Below, in pieces: positions 1 through 64,000 of a DNA stretch of 64,000 nt. The position numbers and the translations under genes are program-made. Location of the stretch: positions 6,758,001 through 6,822,000 of the forward strand of contig CP075496.1 of NCBI GenBank assembly GCA_021613535.1. Reading direction: 5' to 3'. The DNA is from Adineta vaga. Its lineage: Eukaryota > Animalia > Rotifera. The notes beneath the pieces were generated by a model. That model was not told the origin of the DNA, did not search any database, and saw only the letters and a program-made list of their open reading frames with translations. Positions within the stretch are counted from its first letter, which is position 1, and every line of letters begins with the position of its first letter.

Positions 1-3000
1 GTGCCTGTCCTTTAATGTACAAATAATACATTTAATTAATCTGTCAACTATCAGCTTTTATTCTCTTAAAAACTCACCTGAATAACACTTTTGATGGAAA
101 AGTAACGAACAATCAGTAATATAAAATCATTTCGGTCATGAATAGAAAATGTTACCTTTTGAAAATAAATGATTCTATTTAAATATCTCTTTATAACAAA
201 ACTACGAAATATCTATCCTGATGTTCTCTTTGACTCATATGATAGGTATTCGCTTAAAATTTTGTTTTCTCTGATTCTTCTTTCATGTAGAGTTTGAAAG
301 ATAACCTGAAATATTTTGTTTATGTGCACATATTTAAATATTTCTGTTCTGTTTGTCATCGTAACAAACTTAAATGACTTCAAAGAACATTAAATATAAA
401 AAATATGTAGTTAATTCTATTTGAATTTTGAAGAAAAAAAATGAAGAAAACGTAAAATACCGGTTATTTTTATGTGCACCCTAGGAAGTATCGCGTGATG
501 TCTTTGTCTATGGATTTTAATGACTACCTGTATTCGCAGAATACATACATGATTATACATCAATTTCTTTTTAATTTTTTATTATTGGAAAGTCACATTG
601 TTGCGTGTCGTAGTTAAAAATGATAAAAGAAATAAAAATAGTCAAAATCATCTATGCTAATAATAGAAATTTCAAAGAGAATCTCCCCCTTTTTTTGTCC
701 TAGTTTATCGAAGAATAACGAAAGACGCATGTGTTTTTACGAGTATTCTCAAGTACATTCATGATGACCGCTTTACTTTCGTTTCCAACAGATATGACGT
801 CATTCGTTGTTCGCAGAAGATATTTTAGAGATTTCAGATTAATATCCTTTAGCTTTTCATTTTCTTCACTTACTTAGACTCTTTCATATTCAATGTCAAC
901 AAGAAAGAATATTTGCAAATAGTAGTCTCTTGTAAAAAAAAGTCATCTTATCAATAATAGACATAGTAAATCTACATAGATTCAATGTAATACTTCATCG
1001 AGAGGTATATTCAAGTAGTATGGAAATTTCTTCTGTGTCAGTCTGGATGAGAAAAGAAAAAAGAATGAAATCTATTAGATTGAATGAATACATAACCTTG
1101 AAATATTTCTAAACAAAATACCGTGGATATACGAAACTAAAAAATATTCTCTCGATGATAATAATTTCGAATTGCTCGATCGAACGTCTGAACGAAAATG
1201 TACATACATGACGAAATGAAATAACCTTGTCATTTAATGGTCTCTTTTCTTTTTCTTCAATTTCTCTTCATTTTTCTTTTTAGTTGCCATCAACTTATTT
1301 GTTAGTTTTGGTTAATGAGAAAAAAATTCGATTTTAACGATAATTTAAAGCTAATTTACTGCGATTAGTTTTCAAAAAATACAGGAATTCTTTAATAAAA
1401 TAAGTGATTCTATCATTTTTTCTGTATCATAGAACACAACACTAAGTCGATAAATAATCGTTGATAGGAACATGAAATTGTGTACGATACCTGTTCTTTT
1501 ATTTTTCGTTTATTGAATACCACTTGAATGAGAGAACTTGTTGTTTAAACACTTGAAACTTACTATCAGTAAGATAGAATGAAAGATTTTTTTACAGTTA
1601 GTTTTTCATAGAACGAACTCCAAGAAGATTTCTGTTGAATCTCATATCAATAGAATGAAACATGAATTGTGAAGTGAAAGAGAGAGAAAGAAAAGAAGAA
1701 ACGAGAGATTACTGATTCAAGCGAGCATCGATAGTACAAAAACTATAATTTTCTCTTCTCGTTTTTTCTCTTCTTTTTCTCATCGTATAAGCAAACAAAG
1801 AAAACAAGCTCACATCATTATATTTGTTATGTCTACAAAGACTTTTGTCATAGATCGATTCGGAAATGTACACAAACTTTGCACAATAAATATTCGACCG
1901 ATTCTTACTGATGCATTACTTTTCTTTTCATATGAATCTAATCAATCGTTCTCGGCAATCTAAGTATTGCTTTCCGTCGATAGATTAGTCAAAAATTGAT
2001 TCGTTAACTATATTCATCGACTAGGAATAAGTGTTTGAAAAGAGACTTTTTTCAGTTGATTTTGATTGAATTTCAGATATGTTTTCTTTTCAATCAAATT
2101 GTTAAAACATATATTTGATCAAGAATTCAATTTTATATTAGAAGATCAATAGATAGGACAAAATAGAGACCGTAGAAGAAAAGCAAATACTCCAAAAGTC
2201 TAATATTTTTTTTGCACGACGAGTCTGTTTTGTGAAATATTATTCTTTAGACTTCCGAGAGTTCTTATCAATTAAACATCAATCATTTCCTAGATTTTTC
2301 TTTTCAGCAAGCTCTTTTCTGTAAGCAGAAATACATTCACAATGTCATGACGATTCCCTTCAATTGGTAAAGGTGATTGACAGTATAAACATTTGATTAG
2401 TCAACATTACCGATCTTTTCAGTTTCATATATAAATGCACTTTTTTTGGCTTATATTGATTTGTTCCCAACGAGTATTTCTTCATGACATACAGACACTT
2501 TTGTTTGAGTATTCTTTTCTCGACAAACTACCTACGCTTGTCATAAAAATCAATTCTTCAAAGTCATGCATTGCTCAAGATATTCATACGTCATGCTGAA
2601 TTACAAATAATTCTTAATAAAGTTCGTAGGTGAACGTTGCTATAATTGACTAAGCGTATAGCATGCCTGAAACGACATTTTTTTAATAACTATTATTCGA
2701 AAGCTAGTAAACAACTATAAAAGCATTCTCTACTTTTCCTATTGATTACTTTTTTTTATCGCTGTTGGTGTATCTCTATACGGATACTAATAGATTGAAA
2801 AACGCTGTATTTTCATATTGTTTTTCCTTTCCTCAGAGCTTGTCTGAGTTTAAAATGTAACTCAAAGTTCAGAAGTAATGATTGTAAAATGTCACGAAGC
2901 AAATAAATCACGGTGTTTTCTTCTTTGAAACGTTGGACAAATTGACATCTGGAAAAGAAAAAAAGAAAAGAATGAGCATGTTTTTGTAAATGGTAAATCT

Positions 3001-3504
3001 ATTTTGATCGTTTTCAATGCGTTCGATTGATTAATGATCGATTTCTATTATTGTAATGCACGTCGAATGATTGATAAACAATTGTGACATAGACAAATCA
3101 GTTTTTTATGGCAAAACAAATATCGATTTGTGAATCAAAACAAGATTTTGATAGTAAAATATCTTTTCTTATCTTATATGTTTCATAATACATACATACA
3201 TGTTCATTTCCTTAAAAAAAACTTTGGGTATCTCTAGTTCAACTAAATATGATTCAAGGAGTTGTTGGTAATCCAATCAAATTTATTTGTATGACAAGAG
3301 AAAGAATTCACCTACAACAAGAATCTTGTTCATTGACGTACACACAAACATACATAACAACCAAGTGAAACACACAAAGAGAGAAGAAGAAAAAACACAA
3401 ATCCGAAAGTGTGTAACAATATATATGGAACAGACAACAACAAAACAAAAGAAAGGAGAGAGAATTCTTATTCAGTCATGTGTTTCATCAAATGAATATC
3501 TTGT

Positions 3505-4298
3505 TTAAATGGGTTGAATCTTGAAGTGTAAACTAATAAGCGAGAAGACAAAGCATTTTAAATCTTGTACCAAATAATAAAAACAACGTAAACCATCAGG
3601 ATCACGACTGTTATTGATATCGATTAATGAACCAATTTTCGATGTTGTAAATGATATATGTTCATCACCGAGAACAATTTCAAGTTCTTGACGACCCGTA
3701 CGATCTTGTGGTGGCCTAAGAGAAAAAAAAAGATACACTCAGTTCATCTTAGTTAAGACGCAAAAGATATTTCTAGATCGATGATTTCTGATAATCAATC
3801 GGAAAAAATAAATTGCTTTTCCATCACTCATAATACTATCAATCAGTATTCACTATAACGTAAAACCGGTTAATATGATTAAAATTTATCAGAGAGTACC
3901 CACTGATAATTCAATGCTTTTGTTTGAAAATAGTATTATCATTCTAGTTTCATGAATCATCACTAAAATGTCTTTTCCCGGTAGAAATAGATCTTATTAT
4001 TTGATTGATTAGTGAAGAAAAAGTGCTAATTTGTAATTGAGCAATATATTCAAACTTACCAAACAGCATCATCTTCTTTCATAACATCAGATTCACTGAC
4101 AATTCTTTTGAGTTCTTCAATAACAGCTCGATTAACATAAACTTCTTTACGAATCAATGTGTCTTTTTTATAATTCGAGTTATTTGCATAACGTAATTTT
4201 CCATCAGGTCGAAATTCAAATTCAAGAAATTCATGGCCAAATTTCCCTTTATGTCCTACATAATATCGTAGATAGAAGTCATCAGTTGATTCAGCCAT
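3505..4298 (-). CDS. mago: Mago nashi (exon junction complex core), 2 exons: 4298-4060 and 3715-3505
   Basis: [38 protein letters not shown]...[32 protein letters not shown]. The GT-AG intron 4059-3716 splits the Trp codon (TG|G). Confidence 0.98.
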
Positions 4299-5570
4299 TG
4301 TTGTTTTTCAATATGGTATCTAAAATCAATGAATTTTTATTTTAAATGAAATATTCAAAGCAACAAATTTCAATAAACAGAAGTGCCATCTACGATGAAT
4401 CATTATGTCTTTATCTCAATCAAGAACGAATCAAAACCATCGGTCAAACAATCATATGACACGAAAAATATTTTTTGAAAAAAGGACATCATTATAAATA
4501 GAATAATATAAACTTTCGAAAAAACCATTTAAACGATTTTTGTTGATTAATACATATCTGAATAGTGGCGGCATCTTCAAAAAATCGAATGTGTATACGC
4601 CCTATTTAGATAAATTGATTGTACAAATGTATTTCTATATCTGCTAGTGATTTAGACATAGACGATCTAGAAGTTATTTTTCAAGTAGGTTTTTACATTA
4701 GATTTGTCTACATCAACTAAACTTTGTATTGTGAGTGAAGAATCAAAATCTTTATTTATCTGCATGACTTTCAATATGATTTAGTAAAACTCTCGTCTAT
4801 GATCGAAATATTGCCTTCATTATGGAATAGATATCTAAAAAATCTTCAAGTCTGTGATGAAAAGTGGCAACATACAACTATAAAATCTTGCATTCACAGT
4901 TATATTATTATAATATAATGATTTTGCGCCGTATACTATTTCCTACAGCATCTTGTTTTTTCAACATGAGAAATAATTCTGTGTGTATCGTACACTAGTG
5001 TCATCTATACGACTCAAACAAAAATTTATTATTTTCTAGAATGAGAAATAAAACGAACCTTTGTTGATAATTTCTTTTCCAATATCACAGAGATTCAACT
5101 AGAACAGAAGATATATTTTATATTAAAGATGACTAAGTACAAACAATCATTGTTCTCTGCGCATACTAGTATAAAAGTCTTCATTTTTTTTTCGAAACGG
5201 TTATTATTCAATGATTGAATCGAAGCAGTCTAGTCTAAGATAACTCTGCTATACAGAAGAATATTCTCGACGAAACGCGTCGGCTGTAGAAAAACAGCTT
5301 GTTTTTCGTTTTTATTTTCTTTCTTACTTAGGCTCTGTAAGCATATGATAGGTTGAATCTAACATTTTGAATGAATCATATTCGCTTAGTTTCAGTCTAT
5401 AGATTCATTTTTATCTAATACCATTGTTGTGCAATGTATACACGTAGTCATACGGCAATTTCCATCATGGATAACAGAGGTAATACACATGAGAATAAAC
5501 TTCACTGATTATATAGAAGGAAACAAGATTTCATATAAATTGCAGAAAAACAAAGCCTATCGTATTTTAG

Positions 5571-8500
5571 ATGACAACCACCGACCAAGCCAAAACTTCT
5601 GTAATCCATTTTCCCTATCAATCTATTCAGTTCATCGCTGATTCTAATCAATGTCAGCATTTGGCAGATGATTCAGTTAAATATTTAGCTCTGGAAGCGT
5701 CTGGTATGGTTCGATTTCTATTACAAGTAAATTGAGAAAGAAAAACAATGAACTGTTTCAAATGAAATTTTTTTCTTCTTAGGATGCATTAAAATTCACT
5801 AGAAAATGTCGTCGAACAAAAATGATAACAGAAGATTTTGAATCTGCAATGAAAATGCGATACTTAGAAGTAAAATATTTCCAATCAAACAAATATCATA
5901 TGTATATTTTTGTTCATTTAGCCAGCTGTAGGATTTCGTCTATCAAATGGAAATTTACCATTTAAAACAACGACAGCAGCAGGAATGAGTCATCGAGAAG
6001 TTCAATGTATTGATGATCATGAAATACAACTTGATCAAGTTATAGCAGCACCACTACCGAAAGTACCTTTAGATATTTCGATACGAAGTAAACTTGTTAT
6101 TTATGAAGTTGAGCAGAAAAAGAATTATGTTCCATGTCGTTTTTTTTCCTTTTCTCAGCTCATTGGCTTGCGATAGAGGGTAAACAACCAACAATCAATG
6201 AAAATCCGGAAATTATTTCCAAAGCTGATTTAACAACTGATTCATTAGATCCTGTGAGAGTTTTAGAAAGATGTCTAGTTCAAAACTTATTTCGTAATAT
6301 TTATCTTTCAGATGAAATCGCTAACAAAAAAACGATATAATCTTGATGCATCAAAGATTAAAACATCAAATCCACATGAACTTTCATTGGTAAGATTAGA
6401 AGACATCAATACGATGAAAAGATCAGAAAACTTATGAAACAAAATTAGTTTGCGATATGGTAGTATATAGTCTTATGTCATGATCTCTTTTTAGGAACAA
6501 CAAATTTATTACAAAGAAATAACCGAAGCATGCGTTGGTTCAGAAGAGCAAAAACGCACAGTATGTTTGATATTATTACAAACTGAACGATTTATAGAGA
6601 TATCTTATATTATAGGAAGCTATTGCTAGTTTATCGACAGAAACAGGTCTTCATCAAATCTTACCTCGAATTGTTTTATTTATTTCGGAGGGCGTTAAAG
6701 TAAATTTAATGCAATATAATCTAGCAATACTGATCTATTTAATGAGAATGACAAGTGCTTTGCTTGATAATAAATCTCTATATTGCGAGAAATATGTAAG
6801 TAGAAAGAAATTCTCATCAACATTTTTTTGAAACAAGCGATTGTATTTTATTCATAATTTTTTCTCCAGTTACATCAATTATTTCCCGCGATAATGTCAT
6901 GCATTTTGGCAAAACAATTGTGTGTTCGACCGGATGCAGATAATCATTGGGCATTGCGTGATTATGCCGCATCACGTTGTGCACAAATGGTCAAGTTAGT
7001 ATACAATTTTTGCTGATAAAAGAATGCATTAATAATACTGTTCTTTAGAATGTTTTCAACCAATATTCATGGTTTACGTAATCGTATTGTACGCATTTTT
7101 CGACGGACATTTCATAGCGAACGCTTACCATTGGTAACTCATTATGGAGCACTCGTTGGCTTGTGTGAAATGGGCCAGGAAGTAATTCAAACAAAGAAAA
7201 ATGTATATAATAAATGAAATTCGTTACTTTTCATTGTAGACGATTGAAGAAATATTATTTCCTATAATAAGAACATTGGGTGATCGAATAGTAAAAACAC
7301 TAGAAAATCCTTCAATATCACCGATTGATAAAATAACCATTGATCGAATCAATGGTGTGATAGCTGTAAGTTTAATCGATTTTTCCTACCAAGTTTATTC
7401 ACTGAGTTTTGAATTCTTTGTAGAAATATGTTCCAACTGTTTACCGTGCATCGCGGCAACCTCCAGATGATATTGAACATTTTAAACAGGAATTTGGTAA
7501 TTTCTATGGACAACGTTTGTTTACACAAGTTAGTCAACTGCGTCAACAACCAAGATCTACCACTCAACCCACACAGGTGAGTGAATCAACTAGATATTAT
7601 TAGACCCACCTGAATGATGAATATCGATGAATGAATAAAATATCTATTGTTCTATTAGTCACTCTGCGCAACCGAGAGAGTATAAAAAGGATAGGATTAA
7701 GAGATAAATATTCATAATAAATAAACATGTCGGAAAGTAAAATCGAAACTTCAACTTATTCAACAACTACTGTTGAACGTCATTCATCGCCAGTTATCTG
7801 TGATCAATCGCGCAATGATGATGTCTTCTATGCATCGAAAACGTTAAGTCATTCAGATATGGATTTATCGCAACAACAAGAATATATGGAAGAATTTCAT
7901 TCACCATCAGCAATCGATATCAGTCACAATAAATTTAGTCATCTGGACACTTGTCAACGCTCTTTATCTACTAATGCGTTGGATCAATTGGTCAATCAAA
8001 CTATATCGACAGATATTAATCAATATCCTCTAAATAGAGATCAATATCCGGAACATATACGTCGTCATAATAATAATCAAATAACTTATAAACAAGATGT
8101 ATCTGTACGTTATTTACAACCACCAACTCCACCACCACCAGGTCCTCTAATTGTTCGTGAAATTCGAGCTCCTCAACTTCCTGAAGCTCCTCCATTAGTC
8201 ATTCGTCAAAGACCTCCAGTTTCTATAACTCCACCACCTATTATTATTCGTGAACGTCCACCAGTTCCACCCCCTACGGTACCGAGTCGTGTTGTTCATA
8301 AATATTTACCAGCTCCTCCACCACCTCCCCGCCGAGTAATTATCGAGCGACAAGTACCTCTTCCACCAAAGCCTCAACCAGTTATCATTGAAAAATGGCT
8401 TCCCTATCGAACACCACAGAAACAACGCGTTATCGTTGAATCAGCACCACCAATAATTCCTAGACCTCAACAAAAAAATACAATCATTACCTACGATGCT

Positions 8501-9389
8501 CCTCATGTTAATGTTGTGAAGAATATTCATGATCTTGGTACCGTACGTGTCGATCCTCATATGTATGTTGCTCAATATGATTCACAACTAGCATCCAGTG
8601 AATATGTTTTAAACTCTATGGCAAAATTTGGTGTTGGAAATAATTATATGAAAATGATTCAAATGCAAGCAATGAATCAGAATTTAAATAATCATCAATC
8701 AATGACTTATGACGAATGTCGTTCAGTAAATACATACCAGCCTCAATTTGCAGATCATTACCATTATCTGACGAAACATGTTGAAGAAATTATATTACCT
8801 GATGGTAGTCGAAAACGTCGTTCGAGTATTAGCGGTTCCAATGAACAAGAAGTTCTACAACAAGCATTGATCGTTAATTAAATATAGACTCGAATTTATT
8901 TAAGAAAACACAATACTTTCTATTTATTCACGCGATATACTAAAACCAATTGTTTTTGTTTTTCACTCAATAATTATTTCTATAACAGTCATGAAGTATG
9001 AAATAAAACTATTAATATAGTAATACTTAGTAGTCATATACAGTCATAGATTTTTCGAGATCATTCTATATTGTTTGCATCAGAATTAAATCGTTATTTT
9101 CAAGATTGCGAAATTCATCGAATCTATCTGATTATATCTTAATTTTAAATTAATTTCATTTATTATTTATTAGAATCGTCAATTTTCACCATCATCTGGT
9201 TCGGGAGCACGTTCATCAAAATTTCCACCAGGTCAAGCATCACCATCCTCTCATCATTCGAATGCTAGTTCAATGAATTCATCTCAATCGCCAGCTCGAT
9301 CAATGAATTCTTCTTCATCGAAACAACATCCTCAATCCTCAACAGTTTCATTAACACCAGCTAATAGTCATGAAAATGTTATTTTGTAA
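5571..9389 (+). CDS. TAF6: Transcription initiation factor TFIID subunit 6, multi-exon; predicted last exon 9174-9389 follows a 1.6 kb intron
   Basis: Spliced product has a histone fold ([14 protein letters not shown]), [59 protein letters not shown] and [13 protein letters not shown]. The phase-0 donor CAG|gtgagt at 7576 matches a phase-0 acceptor at 9173 opening a Ser/Pro-rich exon. The last exon is less certain than the gene identity. Confidence 0.92.
7681..7687 (+). promoter_or_regulatory. TATA box of the nested proline-rich gene
   Basis: TATAAAA starts 46 nt upstream of the ATG at 7727. An AATAAA lies downstream of the ORF at 9002. Confidence 0.6.
7727..8881 (+). CDS. Intronless 384-aa proline-rich protein of unknown function with repeated (V/I)(V/I)-(R/E) strands separated by polyproline linkers, nested in the TAF6 intron
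   Basis: Long uninterrupted ORF with its own TATA box and polyA signal. Core: [40 protein letters not shown]...[10 protein letters not shown]...PRRVIIERQ...[12 protein letters not shown]. Confidence 0.88.
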   Translation: MSESKIETSTYSTTTVERHSSPVICDQSRNDDVFYASKTLSHSDMDLSQQQEYMEEFHSPSAIDISHNKFSHLDTCQRSLSTNALDQLVNQTISTDINQYPLNRDQYPEHIRRHNNNQITYKQDVSVRYLQPPTPPPPGPLIVREIRAPQLPEAPPLVIRQRPPVSITPPPIIIRERPPVPPPTVPSRVVHKYLPAPPPPPRRVIIERQVPLPPKPQPVIIEKWLPYRTPQKQRVIVESAPPIIPRPQQKNTIITYDAPHVNVVKNIHDLGTVRVDPHMYVAQYDSQLASSEYVLNSMAKFGVGNNYMKMIQMQAMNQNLNNHQSMTYDECRSVNTYQPQFADHYHYLTKHVEEIILPDGSRKRRSSISGSNEQEVLQQALIVN

Positions 9390-9538
9390 AAAAAATATTT
9401 AGGACAATATTTGTGTCTTTGTTTATACGATTTCTTTTGCCGTTTTCTTTGTTCTCGTCTCTATCTGAAAGTATATTTGTAGATTTATTCAATATTTCAT
9501 TTTACATTTTAAAAAAAAAAAAGTTAAAACAATATTAA

Positions 9539-12280
<2,742 letters not shown>

Positions 12281-12761
12281 ACAGCAATAATTGATTTTAA
12301 ATAAACTTTTTTTCCTCTTTAAATACATATTTCAAAATATGTTCCTAACCTTTTGGAAAACATTCAAAAACTCTATTGTATTTATATATGTTCTTTTTTT
12401 CACCAATTTATGTTGTGTGTGCACATTGGTTGCTCAGCAACTTTGGTCATTATATGCGCAGAATAAAAAAAAAGTCTAGAGATCATTTCACATTCATATT
12501 GTTATATTCTCGCTACTAATGGCATTGTGTTCAATTTCTTTTCTCTTATTGTTATCATATCTTCTTTAGTTCATTTTTCTCCTTCTATTATTTCTTTTAA
12601 AACTAAAATAAAGTTCAAGCAAGCAGAAATATTGCAGAGAACACGTATATCGTTAGAAAAAATTAAAATAATTGAAAATATATTTGATCTTATTGTATGT
12701 TTGCTATTCTTTGATAGTACAGATAAATTATGAGAAGAATAGGCGCTTTTACTTTTTTCAT

Positions 12762-14047
12762 ATGGAAGAACAAAAACTACCAATTGGTATTGATTCTGAA
12801 ATCGCACATGTTCAATCAGAAATCGATCGAGTTGATGCAATATTCACTGTTCCTACTGGACCCATGGGTCATCAAGAAATAAATTATCATATTATTGATG
12901 AAGAACGAAAACAATCTATTCCTCGTACATCATTAACAATCAAATCTTCGCAAGTAAAGGTGCACACAGCTAATACTGATGACTCTGAAATACTGAATAA
13001 ATCTTCAGATAATCATAGTAAATCAACTTCTTATAGTTAGTCGTCGGAAATATTTTTTTAGTATTAAATCACGTGGCACATCATCAAACATCTGATGATA
13101 ATGATAGAAAAGCTCGATTTTTATTACCTGAAATTGATAGTACGAAACAGTCAGAGAACAAATATCCAACGAAAAAAAGTAAAATAACTTTTACAAAGAA
13201 AGAATTTCTATTCTTCTGAATTCTAGTGTATATCTCATTAAAACAAACACAAAAGGAACAGGTATATTGACTTCAGACTATTTTACATGTAAATTTATAT
13301 CACAAATCTCTCTAGATGAAAAGTAACAAAATAATACATATGCCAAGAAATGAAAGTGAGCAAACATCTTCTCGTTCATCCTGGAATGAAGGGACATTTA
13401 CCATTCCGGAACGTTGTCGTCCTAATATGAACAATATATTACAACAGCAAACTGAAATATTAGTACCTTTTTATACACTCAATGACTTAGCTCAACATAA
13501 TCATTCAACAGATGCATGGATTTGCATATTCGATCGTATATACGATGTTACATCACTTATACAAAAAGTTCAAGGAACTAAATTATATCAACAATTGATT
13601 AGTTATGCCGGTCAAGATATAAGTTTATGGTTCGATGAAATTACACACGAACCACGTAGACGAATCCACCATCAAACATATGAATCGGTTTCAATCATTG
13701 AGAATTTATCTTTACTGCAAGCCGAAGAATTTTTCATTGCTCGCCTATCAACATCTCCTCGCTATATTCGTTTAATACACAGTTTCACTCTTCATCATCC
13801 ATATATAATGGAAGTTGCTGAAGAAGAAACGATCGGACAAATTGCAATCAAATTTCTCAAGTATAATACACATATATTTTCATATATATGGCGATACAAT
13901 GGTCAAATACTTGATTATAATAAAACTCTTACTGAAAATGGTATACCAAATGAAGAATCATTTCATGATAGATATGGTTGGCGATCGGACAATGAAAACT
14001 GTCCAACAATTATTCTTTGCTTTTCTGATGATTTAACGATTGCTTAA
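12762..14047 (+). CDS. CYB5D1: Cytochrome b5 domain-containing protein 1-like (axonemal) with an N-terminal extension; exons about 12762-13017, 13062-13178, 13227-13261, 13316-14047
   Basis: b5 fold (YTLNDLAQHNHSTDAWICIFDRIYDVT...YAGQDISLWFD) plus the family C-terminus (EEETIGQI...YNTHIFSYIWRY...LDYNKTLTENGI...FSDDLT). The upstream exons splice in frame. Confidence 0.85.
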
Positions 14048-14340
14048 GTGTTCGTTTTGAACAGCTCATTCTATGTTAATTGGTGATAAGAGGATTAAAT
14101 GATAGAGATTATTGAGTTATAGTTTTTCAAGGAAACAAAAGAAATCAACATATATATATGTCTATCATTTCTATTCAGACTATTAGTAAATTGTGTCATG
14201 AAATGTTATCAATATTTGTTTTGCGATAAGGAAAAAGAAGCGAATAAGACTCGTCTGATCTTCTCATAAAAATTCCGACATATTTATTATGTTCTCCAAT
14301 CGTTCTCAATTGGAACGAGAAAAGACGAAGATGAAATTTA

Positions 14341-14574
14341 TTACGAATAGATCAAATCATCATGCCATTTACGATCTTCACGATTTTCAACTGACCATGG
14401 TTGATCAAAATCATGAATCGAATTCTTTCGATTATAAATCTCATCATCATTATGTATCTTATCTGTTGATGATGAAGTTTTATCTTGAACAATATTATTA
14501 TGTATAGCTGACTGTTTATAATTATTTAATGAAGTTTGAACTACATTTGTATTACGAATACAAATACTACCCAT
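14341..14574 (-). CDS. Possible small protein beginning MGSIC (candidate N-myristoylation/palmitoylation)
   Basis: 77-aa hydrophilic ORF. Upstream on the same strand are a strong donor (gtaagt near 14918), an acceptor near 14693 and a TATA-like element near 15020. No recognised homology. Confidence 0.35.
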   Translation of the reverse strand: MGSICIRNTNVVQTSLNNYKQSAIHNNIVQDKTSSSTDKIHNDDEIYNRKNSIHDFDQPWSVENREDRKWHDDLIYS

Positions 14575-16424
14575 TACTATCTAGCGCCAATTCTTTACTT
14601 TTCTTCATTGCATGAGCAAATAGACAATATGTAAATGATTTGCAACACTCCATAAGCGCATTAGAAGTCTGTCAAATGCTATACACATCAATCTAAATAG
14701 AACGAAGAAAAAACGTAAATCGATTGAGTATAAAAAAATGAAGAAGAAAGAGTTTATTTCAAATCTAGCGTAGACAATGACGAAGTCGTTTAGATAATTC
14801 GTACCAGACCAATGCATTTACAGTTTCTTATTAATCGCGTGCAAAAACACTACCTGGCACGAACAATCGAACGTGAATGCTTATTTTATATGAATTCTAT
14901 GATTTGATTGTGACTTACCATTGTGCAAGACATATCCATATTAAATCGTTAATCATCAATTAAATGGATTAGTTGAACAAACTATCTTCACATGATGTTG
15001 AATGAAAATTTTGTCATTTATACTATATAAAAATGCAATTAAATTCAGACTTCTATACTCGTTCTTCTTCTTGATCAAACTATAGAACGAAAATTATAGA
15101 GGTATGAAAAAGAGAGAAGTGGAAGAGAGAAAAAGAGAGACAGAGACAGAGAAAAAAAGACACTGCAAACTAAGGCACTATTTCAATTCTTTTTTATGGC
15201 AGGCAGTGTGCGTAATACCTCTTTCTCTCTCTCTCTCCATCCTATATACTTCTCATAACAAAGAGGGTTATATCGATAACATTACAGCACTCAGTTTTTT
15301 ATTATCACTATGAGAGAGAGAAAGCTTAGTATATGTATGTGTCGATTCAATTTTATTATCATCACCATAGGGTGATTTTGATTGACTCAATCGAAATCGA
15401 GTCAGCTGTGTGTACACACTAAACTTCTTTTTGCGTGGTTTATTGAAGTTGATTTTTCTCGTTGACATCTACATCATTGTCGTTTTCTTCCTCTTACGAC
15501 AATGACGATGATGTATAAGAGTGCCATTGGAGATGTTTTTTTACCTGACTCGTTGTTGTTAATAAAACTATATAACTTGAAGATCGTTCTCTTATGTTAT
15601 AGATCAACCCATTCCTTTTTTGCTTTATATATATATAGTTGCTATATGCTCTATTCTTTCCTTTTTACCAGTCACATTGCTTTGATGTACACACTTGTGT
15701 ACGTGCTTAAATTGTGCAAGTAGTAATAGCAGAAAAAGTAATCCGACCGAGAGAAGATCAACGATAGAGAAAAGAAGAGGGAGAGAGAGAGAGTAATTTG
15801 AAAAAGACGAACAGCTGCAATCAACAATTTTTCTCTCTGTCTCTCTTTCACCTATTGAATTTCCTCTTCTTCTATCCGTCATTTTATTCTACACGAATCT
15901 CAAGACCTTCTCTTACCTACCACTTATGTTCTTATCAGATTATATAAATATGCAAGAGAAAGAGAAAAATTGGCATTATTTATGTGCAATGAAATCTCTC
16001 CTCGTCTCTCGTTTTTTTCTCTTTCGTTTCTCCTAATTTTGTCGGTTTTTATTTGATATTGATATCCTTTTTCATTAGTTGTGTATGTATGTGTGCAAAT
16101 GAAAGAAACAGAGACAGAGAAAGAAAAAGAAAAACTCATGACAAAATACTTTATTCTTCTTTCTCTTCTAAACTTTATTAGTATGAGATTGCAAAACAGA
16201 CTTCCTAACAACAGAAAATCAGCACGTACTGCTTGATTTTTTATACGGTTAACCTTTATCGATAAATAACATGAACATATTCAATTCCACTAGAATTAAG
16301 TTTGATTTTAAATACAGTTCAATATATGTATTATATTTATTTCATTCAATAAGAAAGACAAAAAAAAAGAACAAAACAATCATTTGGACGGAATGAATAA
16401 GAATATGTATACATTTCGAAATGA

Positions 16425-17558
16425 TCAATAATAAAAGATTCCAAATGCAGCTACAGCACAAAAAAGACTTTCATTTAAATAGACATATTCAGCCATGCCA
16501 TCAGTGTCCGAATCCCATAAACATCGACAACCATATTTCACACCTTGACCTTTATTTTCGCCAATAATACATTGAACAATAAATTTGTATCGATCAAATT
16601 TCATATTAGCTGCTTTAAGACGATCACGAATGTTAATTGTAACTATTGTTAAAAGAAAAAGAATAGATTCAGCTATAGTTTCAAAATGAGCAAATTTGAT
16701 CTGAAGAATAATCGTTCAACGAATATAAATAAGCATTATATTCTATAGCATATGAACAATAACTCAAGTTGTTCTTCACTTTTTATCTTAAATTACTCGT
16801 TCATTGTGACTGATACGAAGTAGAATTCGATGCATGTAATGATTTGAAGAATTAACAATTGAATTTTTATTTCAACCTCAATTCTAGAAAATGGCAATAA
16901 GAAATTTTATCATTGTGTTCTCAATTCATGGCTATGTCTATAGATATTTCAAATTGTTATAGTTGTTCTGAAAATCAATACGATATTTTATCATATCAAA
17001 TTGAACTTTAATAGTCTCATCTATTAATGTTTCTATATCACGAATGATTTTGTCATGGTGTCTATACACATATCGACTATTAATGGGTTTTTATGTAATA
17101 TATACGGCTGACACTTCTAAAGCATCGATCAATATGAATCTAATCTGATGTATGTCTGACAAAGATTTTGTTTAGAAAAGACATGTATGAAAACGATACG
17201 AATTTTAATACGAACTTGATTCGAGATGTTTAAATGCGTCTTACTCGATCACTATAGAAATATTCACTACGTTCGATGTAAATTATTACTTGGAAATGAT
17301 GAATGATTAGTTCTGGTTTCGATTGATTTTATTAAACTATATTCTATGGATAATTTCTTTTTCATGCGTTAAATACATACTAGCTTTAGTCCATTCTGCA
17401 CATGCTTCTTGTTCGAATTTTTTATCACCAAGAATATCACTAATACATGAATAGAGAATTTCTTGTACTTTCGTTGAACGAAATTTTTCTTCAAAATTTG
17501 GTCGTGTTATATAACCGGTCGTATCATTCGATTTAGTTGCTAGTGTTGCAGTAGCCAT
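16425..17558 (-). CDS. TCTEX1D2: Tctex1 domain dynein light chain (TCTEX1D2/DYNLT2B-like), exons 17558-17381 and 16642-16425
   Basis: YITRPNFEEKFRSTKV...IRDRLK...FDRYKFIVQCIIGENKGQGVKYGCRCLWDSDTDGMAEYVYLNESLFCAVAAFGIFYY. Confidence 0.93.
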
Positions 17559-17742
17559 TGAATTACCTCTAATTTATCTGAAAAAATAAAATAAGTCGTA
17601 TTTATATATAAATAAATATTAAAAAAATAGGAATTTTTTCAAAAATCAATACAACATTTTCAAAGATCATCATCACTACTGAGATTAAGAAAAAAAATAA
17701 ATAAAAGCATTGTTCTTTGTTGTTTTTGTATTCTTCTTTATA

Positions 17743-18693
17743 TTAATCATGTTGTTGATCAGCATATAAACATTTATCACTACCAGCTCGAGCTCGTTTA
17801 AGTTCACGATGAAAACTAATTGCTGATTTAAGTTCTTGTTCAAATTTAAATTTTTCCATTGATGGATGATTTTCTTTCAAAATAAATTTTTTACCACTAC
17901 CATATCGATATTTTGGTGGTGGTTGAGAAGCAAGTTGTGTCGAGTTTTGAGTAGATGACTGACGATTCTGCTCGACTGAAAACGATGTAGATTTACGAAT
18001 CGATGAAGTATGCGTAGTTTGAGTTCGTTCAGCAGTATCTAAATAATGAAGAAGATTGAAATAAGAATTGTATGATACGTTTTTGAAGTCTGATATACCT
18101 GACGACATTGGTGGATGTCGTTGTTGACTTTTAAGACTTAACATTCGTAATAATTTATCATCATTATCAGCTGTTATCAGTGCCATTCGAAAACGTGATT
18201 GATTTTGAAAAAGTTCTCTTCGATTAGCTTCAAAAAATTTTCTTAAATGATTTTCTCCCAATTGTGATGGACCAGGAATCGTAATCGGATAGTTACATGC
18301 TGCTTGTTCAGTATGTCGTGTTTGTGCACTTGCACGACGTGCAACTTTAGCTTTAACATTTGAATTATGATGATGATAATTTCTCCATATATTATAATTG
18401 ATTGGTGGTTTACCATCGAGACTTTTTGCGTATGTGGATTTATGTGAATATTTACCAGCTTCAAGCCACAAGGCATAATCAAGACTAGAAGAACTAACTG
18501 GTCGAGCTGTTGGTGTTGAACGTTCATCGAATGATTCTCTTAATGTATGAAATAATTCATGGTCAAGTGATGTTTTTGGATGTTCTAATGAAGTTAAACG
18601 TTCGGTTACATGTGGTTTAAATGAAACTGGATTTGTGTGTTCATCAATAATTAAACTTAGAGATGTTGACTCACGACCTCGTGCACTTTTCAT
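17743..18693 (-). CDS. TEX52: Testis-expressed protein 52-like; probable in-frame 60-nt intron at 18098-18039
   Basis: Blocks YALWLEAG..YNIWR, PITIPGPSQLGENHLRKF and LSLKSQQRHPPM resemble recalled TEX52 motifs (FHTWLDV..SNVWR, HPIPPPSWMGQNSFLTF, LKLRSEARAPPL). Confidence 0.7.
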   Translation of the reverse strand: MKSARGRESTSLSLIIDEHTNPVSFKPHVTERLTSLEHPKTSLDHELFHTLRESFDERSTPTARPVSSSSLDYALWLEAGKYSHKSTYAKSLDGKPPINYNIWRNYHHHNSNVKAKVARRASAQTRHTEQAACNYPITIPGPSQLGENHLRKFFEANRRELFQNQSRFRMALITADNDDKLLRMLSLKSQQRHPPMSSGISDFKNVSYNSYFNLLHYLDTAERTQTTHTSSIRKSTSFSVEQNRQSSTQNSTQLASQPPPKYRYGSGKKFILKENHPSMEKFKFEQELKSAISFHRELKRARAGSDKCLYADQQHD

Positions 18694-18731
18694 CTGAAAG
18701 AAAAAGCAAAATAAATGATGTTTATGTTTTT

Positions 18732-19664
18732 TTATTTGAAAAAAATCGTCATTTCAAATTGATCAATACGAAAACCCTCTCGATGATAAAATTTATGTGC
18801 TCGTCCTCGTTGACAACCACTATCTAATGCTATTCGATTTAAATTTAATTTTTCTGCTTCTTTCTTCATTGTATTAACCAATGCTCGACCAACACCCAAA
18901 CTTCGTTTGTTTTCATCCGTAATTAAATCATCACAATAGATAAATTTTGAATATTTCATATGTTGTGATAGACGATAAATGGCTAAACCAAGAACATTTC
19001 TTTTCTCATCATTACTTATTGCCACTAGCATATGAGCAGGACCTGTTTCACATATATTACGAATTTGACTAGCATATATTTTTTGATCCGAAGAAAGATT
19101 TGGTCGTAGTTGTCGAAAAACATCTTGTGCTTGAATTAAAATATCTTCATTCTTTGATAAATCACTTATATCAAGAACTTTAATTTGATCATTATCTTCA
19201 TTATAATGAATCTTATCAAGATAAAATCCAAATGAACTCATTTCGAGACCATGTCGAAAAAAGAATCGATGAGCATCCGTATTTGTTAAATCACATTGTA
19301 AAACAAGCGACGGTGCACCACATTCTTTTGCTTGATGAATTAAATCTTGAAATAAACGTGTACCTAAACCATGATTACGTTCTTTTTCATCAACAATTAA
19401 ATCATAAAGTTCAAAACGAATTCCATCGAATGTTGTCGGATGTGCACGATAAAATGCTAATGCTAAAACAATTGTTTCTGATTGATTTTGTCGTATAATA
19501 CCACAGATACGAGATTGTTTTGTTTGACATAATTTTTGCATATGATCTGCATAATCTTCTAATGTTAATTGTTTTAAATTCGGACGAAGTTGTTGATGAA
19601 CAGTTAAACATGATGGTAATCGAAATATAGTCTCATCAAATGGAATAATTCTTTCCTGAGACAT
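18732..19664 (-). CDS. Intronless tandem (two-domain) GNAT N-acetyltransferase, bacterial-like
   Basis: Two repeats each contain QLRPNL and an acetyl-CoA motif A (DLIVDEKERNHGLG; DDLITDENKRSLGVG), followed by DAHRFF and LDSGCQRGRAHKFY respectively. Confidence 0.93.
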   Translation of the reverse strand: MSQERIIPFDETIFRLPSCLTVHQQLRPNLKQLTLEDYADHMQKLCQTKQSRICGIIRQNQSETIVLALAFYRAHPTTFDGIRFELYDLIVDEKERNHGLGTRLFQDLIHQAKECGAPSLVLQCDLTNTDAHRFFFRHGLEMSSFGFYLDKIHYNEDNDQIKVLDISDLSKNEDILIQAQDVFRQLRPNLSSDQKIYASQIRNICETGPAHMLVAISNDEKRNVLGLAIYRLSQHMKYSKFIYCDDLITDENKRSLGVGRALVNTMKKEAEKLNLNRIALDSGCQRGRAHKFYHREGFRIDQFEMTIFFK

Positions 19665-19686
19665 TTTTAGAAACGTTAAATTGAAT

Positions 19687-19700
19687 GGAAACCTAGCAAC
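19687..19700 (-). promoter_or_regulatory. Candidate RFX X-box (half-site GTTGCTAGG)
   Basis: Minus strand gttgctaggtttcc, about 23 nt upstream of the GNAT ATG. It has one good half-site and one weak half-site. Confidence 0.35.
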
Positions 19701-20770
19701 TGTTACGATTTCTATGGTATAGTATGTTATCTTGATCTTTATCGAATGAAATTTTAATTATTCTTTTTTTCACGACATCTATCTGAAGAAAGAAAGCAAA
19801 TAACATTCGAAGTTCTTCCAATCGAATCATGAAGAAAAAGTTTTGATTATAGTAAAATCTATGGCATGGTAGATATTTATCAATCTATTTCTATTTTCTT
19901 CTGAAAATTTTAAATGACAAGAAATGTCTATGAAAGATCAACTATCTTGACTAAAGAATAAACAAGCATTGTATCAGTTGATTATAATGATATGATGGAA
20001 ATTAATTTGCTATTCTCTTTCTGTTTTACATATAAATCTGATGATCCAAACTACGTCATGTTTCTGAGATGCATATCTAATTCACTTAAATATCTTTGAA
20101 GAATCATACCTACTCAACATTTGTTGTTTTGTTCGATTGATGATAAAACTATGTGAAATGTAAATCTATGTTCAATTGAATGACAAATTATACGAGTTGA
20201 GTATCGAACTTTGTACTGCTGATGACAACATGGAGTTGTATTTCTTCTGAAACTCAATTGAACAATATTTGAGTAGATAATTTTGACAAGAATTCAAGCA
20301 TAAAAGATGATATTGAAAATGAAAACTAAATATAAGTAGTCATCATACTATAATACTATGTGCGCGAACATCTGATCAATCATCTGTTTGATTTACCATG
20401 ATACTGACTTATTAACTATTCATTATGTTTCTCTTCGTATAAAGACTGATACTTACATCTAGTTGAACACTTGAATAGAATCTAAATCAACAAGTTCATA
20501 CTTATTCAGGTGAGAAAGTAAGGCGCGAAAAATTTCAGTAGTAACTAACTTTCACGTTTCCAAATCAACAAAATTATTTCATTCATTCGAATATGTCGTT
20601 TTTTCGACATTGTCTATGAGAATAGAAAATTCATCATTAATCATAAATTTAACACTGTGTATTATGAAGATTTCTTTGAATAAAACTTACTGAAATTTAA
20701 CATTATCTTCATGTTTTCAACAACTACAAAAAGTTAATCTAGTTCTTTTCTTCACTTAAATCTGTATTCT

Positions 20771-22130
20771 ATGGCTCTTACTACTTCAATGCGATTATCC
20801 ATTCCATTACCAACGATAAAAACAGAAGAAAATTCATCAAATTCACATTCAATATCATCCATTACAAATGATCATAATAATAATTTAACAAAACTATATA
20901 AATATTCTCAAGAAACTGAAATGAAATCTTATATAGATCAAAATGGAACGATTCGTCAATATCGACAATCGACCGAACGTGCATTACTTGCTCAACGAAA
21001 AATTTTCCTTCGAAAAAAATTAGGTGAAGGTTCATTTTCATCAGTACGCGAAGGTTTCGATATGTTTCATCAACATAAAGTTGCTATCAAAGTAAACATC
21101 AGTCTATTCGTCATTATTATTATTGATTCAAAGAATCAATCTTTGCTAGATTGTAGATACTCAACGAGCTTCCAAAGATTTTCAAGAAAAATTTCTTCCA
21201 CGTGAATTAGATATTTGGACACGTGTTAATCATGAAAATATTATTAAAATGTATCATCATTTTATTGAATGTGGAAAAATTTTCATGGTAAATTCATTAC
21301 AGATCGATTTAAATAGATAGTTTGTTTTCGTGGATAAATAGATACTTGAATTTGCTTCACAAGGTGATCTTTTAACGTATGTTCAGCGTGTTGGTGCTAT
21401 ACCTGAACAAAAAAGAAATCTATGGTCATCACAATTATGTAATGCAGTCAGATATCTTCATGAATTAGAAGTTGTACATCGTGATTTAAAATTAGAAAAT
21501 CTCTTATTAGATACGAATGGTAAGATAAATGAGAACAATTTTTAATGAAAAAGAAAATCTGTCCGTTTATTTAGATAATATGAAACTATGTGATTTTGGT
21601 TTTTCTAAAGATGTTCTTAAATGTAAAGAATATTTAAGTAAAACCTATTGTGGATCACGTGCATATGTTTCACCGGAAATTTTACTTGGACTTCCTTATG
21701 ATGCTAAAAAAGCGGATATATGGGCGATCGGTGTTATTCTATATATCTTTGTTACGGGTGTTGTAAGTAATGATCCTTTTTTTTGTGATATTATATCGTT
21801 TTATTACAATTAGATGCCATTTAAAGAAGATAAAAACAATCAGTTGATTTTAAAACAAGTTTGTTTAAAGAGATATTTAGATCTTGAAGAGAGAACATCT
21901 TTTTCTAGCATCAAAAATTACAATTACATTGGCCAAATGAAAACGAACGTGAACAATCAGCACGAAATCTTATCCTGAATATATTTACATATGATTGGCA
22001 AAAACGACCCAATATACAACAAGTTACTTCACATCAATGGTTTACTCTAACTCAATCAACTGAAATAATATCGACAACAATTGTACGAACAAATCGAATG
22101 GCAATTAAACGAAAAAGTCGTTCATCATAA
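20771..22130 (+). CDS. TSSK: Testis-specific serine/threonine kinase (TSSK)-like, 6 exons
   Basis: GEGSFSSV, VAIK/IVD...DFQEKFLPREL, HRDLKLENLLL, DFGFSK, LSKTYCGSRAYVSPEIL and YDAKKADIWAIGV. The KFLPREL and SKTYCGS motifs are typical of TSSK kinases. Confidence 0.9.
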
Positions 22131-22466
22131 ACATTTCAATCGTTTATTTTATTTTTTTCTCGTTTTAGTTAAATTGTATTATAAACAGTGATTTTTGTTC
22201 GTGCATGAAAATTCAATTAATTGAATATAAATAACAATAGAAACCAAAATAGCGCCGTTTTTTTTCGATTAGAAGTAGAAAGATTAAAACTGATTGTTTT
22301 GTCATGACAAATTTTTCGTTTAGATAATGAAATAACATAATAAATAAAAACAAAAAATATTTCTATATAGATGGAATTCATAAAATGGAAACGGAACCGA
22401 AAAAAAGTTAAGTAATATTACTGTTGATAATGACAATGAAGTTTTGTAGAATAAAATGGTAAATGG

Positions 22467-24921
22467 TTATTTAATATGCTTCTTTTTTTCTTCATTCAAA
22501 CAAGCTAAAAGAAATCCATGGCGTTGATTTCGATCGGCATGTCCATGTAGAATTGAAAGAGATAGAATGTCGATACAAACAGTTAAACTATTACGTGCAT
22601 TTTCTGTCTTTTTTATCTGCTCAGATGTTGGCCATGATTTTTGTAGAAGTAAAAGAAAACGAAAAAATAAATTTCGTTCTTTAGTTTTCAATAATTCAAT
22701 AATCATACTAACAGCTTTACTCATATCGTGATGTTGTGAAGATGCTGTCTCACTAGGTATATGAGATTGGATACCTGTACCACTTGGTAAATGATAAGAA
22801 CGAAAACTAGAAGAATTATTTGTTAAAAATATTCGATCTTGAATATCACGTGATATTATTGGTTCAGGTAAAGATTGCAACAGATGTAAAAGTATCATAA
22901 ATAATGCTATTGTTGGAGTTTGATGAAAATTATAATTATGTTCATAGATTTGATTACGTATTGGAATTAAATCAATTGTATCTTGTACTTCATTACTAAA
23001 TATATTTAATAGATGAATATCATGACGTTCTTTTAAACATTCAATAAGAGATATATAAAGTGCTGGAGGATCATTTTTCATTTCTAGAATATGTTCGGAA
23101 TTAGTTGAATGATTCAATGAATAAATATATTGTTTTGTTTCTTTGTCATATAGTGTTGTAGGAAATTGATCAAATGATAACCCGAAGGGACCCATGTCAA
23201 GTGTCATATCTAATGTAATAAATGTATCTGCACCATTTTCTACATGTAGAATAAGAATTTCATTTAATTGTTTTCCAAATAACCATGAATAACGACTTTT
23301 CATTTGAAAAGTTATATTAATATGTTGTTCTTTACCATTATCGATTGTATGTGATGAACTTGGTGTAAATGTTAAACAATCAAAAAATGGTTCATCAGTT
23401 AATTGTTTCGTATTGATAGGACGTGTTGGTTCAAACATTGCCGATGGACAAATTGTACAGTGACATGAACATTCACCGATATTTTTTATTAATAATGAAT
23501 AGGTCATTTTATCTAAATATCTTACATTCTCAAAGACGATAGCTGGTGGTCGTGGAAAGACTTCAATTGTGGGTATAGAATCATTTTCTTCACGATCTAT
23601 TTCACGTATTAATTGATCACGTAAACGATTCAAACGTTTTTCATCACATTCATATTTAATACCAACACGATAGAGACCACTAACAGGACGATGATCACTA
23701 AATCGAATTGTTTTAGCACATGAATAATGAATTGGATGAATTAATTCGTTTTTTGTTTCATTATTAGACTGAGTTTTTGTTCGTTTAGTGAAATATAATA
23801 TACGATCTGTCCAAGATGGCGTACGAAATTTTTCACTAGTATCATAAACATCACTATTTGGATCGAACTTATATGTTGGCATGAAATCAATCGGTGGTTC
23901 AAAATAATCAGTAAAAACATGCTTTAATTTCATTTCACAACGTAATTGATCTTTTTCATGCAATGGAATAGTAGATAATTCTCTTAATGCTTCTCGAACT
24001 TGTTCATTTGTTTGAGATATACGATAGTTCATATCACCAAACCAAAAAACAACATCATGATCATTAATTTTCCACCTAAAAGAAATTTCATTAATTTAAG
24101 ACAAAAATCTTCAAGATCCACTGACCATTGAGTAGGAGTTGATGATGTTTGAGGATTGAGTGCTGAACTACCAACTGTAGTTGGTGCATACCATATATAA
24201 TCTTTCAATGAATAAGTAGGTCCATCAGTAAATGTCATACGTGATTCTATAGTTTGATAATCTTCATTACGTCGATTGGTTTGTCCATCACCCGATGCAA
24301 AATGACAATTAATAAAACATATGTCTGTTTCATAAAAACGAAATCGAATGCCAACACCACCTTTATTGCCAGCCAAGCCCATAAAACCAGTAGGAACCGA
24401 TGTTCGAGAAATTGATGTACATTTTGTCATATGCGGTGAACGTACATACACAAATAGAATGATTCCTGAAAATAAGTATTTTGCTTTTTGAAAGAAGGAC
24501 AAGAAGAAAAAACATGTTTTTATTGATTACCCATTAATCGAATACGATTGAGTAGTTGAAATTTATGATTTTCATCTTTTGCTTTATAACATGCTTTAAT
24601 AGTTTTCCGTACAATATGTTCCCATTCATCTTCTTTTTTTCTATCATCATATATATATGCTCCACCACTAGTATCGATTTCTTGAAAACCAACAGCAATA
24701 ATATCTGGAAGAATTTCTTGTGTATTTTCTTCATTTTTTGTTACGCGATATAACCATTCTTCAAGTAACGTATGTCCCGGTGGTTGTCGATTATTAACAT
24801 TAAATGTTCCGACAAGAATATGAAATGATTTATAAATCATATATTCATTTTCATGATCTTTTAAACGTTTTTCCAGACGTTTAGTTGCTTCATATAATCT
24901 TGTATCGGTTAATTTTGACAT
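22467..24921 (-). CDS. Inositol polyphosphate 5-phosphatase, INPP5B/OCRL-like (5-phosphatase, ASH and degenerate RhoGAP domains), 3 exons
   Basis: GTFNVN, GFQEID, GNKGGVGIRF, FWFGDMNYRI and PTYKFD...PSWTDRIL in the phosphatase domain. ASH motif EILILHVENGADTFI and RhoGAP-like LLQSLPEPII follow. Confidence 0.93.
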
Positions 24922-25181
24922 AAAACAATGTTGACAGTATATTTTAACTATGAATACAAGACTATCTACAAGGTCTTTTTGATTTTAAATGCCACATTTG
25001 ATTAAAAAAAATTTGTAAGAAAGAAAAACGAAGAAGGATTGATAATAAATTTCTGTTTAGTTTTATTTTTCTTTCCTTTTTTTCTGTGCAAAAGAAACAA
25101 AAAGTGACATGAGATGATGACAAACAACAAAAGACGTTGAACTATCTGTACAGAAACGCCTAATATCGAAAATTTGTTTGA

Positions 25182-28100
25182 CTAGTTTTTTAATTTTTTA
25201 TGAGATGATGACGACGACGAAGAAGAAACACCATTTGAATGTTTCGATGTATGATGATGAGAACGTTGATGAAGATTGTTATTTGTATCTTTCGTCGAAA
25301 GTGGATGTTTGTTGTTATTTGAATAGTGACTAGTAAAATAAGAGAGAGAGAGAGATAGACGAAATGTTTTATTTATGAAAAGATTAAAACATCAAATTAC
25401 TTTTCTTCTGGTGAGAAAGAACGTGACCGTCGTTTTTTCTCTTTTCGTCGATGATTTGATGAACGACTACGATGTCGTTTGTCTTTTTGCTGTTTTCGTC
25501 GTCGTGGTGTTGATGAACTAGTTGATAAGAATAATCAAATAAGTATATAAAAGTTAATACTTTTATTAAAATGTAGTCATACCGAGAACGTGAACGACTT
25601 CTGTGTGATGTTTTCTTTTTCTTTTGAGAACGATGAACTGAAGAACGAGAAGTTGATCGAGATGATGATCTAATAAATTTCAAAAATGTATCATTAGTTT
25701 GTTTTTTTTTGTAATTTATGAAAGACAATAAGAACTCCTCGCGCTAATTTCCAATGTTTAATATGAATGAACTAATTACATACGTAAGGAGAACAATGAA
25801 GTTTTTCTTATCAATTGAAAGAATGATATCTCTACACAATCACTATGACATTCGTGATCTTTTAATGATGTTTACAAGTGTTTGAAGATGAAGTTTTAAA
25901 TTAAATATTCCTATTCTTTTACCTGCTTCTTGTACTACTTCGTCTCCTTCTTGAGTGAAGATGTCGATGTGAATTTACTGTTGACGATTCTCTTGAATTT
26001 CCTTTCTCGTGTCTTTTTGAAACTTTTCCATTCGTAGTTGTTGTTGTAGTTGTTACATTCGTGATCTCCTGTGTTGTTGCAATTACTGTAGACGCTAGAA
26101 ACAAATCATAATAAATGAAATGGATCAATAGATTCAGTTTTCTTTACCTTCTTGTTGTATAACAGTTGTTCTCGTATTAATAACTGTTGATGATATTGAA
26201 TTTTGAGCAACTTGTTGTAATGGTGAGTCATTACCTAATTCAATTGATTGTATAACGTCTGATCGTAGTTTTTTGCGTTCATCTTCTTTCTTTTCACGAA
26301 TAGCACTCACAATTTTTTCAAGTTCATCCAATGATTTCTAATAGTTCAAATCAAATTTAATCCAAACAAACCATTCACTTACTGGTCGATGTCGATATAA
26401 ACGAAGAATGGCTATCATAATGAAATGAATTTCATTTGGTTGTGCACCAAATATGATATACCATGGAGGATTTTTAGGTAGAGTAATCTAATCGAAAAAG
26501 TTAGTAAAATATTTGAACAAAATGAATTAGTCTTTCAATTTACTTGAAGAGATCGTGCAGCTAAATCAATACATGCACAAGCGATTGTTTCGGGAGGAAA
26601 ACGTAGAAAAATATCCGTACGTAAACTATCATTCATATAATTCCTAAAAGATAGAAAAGAATGTAACTCTGACTATGAATCTCTGTCTCACGCGCGCGAA
26701 AAAGAAATGAACACTCTAGTCAAATATCGGTATTTCGGCTATAGGAAATATTCTCAAGTTTTGAATCAAATGGAATTATTTGTTATGTTTGTTTTTTAAA
26801 TACAGCTGAACAAAGACGAAAGAAGTTTAGTTTCATAGGCAGATTAAGAAAAATCTAAAAACAGAGAAGATTATTAAATATTATATGGAAAATATTCCTT
26901 TTACAGATGAGCTTTGTTCAATCTACTAAATTAAATCTAAAAATCAAACATAACAAACAAACCATTGATGATAAAACTAGAATAATAGAGAAAGAGAGTA
27001 TGTATATCGATATGAATAAGAAAAATAGTCAAACATTACCGACCGATAATTGATCTAGAGTTAAGTGTAGAAGAAAGGTGACTCGACGTTGTATATATTC
27101 CGACCATATGAACGGTTATATACGCGTCATTTTACCATATATCTGGACGAAAGACAAGAAACTGGTTTATATAATGTATAAAGAATTGAAAAGAAAAGAA
27201 ATAAGAATACAATCAAATCAATCATACAGATTGTCGTCATGTTTTATCTAGTTAGAGAATATGCTGTGAAGAGAGAAAAGAATATATTTAAATTAAGATA
27301 AAAATATTCTGACAAAGTTCATTCGAGAAAGTATTGTCACAATAAACTCTTTAACAGAATAGCAATCGTGTCGCACAGTGAACAATTTTATCTACAATGT
27401 TATGAACATTGAAATGAATTTAACAGATCGTAGTCAGCAATTTTTCTCACGGTATAATTTCGAAAATCTGCATTATAAAAATCTCAGCAGAACTCATTTA
27501 TGATAAAAATGTGAACTCGAGTAAATATATTTCCTATAAGTTCATTTCAAAAAAATAGATAATCTAAAAAACCTTTATATCATATGTTTGCAACTTAAAA
27601 AAATATATTGCGAAAAATCATCCTAATTGAAAATACCTACCAAGCTGTTTGTACTAAATCTTTTTCCCGTTCTTTCTCCAATACTTTCAAATACACTGTA
27701 ATCATCTATAATGGACAAAAACTGATGAAAATAAAAAGAAAAAAAAAGAAAAGAAAAATACTTTATGTGGATGTTTAACATAAACACAAAATCCAAGTTC
27801 TTTCAGGATTCGTCGTTCAGCTTTAATCACTTCATTCTTTCGATCGATATACACTTGATCAATGAGTAAAGGACGAATAGTTCTAGAATGAAAGGTTTGT
27901 AAATAGAAAAGATCTATACTTTTCTTTGTTACTTACTTTCCCGCTCGTACTTGTTTTATATGATGAAATACATTGATAACATCACGCAGTCGTCGAGCAT
28001 TCTCTTCGATTTTAGCTGCAAGATTTGTACAAGCCATAGCAACAATTTCCATTTGTCGACGAACAAATGATGACGAATAATAATAACGATGAAACAATAC

Positions 28101-28367
28101 TTGACCTGTAGCTACAGCCGTCTTAAAAATAACACAAAATATGATTTTTTTTTCTTATTTTTTAATCCTATGAAAAACTTTTACTTGTGGTAATTTCAAA
28201 AGCAGACATGCTGTTTGAATAAGTTCACAACCAATTAATCTTAAATCATATTCAACATCATAGGGTAAACCTTCATTCATTGAAGGTGTTGGATTTGGAT
28301 ATAATTTTTCTGCTGGTAATAAAACATCACTTAATGTTAAAACGACCCTTCCATATTCAGCCATCAT
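25182..28367 (-). CDS. CCNL1: Cyclin L with RS-rich C-terminus, multi-exon
   Basis: [116 protein letters not shown], then an RS tail. Confidence 0.96.
27040..27142 (-). other. Putative poison cassette exon in the cyclin L long intron
   Basis: Acceptor ttcttgtctttcgtccag and donor G|gtaatg bound a 103-nt exon. Joining it to the upstream exon (GCT TG) creates TG|A, a stop. Confidence 0.65.
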
Positions 28368-28720
28368 TTCAATAATCTCTTTTGTTCGTACTGTTAGCTT
28401 TTCTTCTGTCTTCTATCCAAATGACATGTTTATTATTATTTATTCATATATAAGATGATTCATATTCCAAAATGTTTATATAGATGTCAGTAACTTCATA
28501 TCTGCATAGATATGTTGATACATTTTTCCACCAATGAATAACGTGAAAGTTTTTTTAGTTGTCTGATTGTGTCGTCGATGAAAAAAAAAATCTAAACTAT
28601 CTACATTCTTTCTATTTGCTTGTTCGTCTTCATGACAGATTGAGTGAATAAAATTTTACTATTATTTTCTTTTTCGTTTCTTGTTATGAATGAAGAATAA
28701 ACAAATATCATTCAATCGAT

Positions 28721-31700
28721 ATGTTCGATGGTAGGAAAAACTTTCGCTTCATCTTGTTTTTTAATAATAAAATGTAAAATTTCATTTTTCTTTTTATTCC
28801 ACTAGTTACTTCTTCAAACAAATCAACTATCGAAACACCAACTCGTTCAATGTCTCAAATACCCATTAATGAAAAACGACGAAATTATCGATTCTATGCA
28901 GGAGATCCGTATGAGTATTAGGAATATTGCAAAGAAGAGATCTATTTTGCTTCTGTTTTGTTTAGAGCTATCCATCCAGCCGAAAAACGTTTATATGCAA
29001 ATGGAGACTTTGAAGGAGTAAGTAAAGAGTCTTTATTTCTGAAATTATCAGATTTTATGAATACTTCTTTTTTTTCTTCTCTTAGACTCCACTTCATGTC
29101 TCTGGTGGTACAGATCCACGAAATCCAAATCGATTGGATCGATCATATCAAGACTTACCTGTACCAAAATTTAAGGTAAAACTATGATTAGTTTTTAGAA
29201 AGAATATTATTTGATTTTCTTTTTTAGTTGGATCGTTGTTGGGTCGGAGCTATACCAGCTAAAGAAGTAACTTTTCGAAATTTAAATGATAATATTACAA
29301 AAACATTTTTAACTGATATGTGTAAACGTTTTGGTGACATTGATGATTGTAAAATCTATTATGATCGACAAACAAAGAAACATCTTGGATTAGGAACAGT
29401 AAGACTGAACATGTCTATTCCGTTGATTTATTTCGATTTGTTACAAATTATTTAAGGTAATTTTTAAAACAACAAAAGCTGCTCGAGAATGTGTTAATGC
29501 ATTAAATATGACCACTAAAATGGGCAGTATGATCTCAGTTTCACTAGAAACATCTGGTCAAGAACGCACGAAACAATATGCCACAATAGTTCGAGCACAA
29601 GAACAAGAAAAAGCTGCTCAAGAGAAAGCTTTAGCTGCATCAGCAGCTGCTTCTCCTCCACCTTCCATAGATTTAACTTCAAATAGACAATTAGAAAAGT
29701 CTCATATATCAATGCAATTACCTGTCAATCATAAATTGACAAACAATTCTTCTCAGTCATCCAATTCATATGCATCTCGAGATCATCATCGACCTTCAAA
29801 ATGTTAGTAGTTTACAAAAATATTTCTACAAATCATTGCATAAAATTTCATTGAACAAACAGATTTATCTAAAAATATCTTTTCAACTTTTACGTCCAAA
29901 CGAAATGCTCAGCAGATGCATGAAAATCGTATGAGATATTATTCATATAAAAGTACTATTGCTCAATTGATTCATCATACTAGACGAAAAGATTTATTTA
30001 TCATTAGATATAAATTTTATCTCTTATTTAAAGTTTTATTAGGCTCGTTTTTTTCATAATTAATCATTGAAAATTTCTGCTTGTTGACGAATTTAAACAA
30101 CTTAAGATAGTAAATATAAATATTTTTCGTTTTAGTTCAATCCACATCAACGCGGTTTGATTCTCGAAGTCATCGCTCCGGCAATGATAATCCTGAGCAA
30201 TTTTCTTTTGATCCATACGGATCCTTTGGTAACAATAGTAATAATTATAAATCTTCATCACGTCGATCACATCATCGATCACATCATCGTCGTCCACACT
30301 CTCAACAACGACGACGAAGACGAAAAACTAGTAGTAGTGCAACATCATCAGCAAGTTCACGTTCTTCGTCATCGTCAACCTCATCTACAGCAAGTTCAAC
30401 ATCACGATCTCATTCCAGATCTTCATCGTCATCTTCTCGTTCAAGTTATTCATCTACACAAAGTCGAAATGAGAAATTAACAAATAATTCTCGAACGAAC
30501 AATTCTAAACAATTGAAAGATGATGAAGATCACCGTCCAAGTTTAGATGAACGTATAGCAGCCTTATTTCAACAACAACAACAACAAACTACTCATCCTT
30601 CCTCGATGCCAACTAAAACATATCATCGTCCATTACCCTTACCTAATATTCACCCGCCTACATCATTTCCTTATCCACCACCACCACCACCGTTATCTAC
30701 ACCAATGACCAATATTGTTGGTAGTCATCATCATCATCAACAATCCTATGGTGTTGTTAATAATTTCAATTTTTTCGGCAATTCATTTCCACCTGCATCA
30801 TTTTTGAATTCAACAGGTGGAACAAATTGGCAAGACATGTTTAAACAACCACCACCATCATCATCAGCAACAATGTCTACGAATGTTACAATGACAAATC
30901 AATCATACACATCATCCAATGGATTTCAACCACATCCAACGGATGGCGTCGATGAACGTGAAAGAAAAACGAATCATTTAACCAATGCTGTCAACAATAT
31001 TGTCACCGGAGAATTAATTGAAATCTTACGAAAAGATTTAGCCAAAAAACTTATTGAAACATTAGTTTATAAATCAATTGAAACTTGGTATGATATTGAA
31101 GAACGAAAAGATAAAATAAAAAAAATCAAATCAGCTGAAAGTTCAATAAATGATCAATCTACTACTAATGAACAGTCATCCACTCAATTGCATCATTCAA
31201 TTTCAAATCCATCTCTTGAACGCATACCAGATGATATATCTGGACCTATCGCACCAATGACAGCACCACCTTTCAGTTCATCGACATCATCAACAAATCT
31301 AGCAACATATTTTGAGCAAATGAAAGATAGTGCAGGATCATCTGTACGATCACAAATGCCAAAAATACCTTCATTTAAAGTACGAGAAAACTTCTCTTTT
31401 CAATCAGATGATCATTTGACCTTTTTCTTTTATTCATTTAGAAACGAACCATTCCAGATGAAAAACCAGTCATTCCACAAAAATCAGTAGCATCGAATGA
31501 GAAAAAGGAACCACGACAACAGCACCATCAATCGCGAAAAACAAGTCGAAAACGTATGCTTAAAGAAATGAACATTCTTTTTTTTGTAATCTCAAGAAAT
31601 GTTCATTTTCGTTTCAGGTTTAAGTTCGAGCAGTAGTGAATCCAATGAAACGCCGGAAAATGATGATAGTCAAAGTCGAGATTCAGTTTCAATGCTCGCT

Positions 31701-33662
31701 GAAGATACATCTTTGTCAGAAACCAAACCAGTCAGTCGAATTCCTGTTGAACCATCTACTCCCGAAGAAGAAGAAGATGGTGAAATTAAAGATGATGATC
31801 ATGACGAAGAAGAAATCAAAGAAAATAATATTTCAAATCAAGTTAATACTGAACCAACACCGCTACCCTCATCGCCAGTAATTAAACCACCATCGACACC
31901 GCCTCCTAAGAAAAGCAAAACCATTGTTAAACAACCGAAAAAATCTGGTGCACCTAAGAAAAGAAAGATCGATCATGTTAAAAGTGAACCAATACAAGAT
32001 CAAGATGAAGTCGATAATAGTACATTAGCAAAACGAAAAAAAAGGTATGCTTATTTATACAATAGACATATGATCACATACATTTTCATCATTCATTGTC
32101 TCACATATGTATACATGATGAGTAATTTTCAGTCATATTAACCTAATTTTCTTTTTCATTTTTTAGTGTACAAAGTCATCAACATGTAACATCGAACAAC
32201 CAAGCAGATAATCAATCAATTCAAACTTTTAACTTATTAGATAGTTTACCAGAACAAAAAGTACAATCATCTCCTAAATCATCATATAATCCATTTGCTT
32301 ACATTGAATTTGAACATGATTATGCTTTTATGACTAAACAACCAGTACTAGTGGCAAAACGATTAACTGTTGATGGTTTAAATGATATGGGTGTTCAAGC
32401 ACCAGTAATGATTCCAATTAAATTAAAATTTTCACCTCGTGAACATGATGCTGAAATGCGCATTATGTATGATCTTGATCATGGTGTTGATGAAGAGGAT
32501 ATGTTATATCTCAAACAAAGTTTTCAAAGGTATCTTGCGATAGAAATAAAATCGTCATCTAGTAAATATATAGAACACTAAGAAAATAATTTCTCATTCG
32601 ATTTCTTCGCTATAAGTGATCAAAACAATCAGAGAATCTTCTTTAACATATGAAAGCTGAAATTTGTGTAAGAAAATGACAAGTATCTAAGTTTTAGTAT
32701 TTTCGTTTTAGACTATCTGAAGAAGGGCATTCATGTACAACAAAAACACGATGGGTTGATCATCCACCAAGTCGCGATTCATCCTTTATTAAACAACCAT
32801 CACAACCACATCGAACTGGTTTGAGTTTATAACTATTTATATATTATTATTGAGTTTTTTTCTCGCTTTCAGGATGTGCTCGAACGGAAGGTTATTATAA
32901 AATAATAAAAGATGAAAAAATTAGTCCTGTAAAAACTACTGATTCGTCTCAAAGTACATCCATACTTCCACAAGCAATGCTCGATACAAATCGCACTACA
33001 ACTGGTGCACAAATGTCACGCGAACTTCGTAGTGAACATCGACGAAATTTATTAGCCTTAGGCGATGCTGAATTTGCTGATCATTTTAAATTTAGTCAAC
33101 TTAAAGTACTAACTATTCTATACTCTATATTTTATTCTAAACGAAACCTATTTTCTTTTCTTTCTTAGTTGAGAAAGAAACGTCTCCGATATGCTAAATC
33201 AGGTATTCATGCATGGGGTTTATTTGCTTGTGAACCTATTGCTATGGAAGATATGGTTATTGAATATGTTGGTGAAACCATTCGACAAAGTGTTGGTGAT
33301 CTACGTGAAAAACACTATGAATTAGAAGGAATGAATTCTAATTATATGTTTCGTGTCGATTCCGATACGATTGTTGATGCAACTAAATGTGGAAATCTTG
33401 CACGATTTATTAATCATAGTTGTGATGTAAGAGGAAATATTTATTTTCATGAAGAACAAAAGAATGTCTTTTTGTATTGTTACTTTAGCCGAATTGTTAT
33501 GCAAAAATAATTCCTGTCGAATCACAAAAGAAAATTGTTATCTATTCAAAACGTGATATTCGTCTTGGAGAAGAAATTACCTATGATTATAAATTTCCAC
33601 TGGAAGAACAAAAAATTCCGTGTCGTTGTGGTACACCAGTATGTCGTGGTTCATTGAATTAA
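28721..33662 (+). CDS. SETD1: Histone H3K4 methyltransferase SETD1/Set1, multi-exon
   Basis: [13 protein letters not shown] ([27 protein letters not shown]), WIN motif [62 protein letters not shown] and post-[16 protein letters not shown]. Confidence 0.97.
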
Positions 33663-34496
33663 TATGTTTACTTTGTACAGTTCTTTTCTTTCTTTGCGCT
33701 GTTACTCGAAAAAAAATTATAAATCTCTTTCGATGTCGAAAAGATGATTTCTCTGCTCGTTTCGTATGTTCTTCTTCTTCTTCTTGTTCGTCTTTAGACT
33801 ATCAGCGAGTTATCGTTATTGTCTTTCTTTTCTCACCCTGTGACCATTTTTCTTTTGTTCTATAAATAAAACATACATTGTTCATTGTTTCTTTTTTAGC
33901 TCTAGACTAGTAAACGAGACAGAGAAAGAAGAAAAACTAAGCAAATATGAATAACATCCAGAGTCTATATTTGTTTGTGTGTATCGAATACAATAACAAA
34001 AAAGTACCTTTATCCTTTCTCTATGTAATTTCTTGTCTGTCTATTTGTTTGTTTGTTTGTTTTTTTGAATATGATTGTGTGTACATATTCAGATATTTTC
34101 CGCGATGGATATAGAGATATTGAACGTGATCGATTGAAGAATAAAGGAAACATTAATTGTATGAATGATTTTCAAAAGAAAAATTTTCTTCCAAGATCTT
34201 TGGAGTTATAGTTTTCTAATACGCCAATATGTCATTACAAATTGAAAAAGTTCTAATGAATTTATAAGACTATGATGGAATAAAGTAGACATTTGTTCTG
34301 GTAAATACATTTCTTTGGATATAGATTAAAGTTTACTGGATGGTGCAATCATTACAATTGTACTTTGTTTAGTGTCTGTTCTGAATAGAAATAATTATAA
34401 CAATAAAAACAATTCTTTTATAAATGATATTTTATTTTGTTTTCTTTATTGATCAAAATGGTTCTAAATAGTTTAGGATAATTGTCAATCAAATTC

Positions 34497-35929
34497 TTAC
34501 AATGAATCCATAAAATCTTTTACAGCTTGCACTGTTTGGCCACATGCTTGTTCATAGATTCCTAATAAATCAAGATAAACTCTTAAATCTTTATTAAATA
34601 ACAGAGATATTACCTGGTAAACTGAAGAATGAATGAATAACATTTTTCACCAATACCAATTTTGTTTTAATTCCAGCTTGTTCAAGTTTTTTCTGATACG
34701 CTAACAAGAACAAATACAATATTTTCTATATTCGGAGAAGTTTCTTATTGTTTCTGTACATACCATAGCTATCATCTCGTAATGGATCTAGTTCTGCAAC
34801 AATGAATAAACAAGGTGGTATATCATCAAAGGAATCGTACAAAAGTACAGATGCACGAGGATTTTTCTTATCGTTAACATCACGTAATGCATTCGAAGTG
34901 AACCTGTCATAAAAAAACATCTTTCTTGACAATTCATGTACTGAAAAAAAAGGCAGGCAACTGACCAATCAAGTACTGTAGGTGTTAAAACATGTTCCGG
35001 ATTAGTGAATTCCTTATATGAATCTGTATTTGCAGCAAAATCAAATGCGCCATAAACAAGAACCTATTGATGAAGATTATTAAACATTCATAGCAAACAA
35101 TCAATCTCTACCTGAAAATCAAGCTTTTTGACTGTGTGACAAACGGATGCAGCGATCAATCCACCAGCACTATCGCCTGCAACACCAACTTTTGTATTTT
35201 CATTTCCACCTATATATCACAAATCAGTTAGGAATCAAATGATATTACAATCCTTACCATATGCTGTTTTATTTGCGAGGATATGTCGAGTGACTTCACA
35301 TGCATCGTCAAGCCAAATGGGAAATTTATTTTCAGGTGAAAGACGATATTCAACTGATATCCAAATCGATTTTGTTGCACTAAACATATCAGTACATCTA
35401 AATGATATAATAAGAGATGCGAATGTATACTCAGCAAGCATATTGACAATAGTTTGATGTGTCTTACGACTAGCAATTGACCATCCTAAATGATAATAAA
35501 TTAGAAGATAATGAAATGTCAACCAGTGAATCCATTCTATTTGTTACCTCCACCATGAAAAAAGACGACCATTTTATCTTTATTAACATCAGTTGGTGTA
35601 TAAATAGTGATCGGAATTTCTGAATATTGGAATTTGTAGTTTGGACATATATATTTCGAAACTTATAATTTTACCTGTATTGTCATCGATTTTAATTTGT
35701 CTTTCTTCTTCAATACCTTTAAATGTTCCAATTAACTTTTCATTGATTTTTGAATGTACATTTTCACTTCGTTCACGCATTGCTTGGACGGTGAAATTTT
35801 TTGGTGCTGGAAAGTTTTGTGCAATAAACAGAGCATAATTACGTGCTTCATCACCTAATCTTGGATCCCTAGGTAGAATATACAATTAGCCAAAATTTGC
35901 ATAAGTCAGTTGAAAAAAGAAACTAACAT
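34497..35929 (-). CDS. HSL-family (alpha/beta hydrolase 3) esterase, copy A, multi-exon
   Basis: FFHGG/GW oxyanion hole, SVEYRLSPE, GDSAGG nucleophile, ELDPLRDD and IHSFF. The start codon is split AT|G by intron 35927-35869. Confidence 0.93.
35176..35472. repeat. Near-identical 297-bp direct repeat with 37001-37297
   Basis: Manual alignment gives about 7 substitutions and no indels, across two introns. Confidence 0.92.
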
Positions 35930-36332
35930 TTAAAACAGAAAGGTAACGTTGCTTCAATGATATTTGAGAATGAAGATAAAAACAACCGACACAAAAACAA
36001 AATGATGACATTCGAGATGAAAGATAGATGGTTATATAGAATCGTATATTTTATTTTTCTCTTGCTTTTTACATTAGATAAAGAATGAAACGACAAAATT
36101 ACGCTCTCTATCCAGGTACAAAGAAATGTTTCATTGGATGTTACAATCTTTGAAGTTCTCGATGAATCTAAATAATGTTTTATAGTTTGACGAAGCATCT
36201 CTCAAAATACGAATCGTTTTTCTTAAAAATGAATAGAAATATTTATTGAAATTAAAATAATCTTCTTTTAATTCAATAGAATGTTATAAAAAAAAAACTT
36301 CTTCTTGTTTAATATTTTCAAGGAACTTGTCC

Positions 36333-37755
36333 TTATAAATTTGTCATGAATTCTTGAACAGCATCGATCGTTTGTTGACATGATTTAGCAAATATACCTA
36401 AATCAAAAGAATAGTCAAAAGAATGAAATTTTTATTCTGTTTTACCCGGCAAACTAAAATATGGATGGATAGCTCCTTTAATCAAGACAAGTTTCGTTTT
36501 TACCCCAGCTTTGTTAAGTACCTCTTCATAATCTGAATGATATACAATTAATTTCTTTTTCTAAAGTATTCATTTATTTCTTCTTACTATAACTATCATC
36601 ACGTAATGGATCAAGTTCAGCAACAATGACTAGACATGGCGGAATTGTATTCGGTATTTTATTATGTAAGACACTTATACGAGGATCTCTTCTCTCGTTT
36701 TCATTATTGTAAGCATTCGAGGAAAACCTATAAGAATTTTTGATAGATAATATGAAATTTTCATATCATTTTCTTTCTCTAAAAAAATACCAATTGCGCA
36801 CATCGGTAGTTAACACGAAAATAGGCTGATCAAATTCTTGATGCGATGGAAGTGTTCGAGTGTATTCAAATTGACCACAAATAAGAATCTATAAATATAA
36901 CAAATATATTATTCGTTTTAATCGCGTACTTTCTACTTGAAAATCAAGATTGTCGATGGTATGACAAACTGATGCAGCAGTCAATCCACCACCACTATCA
37001 CCTGCAACACCAACTTTTGTATTTTCATTTCCACCTATATACCATAAATCAGTTAGGAATCAAACGATATTACAATCCTTACCATATGCTGTTTTATTTG
37101 CGAGAATATGTCGAGTGACTTCACATGCATCGTCAAGCCAAATGGGAAATTTATTTTCAGGTGAAAGACGATATTCAACTGATATCCAAATCGATTTTGT
37201 TGCACTAAACATATCAATACATCTAAATGATATCATAAGAGAAGCGAATGTATACTCAGCAAGCATATTGACAATAGTTTGATGTGTCTTACGACTATTA
37301 ATTATCCATCCTAAATCATACATAATTTTTAATATCTTTAATCGTATACAAACGAACAGTAGATTTTTACTTACCTCCACCATGAAAAAAGACGACCATT
37401 TTATCTTTATTAACGTCAATTGGTGTATAGATTGTTACTGGTATGTCTAAAAACATAAAAAATAATCTCTATAAGTCAAATTTCATTCTCTTTACCTATA
37501 TTTCCTGAAATGCGAACTTTTTTTTCAATTTCTTGACCTTTAAATTTTCCAATGAGTTTTTCATTAACTTTCTTATGTAAATCTTCTGCTCTTTGACGTA
37601 TTCCTTCTATTGCCACACTATTTGGAGCAGGAAAACCAGTTCGCATAAATTGTGTATAAGCTCGTGATTCATCACTAAATCTTGGATCCCTAGAGTGAAA
37701 ATATTCCAATGACAACAATCATTCATCATCATTATTTAAACAATAACTTATACAT
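36333..37755 (-). CDS. HSL-family esterase, copy B (tandem paralog), multi-exon
   Basis: Same exon structure as copy A, with GDSGGG, ELDPLRDD and IHPYF. The start codon is split AT|G by intron 37753-37690. Confidence 0.93.
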
Positions 37756-39924
37756 TTACGTTCGTCTAATTGTCTCCAGAGATATATTGAATAAGAAAAA
37801 CTATACAGAAGAAAGAAACAAACAAATAAAGAATGATATTTATATGCATACAAATCATGATGTTTTCTCCTTCATCTATGAAATACGTAGTTTATATTTA
37901 AGTAAACAATGTCTGAATCATTAGTTGCATTTATGCATAGTACAAAATCAAACTTTTTTTCTCTTTGCAAGATCTTTGATCTCTGTGGGTGTACTGGTAA
38001 ATTTCTGATAAATAAATCTTCTAATCGAATAAAATGGTATAAACAAAAAAAAATCATGTCGATACATTAATTCAAACATAAAGAAGAATAAACCAGCAGT
38101 AGTCCTATTATAAATGTTTGATCTTGTTTCAGACACATAAGTTAACAAGATAAATAGTTTGAGAAGAAGATGACGATCAAGAGGAGAAGAAAAAAAAAGA
38201 ATCCGAGAAATTGTTCATACTCATCAATAACCGATCAATTATCATTGACAGAAGATCACGCGTGCATCGATTACATTTTTTTCAATTATATACCTGCCAT
38301 CTTCCATATGTGCTCTCACGCACACACTCATCGATCTCGTTTATTAACAGTCGATTTGGAAGGAAAGATGTAAAGAAAAAGAGTTGTCATTCTTTTGTAT
38401 TTTGATGCATCACATCAAATAGAAACGATTTGCAATGAGGCAGCACAGAAAAGAAAAGAAAAGAAGAAACCGCGACATCCATCTATCCATCGGAATGGAT
38501 TTATAATTTGTTCAAAGTGTTAATTGGTCTTCTATGCTTGTTCACATTTGCTTTTGTCTTTTGCCTATAAACTTCAATTGAGTATGTTGAATGACGAGAA
38601 GAAAAGTCATCTTGTTTAAACGACACATACTCATACAAACCATCTGGAGCCACTAAGTATTACAAGATGACAGACAGCAACAGCTACTATCAATGACTCG
38701 TTTTCTCATGTATTCAATGTTTGTCACTGATATTTGCCTCAAGCGACAAAAGAAGAAATAGCAATGAATATGACTGACGTGAACCCATCTTTATCACTGT
38801 GATTTTTTATGTTTCTCTCTTCAATTGATGATACTTGTTGATTACATGCTCATCAAATAGTGATTCGTTCTAATGTGTGCATACCTCCCTTCGTTCGTCT
38901 CTCATCATTCGAACCTAATTTTAATGTATGAGTGAGCAATAGAAATCATCGAGAGGATACAAAAGAAACCCATCGATCATGCTTGACGATGACGTCGAAC
39001 GTAAGAGCAAACAATCAGTATAGTTCTCTTCTTTCTTCTTTTTTTCTGTAGCTAAATAAGAGAGCGCTTGCACACAAGTGTATCCTGTTTGTGTTACGCG
39101 AATGGATGAATGAATAGATGACAAACGTAATAAAGAAAAAAAAATGCATGATCAAGCTCTTGTGATAATTATAGATATGCAAATGCGTGTCCATACACTT
39201 GAAGAAACCATATTTTCTCTTTTACTAAACTGAAATAACACCTTTTTTTTCATATCCAAATACTCATTGTTAATATGAAATAAAACGAGAAAAAAAGAAA
39301 ACGTTAAAATATTTGCTATGTCAATAAAACTTTAGTATAGCACTACCGGATTGATCAATACTCAATTGATATGATACCATGCTCTCTATGGTTCTAACAT
39401 TTGCTAGTGTCATTCCTTGATAGATATATGTAGATCAACGTATTCTGTTATGATTATCACCATTCTCTGACAGATGCCAACAGGCAGACAACACATACAT
39501 GTAACTGTATTATGAGATTCTTTCATTTGTTTGCTTGAGAAGTTGTATTGCTCGATTATTTTCACATCTTGTATCTCGCTTTCTTTTTCTTTTTTTATTG
39601 CTCGAACAACCAATTACTAAAGAGAAAGACGATGAAGACATACTCTCCGATTGGTGGTTGTATAAGTAATGATTTATTTTTCTTTTCCTTTTGTTTGCTC
39701 TCGTTACGTGTCGACAATGAGCTGCTAGAGGGTAGGAAAAAAGAATGTTGATAGTCGCAACTGGCGCAAGAAAAACTCAATCATCTATCATCAAGAGAAG
39801 CAGAGTTATGTCCTTCGGTGTATATGTATCTTTCTTCCTTTCTTCGCTTGAATGAATAAGTATATATGTATGCAAGAGTAAGTTTTTTTTTCTCTTTCGA
39901 TTATTGACCAATCAATAAACAGTA

Positions 39925-39948
39925 CTCTCTCTCTCTCTCTCTCTCTCT
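39925..39948. repeat. (CT)n/GA microsatellite upstream of the RNF220-like gene
   Basis: (ct)12 run. Similar GA-rich tracts occur at 15.1-16.2 kb and 62.7-63.6 kb. Confidence 0.85.
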
Positions 39949-40209
39949 TTTTTCTACTATGAACCAATTCTCTTATTAACCGAGAGAGAAAAAAACGAGA
40001 AATAGAGAGACATACAGAGAAAAATCTAGTGAACTACAAGAGAGAACTCAATCAGAGTAGAAGAGAGAAGTCAACTCTGTGTAACGACAGCGAGAAAAGA
40101 TAAACTTCGACAAGAGAGATAAGTTGATACACACAACTTAGTGCAAAAAAAACGAAGAAAAGATTATCATTTGATCATTTTTATATTATCTTCAAAATCA
40201 TAAAAGAAT

Positions 40210-42888
40210 ATGTATCATCCAGCAATGTGGCATCCTATGCAACCACTCGATATGGCTGCAGCATTTCGTTCTATACGACAAGCAGCCTCATCACCAAATT
40301 CAATTACAACTAGTCCGGAAAAAGCTTCTCTATCAGCTGCTATGGCTGCTTTCAATGCAGCCAATGGAGCTTTTTCCGTCAATACACTTCTCAATCAAAC
40401 ATCACCTGATCATCTACGTTTTCCTACAGCGCATCCATCGTTGACGGCTGCAGCTGCAGCACATCAACATCATCTATTTTCAACTTTGTTCCATCACTAT
40501 CCCTATGCAGCTGCATTTCGTCCTCTATTAAATGGTACAACATCAGGATTATTAACATCATCAACAAATTCCAATTCATCATTATCTTCTTCATCATCAT
40601 CAGAATCTTCTGCATTTGTTCCAACTGGTAAACGATTTAAAGCAAGTACACATGATGAAAATCATTCGGATATATCTCCATCAGAAAAAAGTAGTGATGA
40701 AAGTTTTGGTAAATATTCAGGTAAGAAACATCACCATCATCATTATTGCCCTAAAGATGACTTGTTCGGTTGATTTCACACATCTAACTGGGTGGGGTCA
40801 ATTAATTCATAGGCGAAGATAGAAACAAAAAAAATCAATTATCGTGTTCTGTTTATCCTAAACTCATACACTTGTTTCCTGCAATATAATCACAGTTTCA
40901 TGTGAAAATTACATCGGAATCAATGTCTCTTCATTTTCATATCTAACTGTGAGAATAATTTGCTATTACATGAATAACTAGTTTTATTTCGAGATCAAAC
41001 AAGATTCGAAGTGATGGATCGATATTTAATAGAATCAATAGGCAATACGCTTCTTTTTTCTTCTTCTGCGGATTAATCAATCACTTCAGGGCACAAAATC
41101 ACTCTTCACTTCTCTATTCTATTCTCTTTTTTTTTCTCCCTATTTACAGTCTTGTTGATACAACATCTATTTGTTGTACATCTCGACAGGTTGACTTCGA
41201 GGAAAATATTCAGCTGTATAATCAATTGCGAACGATGAGGCTATTTTGACATATGGTCTGATAGTGATCCATAAGTGAAAAAGAAGTCATAAAATAATCA
41301 AACTCTTCACTATGAGAAGAGTAATGAGACGGAATAGAATACCGGATGGAATAGACAGCGCGTTGTCTTTTCGCCTAATCTATCTCGATTGTTTTTTCTT
41401 TTTGTTTGTCGCAAGAATGTGTTGAATAGCTTGCTATAGACAATACAAGACGAAGAAAACAGAAACACCTTTTGTTGTCTCTCTAGAGAGTCGATGTCGA
41501 TCATCAACGTATGATTTACAAAATCCACAATGTCCAATTTGTCAAGTATCTCTAAATGGACAAGATTTAACTACACATATTCAACATGAACTTGATCATC
41601 TTGAACGTACAAGACAACAATCGAAATATACAACACGTCGTTCATCACATCTGACAAATAATCCAAGTAAAGTAAGTTCTCATCTGTTGTCTATAGACAT
41701 ATGAATCATTAGTTTTGACGATGTTTATCAGACAATAATCATTACTTATTCTAGATTCTTCAAGAAAATACAATTAATAATATCGATCAAACCTTTAAGA
41801 CACGTTATGAAGTAAATATACAAAAAGACAAGAGAATAAATATCTTTTTAATCAATTCCTATTCTTTAGACATTCATACGAGTAAGAACAAGTCGACAAC
41901 AACGATTAAATGGTAACTTATTCATCAAATAACATATCTTTCATAGAAGAAAAATTTTTATTTTAGCTAAATTACAATTACATAATCGTCGTATACATCG
42001 TAATGATACACGTAATTGTCCAATATGTTATCAAATAATTCCAGTAAATACAGATGAAGAATATTTCTTTACTCATGTTCAACAATGTTCAAGAAAAGTA
42101 TAAGACAAAGATTTCAATGATGAATTAATTGTTTTTCTTTTGTTTTCTAGAGAGAACAATTAGCAGCAAATGCTGCTCTCGCCGCCTTAGCCAATCAACA
42201 TCGATTACCACCTCCACCACCACCTCCTCCTTTGATTTTATCAACTAGCGAATCAACGCAAGGTAAGCAGATAGAAAGATTCTTTTGCTCGATAATATTT
42301 TAAAATTTTTCATTAATGTAAAGATGATCCAGATGTAAATGTTGTGGATATGGATGATAGTATCGAACGAGAAGATAATCATAGCAATCGTCTAAGTACC
42401 AATGAAACAACGAGTACAATTGATCATAGGTACTGAATAGGATGAATTTTATAGAGTAAAATTCGATGATTTTTTTTTCTTTCTTTTCCTAGTAGTGATG
42501 ATCGATGTCAAGAATCGTTTAACAGTGATCAAAGGTAAAGAAAAAACTTATTTATTCGTTAAAAATAAGAGAATTTCATTTAGATTTTCTCCATCAACAC
42601 AAAAAAGTGATATTTTATATTCATCAAATATAACGGAACTTGATCCTCCTAAATGTGTTGTTTGTATGGTGAGATTTGTAATATTTTGAATTCAATAAAT
42701 TCTCGTTTTTCTTTTTAATCTAGTAGGAATCGTGTGTAAAGCCGTGTGTTTCACTGACTTGTTGGCATATTAATTGTGAAGAATGTTGGTTAAAATATTT
42801 AAATGAAAAAAATCTTTGTCCACAATGTCATACAAAAACGAGTTCGAACAATCTTCGACGAATTTTCTTTAATAAAATATCGAAATAA
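40210..42888 (+). CDS. RNF220: E3 ubiquitin ligase RNF220-like, multi-exon
   Basis: SAFVPTGKR, PQCPICQVSL...HIQHELDHL, RYE/TFIRVRTSRQQRLN, and a C-terminal RING KCVVCM/ESCVKPCVSLTCWHINCEECWL...LCPQC...NLRRIF. Confidence 0.9.
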
Positions 42889-43653
42889 GACACATTTTGC
42901 TTTTTACTTTACTCGTCTTTTCTTTTCCTTTCTTTGTTTTTCGTTTCGTTTTCTTTCGTGTATTTGTCATGTAAAATATAAAGAAGCAACACGTTATTTT
43001 TTACAAATTTAACTATTTCTCACATACCTGACGACAACCAATTTCAATAGACATCCGTTTCACATTAGAAATTTATAAAAAAAAAGATAAATGACTTTCG
43101 GAAATCATACCTTTCCATGGTACGAGATTCACCTGTTCTACATAAAAACATCATATATCACTTTTGCTTTTGTATTCATACGATCGAAATAAAACTTGAT
43201 CAACATTGAAAAAGGAAAACAACATGCGAATGATATATCAAAATATCTTAAACAATATCAGATGAGAAAAATTTTCATTGGATATTCTTCGTTAAACGAT
43301 TTTATTTCACACATATACATATTGCCTTTCGTTCGAATGAAGAAAACACAAAATCTTGATTATTTTTCTTGTGATTATTATTGTTTCTATTCACCTAGAT
43401 GTGAAGAAAGAACACGCGAAAAGAATGTTATGAAGCAATTGAAATAGTTTAGTTATTTACGCGCCTACATCAACAATATATATGTATATGTTCACTCGAA
43501 CAATTTAATGACTAATGTGTGACAATTAAAAGACGAAGAATGAACATTGAATTAGACATATTGATGACTACTACTAATACTATAGTTGAAGAAGAGAAAT
43601 TTTCATATGCAAAAGACTGTTTCTAAGGCATTTCAATTTTCTCTTCAAAGAAT

Positions 43654-45650
43654 ATGAGTTGTGGAGCGCGTAATCTTCTCAATTATGAGAATTTCATTCG
43701 ATTTTCAACAATAAAGTATGTCTTACTCATTTGAACCTCATCTTTTTCTATCCAATAAAATCTGTTAGGAATTTAAATATTAATGATACTAATAACAATG
43801 ATATAAAATTGAATTTAAAACTTCTCAATAAGCATTTAGAAGTGAAATCACTTGATGAAACACTTGTACATCGTCAAAATGAATACAAAATACGTCGTGA
43901 ACATTTACAAAAACGTCAAGATACATTACATGAAAAGGAAGTCATGTTTAAAGAGAGAATTCTCAGGTTGAATCGATTGCTTTTCTTTATTAACCATATC
44001 AAGAAAATCCGTTTTTTTTCTCGTTTAGTTATGAGATGTATATTAAAGTAAGAAGATAAGATGAGTTTTTTCATGAATTGTAATGGATTTAAAAATACAA
44101 AGGAATTAGCAATAAAACGTGATCGATCATTACGACGAGTTGAAGATGAAAAAACGTTTATTAAAACGAAACAAATCGAAATTGATTTATTGAATAAAGA
44201 AATCGAACAAATACGTGAAGAAAAACAAAACTTACAAGAAATTATTGTTCATTACCAACCTCATGCCAATCTTCTAACTCAAGTTAGAAAGAAAAGAGAT
44301 ACTTTTGCCTAATAAATCTTTTTCTTAGATTATCGATCGAACTGATCGATTTCATTCAATCGATGATATGATTGATAAATTCGATATGCTTCATGCGAGT
44401 TACCAAGTTAGATTGAAGCATTTTCATATTTCTTTTATATTCATTGATAAATCTAGGATATCTTGATGACAATTAGAAATTCTAATGAACAATTGAATGA
44501 TGTACAACGACAGTTATTATCAACTATTGAAGTAACATTTTTAAAAGATAATTTCAAAGAATTTGATAAGAATAAATAGAAAAAAAATAATAAAATATCG
44601 TTGATGAACAATCAAATTCATGATTTATATCAAAATCAGATAGATATTCAACAACGTATTGAAAAAATTCGAACAGAAATTGGAAATTATCAACAAATAT
44701 TCAAAGAACATTTGTCTGAACTTGGAGCAATAAAAATGTACGAGAATATCTGAATTTTATTCGTTTAAATGTCAATATTTTAGAGCAATTGAATCAATGT
44801 TTGATTTAGTAAAACGATACAGTCATCGAATTAGAAGAAAAGATCTCAATCTAATTGAATGTCCATTGATACAATTGAAACAAGTAGATTTTTTTTTGAT
44901 TGTATGACATTATTTAAAACAGTAATTATAGATTGATACATTTCTCGATGATTTGATTTATTATGTGGATTATGTGAATAATAAAGAAAAGAAATTGATA
45001 CAAAAACAACATTCAACTAATGGAGAGAATAGAAAACTTCAATTGGAAACTAGTGCCGATCATACGAAAAATAAAGCTGAAGATAATAATCTGTGGCGTG
45101 CTTCTTGTTGCGAAATCGATCAACGAGACATTTTAATTGAATCAAATGATGAAAATAAACAATCAACATATGTCTCTTATAGAGTAAGTTATTTTTAAGA
45201 TGTTTTTTATGAAAAACATTCACATTCACGATCTATGATAAGAAAAATTAAAGTATCCACCAAACATTAGATAGATTTGCATCAACTATAGAAAAAGAAG
45301 AAGCCTATCTATCTAATATAATAATGTAAAGATACACTTCAGAGAGCGTGTCTGAAGAATCACTATATTTTGCAATTAATTTCTTGTTTATATATCGATT
45401 TACGAAAAACGAATTTCATCCTTTTTTGACTTTAAAGATTCGAGGTGAAGATAATACAACATACACCATACAAATGAATACAACTCATGAAACAAATCCA
45501 ACACAAACACGTAATAGTTTAACACCAAACAGATCATCTCTATCAATGTCATCACGTAGTAATGAAACGAAAAGTAATTCATTTAAAGTATCAACAATTG
45601 ACAAGACAATCAAAAGTACACGAATAACTTTGAAATCTAAAAATCATTGA
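43654..45650 (+). CDS. Coiled-coil ciliary protein, CCDC42/CFAP73-like (DUF4200), multi-exon
   Basis: LKLLNKHLEV...EYKIRREHLQKRQDTL...YEMYIK/ELAIKRDRSLRRV...FHSIDDMIDKFDML and ELGAIK follow the recalled family pattern. The exons splice in frame; the 3' exons are less certain. Confidence 0.7.
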
Positions 45651-45798
45651 TCAAATGTTCATAGTGATTTAAAATAAATGATCTATCATCATTTTTCTTT
45701 TTATTCATAATTGAATACATAGAAGAGAAAGATTCACATGCCTATACAATATTTTTTTTACACAAAAATAAATCATTCCAATAGATTTTTTATTTTTT

Positions 45799-48700
45799 CT
45801 ATTTGAATAAGAATTTTAATTTGATTAAATATCGCATTCGTACTTGTTTTGTATCGTATACAATATATTCGTTGTAATTAAGTGTATAACCTTTGGAATT
45901 AATCACATTCGTTGATTCAACAGGACCCATTGGAATAACAACATCATCCTCTCTATTTCAGAAAAGAAATTCATGTTTGTCCTTATCCAAAAAAAACATC
46001 ACTAAACTTACAATGTCACCGCATTCTTCATATTAGGTGCTATAGAACCGAGACCTTTAACACTGGATAAACCTTCTGGTAATCTATGAGCATTATTATC
46101 AGCTTGAAGTAATTCATTACATTTACCAAGTGCAACCTAGTTTAAGTTTAGAATAGATATGAATGCAGGAAAAAATGAAATTTTTCTTACTTCAGAAAGA
46201 AGAACAAGACCAGTATTTTTACTTGGCGTTGGATAACAATAATTAGCACTTTTACTACTCATATCAGCAAAATATAAACCTTTACCAAACATATAACCAG
46301 TCTAAAATGATTAGAACATTTTAAATATATATCTATTGAATTCTTCTAATGAATTACTGTTAGGAAACTATCAATGAAACATAACGTAGTATCAACAAAT
46401 CAGATATAGACTTCGATCTCAAGTTATCCTAATCTATCGATTCAATTTTGTACGTAATAGCTCAGAATAAATATACTCCTTCAATTGAAAATAAAATTTT
46501 CATCTGTTTATAAATCTCATGGTAATTTCACTTACAACAGGTGCTTCTGGTGGCGCAATACGTAAACCTTGACTAATAATACTAGCAAAATTTGTCAAAC
46601 GAGAGCCATGCCTACAAGATCATCAATAGTAGAAAAATTAAATTTCAATTTTTCATCAAATCTTTCATACCAAAGTAGCATTTTATTGCCAACATCATCA
46701 AAAACTTGCTTTTCGTTATCTCTATCAACTTCAAATATATCTTCAATTTGCATTTTGTATTGTTGATGTGTCGATGCATGTGTTGATTGAAGATATTTAT
46801 CGATCAATTGATAAATATTAGTAGTTTTATCAATTGGTTGTAATTTACATTTAAGTTGTTCATAATGTTGATCAATAGGATTCAATCGAGTATTTGTATC
46901 TGTATTTAATGTAGTAAATGCAATTTCAATATCATCAAGTGCTTCAAGTAATTCAATTTCTTGTTTTAATTGTTGAATAGTTTTTATTAATGGAGGTGTA
47001 CTTCGACCAAATTCATGAGGAACTACGATGAAAAGAATAAATTTAACTATTTCATTATTGATGAATAAAATTTCGAAACAAACTTCGTGTATAATATGTA
47101 TTATTAGCTTCGATGAAAGCGGAATTGAATTTATTTGTTTTAATATAAGTTTCAATTACTTTAAGTGCAGAATAACCAGCCTTGATTTGTGTTGAACTTA
47201 ATTTACCTAAAACGAAGAAACAACAATGGTTTTCTCTCTCTCTCTAAGGAACAAGAAATGAAGGTGAACTATTTTACCAAGTGGATTTTTGCTTGCATCA
47301 AATTTCATTTCTAATAATGCTTCTTCCATCGCTCGTACGTTACAGATTAATTGAATCAAATTCTGTAAACGTTTATCAAGTTTTGATTCTGGTACAGGTA
47401 AACCTTTCAATTGTTCGAATGTTGCCAATTGTTTTTTATGATTTTCATCTTTCGATGTCTAAAAGAAGATGAAGAGTAAGAATTTCGAAATGAATTTTCA
47501 TTACTTACAGATGGATTATAATCAAGTTGAACATAATCATATTTACCAGGATATTTTGTAAATGAATCACGATAATAAAAATCATTTTTTGTTTTATCAC
47601 TGAATCTAAGCAAATAGATCAATAAGATTTCGAATTTCTATATACTAATACCAGAACAAGTCCAGTTCATACTTTTGACAAAAGAATCGTTTTGCATCAT
47701 CGAGATCACATCCGAAATGTTCTAAATTATTCTGTCCATTATATCCAACACGTCCCCTGAATCCAATAAACAAACAATCATATGAAATAAGTTCAAATAA
47801 ATGTTTTACCAACGTAACCAAACATAATATTTCTTACAATTATTTTCTTCTAACAATTGAATTAAATAAAATTTGTTATTATTATTTCCAACATTAGTCT
47901 AGAACAAATCTATTATTAATAAATTAAACCCATCTGTTAATAACTAACTTGATTGAGCATACAATCAAATATATCTCCATCTTCACAATAAACATGAGCT
48001 TTGCCCAACATTGATGTACATTCAGCATCAACAGGAACTTTTCCAATAACAGTTGTTACAGTTCGCACTATAATAGTTGAAATAAATATTTTCTTCGAGT
48101 TCAATTTGATTTTCTCTACTTACTAGTACTTTTCTCTATAGGCGCAGTAGATTTTGATACAGCACGTTTTTTCTTATTACTTTCTAAATTTTCATCGTTG
48201 CTCAATGATCGTTTGTTGGATATTGTCGAAACATTCAATGGTAATTTTGCCACTAGAAGAAAATTTTAATAATTATAGTCAATGAAAATGATTCAACAAA
48301 CTTGATTTAACATATCGAATTTTTCGACTAGTTTCCGTTTCTAAATTTTTTTCAATTAGTTGATCAAGATCAATTTCATATGATTGATTTCGATAAGTTA
48401 CAGGTAATACTGTCTGATTACTATTTACAGCATTAGCAATTTGAATCATTATTTCAGCATTATATGTCAACCATTTCTTGTTATCATTTTCGTATTCATA
48501 GACGAAAAAACCATTTTTATCTTGAAAATCAATACATAAACGTATACGACGCATAAATTTCGTTTTCTGATTGATTTGTATCATATCAGGTAATTTAATT
48601 ATCATATTTACTTCTTCAGTTTGATTAATAATTACCTAGAAAAATTGAAAAATAGCTCGTTGAATGTATGCAATTATTCTCATTTACTTCTTTATTTCCT

Positions 48701-48828
48701 TTTTCGAATGCTTGAGATATTTCTTGTTGAATATCAATTGAAAATTGTTGCCAAACACCTTTATCTCCTTCCCATTCCCATTGAATATTCAGATTAGAAA
48801 GTGAAATAGGTTTTTTATCCGAAGTCAT
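45799..48828 (-). CDS. Poly(ADP-ribose) polymerase, PARP1/2 class, with two N-terminal WWE domains, WGR, regulatory and catalytic domains
   Basis: [13 protein letters not shown] and [13 protein letters not shown] (WWE). [30 protein letters not shown] and LRW/GRVG (WGR). [50 protein letters not shown] and YNEYIVY give an intact H-Y-E triad. Confidence 0.96.
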
Positions 48829-49519
48829 TGATTTAAATTTAGATCAGATGTATATTGTTATTTATTTTGAATGATTCTAATAAATGTATTGGTCAAGAAC
48901 AATGTGCGTTGAATTCTGTTTCTGTAAAGAAAGAACAAACGTCACATAACAATGGTAAACGATATGAACTGTCGAAGTTTTAATTCATAGAATTTCGGTA
49001 TGTCTTTTCTCTGTTGAATTGTGAATATAAATTTAATCTAACATATTGAATTTCTTACCATAATTAATTAATATGTCTATCCTTGCACAATGACCATCTA
49101 TGAACGACATCTTTTGCATTTAAATTCGAAGAATTTTAATATGAAAATATAATATTCTTATTCACGGTCATTTTTTCTTGATTATTAAACACTGTTAAAA
49201 GAGATTACATATGATTACTGAGTATTTAAGTTACCTCTAGGAATCCAACACTTCAAATGGATTTGTTTCGAATTAATCATATTTTGTACGATTCTAGAAA
49301 CTGAAAGGAAATGATTGCAAATCAAAACTCAACTTCAAACTAAATTCTATCTTTCAATCACTATAGAACATATTTACTTAAGTCGACTTGTGAATGAATT
49401 ACTATATGAGATTTAATGTATTAACTAATAATTCAAAATATCAATAAACAATCCATTACAACAATCATTCCCGGATATCAAAAAACAAAAATTATTTATC
49501 ATTCTAGATATTTTCAATC

Positions 49520-52500
49520 ATGACACATATAACTTATGATCATTCTATCGAACCTCTCAATTCTTCTCGTCGAACATCTCGAAGTCAAAGTGCAGTAAGC
49601 AATGTAAAAAAAGTCACTTGTCATATCATTGATTTTCATTGATTTATAGATGCAAGCTCATCGCGATAATGTTCCAAGTAAACATGATGAATATTTAATT
49701 CAATTACAAGAACGAAATCGACTACTAAAAGCATATCAATCTCAACGACAACCAAAGGATAATAGTTTGAAAAAACGTGAAACTGGATTTCAATTATATC
49801 TCAATGGAGCACATAGTATGCCACAACGACGACCTACATCTATCACCAGTAAAATAATCATAAACAAAGATTTTCATTATTCTTTCTTATTTTGCAGGTG
49901 GACCATCCAATCGACCTGTAAATAATTCTCCTTATTTTTCCGATTTTTCTTTTCCAACTCCATCAAATACTATGCAACAAACAAATTCATTACCAACAAA
50001 TGGTCGTCGTCGATGGACAACATCAACAAAAACAAAGATTAAAACTGCAGATGGTTCTATTATAGCTGATATTGATCAAACGCCTCCTGTATCTAATAGT
50101 AATTCTCAACTACCCCAATCTAAATCTCTATTCAATAAAAAACAATTTCAACAAGTAACATCTGAACGTGCAGTCAAATCCGCTGGAACACCAAGTGAAG
50201 CATTACCAAAATCAGCATGGGGTAATCAAGTTATTGAATTAAATGCCAGTCAGATAAAAACTACTGGATTAAATAATCAAGTCACATTCGGTCAAATGAA
50301 ACCAGAAAATGTCGATCAAAGTTGGATGCCAAATTGGTTTGGTAAAACAAAAACTGACGAGGATGTACAAGGTAAATAATTTGAGATCTTATTTTCAATA
50401 GAAAAACAACAACAACAACAGTAATCGACATTTTATTTTTCTATGATAGAATATGCTTCTGATTTTGAAGAATCCCCTACATCTGATGAAGATGATGCTG
50501 ATGATAGTCATCAAATATTAAGTCGTGTTTGTAAGTTATTAAGAAAGTAATAATATAAGTATATATTGACTAATTCTTTGTAGCTTTATCTTTCGATGAT
50601 ATTCCATCTCTCGTTAAATTGGTAAGGTATAAATGATGATAAGAAAACGAAATATATATTTGGATTAATCTTTAGTCAATAGTGTCTGAGCAAAGCGATG
50701 ATGAGAAGAAGGAGAAGAAGAAGAAATCTAACGAAGAGAATTCTTATCTCTCGTCACTGGTTGGCAGGTAAGATATTGCAACGACAGACTGGACTCTTTT
50801 TCTTTCTACTAACGACAGCTATGTAGTTAAGAGAAAGGTAACTTGACGACATCTCAAAGAGGAAAAATGAGAAAGCGAGAATGAAAGAGAAAAAGAATAA
50901 AAAAAAGAGACAAGTATTCAAACAATCATATACTAGTGAATATTTATGCACATACTGTCGTTATTAAATGTCACTTGAAATTCTGTAACACGCGTGCCTT
51001 TAAAAACAATGAGCCGTCGAGATACACCAAAACATCCTATTGCAAGTCATTTTAATCTACCAAAAGCCGGAGGAAATCGATCAGGTAACCAAATAGTTTC
51101 TGTTTGAGAGAAACAATTATTTTTATTTAATTGATATATATATATATAGTTCTTTTTTGAGAAGTACATTCGTTGAATAAACAAAATGATTTTTTTATTT
51201 CACAAACTGATAAAAAAGAAAATTCTTTCTGTTTTTTTGAGTATTGAAGAAACTAACTTGAAATCTAAGTAATAAAGGTTAAAATTAGTTTTTCTTTTCT
51301 CCTCAATTACTTCTTTTGACGTGTCTAAGTTATTCAAATGTATTCTCATAATAAAACAGGATGTTTTTTAAAAAAAGAAACACCATTCTTTTCTTCGTTC
51401 TACATCATTTCCATCATAACATTATTTTGTATGTAATTACATTTTTTTTCAAATATTTAAATCTTATTCGATTTAGGAGCACGGATTGTCGGAGGCGATC
51501 TAACCAAGAACAATAGTAATCAACAATTATTCGTCAGTGGAACAAGACAAAGAGGAAGAGTAGTCGATAGTCTTGATTTAGAAAATTTCCTTCAACCCAA
51601 GTAAATCTGCAATAGATCTACACGTAGATCATCTCTATCAATCGCTCTTCTATTTAGAGAAGTACATATTGATTCCGAATTAGATGATGATAAATTATCA
51701 AAACAACAACAACAATCATCTAATAGATCGGAACCATTTCGAGGTGCTTGTTCCAATGGTAAGTAAATTCCATTTAATTCCTTCGATTTGTTTTCTATTC
51801 GATATACTAGATCGTAATACAAGACATGCTGATTGGCTTGAAAATTCTATGATACAAATTGATTTATTTAGTCGACGACATCGTGGAATGCTTGAAAGTA
51901 TGTATTCAAACAAAACTTCGCTTCTGTTTTTTTTAAAACAAAAAATGTTTTTTTTCTCATTAGATGAACGAATTGAAGATTATTTTTCTCAAAATCATTC
52001 GAAACATGAATATGAAAATGATGAAGATCAGTAAGATCAATTTATTCATTCGTTATTTTTATAAGAGAAATATAATTTTACTTATTAGTTTTACAATACC
52101 GGAATTACCTGGTGGTGAACAGTTAGTTTTCAATTTGAAAACAACATGGAGTGATCATCATTATATTGGTTTAAATGGTATTGAAATATTTTCTAGTGAA
52201 GGATATCCAGTTATGATTAAAAAAGTAGAAAAAAATTCTTTGAATCAAATAGAAGTGACATCGTTTGATCATAGATCACGGCAGATCCTGCAGATATTAA
52301 TGTTTTACCAGAATATGGTAGTGATCCACGTGTTGTAACAAATCTAGTTGATGGAGTAAATAAAACTCGCGATGATACTCACATGTGGCTTGCACCGTTT
52401 ACAAGTGGAAAAAATCATTTTATTTATATTACATTTGAACATCCAATTCAAATTGCTTTGATTAGAATATGGGTGAATATTTTGATCAATATTATAATCA

Positions 52501-55100
52501 TAAATCTTTGCTTTTTTCTTCTTCTGATTGTAGAATTATAATAAAAGTCGTATTCATTCGGCGCGTGGTGCTAAAGATATAGAAATTGCTCTTGATGGTC
52601 ATTTAATATTCAAAGGAGAAATTAGTCAAGCTTGTGGTAATATCGTTGCTACAAATGATCCATCTGCTTATGGAGAAGTTTGTATTGAATTTGAATTAAT
52701 TTCATTGAATAATATTAACATTTTATATAGACTATTCTCTTTACAACAGATGATGAAATTTTAGAAAAAATCTCTACCTATGATGAAATGTATGTTGATC
52801 AAGAAACTGTTCAAGAAGATGATGATAGTGCACGTAAAAATATCAATCGACCACCTACTGCGGGAACAGATGTAAACTATATATTTTTGTGCATTGATCC
52901 GTTTCGTTCACTGTTTCGCTTTGAAATAGGTTCGTCCAATGACACGTGCGATTTTGAGAAGACCTTTTACATCTTTTCGTCCGTCAGAAATAAATCAAAT
53001 TCCTGAATACTATGGAAAAAGTATGTCAATCTTTTCTTTTGAACATTTATAAATTGATGAAACAATTTTTTAGAATTAATTTTAACTATAACAGACACAT
53101 GGGGTGATCATAATTATTGTGGTCTAACGGGCATTGAAGTTGTTGATATAAATGATGCTGATTGTGTGATAAAATCTTATGATGCTCGTCCTCGAGATAT
53201 AACTGTTCTACCATCGAATGCTAACGATGTTCGAACACTTGATAAGTAAGACAAATTCTTCAAACTATCTTGAATCATTCAAAAATAATTCTAGATTATT
53301 CGATGGTGAAAATGTTACTTGTAGTGATCGTCATATGTGGTTATGTCCATTTAGTATTAAAGAAAGAGTTCGTATTATGATTACATTAAGTGTATCAAAA
53401 CGATTACATGGTTTACGTATTTGGAATTATAATAAATCACCAGATGATACATATCGAGGAGTAAGTTTTGTCTTTTTATGTTTCTAGGAAATCAACTTAT
53501 GATTTTTTTTTCAACCATTTAATATAGGTTAAACGACTTCATGTACAATTAAATGATAAAATTATCTCACCAAAACAAGGTTTTTTATTACGACGTGCAC
53601 CTGGACATTGTTTTTTTGATTTTGCACAAGAAATTGTATTTGCTCATGCAAAAACAATCGTTGAAGATGGACAAAAACAAATACAGAAAAAGTATAGAAA
53701 TAATTTCTTAAAATATCACAGAAAATTCAGTATAATTATTATTATAGACACCTATCGCATACGAATGATGAAACAGACTCAAATATATCAATGCCAAATG
53801 GATGTAAGTTTCCTCATATGAATGATATCTGTTCTATATAAAGAATTTAAAAATCGTTTTCATTCCGAACAAGTTACTCGTTACTTTTAACGGATGACAT
53901 CCGGTAGAAACTGAAAATAAGTCATGTCTCTACTCTTCACTCGCAGGAGATAGAATTCTCATAAGCATGAACAAAGTGAATTCATTATATTAGACTCGTT
54001 CAACTTTTCTTTGAAGAAAATACTATTTTTTGTGCGTCTTCTCATTAAGTATGTTTCTTATAAAAAAATGGATATGTTTTTCATTGAACGTTTCAAAGAA
54101 AAAAATACAACTTAATCAATTCTAGTTATTTATGAATTTCAACTTCATTCTACTCACGGTGATGCTTATTATATTGGGTTAAATGGTTTGGAATTTTACG
54201 ATGAACGTGGTGAATGTATCGGTTTAACTGAACAAAGTACGAAAATCTAAATCTAAATTGGAGAACAAAATGCATATATATATATATATACTCTTTTTAT
54301 TTATCATTAGATATTGCTGCTTATCCTCAAAGTGTAAATACTCTTAATCCAGGTAATGATGATGATATTCGTACACCTGATAAATTAATTGATGGTGAAA
54401 ACAATGAAATTGATGGAACACATTGTTGGATTGCACCAATTCTACCGAATATCGTATGTATATTTGTTCATAGAAAGAATTCAAATAGAACATGATTATT
54501 TGGTCTTTATGTTAAGATTAATCGAATCTTTGTTATTTTTGATCGACCAACATCGGTATCTATGATTAAAATATGGAATTATGCTAAAACATCTACTCGT
54601 GGTGTCCGTGAATTTTCTGTATGTATACAATTAGTTTAAAAAAATAACAATAGATATAATGATAATCTATTTAAATAGTTACTTGTTGATGATCTACTCG
54701 TTTGGACTGGTATATTAGATAAAATGAATGAAGATGATTATGAACATCATGAAAATCAAGTACCATTTAATACTATTCTATTTTCAAATGAAAGAATTCT
54801 TACTGAAGATGAAAAATATACCGTTTTGACGTAAGTTAAAAACAAATGAATTCGCATCATTTGAATACTAATACTGTTTTCTTTTAGAAATAAAAATGCA
54901 TCAGATAATCATTCTAATCAAGCAATACATAGAGATCAATCCGTTGATTATTGTAAGTATTTTCTAAAACTTAAATTGAAATTCTTCTCATCTGATAAGC
55001 GTTTATTTAAAATTGTCTTTTATAACAATTGAATTGTCTTGATTTGTTTTTAGCTAAACGGCCGACAACATCAGTTCCACGACCCAACAGAAAACCTTAA
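49520..55100 (+). CDS. KATNIP: Katanin-interacting protein KATNIP/KIAA0556 (DUF4457 repeats), many exons
   Basis: KHDEYLIQLQERNRLLK..GFQLYLNGA, three repeats of the TWxD.YIGLNGIE type with HMWLAPF and IRIW/NYNKS, and a C-terminal RPTTS. Confidence 0.93.
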
Positions 55101-55335
55101 TTCTTTTAGCATATACAATTCGTGATGTTTGTCCGTCAGATTAAATCATATTTGTTGTTTTTTTTCTTGCCATTCGCTTTTTTTTGAAAAAAAGAACAAA
55201 AAAAAACATCAGAAAAATTTCGAAATACTGTTCTCATTATTACATATACAGATAATAAGAAAACACACTGTCATACGAACTTCAGTTCACGGGGATAAAT
55301 CTGACTTGAAGAATGTTAATGATATATATGTATAT

Positions 55336-58300
55336 TTATTTATTCGATGCAGTGCCTATCGATGACAGATTCGAAGCTGATGTGGACATCATATAACCAC
55401 GTGGTCGGACTAAATATGTTGTCATATTACCTTTTCCTTTGACATAAATCGGGCCGCGACATTCACATGGATAACCATTTTCAAACAGAACTCGTTGAGT
55501 CTCTTCCGGAACCTACAAAATATATCTTTATTTTCAACTAAAGAATATATTCATATATTAACTTACATGTATACAACTAACTACGCCTGTTGTATCCATT
55601 CGTGAAGCAACATTTACTGTATTACCCCAAATATCGTATTGAGGTTTTTTCGCACCAACAATACCTAAGTAGACGTAGAAAATACCGACTAAGTTTGATT
55701 TTCAGATAGATGAAAATAAAATTTTACCAGCAACAAGTGGCCCATTACACATGCCAACTCGTAATTTGAAATCATTGAAACAATCTCGATTGATACCTTC
55801 AAGTGCTGCAATCATTGCAAAAGCAAACTCAGCCAATGCAACAATATTTTGATTATATCGTTCTCTTGTCTAAAAGAAATTTGATCAAGAAAAGAGAATT
55901 ACTAATACTCTTTTTTCATCATACCATTCGATGTTCAGCACCGGGATTGAGACCAGCTGCTGCCATGTATGTATTTCCGATAGTTTTAATTTTTTCTACA
56001 CCACTAAATTTATTCTTATCTAATAACTAAATAACCAAAACAATAGATCAATCTTTTTCATCATTTATATAACAAACTTTATCAAATTCTGCAATAATTT
56101 CATTGAGTAATCTCAAACATTCTAATCCATCATTATTTGCATCAGATTGAACATAAAATTCTTTAAAATTAGGTATTGATGCAAACATCACAACAACATT
56201 ATCATAACTTTCATGATAAAGACCCTATAAGACAAAATATTTTCGTAAAAATCTCCTAATACAATCACGTGTCTTTTGTTTTCTTCAAATAGAAATTAAC
56301 CTGGCTCATATTTTCTTTGATGATTATTTCTGCCACATGTTTTGGAAGAATATTTTCTAATAATAATCGACTTATTGTGCTCACTGTTTCCACTTCATGT
56401 TTTTCATTTTGAAATTTTACTGTCCATAACAGATCAAGTCGACTCATATATTCGATCTAAGAAGAAAAGAAATAACTCAAAAACATATCCAGCATACATT
56501 TCAAAACATTTACCCGTCGATCCAATGCAATTAATAGAAGAATAAAAAAAATCACTTCTAATGTTGTTTCTAACAATAATAAACTACTTGGTAGACCATA
56601 ATTGTCAGCAATAGTACTATAAATTTTCGTATAAGCCGAATAGAATACATAGATAGTAACTACAGTAATCATAATTAATGCTTTAAGAAGAAAATATAGA
56701 TGCATGAATGAGGAAACAGTTAATAAAGCCAGTTGAATTAGTAAAATATGAAATTCAAAATGAGGACATAATTCAAATAAGACAGGAGTATTCAAAGATG
56801 ATACAATACTAATACTATGAAGTGGTACAAGAACGGTCTAAAGAGAAACAAAAATATCAAATTGAAATTTACATTTACTTCGGAATTTTGAAACTTACTT
56901 GATTGATAAAATTTTGTGTAAATGATAGATTTGAGTTTGAAAGTAATAAATCATTCATTAATACAGATGTATTTTCAAATGATCCTGTTAAATCTACAGC
57001 TGGTGACCAATTGACAGCGAATGGTGTTAAAATACAGATTGTAATTAATATAAGACTAACAGGTAAACGAATGAAATAATAATGTGTTACTAAATAAGTT
57101 GATTGATCAAGTAATGAACGATGATTATCTCGTTGTAACTTAAAATAAACAAATGAAACTTTCGAAAAGCATTATTCTCATTTTTGCTTTTTTAAATAAT
57201 TTACTTTTGAAAGATCAAGAATACAAAGTGAACCAGCTATGCTAAAGGCACATAAACCGCTTATCATCAGAATGAGATACAAAGCATTTCTACAACAAGA
57301 AAATAATGAATATACTAAAGAGAGACAAACTTCAATGATTTTACCTTTCAAAAATTAATGCTTGTATAACAAGAATTGAAAAGAAAACACAAGCTGCATT
57401 TAGAACATAATATCGATAGCGTAATTCTGGTAATGAACGAAATAAACTTTCAGTTGCTTGTCGATTGCCTTCATCGTCTTCTTGAATTTTATTTTCTTTA
57501 TTTGTTTGAGGATTAAATTCTAATGTAAATGGTTCGAGATCATTTGAACTATGTCGACCACGACTGTAAGAAAATCAATGTACAATCTCTTTTTCTTGAA
57601 AAGAAAAACGACTTACGAGCAAATCAATGATGTAGCTAATGGTTTTAAATTATCTTCAAGAAGAACAAAACTTTTAGCTGCATCAGATTTATCACCATCA
57701 GCATGATGTTGAGGAGCAAATGGAGTTTCATTTGACCAAGTATCTAATAATTTTTGCATTTTTTTACTTGATTTACGAGTGTCACCACTATTGGTTAATA
57801 GAAAAGTTTATATAGAACGTATTCAAATTTATAAATTATTTTACTTCATCATTAATTGATTTTGACTATTTGGTAAGTCAGGAGGTATGATGAAATATGT
57901 TTTTATACCTAATTTTGCTATGTATGCATCACGTTCATGTCCATTACCTACTTCTACTTGATATTCATTACCCAAATTGAGTCTTGTACTTTCAGATATA
58001 TGTACACGACTAATTGAAAAGAGAGAAATTCAAATTTGACATAATTCTTTGTAGACGTTTCAGTGTAAAATTCATGTGCTTCGTATATATGCTATTATTA
58101 AATTTTAGAAGTAGTTGAACATGATTGATATATTATTATTAATTATTTTATGTTTGACAAGCATTTCTAAGAAATTTCTAAGTAAAACAAAGATCAAAGG
58201 AGTGAAAATCTGTAGAAAAACCTACTGACTATGGATCGTGAATCAAGAATCTAATCATAATTTCCCAAGAGAAGCTCGTCATTCAATCAGAAATGTATAT

Positions 58301-60877
58301 ATCTGTCAATTAAGAAAAGTATTTAGCTGCCTTTTATGCCTTAAGTACATCGTGACGTCAACGTACACTAATCTATTCGTAGACTGAAATCGAATGTTTC
58401 GATTCAATTATCCGCTTCTCATGTAACCATTCTTGTCTTTGAAACATGCTATAGATTGTATGAAACACTTACCCTGGTATACCGCCTGCTTCTATATGAT
58501 TCGCTAATGTAACATCATCTGACCACGTATCATATTGCCATTTTTTAAGACCTAAAACTCCACATAAAACTCGTCCTGTATGAATACCAATACGCATATC
58601 AACATTAACACCGGTTGCTTCTCGTACTAATCTACATGATATGAGAGAAAAGATTTGATAAATTCTAATCAATAAAGAAACAAAATTCTGTACTTAATAT
58701 CTTCAATCATTTTTAAACCCATTCGTACACAGTTCGTTGCATGATTTGGTCGACTTATTGGTAAACCACTAACACAATAATAACAATCACCTAAAATTTT
58801 GATTCGCATACAATCACATTCCTAAAAAAAAAGAAGAGAAGTCTCAATAATCCGTTAATCATTCATTCATTTCAAATCCAATTCTACTTGTGCTAATTGA
58901 TCAAATTTTCCAAAAAGTTTATTAAGTATTTGTACAAGTTCTGGTGGAGTAAATTTTTCTGATAATGGAGTAAAATTAACAATATCAGCATAGAGAATTC
59001 TAATCGAAAATAAAAATTTACAAGTATAATAAAGAAGTTTTCATCACTTACGTCACATTTTCATGTTTCTTTACATATAAATCATGAAATGCTGTTTTAC
59101 GTGTATTAATTTTCTTAACATTAGATCGTTGATCATCATAATCTTTTGATTGTAAATTATGATATTTGGCTGTATCTTTAACTTTTCGTAACATTTCTGA
59201 TTTCATACTTAAAGCTATAACAAAATGAAAATAATGTTAATTCATGATCATCAAAAAAACAAGGAGAAACTTGTCATTACCGATATGTGCTGGAATAACA
59301 CTAAGAATTAATGTTTCTTGTTGTTCTTTTTCACATTCAAGTCTTATACGAGCTTCAATACACCGCATTGTATTGTGATATGTTTTCTTTTGATGCACAT
59401 CAGTTAAATAACGATGGAATAAACCAAACAAATTACACGCAACAAAGAATAATGAAAGACAAATAACCTAAAAGATAAATATCATATGTAGATTCGTGAC
59501 GAATCATATAATTGTTTACTCATTGAAAATGTTTCTTTTTATGTCCTCAAAAGAGTTATTATTGATACAAATGATCAATTGAAATTACCTCTAATTTAAA
59601 TTCCATTTTATGTGATTTATTATTCGGATCAGGAATACTATGTGTACGAATAACAAGCATTAAATGAATAAAAGATGTTGTTAAAGCCATGAAAAATGTC
59701 CATGAACGTGGTATAGGTAATGTTGTATGTATTGTAATAATCGAAAATGTAACAATACCCATTAATCGTATAATTGACATATATTGTTGAAGAATCAATG
59801 GAATTATCGCAAAAAATGTCAATAATAACCAGATAGATATACATGATATGTGTACGTATGTATGAAAAACTTTCTCTCGATGAATTAATAAAATAATTGA
59901 CATTGATAAAAGAAAAATGAATGAAAATAAAATGATTTCAAGAATGAATTGAGTAATATAACGCTAGAAACAATAATAGATTTGTAGGATGAAAAGAAAA
60001 AAAATGAGAAATTCATTTTATTTGATTAACTTACTTTTTCCGAAAATATTGCTAAGAATAAATAAACAAGACTTTGAAAAGCAGTAAGTAATAAAGAGAA
60101 TAGAACTAAACCATGTTTAATACGAATTAAATAAAGACTAAAATAATGTTTATTGTCCATAACCTCTAAAAACAGGAAAAATGTCAATTTCAAACACAAG
60201 TTTATCATCTGATATTTTATAATCTATTCTAGTATATACGGTCTTTCATTTCTTGTCTAAAGGCGACAGATTATTAGAAGGAAAAAAAAAGGATGGATAC
60301 TTTTTTTTTCACAGACTATCTTTTTCATCTGATAGTCATATACTTCTTTAAAGAATAAGAATCAATCTGAAAAAATATTTAAGAACGAAGAATAGATTCG
60401 AAGATATGGTAATTATTTAAGCTATCAAAAGAAAAAACAGTTGTTCCAAAGGTATATATATTCGTTGTGAGAAATGATGACAGATGTATGCGATATTTTT
60501 CGTTTAATAAATATCGGTAGCCTTGAATTTTATGAAACTAAACAGATACATATGAAATCGAGTCTATCATTCTAATCTGATATGGATTCAGCAAAAGATA
60601 TGAATTTTGCTTACTCATTATTGAATATTGTCTATAAGACAGACAATTTGTCCATGTAAATAGTACTAAGAAAAATTTTCCATCAATTTTCTTGTTTTAT
60701 TCATTTATTCACATTTGTTATATGCGATGATGGGTATACACATCTATACGAGCTATCTAAATCAGCACTTCCGTAGCTAATCGATGGTGATTCAACTTCA
60801 TCTCCGTTTGTTTCTCGCTTTCTCTTGATCATTCGTTGGAATGAAGTGGATGAACCACTTATACTGTCATCAAACAT
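55336..60877 (-). CDS. Membrane adenylate cyclase, type 2/4/7-like, many exons; 5' end uncertain
   Basis: Two transmembrane blocks. C1: [40 protein letters not shown] and [23 protein letters not shown]2: [40 protein letters not shown] and [21 protein letters not shown]. Confidence 0.96.
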
Positions 60878-63800
60878 ACGCACAACTCTTCAAAAATAGT
60901 GAACATTGAAAATAGCCTTAAGCATTCTTCGGAATATTATCATCCTAAAGAAAAGAGTAACAGAAGACATAGAGAAGAAACTAACTTTTCTCTCTCTCTC
61001 TCGCTTTTTTCAATTAAAAATAAGATTGATTACTCATATAGGTTATCCAATTTTCTTTTAAAACAATTATTATTTCTATATTTTCTTTTCAAATAAACTG
61101 TGTTCATGTTCCATGTTTCTTCTGGCTAATTATGAACATAGGATGCTTCATTTTTCTTTTGTAGTAATCGTTCTTTTTATGCACGTTTTGCTCTATTAAA
61201 TGACAGAAGCCAACGATAATAAAAAGAAAATGTCTTTCAAAACGATGTAAATTCTTCTTCTTTTTTTCTATAATAAAGAAAAAGAAGATTATTATCATAA
61301 TCTACATCAACCCTGAACAGCATGTCTTTGTTTCAAAAAAGAAAATGCCATGCTTATAACTGCCTTAGTACTACTAAGTTTTTCTTTATCTCATTTTTTG
61401 GATCTCTAGAGAAATACATAAATGACACCATAGAGTGATATAAACTAAGAAATCAACAAGCACAATAAGACGAAACAATAGTTTTCGACTTGTTCTTGCT
61501 TATATGCAAGAATGATGACAGATTCCTGATAACAATATATATAAAAATGCATCAGTGCTTCTATGAAAGAAAAAAAAAGAAAGAAAGAAAGAAATAGGAT
61601 TGAAAGAAAACAGTAGTGTATATCTTGACTAATTCAATCATTCCATTGAATTAGTATGAGTATTTAAACAAAAGTAATTTTTCAAGTCTAGGTTAATCAA
61701 TATTATGTACTGCTAAAACGAAGAAACAAGAAAAACTTACTTGTCGTTACATCCGGAGATGACCAGTCGAGTGGCAGTTGTACATTAGTTTTAGCATTGC
61801 CATATGTGTGATCAATGGTTAAATCATGGATCGATTCTAACAAACAAATAAAATAAACAACGGAAGATTGATAGATAGAAAGAAGAACACTTAAACTTGT
61901 TTCTTCATACACAAGAGACTTTCGAACAGAAGTGAAAATCTGACATGTAAAACGGACGAATAAGATTCTTGCACAAACGGTAGCAATATATACTAAGAAT
62001 ATAACAATCTGCTCTCTTCTCTTTTGTTTTCTCTAATGATATCGATTGTTTTATGATTATTTTTATGTTTTTTTTTCTACATTATTCAGCAAAGAACATG
62101 CTGAGGTGTCTTATCCATCCTCATATTGTATGTTTGTCTACATGTCAGTGTCGAGTTCCTTGTTATATGTGATATGATGGGTGACAGTTGATGACAGTTT
62201 ATGATCGATTCGCTAGACAATATAACATCCATCTTGTCTAAATAACAAGCAGCCACACGAGCATTATACATATACATATACTATCATTTTTCTCATTTAG
62301 TTAATCGATAAACAATAGTTGACGTTTTGTCATTAAGACGGAAATAACTTTTTCTAAATTAAATGAGATCTTGACTTTTATTTTAATACTTGAAAAAACC
62401 TTTTATATTGTCAATTCAAATATACCTCATTATTTCTATTTTATAAACTAAGTAATAATAATAACTACCCAATAGATATGTTGTTCTTCACCAATGATGT
62501 TCTTTTGGATTACATCATATTTATGTATATACACAAATATACCATAATCCAAAAGGTCACATCATGCTTTGGTTATAAGTGTAATTACAAAACAAATGTG
62601 CATCTCTATTATGAGAACAGAGATATCTTAACAGAGGAATTACGTTAATAGACAAAGTAATGTTGAATATAAAAGTCGCATAATTGGCCTTTTCTTTTCT
62701 TTGATATAAATCCTGGTCTCTCTCTCTCTCTCTCTTTTGTTTTGTTTCATAGATTCACTTACTTCGTTCGTTGTTATTTTTGTTGTTTGGTATTTGATTC
62801 ACAAAAGGATCCCGGTCTTTATGTTGTTGATTTGTTACTTGAAAAGATGATAATGATGTTGATTGCTGGCGATGTTGTCGAAATCGTTTAAGAATAGACT
62901 TTCGACTTTGTTGAACATCGTCTGTATCCATGTTCTCAAGATAATTTCTTTTTACACTATTTGAAGATAATCATATAAAAATTAGCGAAGAAGATTTCTT
63001 CTTTCTTTTTATTCGAAAGTGTGTGTCTTTAGGGAACCAAACCTAACTGCAAAACGAGCGTAATCGACACTAATGATTGTTGGCGTTTGTTTTCGCTTCA
63101 AGCAAACAACTTGATGTTTCAATGAATGTAATAAATGAGTAATAAAAACACATGTTTTATATAGATTTCTTTAATTAATTGAAAAATAAGACTATTTTAT
63201 GTATTCGATTGAAAACAAATATCCGTTTTGTTCTCAGGCAATATAATTATTCTGATACGCTGGATTGTCGATTGGAAAGAAAATTAAAGATCGAAACTTT
63301 TAATGAACAAATCGAAAATGACTAGGAGATGAGAAAGATTCACAATTACCGTTCTTTTTTCTCGTCGTTTTCTTCTTTGTCTCGCACAAAAGAAACGATA
63401 AAATTACTCCTTGTTTTCTTCTTTCTTCTTTTACTTTTTCTAGTCTTCTTGCACTATATTGTCTTCGTTAGCAGACAAGATCATCAATGAACGAATCGAA
63501 ACGACTTGCAAGAATAGTAAAAAGAGGCATGCTAAAAAGAATGAAGAACAAAAATATTGATGACGATGATATTAATAATGAAAGCAGAGAGAAAGAGCAA
63601 GCGAGAGAGAGAGAGAGGGAAAGAAGACAAGAAACAAAACTCATGTCAGTTACTTTCTTATTTTCAGATGACAATAATAGACACATTTCTATCGAATATA
63701 GCACTTTAGTTTTTGTGACCCTATATATATCAATAAGATACTTTTCCTGTTCACTTCTTTTTTTCTTATTATTACCATTCCCTATTACTCACGATTGTAA

Positions 63801-64000
63801 CAATGATGACAATAGCGTGATAGTAGGAAACTCATGTATCTTCACATGCATATAGATATATCTATATCTATATATACTTGTCTGAGTGCGTGTATATGTG
63901 TTTTATTCATTTAATATTCTAGGAACAATAAGCATAAAAAGAAGAGTTTAAAAAACGATGTACAAACATAATTCGGAATAATTAACGAGAAGGAAAAAAA

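What the first reader, a model, noticed from the sequence alone, without database searches (positions are those of the whole stretch)
16425..19700. Operon-like trio: foreign GNAT, TEX52-like and TCTEX1D2, with only 38 nt between the GNAT stop and the next ATG
Seen: the three genes are co-oriented on the minus strand. The GNAT stop overlaps an AATAAA (18736-18731). It is followed by 38 nt that end in a textbook acceptor (ttttgctttttctttcag) directly abutting the TEX52-like ATG, with no GT donor and no room for a promoter in between. TCTEX1D2 starts 184 nt after the TEX52 stop and also has an acceptor (ttattttttcag at 17579-17578) 19 nt before its ATG. Knowledge: bdelloids have spliced-leader trans-splicing, and nematode operons are resolved by adjacent polyA and trans-splice sites. 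Inference: either this is a polycistronic unit resolved by SL trans-splicing, or the GNAT landed inside the 5'UTR intron of TEX52. Either route would let an incoming foreign gene be expressed from a host promoter.
Basis: partly seen in the sequence, partly recalled or inferred. Interest (0 to 1): 0.85.

Follow-up and report, generated by a model that had tools for sequence, protein, structure and literature searches.

The report
Three co-transcribed genes in a rotifer
In the rotifer Adineta vaga, a bacterial-type acetyltransferase gene and two cilium-related genes sit head to tail behind one conserved promoter and look like an ancient operon, but attachment of the spliced leader to the downstream genes has not yet been seen.

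Summary
The genome is Adineta vaga, chromosome-scale contig C4.

- **Annotation.** The middle gene is a true TEX52 relative (hhalign 97.6% against amphioxus TEX52-like).
- **Conservation.** The order GNAT, TEX52-like, TCTEX1D2 holds in A. ricciae, eight metagenome contigs and Didymodactylos. Relics sit in the A. vaga ohnologous block on C1.
- **Splice sites.** A pyrimidine tract plus AG abuts the TEX52-like ATG in 12 taxa, GC-rich ones included. One precedes the TCTEX1D2 ATG in 8 of 8.
- **RNA.** One A. vaga RNA contig runs from GNAT coding sequence through the 38-nt spacer into spliced TEX52-like. In another bdelloid, one RNA contig carries spliced TEX52-like, the unprocessed spacer and spliced TCTEX1D2.
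- **Natural deletions.** Where the GNAT is dead (Rotaria sordida) or deleted (two other lineages), its promoter motifs survive almost unchanged. That promoter therefore most likely serves the downstream genes.

Best reading (0.55): an old operon-like unit resolved at conserved 3' splice sites, most likely by the bdelloid spliced leader.

Spliced-leader junctions could not be tested because only contigs were available. TCTEX1D2 may have its own TATA/Inr promoter. The scan noted two other operon candidates in this genome; they were not checked here.

The parts
20350..20435 (-). Conserved non-coding element between the divergent kinase gene (ATG 20771, + strand) and the trio. Candidate shared enhancer or promoter element.
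   Evidence: 94% identical over 82 nt to Rotaria sordida and 87% to A. ricciae. A 30-nt core is also present in L029. Single copy in the genome. No Rfam match. No RNA contig covers it.
19772..19782 (-). Promoter motif ATAGATGTCGT upstream of the GNAT.
   Evidence: Exact in A. vaga, R. sordida, L029, L030, L036, L038 and L039; 1 mismatch in A. ricciae. This includes lineages whose GNAT is dead or deleted.
19737..19749 (-). TCATTCGATAAAG, a TATA-like box about 25-30 nt upstream of the RNA contig 5' ends.
   Evidence: Exact in R. sordida (dead GNAT) and L039; 1 mismatch in A. ricciae, L030 and L038. GNAT RNA contigs end at 19714, 19712 and 19705 in three runs.
19688..19700 (-). Conserved 5'UTR motif GTTGCTAGGTTTC.
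   Evidence: Exact in A. ricciae, L029 and L039; 1-3 mismatches in R. sordida, L030, L032, L036 and L038. It lies inside the RNA contigs.
18732..19664 (-). First cistron: intronless tandem-GNAT acetyltransferase, 310 aa.
   Evidence: Pfam PF00583 twice. RNA contigs cover 18786..19714. Bdelloid-wide family.
18731..18736 (-). AATAAA overlapping the GNAT stop codon. Likely poly(A) signal of the GNAT mRNA.
   Evidence: Read directly. AATAAA or ATTAAA lies at or just after the stop in about half of 10 taxa.
18694..18731 (-). 38-nt intercistronic spacer ending in the 3' splice site ttttgctttttctttcag.
   Evidence: Spacers are 30-48 nt and AG abuts the ATG in 10 GNAT-bearing taxa, plus R. sordida and L029. 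X13 RNA contig record 7 crosses it.
17743..18693 (-). Second cistron: TEX52-like. Exon 1 is 18693..18099, the in-frame intron is 18098..18039, and exon 2 is 18038..17743.
   Evidence: Joint 18038/18099 in four runs. A. vaga protein P0001 is 296 aa. hhalign against amphioxus TEX52-like gives 97.6%.
17621..17645 (-). Conserved spacer motif (TTTTTGAAAA.TAATATTTTT-like) at the 3' end of the TEX52-like RNA contig. Candidate 3'-end or intercistronic element.
   Evidence: Present in A. vaga, R. sordida, L029 and L035; weaker in L036 and L025. X1 contig of TEX52-like ends at 17620.
17599..17610 (-). TATATATAAATA, a possible TATA box 31 nt upstream of 17579. This is the basis of the rival 'own promoter' reading for TCTEX1D2.
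   Evidence: Read directly. TATA-rich blocks lie at similar distance in R. sordida, L029 and L035, but not in GC-rich L032.
17578..17592 (-). Pyrimidine tract plus AG, 19 nt before the TCTEX1D2 ATG. Candidate trans-splice acceptor.
   Evidence: Y-tract-AG lies 1-38 nt before the ATG in 8 of 8 taxa, including GC-rich L032 and Didymodactylos. X13 contig ends at 17579.
16425..17558 (-). Third gene: TCTEX1D2 (dynein light chain Tctex type). Exon 1 CDS is 17558..17381, the intron is 17380..16643, and exon 2 is 16642..16425.
   Evidence: Joint 16642/17381 in three runs. Pfam PF03645. P0094 is 131 aa; cluster mates are named Tctex1 domain-containing protein 2.

Best explanation
The three genes form one old, conserved transcription unit.

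A TATA-like promoter about 50 nt upstream of the GNAT ATG starts transcription near 19715. The RNA runs through the GNAT, the 38-nt spacer and the TEX52-like gene, and probably on into TCTEX1D2.

The GNAT mRNA is cut and polyadenylated just after the AATAAA that overlaps its stop codon. The TEX52-like mRNA is made by using the 3' splice site that abuts its ATG (18694|18693). The partner is most likely the 23-nt bdelloid spliced leader, which would supply cap and leader. TCTEX1D2 would be released the same way at 17578|17577.

Shown here: the anatomy, its conservation, RNA that crosses both spacers, and survival of the promoter where the GNAT is lost. Inferred: a single primary transcript, the position of the GNAT 3' end, and the use of the spliced leader.
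For: 1. **Anatomy.** It is exact.

2. **RNA across GNAT/TEX52-like.** X13 contig record 7 (depth 86) runs 18807..18099 and then 18038..18007. It crosses GNAT coding sequence, the spacer, the ATG and a spliced TEX52-like intron. X13 has no coverage of the 19841-21000 intergenic region, so DNA contamination is unlikely.

3. **RNA across TEX52-like/TCTEX1D2.** Logan RNA contig L025 comes from a relative of L036 (86% nt identity). It holds the GNAT relic, TEX52-like with its intron removed, the 128-nt spacer collinear with genomic DNA, and TCTEX1D2 with its intron removed.

4. **TEX52-like acceptor.** A Y-tract-AG abuts the TEX52-like ATG in 12 taxa while the rest of the spacer is unalignable. This holds in genomes of 50-55% GC.

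5. **TCTEX1D2 acceptor.** The same kind of site precedes the TCTEX1D2 ATG in 8 of 8 taxa.

6. **Natural deletions.**
   - R. sordida: the GNAT is decayed (ATG TCG TAA, fragments at 36-48% identity), yet ATAGATGTCGT and TCATTCGATAAAG are exact and GTTGCTAGGCTTC has one mismatch.
   - L029: most of the GNAT CDS is deleted; the outer motifs are exact and the TATA-like box has two mismatches.
   - L036: a clean deletion leaves ATGTCG fused to the last codons. ATAGATGTCGT stays exact and the 5'UTR motif has two mismatches; the TATA-like box was not detected.
   - L036/L025: the AG before the TEX52-like ATG is lost (CAA), and the RNA carries the unspliced leader.

7. **Gene order.** It is kept in A. 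ricciae, eight metagenome contigs and Didymodactylos. The A. vaga C1 ohnolog block keeps the GNAT plus a TCTEX1D2 pseudogene.

8. **Spliced leader.** It exists here: 59 genomic copies against 0 in the control. The sequence matches the literature (PMC3795323). [quoted passage not shown]

9. **No cis joint.** None into 18693 or 17577 appears in four RNA runs.
Against: - No spliced-leader junction was seen. Read laying returned contigs only and listed no SL loose ends. An SL+ATG pattern scan of JGI metagenome contigs found nothing.
- A contig across two genes does not prove one molecule.
- In A. vaga no contig covers 17580-17619, between TEX52-like and TCTEX1D2.
- TCTEX1D2 has a TATA-like box 31 nt upstream of 17579, the A of an Inr-like TCAGAT, and that is exactly where the X13 contig ends.
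- In Didymodactylos the spacers are 519 nt and 3.2 kb. Tight packing is therefore not ancestral or not universal.
- AATAAA is absent from the spacer in about half the taxa.
Confidence: 0.55

Rival explanations
1. Three independent genes that happen to be tightly packed. TEX52-like and/or TCTEX1D2 start from their own core promoters in the spacer or in the upstream gene's 3' end. The bridging RNA is read-through or overlapping UTRs. The T-rich tract plus CAG is an Inr or promoter feature, or the acceptor of a short private outron.
For: For TCTEX1D2, TATATATAAATA (17610-17599) lies 31 nt upstream of 17579, the A of TCAGAT, where the X13 contig ends. TATA-rich blocks sit at similar distance in R. 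sordida, L029 and L035. No A. vaga contig crosses 17580-17619. Didymodactylos has long spacers. The AATAAA after the GNAT stop could double as a TATA-like box about 30 nt before the CAG.
Against: For TEX52-like, a start at the CAG would leave a 2-nt leader in 12 taxa. GC-rich L031 and L032 keep the pyrimidine tract plus AG but have no TATA. GNAT promoter motifs stay near-exact where the GNAT ORF has decayed. X13 and L025 contigs cross the spacers. TCTEX1D2 leaders would be only 3-13 nt in Didymodactylos, L032 and L025.
Confidence: 0.25
2. The GNAT sits inside a 5'UTR intron of TEX52-like. Transcripts from the shared start either stay unspliced and give GNAT mRNA, or are cis-spliced from a short first exon to the acceptor at 18694 and give TEX52-like mRNA.
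For: Shared promoter evidence. A conserved acceptor at the ATG. CTAG|GTTTCC in the conserved 5'UTR motif could be read as a donor.
Against: No joint from the 197xx region to 18693 appears in any of four RNA runs, while both true introns were found. The candidate donor is GC in L030 and L038, CT in L032 and TT in L036. Contigs drop rare forms, so this is not excluded.
Confidence: 0.08
3. A stable bicistronic or tricistronic mRNA is translated without processing, by re-initiation or leaky scanning. The acceptor-like tracts would have no function.
For: Bridging contigs with internal introns removed.
Against: A 310-codon upstream ORF makes re-initiation very inefficient (established knowledge of eukaryotic translation). 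Conservation of Y-tract-AG in 12 and 8 taxa would be unexplained. The AG is lost only where the upstream ORF has shrunk to 6 codons.
Confidence: 0.05

Closest known systems
Tunicate (Ciona) operons and C. elegans 'SL1-type' operons, which have almost no intercistronic region
   Same: Same-strand genes. The upstream poly(A) signal lies a few tens of nt or less from the downstream trans-splice acceptor. A single spliced-leader class is used, with no evidence of a specialised SL2. The Ciona operon population is in PMC2760879 (abstract seen). The lack of an intercistronic region and the SL1-type class are from my own knowledge (Satou et al. 2008; Williams et al. 1999).
   Different: SL addition is not demonstrated here. 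The second spacer (184 nt) resembles the roughly 100-nt spacers of SL2-type operons more than this class.
Hydra flp: a horizontally transferred gene incorporated into an operon (PMC3273482, title and abstract seen)
   Same: A putatively foreign gene and host genes share one transcription unit in an animal that has SL trans-splicing.
   Different: Here the candidate foreign gene is the first cistron. The unit is conserved across a whole class and through a genome duplication. The foreign origin of the GNAT is only weakly supported.
Paulinella micropora proposal that SL trans-splicing rescues host genes after an alien gene inserts into the 5'UTR (PMC6053224)
   Same: That paper names rotifers as a place where this might matter.
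   Different: That is a hypothesis with one example in an amoeba. Here there are comparative natural deletions, but still no SL reads.
Chaetognath operons (PMC12460157)
   Same: A gnathiferan relative in which 18% of genes lie in SL-resolved operons, defined by spacing under 250 bp plus SL reads.
   Different: Genome-wide and read-supported there; a single locus and contig-level evidence here. My motif scan did not find the same sharp junction elsewhere in 41 sampled A. vaga sites.

Membership tests
SL-resolved eukaryotic operon | Two or more same-strand genes with short intercistronic distances | tested here: met
   38 nt and 184 nt in A. vaga. 30-48 nt in 10 taxa. 93-184 nt for the second spacer.
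SL-resolved eukaryotic operon | One promoter and a polycistronic primary transcript | tested here: inconclusive
   Contigs cross both spacers, and promoter motifs survive GNAT loss. Contigs cannot prove single molecules, and no TSS mapping was available.
SL-resolved eukaryotic operon | Downstream mRNAs carry the spliced leader at an acceptor upstream of the ATG | not testable with these tools
   Acceptors are conserved and SL genes are present. Read laying served contigs only, with no SL loose ends. The SL+ATG pattern scan gave 0 hits.
SL-resolved eukaryotic operon | Upstream gene 3'-end signal just before the downstream acceptor | tested here: inconclusive
   AATAAA overlaps the GNAT stop in A. 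vaga. AATAAA or ATTAAA is present in about half of 10 taxa. The poly(A) site itself was not seen.
GNAT acetyltransferase (Pfam PF00583) | Matches the family profile above the curated cut-off | tested here: met
   86.4 bits against a cut-off of 20.7, in two stretches. No specific NCBIfam reaches its cut-off.
Horizontally acquired (non-metazoan) gene | Closest relatives outside bdelloids are non-metazoan, and metazoan homologues are absent or more distant | tested here: inconclusive
   The nearest prokaryote hits are single-domain GNATs of Betaproteobacteria MAGs at about 36% identity. The nearest Atlas clusters shown are all bacterial. No search with taxonomy across eukaryotes was possible, so no alien-index or tree test was done.
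TEX52 (testis-expressed protein 52) | Significant full-length similarity to named TEX52 proteins | tested here: met
   The bdelloid profile hits Branchiostoma P0156 at E 9e-8, and its cluster mate is named TEX52-like. hhalign gives 97.6%, E 4.5e-12, over residues 22-200. No Pfam or PDB match.
Tctex-1 dynein light chain / TCTEX1D2 | Tctex-1 domain and orthology to TCTEX1D2 | tested here: met
   PF03645 at 73.5 bits on exon 2. The 90% cluster holds Rotaria proteins named Tctex1 domain-containing protein 2.

The most novel reading that the evidence does not exclude
This is a documented candidate operon in a bdelloid rotifer, older than the bdelloid genome duplication. A bacterial-type GNAT is the first cistron, ahead of two cilium-related host genes. 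Independent natural deletions show that the downstream genes depend on the promoter in front of the GNAT. They also show that the trans-splice acceptor is dispensable once the upstream ORF is gone. If so, SL trans-splicing let a foreign gene share a host promoter for tens of millions of years.
Probability: 0.45. Interest if true: 0.72.

Novelty: new member of a known kind. Interest (0 to 1): 0.6.

Why it matters
Bdelloids combine two traits: spliced-leader trans-splicing and an unusually high load of foreign genes. Whether the two are linked is an open question. One idea is that trans-splicing lets incoming genes use host promoters without silencing the host gene. This has been raised for other organisms (PMC6053224; Hydra flp, PMC3273482). 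I found no paper in the searchable library that documents operons in bdelloids.

This locus offers a concrete, testable case with built-in natural controls: species with the GNAT intact, dead, partly deleted and cleanly deleted. It also shows that gene order can be held for a very long time in a genome otherwise described as scrambled (PMC12460157). A few RNA experiments would settle it.

Tried and rejected
1. **Direct SL evidence.**
   - Read laying gave contigs only and no SL loose ends.
   - The pattern ACTTACCAAGAG+ATGARRASTKC found 0 hits in JGI metagenome contigs.
   - All metagenome loci with the gene are DNA, since their introns are retained.

2. **Genome-wide generality.** AATAAA-N5-35-Y9-AGATG occurs 109 times against 35 for the reversed control. 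In 41 other sampled sites, none has long ORFs on both sides. The best one (C1:1124332) is an ordinary 57-nt intron inside an ankyrin/FEM1-like gene. The excess therefore reflects introns, not operon junctions. I did not fetch the remaining sites.

3. **GNAT-TEX52 fusion through an intron from GTATTG (18769).** Rejected. The frame runs into a stop, the GNAT C-terminus and stop are conserved, and no joint was seen.

4. **CTAG|GTTTCC as a 5' donor.** Rejected, because GT is not conserved.

5. **The conserved 85-nt element as an RNA gene.** No Rfam hit, single copy, and no RNA contig.

6. **TEX52-like function.** No Pfam, PDB or Atlas hit.

7. **Reading GTTGCTAGG as a full RFX X-box.** It fits only as a half-site, so it is not claimed.

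Full report
**What is there.**

The window is G000:C4:6758001-6822000 of a 100.8-Mb, six-contig assembly. Database names identify it as Adineta vaga: I4U23_019146 is TCTEX1D2 and I4U23_019147 is the middle gene.

On the minus strand lie three genes:
- a 310-aa intronless tandem-GNAT ORF (19664..18732);
- a 38-nt spacer;
- a 316-codon ORF (18693..17743);
- a 184-nt spacer;
- a two-exon Tctex-1 gene (ATG 17558, stop 16425).

That covers the AATAAA over the GNAT stop, the acceptor-like tract abutting the ATG at 18693, and the second tract with AG at 17579-17578.

**RNA.**

The four runs laid (X1, X5, X6, X13) hold RNA, because both introns are skipped. These are a 60-nt in-frame intron in the middle gene (18098..18039) and a 738-nt intron in TCTEX1D2.

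- All three genes are expressed.
- GNAT contigs reach 19714, 19712 and 19705. That is 25-30 nt downstream of a conserved GATAAAG, which fits a conventional start site.
- GNAT contigs break at 18786-18815. An expressed paralogue shares that stretch: the X5 loose end matches the 3' end of the C1 copy.
- In the deepest run, X13, one contig (depth 86) runs from 18807 inside the GNAT CDS through the stop, the spacer and the ATG. It continues across the spliced intron of the middle gene.
- X13 has no coverage of the intergenic 19841-21000, so genomic contamination is an unlikely source.
- No contig covers 17580-17619.
- No spliced-leader letters were listed as loose ends. Contigs drop short tips, so this says little.

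**Identity of the genes.**

- The middle protein has no Pfam, PDB or Atlas match.
- A profile of 11 bdelloid homologues (A1) finds non-bdelloid proteins. Among them is a Branchiostoma protein whose cluster mate is named testis-expressed protein 52-like. hhalign gives 97.6% probability.
- TCTEX1D2 is confirmed.
- The GNAT belongs to a bdelloid-wide family. The nearest relatives found outside it are single-domain bacterial GNATs of about 145 aa at about 36% identity. A bacterial origin followed by internal duplication is plausible but was not tested phylogenetically.

**Age and conservation.**

- A. vaga has a 57%-identical GNAT on C1 in a block collinear with this window. A decayed TCTEX1D2 pseudogene lies 6 kb downstream of it in the same orientation, and a 1444-aa gene is inserted between them. 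A broken third GNAT copy lies on C3.
- The order GNAT, TEX52-like, TCTEX1D2 is found in A. ricciae, in eight metagenome contigs and in Didymodactylos carnosus. From my own knowledge of Nowell et al., D. carnosus is the deepest-branching sequenced bdelloid.
- The second Didymodactylos copy keeps a GNAT fragment upstream of TEX52-like.
- The unit therefore predates the bdelloid genome duplication. It is not a recent landing.

**The splice sites.**

In ten GNAT-bearing taxa the GNAT-to-TEX52-like spacer is 30-48 nt. Apart from its ends it cannot be aligned, yet it always ends in a pyrimidine tract plus AG directly against the ATG. R. sordida and L029 show the same. The GC-rich L031 and L032 are the most telling, because such a tract is not a by-product of base composition there.

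Upstream of TCTEX1D2 a pyrimidine tract plus AG lies 1-38 nt before the ATG in 8 of 8 taxa.

The bdelloid spliced leader GGCTTATTACAACTTACCAAGAG (PMC3795323) has 59 genomic copies here against none for the control. It is reported on more than half of bdelloid transcripts (PMC1925144).

**Natural experiments.**

- *Rotaria sordida.* The locus is fully collinear: kinase, conserved element, GNAT, TEX52-like, TCTEX1D2. The GNAT is a wreck, with ATG TCG TAA and fragments at 36-48% identity in different frames. The motifs in front of it are ATAGATGTCGT (exact), TCATTCGATAAAG (exact) and GTTGCTAGGCTTC (one mismatch) compared with Adineta.
- *L029.* Most of the GNAT CDS is gone. The two outer motifs are exact and the TATA-like box has two mismatches.
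- *L036/L037.* The CDS is cleanly deleted, leaving ATGTCG fused to ATGTTCGAAGTGTAA. ATAGATGTCGT is kept exactly and the 5'UTR motif has two mismatches; the TATA-like box was not detected.
- *L025.* This RNA contig comes from a close relative of L036 (86% nt identity). It starts inside that relic and continues through TEX52-like (intron removed), the 128-nt spacer (collinear with DNA) and TCTEX1D2 (intron removed). In this lineage the AG before the TEX52-like ATG has mutated to AA.

Put together, a promoter that stays under selection after its own ORF has decayed must serve something downstream. The acceptor seems needed only while a long upstream ORF or its debris has to be removed.

**Mechanism proposed.**

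One promoter near 19737-19782, aided perhaps by the 85-nt conserved element at 20350-20435, drives a primary transcript through the three genes. The GNAT mRNA ends in the spacer after AAUAAA. TEX52-like and TCTEX1D2 mRNAs are released by trans-splicing of the spliced leader at 18693 and 17577.

The first junction resembles the Ciona and SL1-type operon class, which has almost no intercistronic region. The second has a spacer with a conserved TTTTTGAAAA.TAATATTTTT motif, where the TEX52-like contig ends (17620).

I put 0.55 on this as a whole. Sharing of the promoter by GNAT and TEX52-like is more likely (about 0.75). Inclusion of TCTEX1D2 is less likely (about 0.5).

**Rivals.**

- *TCTEX1D2 has its own promoter.* This is a real possibility. 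TATATATAAATA lies 31 nt upstream of 17579, the A of an Inr-like TCAGAT, and the X13 contig ends exactly there. The same end point is also what a de Bruijn graph would give at the branch between SL-joined and unspliced RNA, because the leader ends in AG. The observation cannot decide between the two.
- *TEX52-like has its own start at the CAG.* This would leave a 2-nt leader, which is implausible as a conserved design.
- *The GNAT sits in a 5'UTR intron.* This found no joint in four runs, and its only candidate donor is not conserved.
- *Translation of an unprocessed polycistronic mRNA.* This would leave the conserved acceptors unexplained.

**Generality.**

A motif scan for the same sharp junction found 109 sites against 35 in the control. 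In 41 sampled sites none is a gene-gene junction, and the best candidate is an ordinary intron. The scan's first readers noted two other operon candidates elsewhere in this genome. I did not test them.

**Novelty.**

SL-resolved operons are known in nematodes, tunicates and chaetognaths. From my own knowledge they are also known in flatworms. A foreign gene inside a Hydra operon is also known. The idea that trans-splicing eases gene transfer has been published with rotifers named as a case to look at (PMC6053224). I found no paper documenting a bdelloid operon, but subscription journals are not covered. I therefore file this as a new member of a known kind, with unusually good comparative support and one decisive experiment missing.

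I searched the unspliced ORF and the exons by reference.

Noticed in passing
window 20350-20435: An 85-nt non-coding element between the kinase and the GNAT is 94% identical between Adineta vaga and Rotaria sordida and 87% to A. ricciae. A 30-nt core (ATGATTGATCA.ATGTTCGCGCACATAGTA) is also in L029. It is single copy, has no Rfam match and no poly(A) RNA coverage. It contains a TTCGCGC (E2F-like) core, which I read from memory and did not test.
   Followed up: partly
G000:C1:6230262-6231164 and C1:6237200-6237620 (L012 4263-5183; L014 about 2200-2620): The ohnologous block keeps an intact, expressed GNAT (57% identity) and a decayed TCTEX1D2 pseudogene. TEX52-like is lost there. A 1444-aa TPR-rich gene is inserted on the opposite strand, ending 48 nt after the GNAT stop.
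   Followed up: partly
G000:C3:87316-88220 (L013): A third GNAT copy, split over two frames with 4 TGA and 1 TAG inside. Probably a pseudogene.
   Followed up: no
G000, 59 sites (e.g. C5:9884356-9925969, C2:8684673-8691979): Spliced-leader genes lie mostly as inverted pairs about 154 nt apart, in clusters. Genomic copies start TGCTTATT..., whereas the published leader starts GG. A minority variant has A for C at position 10 (TGCTTATTAAAAC...). It is often the partner in a pair. Whether it is a second leader class is unknown.
   Followed up: no
window 19772-19782 and L026, L027, L029, L030, L036, L038, L039: The conserved promoter motif ATAGATGTCGT is preceded by a pyrimidine tract. It opens a two-codon mini-ORF (ATG TCG TGA/TAA/TAG) that repeats the GNAT's own start ATGTCG. 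It lies upstream of the RNA contig 5' ends, so it is probably a protein-binding site and not an acceptor.
   Followed up: partly
L032 about 1092 (ENA k141_255480): In this 50%-GC bdelloid the GNAT reading frame holds an in-frame TAG near codon 31, while the rest aligns at 62%. This could be early pseudogenisation, an error or a later start.
   Followed up: no
window 18039-18098: The TEX52-like intron is 60 nt, in frame and free of stops. ORF finders therefore read a 316-aa protein where the mRNA encodes 296 aa. Several database homologues of 315 aa are the unspliced reading.
   Followed up: yes
window 3503-4255 and L028: Mago nashi lies about 12 kb downstream on the same strand in A. vaga. In one Didymodactylos copy it lies directly upstream of TEX52-like. 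The neighbourhood was rearranged around a stable core.
   Followed up: no

What the first reader, a model, noticed from the sequence alone, without database searches (positions are those of the whole stretch)
18732..19664. Intronless bacterial-type double-GNAT acetyltransferase: horizontal transfer candidate with an internal duplication
Seen: a 310-aa ORF with no introns among intron-rich genes, made of two diverged GNAT copies (QLRPNL occurs twice). Knowledge: the pattern QLRP.L...YxDDLxTDE..RS.G.G..L......LDSGxQR..AH.FY recalls a small single-domain bacterial GNAT family rather than animal NATs, and bdelloids are known for abundant horizontal transfer. Inference: a foreign gene was acquired, adapted to host AT content and carried as a fused pseudo-dimer. 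Domain 1 has lost the LDSG and catalytic-type FY (it reads LQCD...HRFF), so it may be a non-catalytic or altered-specificity half. Possible roles are antibiotic, toxin or amine acetylation.
Basis: partly seen in the sequence, partly recalled or inferred. Interest (0 to 1): 0.78.

Follow-up and report, generated by a model that had tools for sequence, protein, structure and literature searches.

The report
Borrowed two-part acetyltransferase in bdelloid rotifers
A rotifer gene encodes two joined copies of an acetyl-transferring enzyme whose closest named non-rotifer relatives are microbial; it is shared across bdelloid rotifers, was likely taken up from microbes long ago, and is predicted to build one working active site from parts of both halves, likely acting on a small amino acid.

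Summary
The ORF is real: 310 aa on the minus strand, two GNAT halves 28% identical. It is unspliced in RNA-like contigs, linked to a spliced neighbour, and has host codon usage. Orthologues occur in Adineta, Rotaria and Didymodactylos, so this is an ancient foreign gene, not a recent arrival.

(1) The halves lost complementary parts. The C half keeps the Tyr/Ser-Gly-Arg set (Y293 in 61 of 61; the N half never has Tyr there). The N half keeps T78 and F147. The single-domain relative is predicted to be a strand-swapped dimer, so the fusion likely forms one composite site.
(2) The nearest named bacterial relatives are betaproteobacterial single-domain genes lying between an aminotransferase and homoserine dehydrogenase (27 of 29 best loci). 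This points to an amino-acid acceptor rather than an antibiotic.
(3) Unnamed, eukaryote-like tandem proteins outscore bacteria and group half-for-half with the rotifer halves, so fusion may pre-date entry. Duplication inside bdelloids is not rejected (p-AU 0.13–0.20).

No substrate was tested. Bdelloid gene transfer and tandem GNATs are both known kinds; this family appears uncharacterised.

The parts
18732..19664 (-). Tandem GNAT ORF, 310 aa (P0001), one coding exon
   Evidence: unspliced contigs
19209..19664 (-). N-terminal GNAT half (aa 1-152): acetyl-CoA motif RNHGLG kept, Tyr replaced by F135, LDSG replaced by LQCD; likely non-catalytic, structural and acceptor-site half
18735..19193 (-). 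C-terminal GNAT half (aa 158-310): YCDDL, RSLGVG, LDSG-QR, AHKFY all kept; likely catalytic half
19431..19433 (-). T78, hairpin residue near-invariant in single-domain relatives, kept in N halves and lost in C halves
   Evidence: (57 of 61 T, 3 S)
19224..19226 (-). F147 on the last strand of the N half; its equivalent (F148 of P0098) is predicted to pack on the partner's L123/D124/S125/Y136
   Evidence: (61 of 61)
19260..19262 (-). F135, position of the general-acid-type Tyr in the N half (F 47, L 14, Y 0 of 61)
18786..18788 (-). Y293, general-acid-type Tyr of the C half (61 of 61)
19575..19592 (-). First QLRPNL (aa 25-30)
19095..19112 (-). Second QLRPNL (aa 185-190); synonymous codons differ from the first copy
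19665..19714 (-). Likely 5' untranslated region; RNA-like contigs end at 19703-19714 (a DNA contig also breaks at 19705, so the start is not fixed)
18694..18731 (-). 38-base spacer after the stop: an AATAAA overlaps the stop codon, then a pyrimidine tract and CAG directly before the next gene's ATG (18693)
   Evidence: crossed by X11 contig 18099-18807

Best explanation
This is an expressed, bdelloid-wide two-domain GNAT gene, likely of foreign origin, that is predicted to fold as a covalent copy of a strand-swapped homodimer and likely works as an acetyl-CoA-dependent N-acetyltransferase with one composite active site, most likely acetylating a small amino acid or amine. Mechanism: the C half binds acetyl-CoA (motif A, R254-G259) and supplies D245/D246, S282-G283, R286 and Y293. 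The N half donates its last strand (F145/F147) into the C half's sheet and its T78 hairpin to the acceptor pocket. Its own site has lost the Tyr and Ser-Gly-Arg set and is likely silent, although it may still bind CoA. History: a single-domain gene of a subfamily that in Betaproteobacteria sits in the aminotransferase-hom-thrC cluster was duplicated and fused, more likely before than after entry into the bdelloid ancestor, then duplicated again into two paralogues and adapted to host codon use. Shown: the ORF, domains, linkage, family range among named hits, complementary conservation, bacterial gene order. Predicted: fold and strand swap. Inferred: foreign origin, silent N site, composite site, substrate class, order of events. 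Odds: foreign and ancient 0.9; one composite site 0.65; amino-acid or small-amine acceptor 0.5; fusion before entry 0.55-0.6.
For: Range: of 66 hits, every hit with a species name is a bdelloid (Adineta ricciae 79%, A. steineri, A. vaga, Rotaria spp.); Didymodactylos carnosus is added. Of 5,717 profile hits, the best 150 were listed; the named ones among the 30 proteins looked up are bdelloid, a glaucophyte and a bacterium. All 16 prokaryote-genome loci are single stretches. Fold: AF2 pLDDT 92.1. Best structural matches are tandem GNATs (3tt2 Z 19.6, rmsd 4.6, 281 aligned; MshD Z 17.0, rmsd 5.9, 264 aligned). Several single-domain chains (Ard1, RimI) align about 145 residues over model range 1-310, while known strand-swapped ones (GNA1, AAC(6')-Iy) align only about 2-152; I read this as a swapped last strand. 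Homodimer of the single-domain relative P0098: score 0.91, best of 3 controls 0.02; the mark was reached by 20 of 30 solved pairs and 1 of 23 solved single chains; runs agree in at least 98% of contacts, pLDDT at least 93. F148 touches the partner's 122-125 and 136, and residues 76-81 lie in the interface. Complementary retention in three tandem lineages (fraction N/C): T78 column 0.88/0.20, 0.71/0, 1.0/0; Tyr column 0/1.0, 0/0.89, 0/1.0; Ser 0/1.0, 0/0.78, 0/1.0. Precedent in passages of PMC4964394: GNA1's acceptor site lies at a strand-swapped interface, and MshD's non-catalytic N domain forms part of the substrate site. Context: 29 of 29 loci (best 30 of 95 matches, one already held) have an aminotransferase upstream and 27 of 29 have hom directly downstream, the other two ending at a contig edge.
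Against: No enzyme assay; no close solved or characterised relative (best PDB E about 3e-10 by profile, at most 23% identity by Foldseek). The homodimer pass may be memory of solved swapped GNAT dimers and was run on a bacterial stand-in with my own alignment. I could not read contacts from the model of P0001 itself. A Tyr at this position is not always a general acid (AAC(6')-Ii passage), so F135 does not prove silence. The operon link comes from one bacterial order, so the loci share descent; the more distant part of the family lacks it (1 of the 71 lower-scoring loci has hom). A rotifer need not use the bacterial substrate. Timing is unresolved: duplication inside bdelloids is not rejected (p-AU 0.198; 0.128), a strict single duplication is rejected (p-AU 0.014), and fast N halves may attract each other. 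Absence from other animals rests on word-limited and unnamed hit lists; P0066, the closest non-bdelloid protein, has no taxon.
Confidence: 0.55

Rival explanations
1. Single-domain bacterial gene taken up directly by the bdelloid ancestor and duplicated and fused there; other tandem forms arose independently and converged on the same asymmetry.
For: Not rejected by AU tests (p 0.198; p 0.128). Independent tandem fusions did occur elsewhere in the family (P0087, P0088, P0116 each pair their own halves). The best BLAST hits of the N half alone are single-domain proteins.
Against: Free trees place bdelloid N halves with N halves of two unnamed tandem groups (96/85 starred; SH-aLRT 92). Quartet mapping favours N-with-N in 54%, 58% and 94% of quartets versus 36%, 40% and 6% for own-half pairing (62%, 37% and 15% unresolved). 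'Every lineage duplicated independently' is marginally rejected (p-AU 0.0496). The best full-length non-bdelloid hits are collinear tandem proteins (P0066 35%, P0077 30%).
Confidence: 0.35
2. Both halves are active with different acceptors; the N half has a changed rather than dead site.
For: The N half keeps motif A (R96 61 of 61, G99 60 of 61, G101 57 of 61), D88 (60 of 61), C124 (60 of 61), N128 (57 of 61) and overall conservation close to the C half. It is the best-scoring stretch for Pfam PF00583 and for the PhnO and AAC(3)-I models. P0066 and P0077 keep Tyr in both halves.
Against: The Tyr present in 110 of 112 single-domain relatives is absent from all 61 bdelloid N halves, and Ser-Gly and Arg are lost too. 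The C half has lost T78, which a second composite site would need from its partner.
Confidence: 0.2
3. A detoxifying enzyme for microbial antibiotics or toxins (aminoglycoside, streptothricin or phosphonate type).
For: The top PDB and NCBIfam sequence hits include AAC(3)-XI, AAC(3)-I, Sat and PhnO. PhnO acetylates aminoalkylphosphonates (PMC3463581, start of abstract only).
Against: All scores are far below the curated cut-offs (52.5 vs 200; 47.4 vs 142; 40.4 vs 300). The nearest bacterial relatives sit in a housekeeping amino-acid cluster. The main text of the bdelloid pathogen-defence paper PMC11258130 has no occurrence of 'acetyltransferase' or 'GNAT' (its supplements were not seen).
Confidence: 0.2
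4. Not a transfer into bdelloids: an old eukaryotic gene, inherited vertically and lost from most animals; or contamination.
For: Relatives exist in a glaucophyte (P0078) and in eukaryote-like unnamed proteins, and their taxa are mostly unknown.
Against: No named non-bdelloid animal appears among the hits. The domains nest inside a bacterial subfamily (99; 93/95). Contamination is excluded by linkage, host codon use and orthologues in several bdelloid assemblies.
Confidence: 0.08

Closest known systems
MshD (mycothiol synthase) and other tandem GNATs (clavulanic-acid tandem GNAT 2wpw, MAB_4324, 3tt2)
   Same: Two GNAT folds in one chain (Z 17-19.6); in MshD the N domain is non-catalytic but shapes the substrate site (PMC4964394 passage).
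   Different: 10-13% identity; the MshD model scores 17.4 bits vs cut-off 163; separate origin. It works like these but is not a member.
Strand-swapped small-amine N-acetyltransferases: GNA1, Hpa2, SSAT1/thialysine acetyltransferase, AAC(6')-Iy
   Same: Sequence-profile hits and the predicted swap of the last strand.
   Different: These are non-covalent homodimers with two equal sites; matches are remote (E 1e-5 to 1e-8).
PhnO aminoalkylphosphonate N-acetyltransferase (NF007530)
   Same: Most frequent NCBIfam match of the single-domain family (38 of 40 members).
   Different: Far below the cut-off (42-47 bits vs 142 for P0098 and P0001); neighbours are aminotransferase-hom-thrC in the loci examined.
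Uncharacterised betaproteobacterial single-domain GNAT between an alanine-type aminotransferase and hom/thrC
   Same: Same conserved set (H, QLRP, Y, R, T, DDL, motif A, LxSG, R, AH, FY, F); 43-44% identity to the C half; same subfamily in trees.
   Different: Single domain, about 146 aa, GC3 about 0.8, found in 94 of 401 genomes of one order; no function known to me or found in the searches.
Ancient horizontally acquired genes of bdelloid rotifers
   Same: Foreign, expressed, shared by Adineta and Rotaria; PMC4632278 passages report many ancient foreign genes, 40.7% with bacterial and 28.7% with protist best hits.
   Different: This family was not found described in the searches run; it may be listed anonymously in supplementary tables I could not see.

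Membership tests
GNAT superfamily | PF00583 above gathering score | tested here: met
   86.4 bits vs 20.7, two stretches
GNAT superfamily | Acetyl-CoA-binding motif A (R/Q-x-x-G-x-G) | tested here: met
   Both halves; R96/G99/G101 and R254/G257/G259 conserved in 57-61 of 61
GNAT superfamily | Acetyl transfer from acetyl-CoA | not testable with these tools
   Needs an assay
Tandem GNAT with one silent half (works like MshD) | Two GNAT folds packed as a pseudo-dimer | tested here: met
   AF2 pLDDT 92, pTM 0.86; the top five VIA rows are tandem GNATs
Tandem GNAT with one silent half (works like MshD) | N half non-catalytic but contributing to the site | tested here: inconclusive
   Complementary conservation and the homodimer model of a relative fit; not shown
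MshD (TIGR03448) | Score above curated cut-off | tested here: not met
   17.4 vs 163.1
PhnO (NF007530) | Score above curated cut-off | tested here: not met
   47.4 vs 142
AAC(3)-I / AAC(3)-XI / Sat resistance enzymes | Score above curated cut-off | tested here: not met
   52.5 vs 200; 40.4 vs 300; 29.5 vs 380
Bdelloid horizontally acquired gene | Closest non-bdelloid relatives are non-animal | tested here: met
   Named relatives are bacteria and a glaucophyte; the nearest tandem hits are unnamed, so the donor is open
Bdelloid horizontally acquired gene | Physical linkage to host genes | tested here: met
   DNA contig X2 18300-19705; X11 contig into the spliced neighbour; record contig 15.2 Mb; neighbours include CDC48, OCRL-like, kinase and Cyt-b5 domains
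Bdelloid horizontally acquired gene | Expression | tested here: met
   Contigs in 6 runs of 3 studies; the runs are guessed or unlabelled, but four of them show spliced joints at neighbours
Bdelloid horizontally acquired gene | Absence from other animals (alien index against nr) | tested here: inconclusive
Betaproteobacterial hom-linked GNAT subfamily | Nesting in the same clade | tested here: met
   SH-aLRT 99 (quick tree, outgroup not one clade); 93/95 (careful tree)
Betaproteobacterial hom-linked GNAT subfamily | Same substrate | not testable with these tools
   Neither substrate is known

The most novel reading that the evidence does not exclude
An undescribed amino-acid N-acetyltransferase of the betaproteobacterial threonine pathway passed into microbial eukaryotes, fused there into a one-site pseudo-dimer, and was handed eukaryote-to-animal to the bdelloid ancestor. 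It now gives these animals a way to acetylate homoserine- or threonine-type amino acids, and sits in a tightly packed, trans-spliced, operon-like gene run of a kind not reported for rotifers.
Probability: 0.15. Interest if true: 0.75.

Novelty: new member of a known kind. Interest (0 to 1): 0.45.

Why it matters
It is a clean case of a foreign enzyme retained, twice over, across a whole animal class, so it should do something useful for the rotifer. The complementary loss of residues between the two halves gives a precise, mutation-testable picture of how a homodimer becomes a one-site fusion. The bacterial gene order exposes a common, unexplained gene in the threonine cluster of Betaproteobacteria, so one assay would serve both questions. 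If the tandem relatives are protists, it is a two-step bacteria-to-protist-to-animal transfer that best-hit screens would label simply 'bacterial'. Against this, bdelloids carry many ancient foreign genes and tandem GNATs are well known, so the overall kind is not new.

Tried and rejected
No whole genome was held, so copy number and synteny in the host were not tested. A word-index search with the alignment of non-bdelloid tandem proteins returned only 2 of its own members from 7,993 candidates. The metagenome scan found DNA for only one tandem lineage (L021, L022; 2 of 80 loci kept from 85), so the taxa of the tandem relatives remain unknown. Viral contigs: 43 pattern matches, none a relative. 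Wider genome samples gave few close relatives (4 of 400 in the class at E<=1e-25; 1 of 401 in the phylum with P0106 at E<=1e-30), so the operon link could not be tested outside one order. ESM Atlas gave only generic GNAT clusters and nothing for the downstream ORF. Fold and PDB searches gave no close characterised relative. No run is on record as RNA, and only contigs were available, so starts, ends, strand and any spliced leader could not be seen. The careful 96-row tree did not finish (quick tree used) and one tree-test script timed out (rerun with shorter searches and a simpler model). Trees left out most bdelloid rows (12, 8 and 6 of 61 used) and gappy rows. One supplement file of PMC10809525 (7,229 characters) had no entry for the gene number I inferred for the named paralogue; larger tables were not held. 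Earlier findings of the scan: none. Intronlessness as evidence of transfer was rejected, because host exons here are as long.

Full report
Observation. The stretch 18732-19664 reads on the minus strand as a 310-aa protein with two GNAT halves (Pfam 86.4 bits, two stretches; halves 28% identical, E=2e-13). The repeated QLRPNL (aa 25 and 185) is more than chance: 37 of 20,000 shuffles repeat any 6-mer. AlphaFold2 gives two complete GNAT folds, mean pLDDT 92.1.

It is a real host gene. Contigs from six spliced or RNA-guessed runs of three studies cover 18786 to 19703-19714 in one piece, while neighbours show spliced joints. No run is on record as RNA, so expression rests on those joints. A DNA contig joins the gene to the first exon of its spliced neighbour. 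GC3 is 0.106 against 0.132 for six host stretches and 0.79 for six bacterial relatives, and codon usage correlates 0.90 with the host. Neighbours carry CDC48, OCRL-like, kinase and cytochrome-b5 domains. Host exons in the window are as long as this gene, so the lack of introns says little.

It is old. Among 66 hits, all those with a species name are bdelloids: Adineta ricciae (79%), A. steineri, A. vaga and several Rotaria. Didymodactylos carnosus has it too. A. steineri has two copies that fall in different clades (P0005, P0050). Two loose contig ends in runs of the window's organism, read by hand, match the second-clade protein P0036 of A. vaga. So the window is likely from A. vaga or a close relative, and it holds both paralogues. 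Acquisition pre-dates these genera (inference).

Where it comes from. A profile search of 1.84 billion representatives gave 5,717 hits, of which 150 were listed. Most listed hits are single-domain proteins of about 145 aa. All 16 prokaryote-genome loci are single stretches, and the rotifer domains nest within one subfamily of them. But about fifteen non-bdelloid tandem proteins rank above the single-domain ones. They carry no taxon. Signs that they are eukaryotic: long Ser/Ala/Pro-rich inserts; a Rab GTPase in the same reading frame as P0094 (Rab8, E=5e-34); and a pyrimidine tract with AG just before the start codon of L021. A glaucophyte has a relative (P0078; its two copies are identical and may be a gene-model artefact). 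This is suggestive, not proof.

Did fusion precede entry? In free trees the bdelloid N halves group with the N halves of two unnamed tandem groups, not with bdelloid C halves (96/85; 92). Quartet mapping favours N-with-N in 54%, 58% and 94% of quartets for the three groups. The formal tests are weaker. Duplication within bdelloids is not rejected (p-AU 0.198; 0.128). All-independent duplication is barely rejected (0.0496). One strict duplication for all is rejected too (0.014), so the history likely includes conversion or replacement of halves. All tandem halves as one clade is not rejected (0.54). With fewer than 150 columns and fast N halves, I put fusion-before-entry at 0.55-0.6.

How it likely works. 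Across 61 full-length bdelloid proteins, Y293 is invariant, and its N-half position is F or L and never Y, against Y in 110 of 112 single-domain relatives. Yet the N half is nearly as conserved (0.70 vs 0.74) and keeps motif A. Losses are complementary in three tandem lineages: Ser, Gly, Arg and Tyr stay in C halves; the near-invariant hairpin Thr (T78) stays in N halves; the last-strand Phe (F147) is kept in every N half but in 0.80, 0.33 and 0 of C halves. In the structure search, several single-domain chains align across model residues 1-310 while known strand-swapped ones align to one half only, which I read as exchange of the last strands. The single-domain relative P0098 is predicted to be a homodimer: score 0.91, best control 0.02; mark reached by 20 of 30 solved pairs and 1 of 23 single chains; at least 98% contact agreement; pLDDT at least 93. 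There F148 touches the partner's L123, D124, S125 and Y136, and the hairpin lies in the interface. The pass may reflect likeness to solved swapped GNAT dimers. Together these fit a fusion that kept one of the two composite sites: C-half catalytic residues with N-half hairpin and strand. GNA1 and MshD are precedents (PMC4964394, passages). The same review notes a case where the Tyr is not the general acid.

Likely acceptor. Of 28 distinct loci scoring at least 128 bits against one family member, 27 lie beside an aminotransferase, hom or thrC, and 25 have hom; of the other 71 loci, 1 has hom (genes identified). In an order-wide search 94 of 401 genomes matched (the tally includes the unpublished G696). 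All 29 newly fetched best loci have the aminotransferase upstream, and 27 have hom directly downstream, often abutting. In the Ferrovaceae-type loci the gene lies after thrC instead. P0098 is 99% identical to the gene in L101. These loci share descent, so this is one strong lead rather than many. It agrees with the remote solved relatives, which are mostly small-amine or amino-acid acetyltransferases. Resistance-enzyme and PhnO models score far below their cut-offs. I commit to an amino-acid or small-amine N-acetyltransferase at about 0.5; homoserine or threonine specifically at about 0.25.

Local arrangement. Only 38 bases separate the stop from the next gene's ATG, which is directly preceded by a strong splice acceptor; an AATAAA overlaps the stop. 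The next gene down shows the same pattern, and contigs from two studies end at 17579, at that acceptor. One contig crosses the spacer. This could be trans-splicing in an operon-like run, or overlapping untranslated regions; contigs cannot tell. A passage in PMC7986045 says rotifers trans-splice but that operons had not been reported.

What is known. Searches listed no paper on this family by title or start of abstract. Term look-ups in PMC12220480, PMC11258130, PMC4632278 and PMC5169069 (passages only) showed no mention of it. PMC12460157 was read as passages for operon criteria, and PMC3463581 only as a search listing. Genome-wide transfer tables in supplements that I could not see may list the gene. 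Names such as Tctex-like for the 17558 gene are recalled, not from a call.

Verdict. A real, ancient, domesticated foreign tandem GNAT: a new, uncharacterised member of two known kinds, with a testable one-site mechanism and a concrete substrate lead. Interest 0.45.

Noticed in passing
window 17381-18731 (- strand): Operon-like packing: GNAT stop, 38 nt, acceptor-ATG (18693) of an ORF with no Pfam or Atlas match (spliced at 18039-18098); its stop at 17743, next acceptor at 17578, ATG at 17558. Possible trans-splice sites.
   Followed up: partly
window 19783 (- strand): A third strong acceptor-like site 119 nt upstream of the GNAT ATG; not covered by the RNA-like contigs, role unknown.
   Followed up: partly
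L023-L043, L101-L129, L001-L006, L010: An uncharacterised GNAT gene is a fixed part of the aminotransferase-hom-thrC cluster in many Betaproteobacteria, often abutting the hom start; one paper search for this link listed only an unrelated paper.
   Followed up: partly
P0094 (unnamed record): A Rab8-like GTPase in the same reading frame as a tandem GNAT; a true fusion or a gene-calling join of two eukaryotic genes.
   Followed up: partly
window 18772-18815: 44 bases shared almost exactly (one difference) with the paralogue's contig although the proteins are only 56% identical; conserved motif or local gene conversion.
   Followed up: no
P0066, P0077 (unnamed records): The closest non-bdelloid tandem proteins keep Tyr in both halves and share a GPAH motif with the bdelloid C half; they may resemble the state before the halves specialised.
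   Followed up: partly
P0002 and P0067: An A. ricciae copy and a related fragment have changed the C-half QLRP and SG-QR motifs, hinting at a diverging copy.
   Followed up: no
window 13316-14047 (+) and 22467-24032 (-): A cytochrome-b5-domain gene in one 243-codon ORF and a 521-codon OCRL-like exon: long exons are normal here.
   Followed up: yes
P0087, P0088, P0116, P0121: Independent tandem duplications in the more distant part of the same family (one in a Phycisphaerae bacterium); in P0116 the C half is the diverged one.
   Followed up: partly
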